Shown here: positions 1-37,112 of the stretch, piece after piece | Layout: every line of letters starts with the position of its first letter | Numbering within the stretch: the first letter of the stretch is position 1 | NCBI RefSeq assembly: GCF_006345805.1 | Contig: NW_021836840.1 | Coordinates: 1 to 37,112 of the forward strand | Reading direction: 5' to 3' | Source: Octopus sinensis | Lineage: Eukaryota | Length of the DNA: 37,112 nt | Position numbers and translations under genes: made by a program | Notes under the pieces: model-generated | Told to the model about the DNA's origin: nothing | Seen by the model: only the letters and a program-made list of their open reading frames with translations | The model's database searches: none

Positions 1-268
1 AGGTGCAACTGTGAGCGTGGACGCCAACTCCGCCGCCATCGACATACGATGCATTTCATGCATTAAAATGGAATAAAATGATGTTTAAATTATTTTTTAA
101 ATCGTAGACTCATCGTTGACGTGCGCTAATAGCCAGACGGGCTCGATATTAATCACGACTATAAGATACCGAATTTGGTTAACTGCAACCGCAAAATGTG
201 GGAGGAGTTAGGAATCTAAATCGAAGGGGACAGACACCACACACACACTACAGTTTATATATATAGAT
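1..268 (+). mobile_element. 3' part of a non-autonomous Helitron/Helentron-like (Lep1/DINE-type) repeat
   Basis: Ends in gacagacac(ac)n...agtttatatatatagat, the terminal architecture I associate with Lep1/HINE-type elements; recalled similarity only, no coding evidence. Confidence 0.35.
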
Positions 269-376
269 ATACATATGCACATATTTATTTATGTGAAACG
301 ACGATATGAGGACAGACATAGGTACACAAATACATACATACATACAAATATATATTTGCATATGCATATGTATATA

Positions 377-529
377 CGCCAGGTTTCTTTTCACTTTCCT
401 TCTACCAAAATCCACTCGCAAAGCTTTCGTCGGCCTGAGGCTATAGTAGATGTCACTTGCCCAAGGTTCCACGCAGTGGGACTGAACACGAATCACGTGG
501 TTGGAAAGCAAGCTTCTTACCACACAGCC
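377..529 (-). mobile_element. tRNA-derived CORE-type SINE, family A (OR1-like), 5' half
   Basis: Reverse complement ggctgtgtggtaagaagcttgc...gttcagtcccactgcgtggaaccttgggcaagtg aligns with the copies at 12868-13261 and 26760-27187; it stops at the central microsatellite. Confidence 0.8.
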
Positions 530-879
530 GTGTATGTGTGTGAGTGTGTTTGTGTGTATACATTACGTATGCACATACCTCCTTTATTTAACAGATACGA
601 ACAACAAACAAATAAGAAATATTTAAGATTGTTGACTTAACGAACAATAAACTTGTTTGTTCTAAAAAAAACGAACACAGCAACTAACGGAATATCTAAA
701 TGTGAAAAAAAATAGCAGACAGAGACGGTTGTGTTTAATGCTACACGAAGAGGAAAACCGAGATCTTTTGAAGGTAGTTCTTGCGGAAGAAGAGAAAGAG
801 AAAGAAGAGAGGATAATGGAGGAAATGGAAACGGAGATGGTGTATGGGAGATCCATGGTGGTAAAGGCTGATGCTTGTT

Positions 880-1235
880 GTGATAGTAAAATTCGGAATG
901 AAGGGAGAGAGAGGGAGTTTGGAGAAAGTTATAGGCGATTAGAGAGAGGAGGGATGGATGAGAGAGGGAGAGAGAGTGTGGGTGAAGGAGTGAGTAAGTG
1001 AGAGAGTGAAAAAGAGAGGGTGTGAGCGAGTGAGAATCAGAGAGAGAGAGAGAGTGGGTGAAAGTGAGCGAGAGAAAATGTAACAGTGAATGAGTGAGAG
1101 AGAACGAACTAGAGGTAAAGCGAAAGAAGAAAGAAAACCAGAGATAGAAAGAGAAAGAGGGATAGAGAAAGAGAAGAAGAGAGGGAGAGGACTAGATGAG
1201 AGAGAGAGGAGGAGGAGGAAAGGACTGGTGAAAAG
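880..1235. repeat. GA-rich low-complexity tract
   Basis: Degenerate (GA)n/(GAGT)n runs. Confidence 0.8.
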
Positions 1236-1276
1236 CTGTTCCCTGAGAAATTCATAATGTATATATATATATATAC

Positions 1277-1521
1277 TAGTCAACATGATAGATTGCTAGC
1301 CACTACACACATTTTTTTCTCTCCTTTTTTTCTCTCCTTTTTTCTCTCCTCTTTTTTTCTCTCCTCCTTGTTTCTCTCCTTGTTTTTTCTGTGTCCCTTT
1401 CTGGTAGAAGAGCGTAGACTCGAAACGTAAAAGACTTTTTCTTCTATTCCTGAGCGTTATACTAATACATCTGTTTGTTTTGTACACCACCTGTCTTCGT
1501 CTTTTGTTTTTTTCGTAACCT

Positions 1522-1523
<2 letters not shown>
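1277..1523 (+). mobile_element. Penelope-like terminal-repeat fragment with a non-canonical hammerhead-like motif
   Basis: Homologous to 11775-11920 (-) and 10457-10526 (+); contains cttt-ctggtaga-agagcgtagactc-gaaacgta-aaag; flanked by (TA)n on both sides. Confidence 0.55.
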
Positions 1524-1565
<42 letters not shown>

Positions 1566-1569
1566 TATA

Positions 1570-1604
<35 letters not shown>

Positions 1605-1661
1605 TATATATATATATATATATACATATATATAACTCGCTCTGAGATTTATCATTATATA

Positions 1662-1734
<73 letters not shown>

Positions 1735-1742
1735 TAATTATA
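1524..1742. repeat. (TA)n microsatellite, interrupted
   Basis: Direct reading. Confidence 0.95.
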
Positions 1743-2571
1743 TACATGTGTGTGCGGGTAAAATACTAGCGTAGCTTGGTTAATGAATAGAAGACAAATT
1801 CAGCAGTACATAGAGGATAAGTTACAAATATGGAAACTGATGTGGGTCTATCCGTATAAAACAGCAGTAAAAAATATGGGGAAAAAATGGCCGAAAAACG
1901 CTGATATGGAGCTTATAAACGAATAAATTGTAATCTTTTTTGTAACTCTGATTTATAACTGATCTAAATCATTCTCGTTTTTAGATCAGTTAAGACTGCA
2001 GTAAAACTGACAAAGGTCCAACTAGCACGAAATATCGATCTATTAGCTGTTCAACGTGATTGCAATCTCTAAGGAATTGCATCCAGCAAATTATTGGTGA
2101 TGAAACCCAGAATTTCTATTTTTCTCCCATCATTATTAACTAATTAATTAATTATTAATTAATTTCTGAATAAATAAGTTAGTGACCATGCCGGAAATAA
2201 CAGCTGAATCTCATTCAAATCAAATTTTACGGTCTTACGTAAGGAAACTGACGTAGAATAATACAATAATAGACACATTATGATTACAAAAATGTATGCA
2301 ACACATATACACACATGCACACAGATATACACTTACACATGAAGATGGAGGGCTGTTAGGCTTAGAACGCTTTTGATCACATGTCTGCTGCAGCTGAACA
2401 CTAATAACCATAACAGTATCACCATCATCATCATAAATATCATCGCCGTGAAGAAGAACAAAAAAAAGAAGAAAAACAGCAACTTATAATCATATTCTCT
2501 GTGGTATGGGAAATAATAGTTTTTACCTTAATTAACAAATGTACGTACTTGTATCACAGCAGATATCAGCG

Positions 2572-2591
2572 TATATATATATATATATATT

Positions 2592-2628
<37 letters not shown>

Positions 2629-2940
2629 AATATATAGACACATGTCGATATGTCGATATATATGTATATATATACTATACATATATATATATGTATGTAT
2701 ATATATATTATATACATATATTATATTATATTAAATATATATATGTATATATAATATGTATATAAATATTTATATGATATATATGTATATAATATATATA
2801 TGTATATATATATTACATTTATATATATATATGCATGTCGATATATCCATATGTGTGTGTCGATATATATATATATATATGTATGTGTGCGTGTGTGTAT
2901 ACATATATATATGTATGTATTTGTATATATATGTGTGTGC
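2572..2940. repeat. Compound (TA)n/(TG)n microsatellite
   Basis: Direct reading. Confidence 0.9.
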
Positions 2941-3678
2941 ATAATTGATAGAGAGATAGATTAGATTTGTGACGGTCAGAGCATGCGCCGTTGGTTCTGC
3001 TGCTCCACTAAAACTGCAGGAGAACCAAAATTACCTCAAGTCATTAATAATTAAATGTATATACTATTCGGTAACTTATATGGTATTCTGTAACACCCAC
3101 ACGCACGCACGCACACACGCACACACATCATTATATTCATATATGCACATATATGTGTGTGTATGTGTATACACATATACATTTATGTATGCAATGATTT
3201 ATACGTGTTTTGTATGTGTTTTTAAATGTACAGGATCATGTAATCCTAGGCATAACAGTAAGTTTGCAAAAAATAAATGGTTATCATATTCTTGCTTGAC
3301 GTAGTATCGACGCGTGTGACCATGCGAAAATTGCAGTTGTTAAATGTGGGTTGCGACGACAACTAGACCACAAATGCCATCACACCACCACCACCACCAC
3401 CATCACCAATAACAACAACAACGCCAGCAACAACACCTTCACTACCACCACTACTACAGCCACCACCCACCACTGATTTATCTCTTTCTATTTGACCCTC
3501 TCTGTCTATCTATTTATCTATCTATCTATCTATCTTATGTCGATATTTTTTGTATCTGTTTAACAAACTATACTTAGCACATAAGAACGAAACAAATACA
3601 ATCTCCCGAACTCTTACCAGTGCGCGCGTTCGCACAAACACACACATACACACAAACACGTACATATATAATTGTATA

Positions 3679-3727
<49 letters not shown>

Positions 3728-3737
3728 TATATATATA

Positions 3738-4157
3738 CACAAGAAAAAACAAGAAAAAAGCAACAAGAATGGATTAGTTTTTCAGTACAATTGTTTCATA
3801 CAAAGAACAGCTTTATTAAAAGCTGCAAATATTGCAGCAAATACAAGTGTCCGGTACTCATCAGCCAAAACACATATGAGTTTTCCAAACATCCTAGGGG
3901 GTGAGGCTACACTCATGAAGTATCGAAGAGAGTTCTATAAAAGCAAAGCAAATTTAGATTGTAAGCAGACTTCTAAAGTTATCTAATGATGCACAGTTTT
4001 ATAAAAGGTTTTAGAAAAGCTTGTTAGCTTCACAGAAAAGGTAAATCCATCCATAATAATGTAGGTGTAATTTCCGGAGATATGAGGAGATATTTCATAC
4101 TCAGAGACGATGAATTTATCCATAATAAAGTGGGTATAATTTCCTGATATATGAGAA

Positions 4158-4158
<1 letters not shown>
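3738..4158 (-). mobile_element. Penelope-like terminal fragment carrying a hammerhead
   Basis: Contains the complete hammerhead at 3780-3870; bounded by (TA)n at about 3670-3737 and 4160-4200. Confidence 0.5.
3780..3870 (-). ncRNA. Type I hammerhead ribozyme motif
   Basis: Minus strand: ttttgg CUGAUGA gtac-[~52 nt]-gtat GAAA C aatt G UA ctgaaa. Core intact, palindromic CAAUUG stem III, stem I of 6 bp including G-U pairs. Confidence 0.75.
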
Positions 4159-4194
<36 letters not shown>

Positions 4195-4201
4195 TATATA
4201 T

Positions 4202-4573
4202 ACCGGGCGCCACTGCGTAGTACCAAGGACTCCAAATTTGCCATCAAGATGTAGGACAAGATGCTTGAGTGCCCTGGGCTTCCGAGGCCCACAGCCTTCA
4301 ATATCCTCCCGAAGAACCTGAGGGACCTGCATGGTGTAGATGCGGATGTCTTTAAAGTAGGACTGGATCTCTTCCTGTCAGGTCCCGGATGAACCAACTT
4401 CACGGCAGGAGGTGCAGATGAGGGCAGCTGCATCGAACTCTCTCATGCACCAAATGGCAGTTGCTAAAAAGCATCCGTGAGGTAAAATCATGTAGCAAAC
4501 CAAATGGCGGTGCCCCAGCATGGCCACAGCTCATGAGCTGAAACTGGAAAAATCAAAATCAAATCAAAATCAA
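4202..4573 (+). mobile_element. CR1/L2-like LINE, 5'-truncated 3' end (ORF2 C-terminus, 3'UTR and (AAATC)n tail)
   Basis: With small frameshifts reads RGPQ-FNILPKNLRDLHGVDADVFKVGLDLFLSG-PDEPTSRQEVQMRAAASNSLMHQM; 3' stem-loop at 4527-4540 followed by a tandem tail. Confidence 0.8.
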
Positions 4574-4602
4574 ATATATATATATATATATGTGTATATA
4601 TA

Positions 4603-4779
4603 TGTCTGGATCACTTTATGTCACAACACATTTATCAATTGAATATATATTCTTCTTTATACATGATTGTATTAGATTTTGTTCATCCTATGAGTTATAT
4701 TCGCCAGTGTTTCTAGATCATGCCTTCGTTTATATTACATCCTAGCAACTTTATTTGCAGAGGTAGTCCTTGTTGCACA

Positions 4780-4785
<6 letters not shown>
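4603..4785 (+). repeat. Unclassified interspersed repeat, copy 1 of 2
   Basis: Aligns by eye with 10012-10212 (tgtctggatca.tttatgtcac...tttatcaattgaata...tgtttctagatc...ccttcgtttatattac); both copies are followed by TC/TCTA microsatellite. Confidence 0.7.
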
Positions 4786-4826
<41 letters not shown>

Positions 4827-4869
4827 GTCTATCTATCTATCTCTCTACCGACTGTGTGGAGTCAAAAGC

Positions 4870-5135
4870 TTTGCAGTATTTTGGTATCTTATGTTCTGTA
4901 TTCATCAAGTTACAAGAAAAGCAGCTAAGCATTTTAAGTGGGGACATAGTGTTGCACCGTTTGAAGCCACCTTTATGCCGGTTCTTTAATCCCAAAACTG
5001 ATACCATCTCTTGTCCTTCGAGACAAAGAACGCTTTAACAGAAGCTTCCATGTCGTCTTGGTTGATGAAGTGTCGCGAGCGCAGGAAGTGAACCATGGAC
5101 CGGAAAAAAGTAATAATCCAAGGGAAGGATTTTTG
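4870..5135 (-). pseudogene. mariner transposase C-terminal remnant and 3' end
   Basis: With frameshifts: PLDYYFFRSMVHFLRSRHFINQDDMEASVKAFFVSKDKRWYQFGIKE..RWLQTVQH, matching the mariner region after the third catalytic Asp. Confidence 0.75.
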
Positions 5136-5139
5136 CAGT

Positions 5140-5660
5140 CCTTACGTGCATAAGGAATGGTTTATAAAGGGCCAGCATGCAGAACCTCTCACCAATCATG
5201 GGCGTTTCGAACACAAATTGAAGCTCTGCGTCAGGTGGAATTATGAGGGTATAACTCACTATGAGCTCATTTGGATGGTCAACCCATCGATGCCAACTTC
5301 AGTTCCAAACAGCTGAAGTGGAGGTAGGCATTGGGCGGCAAAAATAACACAAGGTGGGTTCTCCTGCTGCAAGACAACGCAAGACCTCATGCCGCTGGAA
5401 CTACCCGGAATAAGCTACACCCGGAATAAACATATAAACAGGACCTAGCTCCTTCGGATTATTACTTTTCCAATTCATGGCTCACTTTCTGCGTTCTTGA
5501 CGCTCCATCAACCGAGAGAAAGACAAGAGCAGCCCTTAACATGGAATCGAAGAACTAGCAGAAAGGTGACTGCAACATAATGGCCACTCCTTTGAAAGCT
5601 AGGCTGCTTTAGATCTAACTTGACGAATAAAACAAATAAGCTGCCATTCAATAACGGTAT
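5140..5660 (+). pseudogene. mariner transposase remnant (central and C-terminal parts, internally deleted)
   Basis: KLKLCVRWNYEGITHYEL...VLLLQDNARPHAAGTTRNKL, then DLAPSDYYF...HGIEELAER; typical DD34D mariner motifs. Confidence 0.8.
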
Positions 5661-5674
5661 ATTCGTAGAGTTTT

Positions 5675-8600
5675 CAACCAAATTAATGGACCACGGGCTA
5701 TACGTCCCCTGCCAAATTCAAGATCACAACATACACGTACACTGCAACATAATTTCTTTTCCTCAACAGGCCCTGCCCTATTTAACATTGTCCCGAGGGA
5801 GATCAAAGAGGAAAAGGATCCCATCAACTTCAAACAGAGTCTGGATAGATTCCTTCAAAGAATACCAGATAAGCCACCCATAATTGGATACAACTCACCC
5901 AACAAGAACTCACTACTTGAACAAAACTGGATACATCTCACCCAACAAGAACTCACTACTTGAACAAAACTGGATACATCTCACCCAACAAGAACTCACT
6001 ACTTGAACAAAACTGGATACAACTCACCCAACAAGAACTCACTACTTGAACAAAACTGGATACATCTCACCCAACAAGAACTCACTACTTGAACAAAACT
6101 GGATACAACTCACCCAACAAGAACTCACTACTTGAACAAAACTGGATACATCTCACCCAACAAGAACTCACTACTTGAACAAAACTGGATACATCTCACC
6201 CAACAAGAACTCACTACTTGAACAAAACTGGATACAACTCACCCAACAAGAACTCACTACTTGAACAAAACTGGATACATCTCACCCAACAAGAACTCAC
6301 TACTTGAACAAAACTGGATACATCTCACCCAACAAGAACTCACTAGTTGAACAAAACTGGATACATCTCACCCAACAAGAACTCACTACTTGAACAAAAC
6401 TGGATACATCTCACCCAACAAGACTCACTACTCGAACAAAACTGGATACAACTCACCCAACAAGAACTCACTACTTGAACAAAACTGGATACATCTCACC
6501 CAACAAGACTCACTACTTGAACAAAACTGGATACACTCACCCACCAACAAGAACTCACTACTTGAACAAACTGGATACAACTCACCCAACAAGAACTCAC
6601 TACTTGAACAAAACTGGATACATCTCACCAAGAAGAACTCACTACTTGAACAAAACTGGATACATCTCACCCAACAAGAACTCACTACTTGAACAAAACT
6701 GGATACATCTCACCCAACAAGAACTCACTACTTGAACAAAACTGTAACAACTCACCCAACAAGAACTCACTACTTGAACAAAACTGGATACATCTCACCC
6801 AACAAGAACTCACTACTTGAACAAAACTGGATACATCTCACCCAACAAGAACTCACTAGTTGAACAAAACTGGATACATCTCACCCAACAAGAACTCACT
6901 ACTTGAACAAAACTGGATACATCTCACCCAACAAGAACTCACTACTCGAACAAAACTGGATACAACTCACCCAACAAGAACTCACTACTTGAACAAAACT
7001 GGATACATCTCACCCAACAAGAACTCACTACTTGAACAAAACTGGATACATCTCACCCAACAAGAACTCACTACTTGAACAAAACTGGATACAACTCACC
7101 CAACAAGAACTCACTACTTGAACAGAACTGGATACATCTCACCCAACAAGAACTCACTACTTGAACAAAACTGGATACAACTCACCCAACAAGAACTCAC
7201 TACTTGAACAAAACTGGATACAACTCACCCAACAAGAACTCACTACTTGAACAAAACTGGATACATCTCACCCAACAAGAACTCACTACTTGAACAAAAC
7301 TGGATACATCTCACCCAACAAGAACTCACTACTTGAACAAAACTGGATACAACTCACCCAACAAGAACTCACTACTTGAACAAAACTGGATACAACTCAC
7401 CCAACAAGAACTCACTACTTGAACAAAACTGGATACAACTCACCCAACAAGAACTCACTACTTGAACAAAACTGGATACATCTCACCCAACAAGAACTCA
7501 CTACTTGAACAAAACTGGATACATCTCACCCAACAAGAACTCACTACTTGAACAAAACTGGATACAACTCACCCAACAAGAACTCACTACTTGAACAAAA
7601 CTGGATACAACTCACCCAACAAGAACTCACTACTTGAACAAAACTGGATACAACTCACCCAACAAGACTCACTACTTGAACAAAACGGATACATCTCACC
7701 CAACAAGAACTCACTACTTGAACAAAACTGGATACATCTCACCCAACAAGAACTCACTACTTGAACAAAACTGTACAACTCACCCAACAAGAACTCACTA
7801 CTTGAACAAAACTGGATACAACTCACCCAACAAGAACTCACTACTTGCAAAAACTGGATACATCTCACCCAACAAGAACTCACTACTTGAACAAAACTGG
7901 ATACAACTCACCCACCCAACAAGAACACTACTTGAACAAAACTGGATACATCTCACCCAACAAGAACTCACTACTTGAACAAAACTGGATACATCTCACC
8001 CAACAAGAACTCACTACTTGAACAAAACTGGATACAACTCACCCAACAAGAACTCACTACTTGAACAAAACTGGATACATCTCACCCAACAAGAACTCAC
8101 TACTTGAACAAAACTGGATACAACTCACCCAACAAGAACTCACTACTTGAACAAAACTGGATACATCTCACTCTCACCCAACAAGAACTCACTACTTGAA
8201 CAAAACTGGATACATCTCACCCACCAAGAACTCACTACTTGAACAAAACTGGATACATCTCACCCACAAGAACTCACTACTTGAACAAAACTGGATACAT
8301 CTCACCCAACAAGAACTCACTACTTGAACAAAACTGGATACATCTCACCCAACAAGAACTCACTACTTGAACAAATGGATACATCTCACCCAACAAGAAC
8401 TCACTACTTGAACAAAACTGGATACAACTCACCCAACAAGAACTCACTACTTGAACAAAACTGGATACATCTCACCCAACAAGAACTCACTACTTGAACA
8501 AAACTGGATACAACTCACCCCAACAAAACTCACTACTTGAACAAAACTGGATACAACTCACCCACACAAGAACTCACTACTTGAACAAAACTGGATACAT

Positions 8601-9055
8601 CTCACCCACAACAGAACTCACTACTTGAACAAAACTGGATACACTCACCCAACAAGAACTCACTACTGACCACAACAAACTGGATACAACTCACCCCAAC
8701 AACTAACCAAAACTACTCACTACTTGAACAAAACTGGATACACTCACCCAACAAGAACTCACTACTTGAACAAAACTGGATACAACTCACCCAACACAAA
8801 CACTCACTACTTGAACAAAACTGGATACATCTCACCCACACAAGAACTCACTCTACTTGAACAAACTGGATACAACTCACCCCACAAACTCACTACTTGA
8901 ACAAAACTGGATACAACTCACCCAACAAGAACTCACTACTTGAACAAAACTTGACTTAAACAGGATTCGAATAATCCTATCAGGTGGTGCTATTAAGTTA
9001 GACATGGCCTGGACCAATCTCTGGTCGAAACATATCTAAGTTTTATCTAAGTTTA
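5675..9055 (+). mobile_element. CR1/L2-like LINE 3' fragment interrupted by its own tandemly amplified segment
   Basis: 5675-5925 reads NGPRAIRPLPNSRSQHTRTLQHNFFSSTGPALFNIVPREIKEEKDPINFKQSLDRFLQRIPDKPPIIGYNSPNKNSLLE; 3'UTR with ggtggtgc..catggcc, hairpin gacca/tggtc, gaaac and an atctaagttt tail at 8952-9055. Confidence 0.8.
5886..8951 (+). repeat. 43-bp tandem minisatellite, about 71 copies
   Basis: Unit GGATACA(A/T)CTCACCCAACAAGAACTCACTACTTGAACAAAACT; highly homogeneous, more indels after about 8150. Confidence 0.98.
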
Positions 9056-9240
9056 TTATTTTGTTCATCCTGCAATAACATTGGTTCGATTTCACTTTCG
9101 ATCGAAATTTTATCAGTCATTCATGGTTGCCTTATTCCTTCATACTTGATGACTTTGGGACAATGCTCTGACCTATGACCGGGCTTTGTAATGTTTTCTC
9201 AACTTCCTTTCTTTCATTCGCTTTCTTTTGCTATCTCTCC

Positions 9241-9241
9241 C

Positions 9242-9311
<70 letters not shown>

Positions 9312-9355
9312 CACTCACTCTCTTTCTCTTTCTCTCTCTCTATCTATCTATCCAT

Positions 9356-9388
<33 letters not shown>

Positions 9389-9410
9389 CCATTCTCTCTC
9401 TCTCTCTATC
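9241..9410. repeat. (TCTA)n/(TC)n microsatellite
   Basis: Direct reading. Confidence 0.95.
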
Positions 9411-9641
9411 AGTCTATCGCACTGTCGATCAATCTGCCCCCTCCTTCTCCCTCGAGCTATCCGCCAATCCATCTAATATCTCTCTGTTTGTCTCTATACC
9501 GCCGTATCTTTCAATCCGTAATTCAATCTCTCTTTTACTATCTGCCACGCAAATGCTACTTAATATTCAAGCTGGGAACAAATAGAATTCCGTGAATTGT
9601 TTTCAGTGCTCATACTTAATACACACACACACACACAAACA

Positions 9642-9691
<50 letters not shown>

Positions 9692-10011
9692 AACTACATG
9701 TATATCTATCTATGTATGTGCATGTGAGTGAATGTGTGTGCAAGTCTATGTGAATATGTGCGTGAACATGTGTATGTAAATATGTGTGTGCATATGTGTG
9801 TGTGTATGTGAATAAGGAATTTATTCCAACAATGGATCACTTTATGCAATGCCTGAATTCTTGGATCTTTTGACAAATATTCCATCCTAAAGGATCGCAT
9901 ATACATGAAAATAGTAAATATCTCCATTAATTATTTGTGGTGTGCAAACAAACGATTATTCGCAAGCCATCTGTATCTAAGATTTCACGAGGTGTTAATG
10001 GAACGAAACAA

Positions 10012-10211
10012 TGTCTGGATCAGTTTATGTCACTCTACGTTTATCAATTGAATAAATATGTATTCTTCTTTACAAACAATTCTATTAGATTTTGTTAATC
10101 TCATAACAACAGGAGTTAGATTTTCCATTGTTTCTAGATCTCTCCTTCGTTTATATTACCTCCCAGCCATTTCATTAGAGGAGCTGGTCCCTGTTGTATG
10201 GCTGCAACGTC

Positions 10212-10212
<1 letters not shown>
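10012..10212 (+). repeat. Unclassified interspersed repeat, copy 2 of 2
   Basis: Homologous to 4603-4785. Confidence 0.7.
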
Positions 10213-10286
<74 letters not shown>

Positions 10287-10456
10287 AAGCTCTCTGTCTG
10301 CCTGTCTGTCTGCCTGTCTGTCTGCCTGCCTGTCTGTCTTTATCAAGCTCTCTGTCTCTTTTTCTCTATTTAGATACATACAAACATATATACGTATGTA
10401 TGTATGTATCTAGTTAGCTGTTGATATATATACACATATGTATATATTTATATCGC

Positions 10457-10526
10457 CATGATAAATAGCTAGTCACTATACATTCTTTCTTTGCTCTCCT
10501 TGTTTCTCCCTCTGTTCCTTTCTGTT
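10457..10526 (+). mobile_element. Short truncated copy of the 1277-1523 repeat family
   Basis: catgataaatagctagtcactatacattc...ctccttgtttctccctctgttcctttctg matches the 5' part of the family and stops at the hammerhead-like core. Confidence 0.55.
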
Positions 10527-10559
10527 AAAATCCAGAAATCCTAGCGGCCACACCATCAA

Positions 10560-11200
10560 CCTTTCACCTTGTGTGCCGTAAGACCCTCCTTAGCAATATT
10601 TGGGTGGTCCAAGCAGAGTGGAATGAAACGTTGTCATGCATGAATACGATATTCCTTAGAAGAGACCGTGGCATGTCATTTAGCCAATGTTCCAAGATAT
10701 CCTTCAGAAGATTGCAGTAGGCGGCTGTGGTCACTATAACTTCTTCAGGTACCCTGACTGGGCCAACAAGTCTGTACCCAATGATACCAGACCACAACAT
10801 GACACCTCTACTCAGTTGTTGCCGTCGTGAACATTGGTGACGCTCATCTCCAAAATAGATCCAAACTATTTTCCCAACTGTCAGGTCCGTCGAGGGTCGC
10901 TCTGGTTTTGCTAGTGAACAGAACACAACTCATGTCTATCGTCATTTAATTTTTGGCCCATTGATGCCTCGAAACCCTGTGAGTAGGAAGTTTCAGGGGT
11001 TCTTCCACGGAAGCCATGGTCCCAAAGATGCGGTTTATGGTGGTTTTCGATACACGAGGAAGTCGGGAGGCCATGAAATTGTCATTCTTTGTTTTCGCAG
11101 ATTCCCTACGTAAGTTGTGACCAATATTCCTTAAATCCCTAGCTGTCACAGTTTTGGAAGTCCTACAATCGGATCGTTTCTTTTTTGGCGCTCATGTGGC
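10560..11200 (-). pseudogene. Tc1-family transposase remnant
   Basis: TARDLRNI..LRR...VSKTTINRI...R.QWAK; RRQQ..GVMLWSGIIGYRLVGPVRVPE...IVFMHDN..H; frameshifts and stops. Confidence 0.85.
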
Positions 11201-11774
11201 TAAATAATTCATTATGTCAATGAATATTATAATATTATTATTGTTTTCTATTAAATATATACTCAATGAATGCATTACCTTTCATTTTCTGAAGAAAAAA
11301 AATGTCTAAGTGGACTATTTTCATTCGAAAGCTATTAGCGTGGTTCACCCCAAAATGATGAATCTGAAAGAAAAACGAAAGGACATTGCACAGAATAATG
11401 AAAACGTAACAATGGTATCGCCATAGTGTGCAAACCAAGTGGAAAAATTTTAATCAAAATCGATTCACAGAAACCAAGAAATCCTAAATTTCACTCCTAA
11501 GCTATTAGGTTGCTTCTTGATATATGTATATATATCAGAAATATTAAATTTGTAAATGTCTCAAAGAGACATGAGCGGTGGTGGAGCGATAGAGCGGTTG
11601 TATACTGTCATAGAGTGGTTGTATACTAGTCATGCCATGTGGGCAATGCCTGATAATTGTGCAAGGACACCCAAAGTGTTAAAAATTGATGTCTTGCATG
11701 CTCGAGGCGCATGAAACTAATAGTAGCAGTTAAAATCATTTATTGTGTTCATGAAATTATATTTATCTCTCACC

Positions 11775-11920
11775 AGATAGGTGGTGTAGACAAGAAGCGG
11801 ATGTATTAGTATAACGCTCGGGAAGTGAAAAGGTCTTTAACGTTTCGAGCCTACGCTCTTCCACAGAAAGGAACACAGAAAGAAACAAGGAGAGAAAATA
11901 AAGAATGTGTTGTGGCTAGC
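11775..11920 (-). mobile_element. Penelope-like terminal-repeat fragment (same family as 1277-1523)
   Basis: Reverse complement contains cttt-ctgtgga-agagcgtaggctc-gaaacgtt-aaag and gagcgttatactaatacatc. Confidence 0.6.
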
Positions 11921-12299
11921 GGTATGTGAGTGAGTGTGTGTGTGTGTGTGTGTGTGTGTCTGTGTGTATGTGGAGAGACATTTGGATGGCTAGATAGATA
12001 GATATATAGATAGATAAATAAATAGATAAATAGATAGATAGATAATCAGACAGAGACATAAATTTACTGACAAAAAATTGGGCTGCCGACCAATATAGTT
12101 TTCCGAATTTAATGAAGACAAATGTGAACAGTTTAAGAAAATGAATATGAAACTATTTTTTCCAAGAAATCAACAAAACTTAAACAATATGATATACAAC
12201 ACAAATATCAACATTTATTCAGTTGGAAAATATATAATTACATAAACTGACTACGCCAAAAACACGTATACTCTTCATATTGTGCTGTGGAAGTTTCAG

Positions 12300-12430
12300 A
12301 ATGTAACAAGGCTAGCCCGTTTGAATTACAGGTACTACTCATTTTTGCTAAATATTCTTCTTCAAGTTCACAACGCACCGCCATGAATCGAACTCACGTC
12401 CTTACGATAACCACTTAGCCACGCGCCTCC
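12300..12430 (-). mobile_element. Degenerate SINE family B fragment
   Basis: acaaggctagcccgtttgaattacaggtactactcatttttgc and gaatcgaactcac...agccacgcgcc match 27910-28229 with deletions. Confidence 0.6.
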
Positions 12431-12473
12431 ACTACGCACATATGTATATATAGTGTATAGGTTTCAATGTATC

Positions 12474-12523
<50 letters not shown>

Positions 12524-12810
12524 ATGTTATGTATATGTATCAAACCAATTTGATTCAAAACCTTGGTACTCTGAGTTTCAAGTGTGTCGCTAGTCGTTGT
12601 ACTACCAAGGAGTTTGAATCAAACAGTTTTGATCTATATACGCTCACACACACGCACATCGGCAACAGTCGTCATTTCTTGAAAATGGAGTCATAAACCT
12701 CGAAATATTGAATACAAGGTAAGTCTACATTAATTCATATATTTGTTTTCATGTGATTAGCCTTGTATTTACTTGGCATTGTTCTGGCCTTACCCACGAT
12801 CCTTTATACA

Positions 12811-12867
<57 letters not shown>

Positions 12868-13261
12868 CTCTTTTACTCATTTACTTGTTTCAGTCATTTC
12901 ACTGCGGCCATGCTGGAGCACCGCCTTTAGTCGAGCAAATCGACCCCGGGACTTATTCTTTGTAAGCCCAGTACTTATTCTATCGGTCTCTTTTGTCGAA
13001 CTGCTAAGTGACGGGGACGTAAACACACCAGCATCGGTTGTCAAGCAATGCTAGGGGGACAAACACAGACACACAAACATACACGCAAACACACATATAC
13101 GACGGGCTTCTTTCAGTTTCCGTCTACCAAATCCACTCACAAGGCATTGGTCAGCCCGGGGCTATAGCAGAAGACACTTGCCCAAGATGCCACGCAGTGG
13201 GACTGAACCCGGAACCATGTGGTTGGTTAGCAAGCTACTTACCACGCAGCCATTCCTGCGC
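12868..13261 (-). mobile_element. SINE family A (OR1-like CORE-SINE), full length
   Basis: tRNA-like head with A/B-box-like motifs, CORE-like ttgggcaagtg, central CA-rich tract, tail ggcggtgctccagcatggcc..gactgaaacaagtaa. Confidence 0.85.
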
Positions 13262-14259
13262 ATACACACACACATATATATGCGTACACATATAGACATA
13301 AGTATACAGATGTACACTGATACACACAAACACATGTACGTATATATACACATATATATAATCTACGTGACTGAGCTTGCATGAGAGGCTGTGGCTCCTA
13401 CTTGCAATGAAAGTGAAGGAGATAATGCCATCCTCGTCAATAGAAAATCTCAAATATTCAGTTAATAATTTCTTTAAACAGTCGTCTATAATAACTGAAA
13501 CGATGCCTGTATCATCAATAAAGAATGTTTGAATCCAAGACAGAAATATCAATAAATGCCGCCTGTCTCTTAATTTTTGTTCGATATCAGCGTTATCAAT
13601 GACACATCGACAATATTTACTTGAGAAGGGACTGTGTAATAGAATAACATTTGTTTTATTAATGACAGCCAACGAATACAGAAGTGAAGGATCCTCATTT
13701 TCTATTTCACGGTCTGTCATTGTCTCGAAACATAAAAAAGGGGAAAAATTATGCTGTTTTTTCGTTTATTTTATTTTATTATCACAATCTGTTCCATTAA
13801 GAAATGTGTAAAGGGTTGGGTAGAAGAGTAACATGTATGGAATAACAATATTTCAATGATTTTTAAGCACAGTTATTCATCATAATGTTCCACCAATGCA
13901 GGAAAGAACAAAATGGCTACCTTTCCCGTCTTTTTTTGTATATAATTTTTTTGCCTTAGTTTATTTCTTTCTGTTTCTCTCTCTTCTTGAAAACTATTGA
14001 ATTTTTGGCATTCTTTTAGAATTGTAAGGCTTTCAAAATAATATTTTGTTCTCTCTCTCTTTTAATTTGTAATTCCTTTTCTTCACTCTAAACCTTTGTA
14101 ACACCTCTTAATTTCGTTACAATACCTTTCAAAAACAAACAAAAAAAAAACAGATTCTGGCAAAAAGCTTTCAAGATTTTAAAGTGAAAGAGGCAAAAAA
14201 AGTGAAGTATATATAACATTACAAAACTTCTCCTTCTTCTACATATCCTTCTCTCTCTT

Positions 14260-14965
14260 CTCTTCCTCCCTCCCTCCTCCTTCTGATTCTTTTTCATCTT
14301 CACATCCTCCTCTTCCTTCTTTTCCCCCGCTTTCTTCTTTTTCTTCTACATCTTCCTCCTCCTCCTCCTCCTCCTCATCATCATCATCTTCTACTTCTTC
14401 TACTTTTCTTCTTTTTCATCTTTCTTCTTCATAAATCTTTCTTCTTTTCCGCCTCCTTCTCGTTCTTCCTCCTCATCATCTTCTTCTCCTTCTTCTTCTT
14501 CTTCTCTTCTTCTTCTTCTTCTTCTTCTTCTTCTTCTTCTTCTTCTGCTTCTTCTTCTTCTTCTGCTTCTTCTTTTCTGCTTCTTCTTCTTCTTCTTCTC
14601 CTCCTCCTCCTTCTCAACCTCTTCCTCCTCCTCCCCTTCATATTCTACTGTATCTCCTTCAACTTCTACTTCGTCATCGTCCTCATCATCATCATCATCA
14701 TCATCTTCATCATCTTCATCATCGTTATCATCATCATCATCATTAGTGTTTGTTACAGTAATATTAGTAATAGTATTCTTATTGCTATTGTTTTTGCAAT
14801 ATTTTTTCTCTATTATTATTGTTATCATTATTATCATTATAACAATTTCCATAACATATGTTGCTTTTGTGTTTGTTGTTATGGTTATTATTATTATTAT
14901 TATTGTTGTTGTTGTTGTTGTTGTTGTTGTATTGTTGTTGTTATTATTAATATTATTATCGTTTC
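14260..14965. repeat. Compound (TTC)n/(TCC)n/(TCA)n/(TTA)n/(TTG)n low-complexity block
   Basis: Direct reading. Confidence 0.9.
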
Positions 14966-15967
14966 TGTTATTGTCACAATAAATTCTTGTGCTTTTTTGG
15001 TTGTATGTTATGTATAATTGTTGTTGTTATTGCTGATGATGTCGATCGAATGAAACAAAATAATAGGGAAAAAATGGTAAATACAAGAAAGAAAGAAAGT
15101 AAGAAAAAAGAGAGAGAGTGTTTGTGTGTGTTTGTTTTAGAGAGAGAGAGAGAGAGAGAGAGTGTGTGTGTGTTTGAGAGAGATTCTTCCCATATTCATA
15201 TACCTCTGGGTACCAATCGCCATAGTTATATTATAAGTACACATATAAACACTTTTACATTCACAAAAGGTGTCTCCACTCGTGGATACACAAGCATACA
15301 ATTTCGCACAAATATATGTAAATAAGAACATTCACATAAGCATACGTACGCATATATACATGCCTACTCAAACAGATATGCATGTATACGTATATGTATG
15401 TACTTATGTTTGGATATGTATGTACTCACGCTCACAACATGCACGTGTGCATACACACATGTATATATACAACACACAAAACATGCATACGGTTATACAC
15501 ATATGCTTTCTTGCGCACATGCGTAATTATTATTCACACAATGATCAGTATGTATATATACATGTGTTTAGGAACGTGCGTGTGTATCTGCGGTATCACT
15601 ACTCGTGTATACAGCAGCATACAATATCGCACAAATATATAGAAATATATGTATACGCACCCATATGTGTATTCATATAAGCATACTTATGCATGTTTAT
15701 TCAAATAGATATGCATGTATACATATGTATATGTTATATCTGGATACGTATGTATATGTGCACACAATCTATACTCACCATAGAAATGTATTCAACATAC
15801 TAAACGCGCATACTTTCATACACATTCACAGCATTCACAAGCCTTCTTGTGAACATACGTAATTAATATTCACACAATGGATAGGATGTTTATATAGATG
15901 CGTGTATACATGGTCGCTGAGGGTTACTTCCCACTCAATTTCTCTCTGCATGTGTGTGTGTGCGTGT

Positions 15968-16009
<42 letters not shown>

Positions 16010-16257
16010 GTATTAGATTAAATTTTACAGTGGATGATAGGGAAGTAGTTAATTTCGTACGCATTGTAAGAGAATAAATTCGTTGTTGCTTGTAATGTAA
16101 AAGCAATGTTATACGTACATATACATATATACGTACGTACATCCACACACACAAACACATATATAATTCTTTCTTACACACATATATATTAATATATATG
16201 TAAGTACAATATTATATATATATAATATATTATATATATATATAATATATATATAGA

Positions 16258-16454
16258 CAATTTATGATTGCTTGCATACAGTTTTTCGAGATTAGTGACG
16301 AAAATTTACTGGAAAAACGATATAAAGATTTGCATTGGGACCCCCTTCATCGAAAACCGGTGATTGTCGTACGCTGAAGACAGGTCAATACCCAGAAACT
16401 GCAGTCCTTGCGTATCACTTAGGTTGACGAGGGAGGGATGACCTCCCTTTGCAA

Positions 16455-16459
<5 letters not shown>
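16258..16459 (+). mobile_element. Penelope-like terminal fragment carrying a hammerhead
   Basis: Hammerhead core at 16374-16406; bounded by TA-rich tracts on both sides. Confidence 0.5.
16368..16412 (+). ncRNA. Type I hammerhead ribozyme motif with weakened stems
   Basis: cgtacg CUGAAGA caggtcaataccca GAAA C ugca G UC cttgcg; core intact, palindromic CUGCAG, mismatches in stems I and II. Confidence 0.6.
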
Positions 16460-16515
<56 letters not shown>

Positions 16516-16872
16516 GTTTTATTTCGACGAGGAGGTGTTTTTCCCTCTTTCTCAAAGTCTATCATTACTTTCAAAACAGTACTTCTTGATACACGAACCA
16601 TTTCGGCTGATTTTCCTTACGCTAGCGCCTGCCATACGAGCACCAACAATTTGACCTCTTTGAAAGTCTGATAGATCTGTCATTTCAATGAATTTTAGTT
16701 ACCTTTTTCTGATCATATCTGAAAAGAAACAGCAATTTTAGCAAAACATTAACGACACTAATAATATAAGAAAAACCATAAAAAACATACAAGCTTTTGA
16801 CGGTTTTATAGATATTTTTAAAAAATACGATGTTATGATGCTAGGTATTTCTATTATTTTGTCCAACACCTG
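16516..16872 (-). mobile_element. Tc1-family element 5' end: terminal inverted repeat and transposase N-terminus
   Basis: TIR-like caggtgttggacaaaataatagaaatacc (16872-16844) next to TA; ATG at 16683: MTDLSDFQRGQIVGARMAGASVRK-SAEMVRVSRSTVLKVMIDFEKEGKT (HTH region); broken at (TA)n. Confidence 0.8.
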
Positions 16873-17242
16873 TATATATAACATAAAGAAAATAGAGTGT
16901 TTGAACACAGCAAATTCAGTTTATTTACATAATGGTTAATACCTTAACGCCTACGCACGTTTCAATATCCACCTTCATTCATATTTTACAATTTAAAATT
17001 GCATTATGGATTTAGAAGTTAAAAATCTCTTCAAGACAATAGCTGACATATTGACTTACATCCTAATAGATATAGTGTTCCCATATGTGCGTGTATGTGT
17101 ATGTGTGTGTGTGTGAGTGTGTGTATGTGCAAATATGTATTCATGTACGTAGATATAGATAAGTAAATACTGTTGTGGACAGTTATGTAAATTCTATTCA
17201 AGTGAGATAGATACAAGAAGTGTTTTGGGGCGAGACAAATAG

Positions 17243-17292
<50 letters not shown>

Positions 17293-17599
17293 GCAGAGAG
17301 ACAGACATAGAAAGAGAGTAAGAGAACGGGAGAGAAAGAGTGAGAAAGAGAAATATGAGATATTAGACTGAACAAGGTGAAGAAGAGAAAAATATTGTTC
17401 AAGAGGATAAATGGTAGATTTAGCTGGAAAATTAAAATGTTAATGTGATTTTGGATAAAACGAGAGACAATTGCTCGTTTAACATAATGTCTCCTTGTTT
17501 GATATTGATAGTAGAAAGAGAGGGAGAGAGAGAGGGAGAGATTGAGAGAGACAGAAAAGAGAGTGAGTAGGAGTAGGTGATAGGATGAGTTTGTGTTAG

Positions 17600-18945
17600 T
17601 GCGTGTGTGTGTGTGTGTATGTTTCTACGTGTGTGTGTGTGTACGTTTCTACGTGTGTGTGTGTATGTGTATGTTTCTACGTGTGTGCGTGTGTGTGTAT
17701 GTTTCTACGTGTGTGTGTGTGTGTATGTTTCTACGTGTGTGTGTGTGTGTATGTTTCTACGTGTGTGTGTGTGGTGTATGTTTCTACGTGTGGTGGTGTT
17801 TTTTACGTGGTGTGTGTGGTGTTTCTACGTGTGTGTGTGTATGTTTCTAGTTGTGGTGTGTGTGTATGTTTCTACGTGTGTGTGTGTGTATGTTTCTACG
17901 TGTGTGTGTGTGTATGTTTCTACGTGTGTGTGTGTGTGTATGTTTCTACGTGTGTGTGTGTGTGTGTGTATGTTTCTACGTGTGTGTATGTGTATGTTTC
18001 TACGTGTGTGTGTGTGTGTGTATGTTTCTACGTGTGTGTGTGTGTATGTTTCTACGTGTTGGTGGGTGTGTATGTTTCTACGTGTGTGTGTGGTGTATGT
18101 TTCTACGTGTGTGTATGTGTATGTTTTTACGTGGTGTGTGTGTGTGTATGTGTCTACGTGTGGTGTGTGTGTGTATGTTTCTACGTGTGTGTATGTGTAT
18201 GTTTCTACGTGTGTGTGTGTGTGTAGTTTTTCTACGTGTGTTTGTGGTGTGTATGTTTCTACGTGTGTGTGTGGTGTATGTTTCTACGTGTGTGTATGTG
18301 TATGTTTCTACGTGTGTGTGTGTGTGTATGTTTCTACGTTGTGTGTGGTGTGTAGTTTCTACGTGTGGTATGTGTATGTTTCTACGTGTGTGTGTGTGTG
18401 TATGTTTCTACGTGTGTGTGTGTGTATGTTTCTACGTGTGTGTGTGTGTGTATGTTTCTACGTGTGTGTGTTTGTATGTTTCTACGTGTGTGTGTGTGTG
18501 TATGTTTCTACGTGTGTGCGTGTGTGTGTTTCTACGTGTGTGTGTGTGTATTTTTCTACGTGTGTGTGTGTGTGTGTATGTTTCTACGTGTGTGTGTGTG
18601 TATTTTCTACGTGTGTGTGTGTGTGTGTGTATGTTTCTACGTGTGTGTGTGTGTATATGTTTCTACGTGTGTGTGTGTGCATGTTTCTACGTGTGTGTGT
18701 GTGTGTATGTTTCTACGTGTGTGTATGTGTATGTTTCTACGTGTGTGTGTGTGTTTGTATGTTTCCACGCGCGCGTGTGTGTGTGTATGTTTCTACGTGT
18801 GTGTGTGTGTGTATGTTTCTACGTGTGTGTGTGTGTGTATGTTTCTACGTGTGTGTATGTGTATGTTTCTACGTGTGTGTGTGTGTTTGTATGTTTCCAC
18901 GCGCGTGTGTGTGTGTGTATGTTTCTACGCGTGTGTGTGTGTGTC
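17600..18945. repeat. Composite minisatellite: constant ATGTTTCTAC anchor plus variable (GT)n, roughly 55 units
   Basis: Direct reading; unit about 20-30 bp. Confidence 0.95.
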
Positions 18946-19309
18946 TGTCTACTACCGTTTTGAGTTTCTATGCGCTTGTGTATGTATGTATATGTGTCGA
19001 TTTGTATGGTTGTGTGTGTGTGATTGCGATTGTTTTGTTCTTCTTAGAGTGATGGTGATGATGGTGTTGGAGGTGATGGAGGTGGTCAGGGACGGTAGGG
19101 GAGTGTTGTCGGATCTGACATATTTAGTAACAGCAGCAGCAGCAGCAGCAACGGTAGTAGTAGTAGTAGTATAGTAGTAGTAGTACTAGTAGTGGAAGAG
19201 AATTAATAAACGATGAGAGTGCTAAAGATTTTGGTGCTGTAACTTGTGGTGGTAATGTCGTTGGTGATATTGGTGGTGGTGCTGGTGGTGGTGGTGTGAC
19301 GATGGTGTT

Positions 19310-19708
19310 GTTGTAGTTGTTGTTGTTCTTGCTGCTGTTGCTGTTGTTGTTGAGTGAAGTGGTCTTCGTCCTCTTGGGAGAAGTTCGAAACGTGGTCCTT
19401 TGCTATTCGTAAGACCCGCAGAAGAGAAAGCAGGTCAACCCCCGACACCGAGAGCATCGACGGATGGATGAATGCGCATCCAGGCTAAGTGGTTGCGTAG
19501 GAAGTCGGGGAGGACAAGAAACAGGAAGAAAGAGTGAGAGAAAGTTGGGGCGAAAGAGTACAACAGGGGTCGCCACCACCCCTGCCGGAGCCTCGTGGAG
19601 CTTTAGGTGTTTTCACTCAATGAACACACACAACGCCCGGTCTCTGAATCGAAACCGCGATTCTCCGACCGCGAATCCTCTGCCCTAACCATTGGGCCAT
19701 TGCGCCTC
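19310..19708 (-). mobile_element. tRNA-derived SINE family C with (CAA/CAG)n tail
   Basis: Head gaggcgcaatggcccaatggttagggcag...gtttcgattc...gcgttgtgtgtgttcattgag resembles the family B head; distinct 3' body ending in a caa-rich tail. Confidence 0.65.
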
Positions 19709-20087
19709 TTGCTGCTGCTGCTGCTGCTGCTGCTGTTAGTATTGGTGATGTGGTATTACGGTTCAGTTTTCTGGTGGGTTAGTTTGTATGGGTTGTTAAG
19801 ATATTATTGCTGTTGATGTCTAAGGAGCTGAAAAAAATTACTGGCAAAATTGATGAGAAAATGTGAAAACGAACTACAAAAGACTGTGTGTGCTTTGTAG
19901 GGACATAAATGTATATGACAAGTCCAGGGAGGTGGGTTAACTCCTGCTGGATTCGAACCAAAATATGGGCCTACACTCTTTTACGTTTACAAAAATGAAT
20001 GCTCTTCATTTTAGATCTATCGAGCTAGCTAGCCATCTACATATTTCACTCTCTCCCCCCACACTCTCTCTCTGTCGCTCTGTGTGT

Positions 20088-20270
20088 GTGAAGGTGCATG
20101 GCTCAGTGATTAAGGTGTTGTTCTCACGATTGCAAGATCGTGAGGTTGATTCCCAGACCGGGCGTTGTGTTGTGTTGTTGAGCAATGAACTTCATTTCAC
20201 GTTGCTCTGCGATCATTTCGTCATCTGATATGTGACACTCGTTGCACCTGTACAGGTAATGCTGATAGAA
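20088..20270 (+). mobile_element. Degenerate SINE family B-like copy
   Basis: gtgaaggtgcatggctcagtgattaagg...ttgagcaatgaacttcatttcacgttgctc matches the family B head and CORE. Confidence 0.65.
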
Positions 20271-20453
20271 TAAGATTGAATGGAATTAATGTAGGCAACT
20301 TTATCTGTATATCCTGCTTTACTCCTCCTTTTCTATAGGAATCCTTTGACTTTATATCCTCTAATGGTTTAAAAAGAAATTAATAGCGTTCCGTTCATCA
20401 TTATACACATCCATCACATTCTGTTAAAATGATGAGTTTGGTTTATTTCTTTC

Positions 20454-20540
20454 CTTCCCTGACGAGAAGATTACATTGTTTTATACCATTTTATTCCTTT
20501 GGAATAATACCAATGTTGTCTTCGAAACATGTGTCGGAAG
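20454..20540 (+). ncRNA. Type I hammerhead ribozyme motif, intact
   Basis: cttcc CUGACGA gaaga-[insert]-tcttc GAAA C augu G UC ggaag; perfect 5-bp stem I and complete core. Confidence 0.85.
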
Positions 20541-20807
20541 TAAAAGAATTTGAATAACACCTGCGTTTAACTCCATTTATTTACTTATATAAAATATTTC
20601 ACATCAACTCGGAGTTTCTACCTTTACAAACAGGGTGTTACGTCTTTATTACTTGTGTGAATTTTGCTGCGCTGGTCTCTGTTTATGCATTTTCCCCGTG
20701 TTAATTGTAAACAAGGAAAAATACACACATCCATTTATATCTATGCATATATATACATTTTTGTACGAATCTATCTGTGTATTTCTTTCTTTTTCTTTCT
20801 CTTTATT

Positions 20808-20853
<46 letters not shown>

Positions 20854-21046
20854 AGATAAATAAAAATATATGCATACATACAAACATATATGTACGTAAT
20901 ACATCTACAGTATATATACATGCATATATAAATAATTATACGAAGTACAGGAATCACAATAAGACGTAGTAGAAACAGAAAAAACAAAAAACAAGAAAAC
21001 GGAAAAACGAAATGGAGTTTAACGCAGGTTGTAATCAAATATTTTT

Positions 21047-21129
21047 ACTTCGACACATGTTTCGAAAATTCCACTGATACTATTCAAAAGAATAATGGTA
21101 TAAACAATGCAATCTTCTCCTCAGGAAAG
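21047..21129 (-). ncRNA. Type I hammerhead ribozyme motif, inverted paralog of 20454-20540
   Basis: tttc CUGAGGA gaaga-[insert]-ttttc GAAA C augu G UC gaag; core intact, stems retained via G-U pairs. Confidence 0.75.
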
Positions 21130-21565
21130 TGAAAAAAACGAAACTCGTCAATACGACATTTTAGCAAAAATGATGGATTTGTATAGTGATAGACATAACG
21201 CCATTAATATTGTTTAAAAAAACGTTATATGATATAACGTCATAAGTAGCTAACAGAAAGAGTAGGGATATTAATAGTGAATGTTAAATATAAAGGAAAT
21301 TAAGGTTTAAAGTATATATAATGATAGAGACTACTTATATGCACTAAATGTATGTTTTTGCCAATGCTTACATCTGTATGCTCGCTCTATAACTATATAT
21401 ATATAAATATATATATGTTCTATATTGTGACATATAAATAATCCTCTTTTTATCTAATATCGAGTCTCATTCTTTTGTTGTTATTATTTTTTATTATTTC
21501 AAAATCATTATTGTTTGTTATTTCCTTCCACTAAAATTGCTGGCCTTGAGCCAAAATTTAAAAGC

Positions 21566-22480
21566 ATTATTATTATTAATATTACTATTATTTTTATTAT
21601 TATTATTATTATTATTATATATTATTATATTATTATTATTATTATTATATTCAATAGTTTTATTTTTATAGCGTGCTTTCACTTCACTACCGAGCGCAGC
21701 TCTGTGTGCTTGGGTATGTGCTGTGATTTGTTGTGATGCTCTGATGGATTGTATGGAAAGTGTTCTGCGCATGATGTGTGCAGTGCCTAGTAGTGCAATT
21801 TTCTGTATGTTATATGTGTTTGTAAGTCCTGGTATTTTGTTATGTATTTGTCTGATATTTTTTTATCATGCCTAATGCACCTACTATGATAGGAATTGTT
21901 TCTGTTTTCAGATTCCACATTCTGGTTACCTCTATTTCCAGGTCTTTGTATTTTGAGAGTTTCTCCATTTCTTTTAGAGGACACGTTGTCATCAGCCGGT
22001 ATTGATACATCAATTAGAAAGCATTTTTTTTCTTCATGATCTCTGACAACTATATCTGGTCTGTTCCTAATTCTCTATCTGTGTGTATCGGCATATCCCA
22101 GAGTATGGTTGCTTTCTCGTTTTCTGTGACCTTTCTGGTGTGTGCCTATACCATCTTTTTCTGTTGTTATTCATAATGTTGGCATAGCTTCCAATGTATG
22201 TAGGTTCCAACTCTGTCATGTCTGTGAATATATTCTTTCTTAGCCAGGACTGGGCAGCTAGAGATAATATGATTTATTGTTTTCTTGTCCATCTCCACAA
22301 TATTCTGCAGTTACTTGTAAATTTATTTCATTACAGGTTTTTGGTAATTTCTGGGGTGGGGGGCTTTGGTCTTGTGCTGCAATTAAAAATCCCTCTGTCT
22401 CTGCTTTGAGTCCTGAGCTTCTCAACCATTGCTGGGATTTTTCTTTGTCTAATTCTTTTGCGTTTAGTTTAGTCATTATT
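21566..22480 (-). mobile_element. R4/Dong-like RLE-type non-LTR retrotransposon, 5'-truncated, frameshifted
   Basis: WLRSSGLKAETEGFLIAAQDQS; CCHC knuckle remnant (CGDGQE..H..SSC); RHDRVGTYIHW; RPDIVV..LIDVSIP (PD..D nuclease); KYKDLEIE; LLGTAHIMRR; 3'UTR ending in (TAA)n. Confidence 0.85.
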
Positions 22481-22483
22481 ATA

Positions 22484-22498
22484 ATTATTATATTATTA

Positions 22499-22546
<48 letters not shown>

Positions 22547-22560
22547 CATTATCATCATCA

Positions 22561-22614
<54 letters not shown>
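22484..22614. repeat. (TAT)n/(CAT)n microsatellite
   Basis: Direct reading. Confidence 0.95.
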
Positions 22615-22616
<2 letters not shown>

Positions 22617-22688
22617 CTATATGTGTGTGTGTGCGCTTGTGTGCTGTTTTTTTTTGTGTACCTCCTTTAGCGCGCACTCAGGTGAATC

Positions 22689-22745
<57 letters not shown>

Positions 22746-23009
22746 GAGAGGAAGACGGAACAATTTTCGGATTTTGGTGTGAGATAAAAATACATATTTA
22801 ATTGAAGGTATATTGGAGAAACAAAGCAAATGGATCGAAAGGAAGTTTCCGTTGAATATATTACAAAGTCAAATTAAAATCTAAATTAAAATCAAATTAA
22901 AAGCATTTTATTGGAGGAAGAAATTCTCAGTTTCTAACAAAACAGCCTCAGCAAAATCTATTCTTGTTCTCCTTCACGTATTTGTTGTTGTCGTTATTCC
23001 GCTTTTGTT

Positions 23010-23138
23010 CATCACCATCATCATCATCATAATCATCATCATCACCCTTCCTCCTGCCCCTCATCTTCTTTTTCCTTTCCTTCTCCTTTTCTTCTTTCTT
23101 GGCTTCTTTTTCTTCTTCCTTTCGCGCTACTTCTAATA

Positions 23139-23170
<32 letters not shown>

Positions 23171-23171
23171 A

Positions 23172-23226
<55 letters not shown>

Positions 23227-23617
23227 TCCCATTCCTCCCCTTCTTCCTCTCTTTTTTCCGCCTCGACTATCTTCTCCAGCACATCACCCCTCCCCCTCCT
23301 CCTCCTCCTACTACTACTACTACATCAACTTCTACCACTAATAATAATAATAAAGATAATGATGATGATGATGATGATGATAGTGATGATGATAGTGATG
23401 ATGATGATGATGATGAGATGATGATAATGATAATAATGATAATAATAATAGTAAACAATTGTAATAATACAACAACCGCTACTGCTGCTGTCAGCGTTAT
23501 TATTTTCTAACATTAATCATCATCATCATCCTTATGTGATTGTGATTGTATTATTATTATTATTATTATTATTATCATCATCATCATCATCATCATCACC
23601 ACCATCATCATCATCAT

Positions 23618-23698
<81 letters not shown>

Positions 23699-23793
23699 CA
23701 TCATCATTATTATTATTATTTTATTATTATTATTATTATTAATATTATTATCATCATTATTATATTATTATTATTATTATTTTATTATTATCA

Positions 23794-23857
<64 letters not shown>

Positions 23858-23895
23858 TATTATCATCATTATTATTATTATTATTATTATTTTCA
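23010..23895. repeat. Compound trinucleotide block (CAT, GCT, TAC, GAT, TAT)
   Basis: Direct reading. Confidence 0.9.
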
Positions 23896-24356
23896 GGATT
23901 TTTCCTGACTCGTTCAAAATGGCTACCTTCTCATTGATTCTTTATACGTTTGATATTCTATTTCATTTTACAATATGGTTATTCACTCCTTCTCAATAAA
24001 ACTATCGTGGCTTAATAATTCTCTCTTTGTTATGTCATTCCATTCATTTGAAATAAATGGGAAAAAAAACATCAATAAACGAAAACAATCTTATAGATGT
24101 ATTATAATTATCAACATTGTAATTATTATTATTTCGTTTTTAAATTTTCCTAAATCGTATAGCAATCGTTCCAAAACATTAATTCAGATGAAAATGATGG
24201 ACTTATAAATAAATAAATAAATAAGTAAATAGTAATAGAGAAGAAATTATCCCATTGCTAATGATTCACAGACTAAGAGGGAATATATCAGATATGGTAA
24301 AAGAAATCTTTTAATATTCCTTACTGATATGCCAAGAATCCAGTTCATTGTCTGTG

Positions 24357-24446
<90 letters not shown>

Positions 24447-24543
24447 GTCTGGCTGGCTGTCTGTCTTTCTCTCTGTCCGTCTGTCTGTCTGTGTGTCTGT
24501 GTGTCTGTCTGTGTGTGTGTCTGTCTGTCTGACTGTCTATCTA

Positions 24544-24582
<39 letters not shown>
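24357..24582. repeat. (TCTA)n/(TCTG)n compound microsatellite, left flank of the LINE
   Basis: Direct reading. Confidence 0.95.
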
Positions 24583-26053
24583 CCCGGCAATGGGCCGAGA
24601 GGAAACTGTCCCTAAAAGGTCGGGCGGAGGTGGCGAACACGTACATCGCGTCCGTCATCTACTACCACCTGACCGTCGTACCTTGTCCCGACCCTACCAT
24701 CACCAAACTACAACGCATTCTCTTTCGCTTCTTGTGGAAAGGATGCGTCCCGATGGTCAGGCGATCCATTTGCTGTCAACACCCGTTAAAAGGAGGGCTG
24801 GGCATGCCGTGGTTGATGATGCGCAGACACGCGCTGAGACTGCGACATCTCTGGCTCTATGTAGACGACGGTGAACAGGTGTGGTCGCCGTTGTGTGAGG
24901 CACGCTTTCCCGCAGCTCGTCTCCATGACCGAACTGCAGTCGTGGATCAAAAAGAGGCCGAGGAAGGGTGAATGGCACCGCGAGTGTCGCGTTGCTCTCA
25001 AGCAACTCTGCCGTCCTGGGTCGACCTTGAGTGACTTCAACACAACCAAAGCATTTATAGGGGTTTAGTGGAGGGGAGGTACGACGACGAGCTCGGGGCG
25101 AACCTGGATGTCGACGAGGAGTACCTGACCCGCCTGTTCAGGACGACTTTCGGGCCAGGGTCCATGGACAACTTCCAGAGATCCCTGGCCTGGCAGTGCT
25201 ACCGAGAAGCGCTACCCGTTCGGGATAAGCTCTACAGATACGGCTCGAGAAACACGGGGCCGACCTGCCCGAGATGCGGTCAGAGCGACGAAACCGTTCT
25301 GCACGCACTCGTGCTGTGTCCAACAATTTCCGACCTGTGGGCTTATGTCGAACAACTGCTGTCACGTGTGGGACGAGTCGGTTTATCAGCTGAGTCTATC
25401 GTCAATATTGTCACGCCTCCTGCCTTCAAACGGGAAGGAAGAGCTATTTTCATCATCCTTGTGGCTATGGCGAAAGAATGTATCTGGTGGACGCGTCTGA
25501 AAGGATTGGAGACAAACACTTTCCTCTCTGGTCAATCTCTCATCAACTTCTTCAAGTACCACTTGAAAAGGAAAGTGAGAGTAGAGAGGCAAGTTTTCTA
25601 GCGAATGTTTTAAAAAAAGATGGTGAATGTAGCAAGAATGGCACGTATGAATGACGAAGCCACCTTGAGCATGATCCTATGAACCCAGAAATTGAAAACA
25701 GAGAGTTGCTTATTCGCAAAAAAAAAAAAAAAAAAAATATAATGACTCCATTGACCGAGGTTACGTGGTCTTTTCTGTAGGCTTTTCTTTCCACGGGTAA
25801 ACCTCACCTGTCCTCCCCTTTACACTTCATATTGACATTTCTGTGATAACGATCCTTTGATCAATTTTTTTTTTTCCTCTCCCCCTTTTTTTTAACCCCC
25901 CTTTTTTTGTCCTCTTTCTCTCCTTTTACGATCCCTTTTGATCGAAACTCCTCCTTCCTTTTTTTTTCTTTTTTTTTTAAACCTTCAAAAGAAAAGCTCT
26001 ACCTTGTAATTTGTTCTATCTGTGTGCAGCCATGTGTGGCTAATAAAGAAACA
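24583..26053 (+). mobile_element. L1-clade (Tx1-like) LINE, 5'-truncated: ORF2 C-terminal region and 3'UTR
   Basis: WAERKLSLKGRAEVANTYIAS..LFRFLWKG..RRSICCQHPLKGGLGMP; zf-RVT-type CPRCGQSDETVLHALVLC; frameshifts near 24895, 25060 and 25600; likely native stop at 25680-25682; ends ggctaataaagaaaca. Confidence 0.9.
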
Positions 26054-26343
<290 letters not shown>

Positions 26344-26669
26344 CAGACAAATATTTGTGTATATATGCATTTACGTACATATATCGAAACTAATATAATT
26401 ATAGATATATGTATATGCATACAATATATATATATATATATATTCGTGTGTGGGTGCGTATGTAAACATGTATATAAATATATATCAGAGCTGTTAAAGA
26501 GCGTTACCGATTCCTTTCCTTATCCATGACAATAGTTCACGATGAATATCAGATCTTTCCAACTATCTGCCTCGAATAATGCGAACATCTGCTGAAGACA
26601 AATGATAAATATGCTTCACTATACGCTTACATGAATGGATATTACGTAAAATAACTTGTGTGTGTGTGC

Positions 26670-26759
<90 letters not shown>

Positions 26760-26760
<1 letters not shown>

Positions 26761-26922
26761 GCTGTGTGGTAAGTAGCTTGTTTACTAACCACATGGTTAC
26801 GGGTTCAGTCCCCACTGCGTGGCACCTTGAGGAAAGTGTCTTCTACTATAGCCTCGGGCCGACCAAAGCCTTGTGAGTGGATTTGGTAGACGGAAACTGA
26901 AAGAAGCCTGTCGTTATATGTA

Positions 26923-26969
<47 letters not shown>

Positions 26970-27187
26970 TGTGTGTTTGTGTGTCTGTGTTTGTCCCCCT
27001 AGCATTGCTTGACAACCAATGCTGGTGTGTTTATGTCTCCGTTACATAGCGGTTCGGCAAAAGAGACCGATAGAATAAGTACTGAGCTTACAAAAGAATA
27101 AGTCCCGGGGTCGAGTTGCTCTATTAAAGGCGGTGCTCCAGCATGGCCGCAGTCAAATGACTGAAACAAGTAAAAGAGTAAAAGAGT
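26760..27187 (+). mobile_element. SINE family A, full length, with an expanded internal (TA)n
   Basis: Head ggctgtgtggtaagtagcttg, internal (TA)n at about 26905-26966, tail with hairpin cagtc/gactg and (gtaaaaga) repeats. Confidence 0.9.
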
Positions 27188-27239
27188 ATATATATATATA
27201 TATTAATATATAAGAGTAAAAGAGTATATATTAGGAGCA

Positions 27240-27553
27240 TCTCTTCGGTGGCGACGACGAGTGTCACAACTGATACAATCAACGGAACAGGTTGCTCGTG
27301 AAATTAACGTGTAAGTGGCTGAGCACTCCACAGACACATGCACTCTTAACGTAGTTCTTGGGGAGATTCAGCGTGGCACAGTGTGTTACAAGACTTGCCC
27401 TTTGAAATACAGGTACTACTCATTTCTGCCAGCTGAGTGAGCTGGAGCAACGAGAAATAAAGTGTCATGCTCAAGGACACAACGCGCCGCCGGGAATTGA
27501 ACTCACAACCTTACAATCATGAGCCGAATGCCCCTAACCGCTAAACCACGGGG
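27240..27553 (-). mobile_element. SINE family B (OR2-like CORE-SINE)
   Basis: Colinear with 27910-28229; head with B-box-like gttcaattcc and CORE-like gtgtccttgagcatgacac. Confidence 0.85.
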
Positions 27554-27555
27554 CT

Positions 27556-27593
<38 letters not shown>

Positions 27594-27594
27594 G

Positions 27595-27764
27595 TATTCT
27601 TTCAATCTTTTATTTGTTTCAGTCATTTGATGGTGGCCATGCTGGAGCACCGCCTTTAGTTGAGAAAATCGACTCCAGGACTTATTCTTTGTAAGCCTAG
27701 TACTTATTCTATCGGTCCCAAGATCGGTTGTCAAGCAATTTTGTGGGGTTGGGGACAAACACAG

Positions 27765-27775
<11 letters not shown>
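27595..27775 (-). mobile_element. SINE family A, 3' half, internally deleted
   Basis: tttcagtcatttgatggtggccatgctggagcaccgcc...ggttgtcaagcaat...ggggacaaacacagac. Confidence 0.8.
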
Positions 27776-27798
<23 letters not shown>

Positions 27799-27909
27799 TC
27801 ATGTTTGTAAATATATTTCATTATGAATACTAGAATACTGAGTAAACTGTGGAGCATGTGCCATGCTCACGCACAAACACATATACCCATCCATCCATCC
27901 ATCTTAAAG

Positions 27910-28229
27910 ACTCCGCCGGTTACGACGACGAGGGTCCCAGCTGATCCGATCAACGGAACAGCTTGCTCGTGAAATTAACGTGCAAATGGCTGAGCATTCC
28001 ACAGACACGTGTACCCTTAACGTAGTTCTCGGGGATAATCAGCGTGACACAGAGAGTGACAAGGCTGACCCTTTGAAATACAAGTACAACTCATTTTTGC
28101 CAGCTGAGTGGACTGGAGCAACGTGAAATAAAGTGTCTTGCTCAAGGACACAACGCGTCGCCGGGAATCGAACTCACAACCTTACGATCATGAGCCGAAT
28201 GCCCTAACCACTAAGCCACGCGCCTTCAC
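27910..28229 (-). mobile_element. SINE family B, near full length
   Basis: Head gtgaaggcgcgtggcttagtggttagggc...gagttcgattcccgg (A and B boxes), CORE-like gtgtccttgagcaagacac. Confidence 0.9.
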
Positions 28230-28589
28230 TCCATCCATCTATATATGTATGAATATACATATATATGTATATACATATATATGTATATATATGTGTGTGT
28301 GTACATATGTATGTATGTGTGTGTTTGTATGTATGTGTCTATATTTACACATGCGCATCTATTTTCATATTTGAGGAATGCAGCGATGTTATGGTATCAA
28401 ATTTAGCGTTTTTTAATCGATCATTTTGTACTCGGAATTTATTTTAGTCACGTAATTATTTTATCGATTCCTACCTAGCGAACTGTTAAATTAATAGAAA
28501 CAAACAAACAGCAACAACAACGTCAGGACCATCAACATCTGTTTTGCTTTGATCAGTGTAATGGTAAACATAGAATGCGACGGATACAC

Positions 28590-29135
28590 ACATATGTTAT
28601 ACATACATACATACATACATACACACACATACGCATACATACGTACATACATATATACATATGCATACATGCATACATGCATACGCACACATACAAACAC
28701 ACATAAATACATACATACATACATACATACATACATACATACATACATGCATGCATACATACATACATACATGCATACATACATACATACATACATACAT
28801 ACATACATACATACATACGTATATATATACATACGCATACGTGCATACATACATACTTACGCACATACATGCATGCATATATACATACATGCAATCATAT
28901 AATCATACATACACACATACACACGCATACATACGTACATAAATACATACGCATACATGCATGCATACACACACATGCATACACACATAGATACATACGT
29001 ACATGCATACATATATACGCACACATGCATACATACATACTTACGCACATACATACATGCATATATGATACATACCGGGAATCATACAATCATATATACA
29101 TACATACATCCAATCCTATATTCATACATACACAC
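28590..29135. repeat. (CATA)n-based compound microsatellite
   Basis: Direct reading. Confidence 0.9.
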
Positions 29136-29657
29136 ATATATACACGCAGGTATTTATATCGTTATGCGTTTGTATGTCTGTGTATTTGTATACATGTTTG
29201 TACGTATGTTCATGGTGTGTATATCTGAGTTAATGTATACTTTTTAATGAGGTATAACTAATTTTTAATTAAAACTTACCTAACAAAACGTAAACAAATG
29301 TAAACACTGTTTTATGTTTACATACCTTTTACGTCGTGTTGCACTGAAGTCAATAAATCTGAAAATTGCTTATACATTTTAATATTTTCAAATTGTGTTT
29401 TGCGCATAAATTGACTCACGCACACAAACACACTGACCAATCTATGAGCATATATATACACACACACTCACACACACACACATGTATTTAAATATTAATG
29501 TTTGTTTTCTTGTCGAGTGATATACAAAATCTATTTCAATGTTCAACTGAAAATTTCTTCAATACTTTCCAGGAGATTTAAAATTATTAGTCTTTCAGAA
29601 GGAAAAGTTTGGCTCTGACTTCGACGTTTCGGTTTGATTACCACGAAGAGAGATTCT

Positions 29658-30075
29658 TATTTCTTTACTACCCACAAGGGGCTACACACAGATGAGACAA
29701 AGAAGGATAGACAAACGGATTAAGTCGATTATAGCGACCTCAATGCGTAACTACTACTTATTTAATCGATCCCGAAAGGATGAAAGTCAAAGTCGACCAC
29801 GGCGGAATTTGAACTCAGAACGTAACGGCAGACGAAATACCTATTTCTTTACTACCCACAAGGGGCTAAACACGGAGGAGACAAACAAGGACAGACAAAC
29901 GGATTAAGTCGATTATATCGACCCCAGTGCGTAACTGGTACTTAATTTATCGACCCCGAAAGAATGGAAGGCAAAGTGGACCTCGGCAGAATTTGAACTC
30001 AGAACGTAACGGCAGACGAAATAATATCGCTAAGCATTTCGGCCGACGTGCTAACGTTTCTGCCATCCCGCCGCC
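29658..30075 (-). mobile_element. SINE family D (possibly OK-like) dimer, 184-bp period, with TSD
   Basis: Head ggcggcgggatggcagaaacgttagc, B-box gttcaaattc, two body+tail units; gaagagagattct duplicated at 29645-29657 and 30078-30090. Confidence 0.9.
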
Positions 30076-30662
30076 ATGAAGAGAGATTCTGACGTAGTCA
30101 AGGAACCAAAAGTTTCTCAGAGTGTGAGACTTTTCTTTCTAAGAGATTGATATGTACAAACGCATACGCGCGATAAAACGCGGGTCGTTCTTTAGACACA
30201 GGCGCATGTGTCCAGTTTCCTGGCTTCCTTGGCGAATGTATTTCACACCCGCTGGACGACCTTCGCTCCATCGCAGTAATTCGCGTTTTTGCCAGCTCAG
30301 TCGATTGGAAAGAAAGAAAAAAAAAACGCGCGAAATGAAGTGTTTTTCTCGAGAACGGAATATATCATCCGGGTCTAGGGATCGAAACCAGCATCTTACG
30401 ATCACAGAGTGTATCACCATTTGCATTAGACTCTGCATCTCCTCACACAGACACACACAGACACACACACACTCTCTCTCTCTCTCTCTCGCATACATAC
30501 ACGCACACAGTCACGCACACGCAAACATATATATTCACATACATGTAGATAGATAAATGTATATATATATATATATATCTACATACACGCACACACACAC
30601 CTATATATATGTATGCATTACATATAATATATATGTATATATATATATTATATAGATGTATA

Positions 30663-30707
<45 letters not shown>

Positions 30708-30751
30708 ATATATACATATATATATACATATATATTATATATGTATGTATG

Positions 30752-30783
<32 letters not shown>

Positions 30784-30816
30784 TACATAATACATACATA
30801 CATACATACACATATA

Positions 30817-30861
<45 letters not shown>

Positions 30862-30968
30862 TATAATAATATATATATATATATTATATATATAACTCTG
30901 ACACTGAGTTGAGATAATGCCTTCTAGTATCTCAAAATTTAATATACAATTATTCATAATTGTAGTAT

Positions 30969-31062
30969 CCTACGCCGATGAGAAAAGAAGTTTGGGTAAG
31001 GTAGTAGATTTTCTAATTCTTATGCTTTCCTAAAACTTGATTTCGAAACGTACGTCCGTAGG
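30969..31062 (+). ncRNA. Type I hammerhead ribozyme motif with a U4C core substitution
   Basis: cctacg CCGAUGA gaaa-[~55 nt]-tttc GAAA C guac G UC cgtagg; perfect 6-bp stem I and palindromic CGUACG; lies in a ~350-bp fragment (30896-31250) between (TA)n tracts. Confidence 0.75.
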
Positions 31063-31397
31063 TAACTTAAAATTGTATGATAGATTGCCGTCATCTCATT
31101 CTTTCTTACCTGTCTGTGTTTGCCTTTCAAGTGCTGTGTTTTACTGGGATCTCCCTTTTAGTAGAAGGAATAGCTATATCTCTTTGACTGCTATTTCTAA
31201 ATTCGGTGTGTGGCGAGGCAATTCGTTGCTAAACCCTTATTGCTTAGTATTATATATATATATATATACATACATACATACATTACATACATATATATTA
31301 ATAATATATATAATATACATATATATATACACCACACACACACATATAATATATATATATATATATACATATATATATACAACACACACACACACAT

Positions 31398-31456
<59 letters not shown>

Positions 31457-31471
31457 TATGTATGTATATGT

Positions 31472-31585
31472 CAGTCTCTTAGAAAGAAAAAAATCCCACA
31501 CTCCCTGAGAAGCTTCTGGTTTCTTGACTACGTCAGAATCTCTCTTCATGGTGATGAAACCGAAACGTCGAAGTCACATTCAAAC
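31472..31585 (+). repeat. Interspersed repeat; uninterrupted inverted paralog of 29610-29657 + 30074-30150
   Basis: tctcttagaaagaaaa...ttgactacgtcagaatctctcttcatggt...ccgaaacgtcgaagtca is the reverse complement of the SINE-interrupted copy. Confidence 0.8.
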
Positions 31586-31589
31586 ATAT

Positions 31590-32845
31590 CAGAGCTGACT
31601 GCAACAAATATCACATTTCTCAGTAACAGATATCAAACCTCTTAGTGACAAAAATCACAGTTCTCACAACCAAATAACAAAGACTCATTAATAAATTTCA
31701 CACCCTTCAGTAAAAGATGTCACAGTTCTCAGTATAAGATATCACAGCACTAACAGGTATCATAGCTCCTACTAAAGATATTGCAGCTCTCACTAATAGA
31801 TATCATAGCTCTCAAGAACTGATATCAAAGCTCTCACTAACAAATATCACAGCTCTCACTAAATGATATCCAAGTGCCTACTAACAAATAACAAAAACTC
31901 TCTAATAAATTTCACACCTCTCTGTAAAAGATATCACAGCTCTCCCTAACAGATATCATAACTCTCACTAACAGATATCATAGCTCTCAAGATCTGATAT
32001 CAAAGCTCTCACTAACACATATCACATCTCTCACTAACAGCTATGCAAGTTATCACTATCAGATAACAAAGACTCACTAATAAATGCCACGCCTCACCCG
32101 TAAAAGATATCACACCTCTAACTATAAGATATCACAGCTCTTCCTAACAGATATCATAGCTCCCAGTAACAGATATCACAGCTCTCACTAACAGATATCA
32201 CAGCTCTCACTAACAGATATCGTAGCTTTCACTAATTGATATCACAGCTCACACTAACATATATCCAAGTTCCTACTAACAAAAAACAAAAACTTAGTAT
32301 TAATTTTCACACCCCTCTGTCAAAGATATCACAGCTCACACTAGCAGATACCCAAGTTCTCACTAAGAAATAACAAAAACTCACTAATAAATTTCACACA
32401 CCCCTGTAAAAGAAATCACAGCTCTCCCTAACAGATATCACAGCTCTCCCTAACAGATATCACAGCTCTCACTAACGGATATCACATCTCTCACTAACAG
32501 ATATGCAAGGTCTCACTACCAAATAACAAATACTCACTAATAAGTGTCACGCCTCACCTGTAAAAGATATCACAACTCTCACTATAAGACATCACAGCTT
32601 TCCTTAACAGATATCATAGCTCCCAGTAACAGATATCACATCTCTCACTAACAGACATCATAGCTCTCACTAACGGATATCACACCTCTCCCTAGCAGAT
32701 AACATAGCTTTCACTAACAAATATCACAACTCTCGCTGTAAGTTATCACAACTCAGGAAACGATAGCACAGCTCTCACTAAGAGATATCACAGGTCTCAG
32801 TAACACATATCTCAGCTCTCAGTAATGAATATATCACAACTCTAC
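31590..32845. repeat. Degenerate 22-bp minisatellite with higher-order modules, about 57 units
   Basis: Consensus AGATATCACAGCTCTCACTAAC; recurrent variant block aaataacaaa.actcactaataaatttcacacc..tgtaaa. Confidence 0.9.
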
Positions 32846-33253
32846 ACCTTCCATTTTCTCAATTTCCTTCTTCATATGGAAATAATAACGACAGCTTTAT
32901 TGCTGACGCCGAGTCAACACGTTTTGTGTTGAATTCGGTCGTAACATTTGATTTGTTCTCTATTGTCTTTCTCTTCAAATGTTTTCCTTTTATATCCCCA
33001 CGATTTTCATATAACGGCAAATATTTCCTTTCATTCGTAAAAGAGGAATTATTACGTGTATTTTGAAATATTCATATTCAAAATGGGACTGGGTCCCTGC
33101 TTGATCAATTTTATTTAAAAAATTCTTCTCTTAGTTCTTTCATTTAGAATATGAAACCGAAAAGGATTTTCAAATTTAGCTGGTGTTGCAAACCGAAGTT
33201 AAAGATTCAATATGGGGGAAATGATAACTTTAAAACTTTGATATGAGGCACCC

Positions 33254-33255
<2 letters not shown>

Positions 33256-33346
<91 letters not shown>

Positions 33347-33400
33347 CATCAGTCTATCTGTCTATCTATCTATCTATCTATCTATTTATCTGTCTATCCA
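33256..33400. repeat. (TATC)n microsatellite
   Basis: Direct reading. Confidence 0.95.
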
Positions 33401-33434
33401 TCCATGTATCTATATTATACACACACACACACAA

Positions 33435-33470
<36 letters not shown>

Positions 33471-34292
33471 ATGTGTGTGTGTACGTGTATATGTTTGTGT
33501 ATTTCAATCATACGTGTGAGTTGTGTTTCGAGGTTTTTCTTCTGGAGCATAAAACCACGCTAATTTGTTTCAAAATCTTCCAGCATCTTCCAGCATCTTC
33601 CATCAAAATCTTCCCCATCATATATATTATATTTTTTTTTCAATCAAACAAAACGCAGCACGTGCTGTAATGAATGTCACTAAAACATTCGAAAGAAAAT
33701 GGCCGACGGATTCTAAGTGACTTTACAATACAGATTTTACCCTTTATGTAGTTTGGAGATAACTTAATGGCTTCCCTTCTTCTTTGTCAGTGTTTAGCTT
33801 TGTCTACCCTGTTGTTGTTATTGATGCTGATGCTGTTGTGGTAGTTTCTTTTGTCTTTGTTCGTTTTGTTGCGCACGTTATTGTTTCTGTTTTTCGCAAC
33901 GTTGCAGTATTCACTGCGTACGCTTGCTCTTACTGCTACTCCTCGTTCTTGTTATAAACGTATTTGGATCTGGAAGTGGAGAGACGTTGAATTTGCTTTT
34001 CTTTTTGAAGCGATCTATCCGTGCATTATCTCAAATGAAATTTTCATTGTAGTACTTGCAGTAGAAAGAAATGTAAGTACTTAAGAAAGGGCAGCTCCCG
34101 ATGCCCGAGAATAGAAAATTACAAAAAAAAAAAAATAATAAATAAAACAAGGAGATATATTTCACAATCATTTAGAAATGGCACACGTTGCATTTTCACA
34201 TTGAAAATAGATACCACATAGAAGTATGTTACAATGCTTTTCACAACAATGGCAGCTAATCAACAAAAATTTAAAAGAAACACAGCTTGATA

Positions 34293-35065
34293 TATTCTTT
34301 TCTACTCTAGGCACAAGGGCCGAAATTTTGGGAGTGTGGGACCAGTCGATGAGATCGACCCCAGTATGCAACTGGTACTTAATTCATCGATCCTGAAAGG
34401 ATGAAAGGCAAAGTCGACCTCGGCGGAATTTGAACCCAGAACGTAGCGGCAAAAGGAATATCTATTTCTTTACTACCCACAAGGGGCTAAACACAGAGGA
34501 GACAAACAAAGACAGACAGACGGATTAAGTCGATTATATCGATCCCAATGCGTAACTGGTACTTAATTCATCGACCCCGAAAGGATGAAAGGAAAAGTCG
34601 GCCTCGGCGGAATTTGAACTCAGAACGTAGCGGCAGACGGAATATCTATTTCTTTACTACCCACAAGGGGCTAAACACAGGGAGGACAAACAAGGACAGA
34701 CAGACGGATTAAGTCGATCATATCGACCCCAGTGCGTAACTGGTGCTTAATTTATCGACCCTGAAAGGATGAAAGGAAAAGTCGACCTCGGCGGAATTTG
34801 AACTCAGAACGTAGCGGCAAACGGAATATCTATTTCTTTACTACCCAAAAGGGGCTAAACACAGAGGAGACAAACAAGGACAGGCAGACGGATTAAGTCG
34901 ATTATATCGATCCCAATGCGTAACTGGTACTTAATTTATCGACCCTGAAAGGATGAAAGGAAAAGTCGGCCTCGGCGGAACTTGAACTTAGAACGTAGCG
35001 GCAAATGCAATATCGCTAAGCATTTCGTCCGGCCTGCTAAAGTTTCTGCCAGATCGATCGCCACC
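34293..35065 (-). mobile_element. SINE family D tetramer: one head, three 184-bp units with tail 1, terminal unit with tail 2
   Basis: tatttctttactaccc at 34463, 34647 and 34831 (period 184); head at about 35010-35065; last unit ends cccttgtgcctagagtagaaaagaata. Confidence 0.9.
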
Positions 35066-35497
35066 TTAAATAAGGAACCTATCAGGATTACTGCAAACAT
35101 TTGTAAGTGAAATTTTCAGCAAAAGAGAAAAAGATATAATGACCATTATTTATATTTTGTCTTGTACATCACTCTGTTTAAAACCTAGTAAACTCACGGA
35201 TATCATTATGGTCTTGACACCTGGGCAGTACCACTCAATCCGGCGGTGTCAACAGCACTGAAATAAGTGTTGCTTGGAAACAAATATGCCAAAGAAACCA
35301 CAACTTTCAAACACATTTACCTAAGTAGAACAGTATTTGTAAATAAATTAAGTAAATTATTAACTATTCCTATCTATGTAACCAAACAGTGACCAAACCT
35401 TTAAGTCATACAAATTATTACCTACTGTTTTCCATAGTATAATAAAAGCGAAAGCTTTCTAACCGCATTCATTCAATCTAAATATAGGCAGGATTAA

Positions 35498-35909
35498 GGC
35501 GGCGTGCTGGCAGAAACGTTAGCACGCAGGGCGAAATACGTAGTCGTATTTCGTCTGCCGTTACGTTCTGGGTTCAAATTCCGCCGAGGTCGACCTTGCC
35601 TTTCATCCTTTCGGGGTCGATAAATTAAGTACCAGTTACACACTGGGGTCGATATAATCGATTTAATCTTTCTGTCTGTCCTTGTTTGTCTCCTCTGTGT
35701 TTAGCTCCTTGTGGGTAGTAAAGAAATAGATATTGCGTTTGCCGCTACGTTCTGAGTTCAAATTCCGCCGAGGACTTTGCCTTTCATCCTTTCGGGATCG
35801 ATAAATTAAGGACCAGTTACGCACTGGGGTCGATGTAATCGATTTAATCTGTCTGTCTGTCCTTGTTTGTCCCCTCTGTATTTAGTCCCTTGTGGGTAGT
35901 AAAGAAATA
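35498..35909 (+). mobile_element. SINE family D dimer with an 18-bp TSD
   Basis: aaatataggcaggattaa at 35480-35497 and 35905-35922; two units, period about 181. Confidence 0.9.
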
Positions 35910-36144
35910 TAGGCAGGATTAAACTCAAACTTCAAAATTAACCTACAACAAGAAACACATAAATCTATGTACATCTGAATCGGTATTAATAGTAAACCTA
36001 CAATAACTAAATTATACACTAAAGAATGACCATAATGTGTGTGTATGTGGAATGGGTGTACACATATACACATATGTTCCCTTCGATGAAAACTGATATC
36101 CAATTACCCAAGAGAATAAGTTCATTAAAAAAGAAAAATTAAAA

Positions 36145-36500
36145 GAGACGACAATGATATTTCGCTGAAAAGCTTAAGGGAGAGGACGAAAATATCTCAT
36201 TGAAAACAATATTAACGAATAGAACAATAGTGTTTCATTTAAAAAGTTTGCGGAGAGGATAATGATAGAATTTCGCTGGAAAAAAAGAGACAAAAGAGGA
36301 AGAAAAAAAAAATGGTGAGAGCAGTAATATAATTTCATTGAAAAGATTAATGAGCGCTGGAGATTTTAACGGACAGAGCAAAAATATTTTGTTATTGAGA
36401 AAATCAACGATTTGCCAAAATATGATTTGAGTGAGAAAATTAGCGGACAGAACAATGATATAATTTCATTGAAATAATTAACAAACAGAACAATATGATC
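36145..36500. repeat. Old degenerate ~36-bp tandem repeat
   Basis: Recurrent acaatgatat(aa)tttc(a/g)(t/c)tgaaaa at about 36151, 36186, 36223, 36259, 36321 and 36452. Confidence 0.5.
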
Positions 36501-36659
36501 GGTTCGGCGGAGGGAAGGGATTTTCAACATTTTACGATTTGCTATAAAAGTCGTCCAAGGTTTTTTTCCGAGAATATCGATGTTTTAGCTTCGGATTGTT
36601 TGTGAGTTATTTGCAGATTTGGATAAATATTTAATTAAACTCTTTTAGGTTTTAAATTT

Positions 36660-36868
36660 TGGCACAAGGCCAACAATTTTGAGTGATGGGCAAGTCGATT
36701 ACATCGCCCCCAGTGCTCAACTGGTACTTATTTTATAGAACCCGAAGGGATAACAGGTAACGTCAACCTCGGCGGAATTTGAACTCAGAACGTAAAGACT
36801 GACAAAATGCCGCTATTCATCTTGTCCGTCGAGATAATGATTTTATCAGCCCACCATCTTAAATGTTA
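36660..36868 (-). mobile_element. Diverged SINE family D monomer (tail 2)
   Basis: ggcacaaggcc..aattttg..agtcgattacatcg.ccccagtgctcaactggtacttatttt...cctcggcggaatttgaactcagaacgt. Confidence 0.75.
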
Positions 36869-36884
36869 CTATATGGATTTTCAA

Positions 36885-37090
36885 CTTATGGCACAGGGCT
36901 AGCAATTTTGGGAAAGATGCTAAGTCGATTACATCGAACCCTCGGCTCAACTGGTTTCTTATTTTATCAATCACGAAAGGGTGAAAAATGGAGTCTACAC
37001 TGGTTGCCTTTGAACTCAGGATGAAAATCAGAAAAATGCTGCTAAGCATTTTCTCACGCTTGGTAACGACTCTGCCGGTTCACCGCCCTA
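36885..37090 (-). mobile_element. Strongly diverged SINE family D monomer (tail 2)
   Basis: ggcacagggctagcaattttg..aagtcgattacatcga...gctaagcatt...ctgccggttcaccgcc. Confidence 0.65.
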
Positions 37091-37112
37091 AGAACTGTTG
37101 ATGTATTGAAGC

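What the first reader, a model, noticed from the sequence alone, without database searches (positions are those of the whole stretch)
5675..9055. A 3-kb satellite born from the last codons of a LINE ORF2, still nested inside the LINE
Seen: the LINE frame ...FLQRIPDKPPII runs directly into the first unit (GGA TAC AAC TCA CCC AAC AAG AAC TCA CTA CTT GAA = GYNSPNKNSLLE, corresponding to the C-terminal PDEP....NSL motif also seen at 4380-4445). After about 71 copies of the 43-mer the LINE 3'UTR and tail resume at 8952. Two unit variants (ggatacaac and ggatacatc) are interspersed, and homogeneity is high. This is a direct view of satellite birth from retrotransposon coding sequence, either by RT slippage during insertion or by later unequal exchange.
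Basis: seen in the sequence. Interest (0 to 1): 0.7.

Follow-up and report, generated by a model that had tools for sequence, protein, structure and literature searches.

The report
LINE-tail codons amplified into a minisatellite
A 43-base piece covering the last 14 codons of a jumping gene (LINE) has been copied head to tail 71 times inside a short, dead fragment of that element; this is a clean but ordinary example of a mobile element seeding a tandem repeat.

Summary
A 43-bp tandem array of 71.0 copies lies at 5885-8951. Of the 71 units, 45 are perfect, and two variants (CAAC and CATC) are interspersed. Upstream, 5673-5885 encodes the C-terminus of an endonuclease/reverse-transcriptase LINE ORF2 (430 homologues, best E 3e-27). 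That frame runs straight into unit 1, which encodes the family's conserved GY..N.NSLLE motif. Downstream come the ORF2 stop (TAA 8957-8959), a conserved hairpin-bearing 3'UTR and an (ATCTAAGT)2 tail.

Four related LINE copies (five contigs) from other datasets, one from an octopus metatranscriptome, are collinear with both flanks. Each carries the unit-homologous segment once. The monomer therefore derives from the ORF2 3' end.

- The host "LINE" is only a ~370-bp 5'-truncated remnant beside a mariner-like element.
- "Satellite" is unproven. Only one 3-kb locus is seen, so minisatellite is the safer word.

Two unit variants, plus a block of rare variants duplicated 12 units away, argue for stepwise DNA-level expansion rather than a single RT-slippage event. 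I could not tell whether the expansion happened here or in a parent element.

LINE-derived satellites are already known, for example the chicken CR1-derived HinfI satellite. This is a new member of a known kind, of modest interest.

The parts
4882..5646 (+). Degenerate mariner-like DNA transposon immediately upstream. It is context and marks the left limit of the LINE remnant.
   Evidence: Inverted terminal matches, 5571-5646 against 4956-4882, at 71% identity. The frame at about 5360-5400 reads VLLLQDNARPH, a mariner-type catalytic motif (my reading).
5673..5885 (+). C-terminal coding remnant of LINE ORF2, 5'-truncated (about 70 codons before the array).
   Evidence: tblastn of full-length ORF2 relatives hits only 5673-5927, matching their residues ~890-1000. 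phmmer gives 430 hits at E<=1e-3, best 3.4e-27. The relatives carry Exo_endo_phos and RVT_1 domains.
5886..5928 (+). Unit 1 of the array. In frame with ORF2 it encodes GYNSPNKNSLLEQN, the conserved GY..N.NSLLE(W) end of the family.
   Evidence: Translation. In the protein alignment Y79 and N83 are invariant, and N85, S86 and W90 are nearly invariant. The window has Q at position 90.
5885..8951 (+). 43-bp tandem array of 71 units (unit GGATACA[A/T]CTCACCCAACAAGAACTCACTACTTGAACAAAACT). The array boundary is ambiguous by 1 nt (a shared T).
   Evidence: TRF, unit parse, pattern count against shuffles. No frame stays open for more than 42 codons in a perfect array.
6230..7000 (+). Duplicated multi-unit block inside the array. 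Units 11 and 13 and units 23 and 25 carry the same two rare substitutions (C>G at unit position 31, T>C at position 33), 12 units apart.
   Evidence: Both markers recur with this +2 spacing in only 6 of 20000 shuffles.
8951..8959 (+). Last ORF2 codons and stop as they would read with a single unit: TTG ACT TAA (...NSLLEQNLT*).
   Evidence: One-unit reconstruction. The L002 relative ends ...LLEWALTPQNLT*.
8960..9033 (+). LINE 3'UTR with conserved hairpins, at about 8983-9009 and 9012-9026.
   Evidence: 79-81% nucleotide identity to the 3' ends of L001, L003 and L005. RNA fold -30.4 kcal/mol, z = -3.5. Consensus fold has 14 pairs, 2 with compensatory changes.
9034..9052 (+). LINE tail: ATCTAAGT, TTT, ATCTAAGT (a short tandem-repeat tail, not poly(A)).
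   Evidence: Read. L001 ends with ATCTAAGT three times at the homologous place.

Best explanation
**What it is.** This is a TE-derived minisatellite. A heavily 5'-truncated copy of an endonuclease/RT LINE landed next to an old mariner-like element. That copy holds the last ~80 ORF2 codons, the stop, a ~75-nt hairpin-bearing 3'UTR and an (ATCTAAGT)n tail. The architecture looks CR1/L2-like.

**What was amplified.** A 43-bp segment running from the GY codons of the conserved C-terminal motif to 6 nt before the stop codon was duplicated in tandem. The breakpoints share only 1 nt (T). It was then expanded to 71 copies.

**How it grew (inferred).** I infer that the expansion was stepwise and at the DNA level, by replication slippage and/or unequal sister-chromatid exchange that moved single units and multi-unit blocks. 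A point mutation created a second unit variant, A versus T at unit position 8, and further exchange interspersed the two variants.

**Coding status.** The array itself is non-coding. Because 43 is not a multiple of 3, the ORF2 frame shifts in unit 2 and stops 25 codons after unit 1 begins. Every frame on both strands has a stop at least every 43 codons.

**Shown:** the array, its origin from ORF2 3' codons, the collinear LINE flanks, a single copy in relatives, and the block duplication.
**Inferred:** the DNA-level mechanism, and that the expansion took place at this locus.
For: - Array statistics.
- The ORF2 frame runs into unit 1.
- Homologues align through query residue 89 of 91, that is, through unit 1.
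- GY..N.NSLLEW is conserved in 10 relatives.
- Relatives of ~1000 aa carry APE and RT domains.
- Related DNA copies L001, L002, L003/L004 and L005 each contain one copy of the unit-homologous segment. L001, L003/L004 and L005 then carry the same 3'UTR, and L001 the same tail.
- L005 matches window 5779-5911 and 8947-9055 with 25 nt between the two matches. The window has 3035 nt there.
- With one unit the ORF reads ...NSLLEQNLT*, like L002's ...QNLT*.
- The first and last units are perfect and there are exactly 71.0 copies, as expected for tandem duplication of one defined segment.
- Rare paired substitutions recur 12 units apart, in 6 of 20000 shuffles, so multi-unit DNA exchange occurred.
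Against: - No other copy of this LINE subfamily and no reads from the source genome were available. I cannot show that the immediate parent element had a single unit.
- The nearest relatives are only 67% identical in protein and 75-81% in DNA.
- Relative to L002 and L003 the window's unit lacks about 15 nt (TGG...CCA) between CTTGAA and CAAAACT, so the progenitor sequence is only partly known.
- No convincing target-site duplication was found; the only candidate is the 7-mer CAATAAC at 5649 and 9073.
- Indel bases outnumber substitutions 61 to 12 and cluster at the right end. This looks like long-read consensus noise, so the copy number and some variants may be imprecise.
Confidence: 0.6

Rival explanations
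1. The array was not born here. A parent LINE already carried a 43-bp VNTR between ORF2 and its 3' recognition hairpin, and this is simply a 5'-truncated retrotransposed copy of it. That would be an SVA-like 'VNTR inside a mobile element' situation, able to seed the same minisatellite at many loci.
For: - With the array present, ORF2 would still be complete apart from a changed tail (...LLEQN-WIHLTQQELTT* instead of ...LLEQN-LT*).
- The 3'UTR hairpins and tail, which such LINEs need for priming, are intact downstream.
- So an array-bearing element could in principle remain mobile.
- Nothing in the window dates the expansion relative to the insertion.
Against: - All four related copies recovered have one unit.
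- No protein resembling the array's translation exists in a 5.8-billion-protein collection, and neither the 43-mer nor the unit junction is in JGI metagenome contigs. These are weak negatives because the source genome is not in those collections.
Confidence: 0.25
2. The array was made in one step by reverse-transcriptase template jumping (RT slippage) during target-primed reverse transcription of a normal single-unit RNA.
For: - The array is close to the 3' end, where reverse transcription starts.
- The breakpoints show only 1-nt microhomology, which template switching tolerates.
Against: - A single RNA template with one unit would give identical units. The array instead has two variants in irregular order (29 A, 39 T) and a duplicated block marked by two rare substitutions.
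- Those features require mutation between rounds of duplication.
- Seventy consecutive precise 43-nt back-jumps are also implausible (inference).
Confidence: 0.04
3. The array, or most of its length, is an assembly or consensus artefact of noisy long reads over a much shorter repeat.
For: Indel bases outnumber substitutions 61 to 12 and concentrate in 8463-8868, which is typical of unpolished long-read consensus in repeats.
Against: - Both junctions are clean and in register.
- 45 units are perfect.
- The variant pattern is structured, with a block duplication and a TTAAA TTAAA TTAA run of variants across units 33-46, rather than random.
- Assemblers more often collapse than inflate such arrays (general knowledge).
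Confidence: 0.08
4. An unrelated satellite that happens to sit in, or was inserted into, a LINE remnant. The resemblance of its monomer to ORF2 codons would then be coincidental.
For: None beyond the general abundance of tandem repeats in this window (97 TRF rows).
Against: - Unit 1 continues the ORF2 frame.
- It encodes the family's conserved motif at the homologous position.
- It aligns at the DNA level with the single-copy segment of the relatives.
- The last unit joins the homologous stop and 3'UTR in register.
Confidence: 0.01

Closest known systems
Chicken HinfI (SCR1) satellite derived from the CR1 LINE (3'UTR plus part of ORF2), as listed in the review PMC9659126
   Same: The tandem-repeat monomer comes from the 3' end of an APE/RT LINE and includes ORF2 coding sequence.
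   Different: - The monomer here is only 43 bp (14 codons) and excludes the 3'UTR.
- The array is still flanked in register by the rest of the element.
- Only one 3-kb locus is known, so satellite status is unproven.
L1-derived satellites of mammals: PROsat (Phodopus, ORF2), Pvc20 (harbour seal, ORF2), common cetacean satellite (L1 3' end) (PMC9659126)
   Same: A LINE ORF2 or 3'-end segment is turned into a tandem repeat.
   Different: - Those are abundant, multi-locus satellites whose link to the TE is inferred from similarity.
- Here the progenitor context is intact, but abundance is unknown.
- The LINE clade differs: this one has a hairpin plus an 8-nt-repeat tail, not poly(A).
SVA elements (VNTR carried inside a non-LTR retrotransposon) (PMC3287187, listed; comparison from my own knowledge)
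   Same: A minisatellite lies internal to a retroelement, upstream of the 3' module needed for mobilisation.
   Different: - SVA is a non-autonomous composite whose VNTR is present in every copy.
- Here relatives lack the array, and there is no evidence that an array-bearing element is mobile.
CR1/L2-type 'stringent' LINE 3' ends (3'UTR stem-loop plus short tandem-repeat tail, for example the CR1 octamer repeat and UnaL2), from my own knowledge and not checked in a paper here
   Same: A conserved terminal hairpin is followed by an 8-nt repeat tail, (ATCTAAGT)n.
   Different: - Clade membership by RT phylogeny was not tested.
- The tail microsatellite is a separate feature from the 43-bp array.

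Membership tests
APE-type LINE (non-LTR retrotransposon), 3' end | Homology to an ORF2 that carries an apurinic-type endonuclease and a reverse transcriptase | tested here: met
   Window 5673-5927 matches the C-terminal ~80 residues of ~1000-aa proteins that have Exo_endo_phos and RVT_1 domains. The window copy itself lacks those domains because it is 5'-truncated.
APE-type LINE (non-LTR retrotransposon), 3' end | Family-specific conserved 3'UTR and tail directly after the ORF2 stop | tested here: met
   8947-9055 is 79-81% identical to the 3' ends of L001, L003 and L005. The hairpins are kept, with 2 compensatory pairs in 4 sequences. The ATCTAAGT repeat tail is present in the window and in L001.
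APE-type LINE (non-LTR retrotransposon), 3' end | Target-site duplication flanking the insertion | tested here: inconclusive
   The only shared word of 7 nt or more near the ends is CAATAAC (5649 and 9073), and it lies 20 nt beyond the tail. It could be chance.
CR1/L2 clade of LINEs | Placement of the RT domain within the clade by phylogeny | not tested
   No reference clade sequences were at hand. The label rests only on the 3'-end architecture (hairpin plus 8-nt repeat tail) and on my own knowledge.
TE-derived tandem repeat (minisatellite or satellite) | Head-to-tail array of many near-identical units | tested here: met
   71.0 copies of 43 bp at 94% match. 45 units are perfect.
TE-derived tandem repeat (minisatellite or satellite) | Monomer homologous to a defined segment of a transposable element that is single-copy in the element | tested here: met
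   The unit aligns with the single GY..NSLLE-coding segment of L001, L002, L003 and L005 and of 10 proteins.
TE-derived tandem repeat (minisatellite or satellite) | Array flanked in register by the neighbouring parts of the same element | tested here: met
   The ORF2 frame enters unit 1. The last unit reads into the stop and the 3'UTR. Both flanks match one relative with a 25-nt gap between them.
Satellite DNA in the strict sense | Long arrays at several loci and appreciable genomic abundance | not testable with these tools
   The source genome is not in the reachable collections. There is no hit for the 43-mer, the junction or the array peptides. No second array exists in the 37-kb window.
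VNTR-bearing mobile retroelement (SVA-like) | Independent insertions, each carrying the internal array | not testable with these tools
   This needs the source genome. The four relatives recovered carry one unit.

The most novel reading that the evidence does not exclude
The array may belong to a still-mobile LINE subfamily that carries a 43-bp VNTR between an essentially intact ORF2 and its 3' recognition hairpin. Retrotransposition, with the usual 5' truncation, would then scatter ready-made minisatellite seeds across an octopus-like genome. That would be a retrotransposition-driven route to satellite dissemination in an autonomous LINE.
Probability: 0.15. Interest if true: 0.5.

Novelty: new member of a known kind. 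Interest (0 to 1): 0.3.

Why it matters
It is a tidy, base-resolved example of how a mobile element's coding sequence can seed a tandem repeat. Both junctions, the progenitor reading frame and the single-copy state in relatives are all visible. That makes it useful as a teaching case or an annotation example.

It also matters for repeat annotation of cephalopod-like genomes, where such arrays could be mis-called as independent satellites or break LINE models.

It does not change what is known. LINE-derived satellites, including ones derived from ORF2 and 3'UTR segments, are documented in birds and mammals (PMC9659126).

Tried and rejected
- **Word-indexed protein search with the 93-aa C-terminus:** no candidate. 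The exhaustive phmmer search was needed instead.
- **Exact 43-mer and 20-nt unit junction in JGI metagenome contigs:** 0 hits each.
- **Protein search with a 114-aa ORF from inside the array,** to find the array elsewhere: nothing at E<=0.01.
- **Exact look-up of 10 window ORFs to identify the source genome:** none is in the collection.
- **Rfam at gathering thresholds and ARAGORN on the window:** nothing.
- **Pfam on the C-terminal peptide:** only a sub-threshold chance hit, FXMR_C2 at 15.9 bits against a cut-off of 28. Pfam has no model for this LINE C-terminal region.
- **Look-up of P0031's contig:** not on record.
- **Longest repeated block of A/T variants as a test for higher-order structure:** not significant on its own (3716 of 20000 shuffles). 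Only the recurrence of the rare markers is informative.
- **Using relatives to decide which variant (A or T) is ancestral:** they are split. L001 and L002 have T, while L003 and L005 have A.
- **Mariner inserted into a longer LINE:** rejected. No ORF2 homology exists anywhere else in the window, including upstream of 4882.
- **Literature search for an octopus 43-bp satellite:** nothing relevant.
- **Run accessions:** only SRR3401912 could be tied to an organism, an octopus metatranscriptome.

Full report
**1. The observation**

The sequence at 5885-8951 is a head-to-tail array of a 43-bp unit, GGATACA[A/T]CTCACCCAACAAGAACTCACTACTTGAACAAAACT. TRF gives period 43, 71.0 copies, 94% matches and score 5354, by far the strongest array in the window. 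A 34-nt core of the unit occurs 55 times with up to 3 mismatches, against 0 in shuffled sequence, and only inside this interval.

Parsing unit by unit gives 71 units, 45 of which are perfect copies of one of two variants:
- 29 units have A at unit position 8 (GGATACAAC).
- 39 units have T (GGATACATC).
- 3 units have that base deleted.

Apart from this site there are 12 substitutions and 61 inserted or deleted bases. 32 of the indel bases lie in 8463-8868.

**2. The flanks are a LINE 3' end, and unit 1 is ORF2 coding sequence**

The frame is open from 5655. It reads ...GPALFNIVPREIKEEKDPINFKQSLDRFLQRIPDKPPII and continues into unit 1 as GYNSPNKNSLLEQN.

An exhaustive phmmer search of this 91-aa translation against 1.84 billion representative proteins found 430 proteins at E<=1e-3 (best 3.4e-27, 67% identity). 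Most alignments run to query residue 88-89 of 91, that is, through unit 1.

Relatives of ~1000 aa (P0019, P0036, P0062) carry Exo_endo_phos and RVT_1 domains. The family is therefore an APE-type LINE ORF2, and the window matches its last ~80 residues only (tblastn, 5673-5927).

In an alignment with ten relatives the unit-1 residues fall on the family's conserved end, PD.PP.PGY...N.NSLLEW. Y79 and N83 are invariant, and N85 and S86 are nearly so.

If only one unit were present, the frame would read ...NSLLEQNLT and stop at TAA 8957-8959. The relative from L002 ends ...LLEWALTPQNLT*.

**3. Relatives have the segment once**

Contigs that encode four relatives could be fetched:
- L001, an ENA 'metagenome' contig.
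- L002, from Logan run SRR3401912. A paper describes this run as an octopus metatranscriptome (PMC11662614).
- L003 and L004, two near-identical contigs of one relative.
- L005.

L003, L004 and L005 come from three runs of one accession series.

A MAFFT alignment of these with the window's left flank, one unit and right flank is collinear throughout. The order is ORF2 C-terminus, a single unit-homologous segment, the stop, then the 3'UTR, which is present in L001, L003 and L005. The 3'UTR reads CAGGTGGTGCTATTAAGTTAG...GGCC, a hairpin, then GAAACATATCTAAGT.

By BLASTN, L005 matches window 5779-5911 and 8947-9055 with 25 nt between the two matches in L005. The window has 3035 nt there.

The 3' module looks functional in design:
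- The window's 105 nt fold at -30.4 kcal/mol, z = -3.5.
- The four-sequence consensus fold keeps two hairpins, with compensatory changes at two pairs.
- The tail is ATCTAAGT repeated twice in the window and three times in L001.

A hairpin followed by an 8-nt repeat tail is the architecture I know from CR1/L2-type LINEs. That comparison rests on my own knowledge, and clade membership was not tested.

The window's unit lacks about 15 nt that L002 and L003 have between CTTGAA and CAAAACT. This explains Q in place of the near-invariant W. All 71 units share this state, so it predates the amplification.

**4. What the host element is**

It is not a full LINE. No other ORF2 homology exists in the window. 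The remnant, about 370 bp without the array, starts within about 25 nt of the right end of a degenerate mariner-like element at 4882-5646. That element's terminal inverted repeats match at 71%.

No convincing target-site duplication was found. The LINE-like end at about 4200-4570, which carries 'PDEP...SNSL', is real but belongs to another family.

**5. How the array grew**

The junctions are ...ATAATT|GGATAC on the left, ...AAAACT|GGATAC between units and ...AAAACT|TGACTT on the right. The duplicated segment is thus defined to within one shared T, and the copy number is an integer. This is what a simple tandem duplication followed by amplification predicts.

The array cannot be the product of one RT-slippage event on a single-unit template. 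It contains two variants in irregular order. It also contains two rare substitutions, C>G at unit position 31 and T>C at position 33, which occur together two units apart in units 11 and 13 and again in units 23 and 25. That arrangement arises in only 6 of 20000 shuffles. So at least one block of six or more units was duplicated after those mutations arose.

This is the signature of unequal exchange or replication slippage at the DNA level. The run TTAAA TTAAA TTAA in the variant string (units 33-46) hints at a 5-unit higher-order repeat. The A/T pattern alone is not statistically compelling, however (3716 of 20000 shuffles).

I cannot decide whether these steps happened at this locus or in a parent element before retrotransposition. 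With the array, ORF2 would keep everything but its last two residues (...LLEQN-WIHLTQQELTT*), and the 3' recognition module is intact. An array-bearing element could therefore in principle move.

The array has no coding potential of its own, with at most 42 codons open in any frame.

**6. Artefact?**

The excess of indels over substitutions and their clustering at the right end look like long-read consensus noise, so the exact copy number is uncertain. Even so, the clean in-register junctions, the 45 perfect units and the structured variant pattern argue that a long array is real. Reads are needed to settle this.

**7. Comparison with what is known**

Tandem repeats born from transposable elements are well documented. 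The review PMC9659126 lists several LINE-derived cases:
- the chicken HinfI/SCR1 satellite, from the CR1 3'UTR plus part of ORF2;
- PROsat and Pvc20, from L1 ORF2;
- the common cetacean satellite, from the L1 3' end.

The present case is the same kind of event, caught with its progenitor context intact, in what is probably a cephalopod genome. That origin is an inference, based on a related copy (59% protein identity) in an octopus dataset and on the microsatellite-rich sequence.

I found no report of this 43-mer. I could not test whether it is abundant or present at more than one locus, so 'minisatellite' is the defensible term.

**8. Verdict**

This is a new member of a known kind, and interest is about 0.3.

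Noticed in passing
window 4882-5646: Degenerate mariner-like DNA transposon. Its inverted terminal matches are 71% identical, and a VLLLQDNARPH motif lies near 5360-5400. It ends within about 25 nt of the start of the LINE remnant.
   Followed up: partly
window about 4200-4570: 3' end of a different LINE family. It reads ...AFNILPKNLRDL...FK..LD.FL, then after a frameshift QVPDEPTSRQEVQMRAAASNSLMHQ. ORF2 proteins of the array's family do not hit it.
   Followed up: partly
window 29658-30023, 34344-35014, 35547-35909: A 181-184-bp element (containing ...GGCGGAATTTGAACTCAGAACGTAGCGGC...) occurs three times. Each occurrence is itself 2-3.6 tandem copies, and the third is in opposite orientation. 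This may be another interspersed repeat forming short tandem arrays. ARAGORN and Rfam report nothing there.
   Followed up: partly
window 17602-18948: A 1.35-kb array of a 24-26-bp unit (CGTGTGTGTGTGTGTGTATGTTTCTA), about 53 copies, 84% matches and 11% indels.
   Followed up: no
window 31603-32838: A 1.2-kb old, diverged array of a 22-bp unit (AACAGATATCACAGCTCTCACT), with 44-, 66- and 87-bp higher-order periods at about 66% identity. Its origin is unknown.
   Followed up: no
window 25068-25601 (+): A 177-aa ORF matches Pfam zf-RVT (E 1.7e-07, 32.2 bits against a cut-off of 27.5). It is a fragment of yet another reverse-transcriptase element.
   Followed up: no
window 10564-10926 (-): A 120-aa ORF contains ...FMHDNVSFHSAWTT..., which resembles the DDE region of a Tc1/mariner transposase. 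It has no significant Pfam hit.
   Followed up: no
L001 (ENA ERZ23499376 scaffold_248608, 1-588): A contig labelled as metagenomic carries a clean animal-type LINE 3' end: ORF2 C-terminus, hairpin 3'UTR and ATCTAAGT three times. That metagenome assembly therefore contains eukaryotic DNA.
   Followed up: no
whole window: The window is extremely dense in simple repeats (97 TRF rows in 37 kb: many TA, TATC/TCTG and ATT/TAT tracts). There is no recognisable host gene.
   Followed up: no
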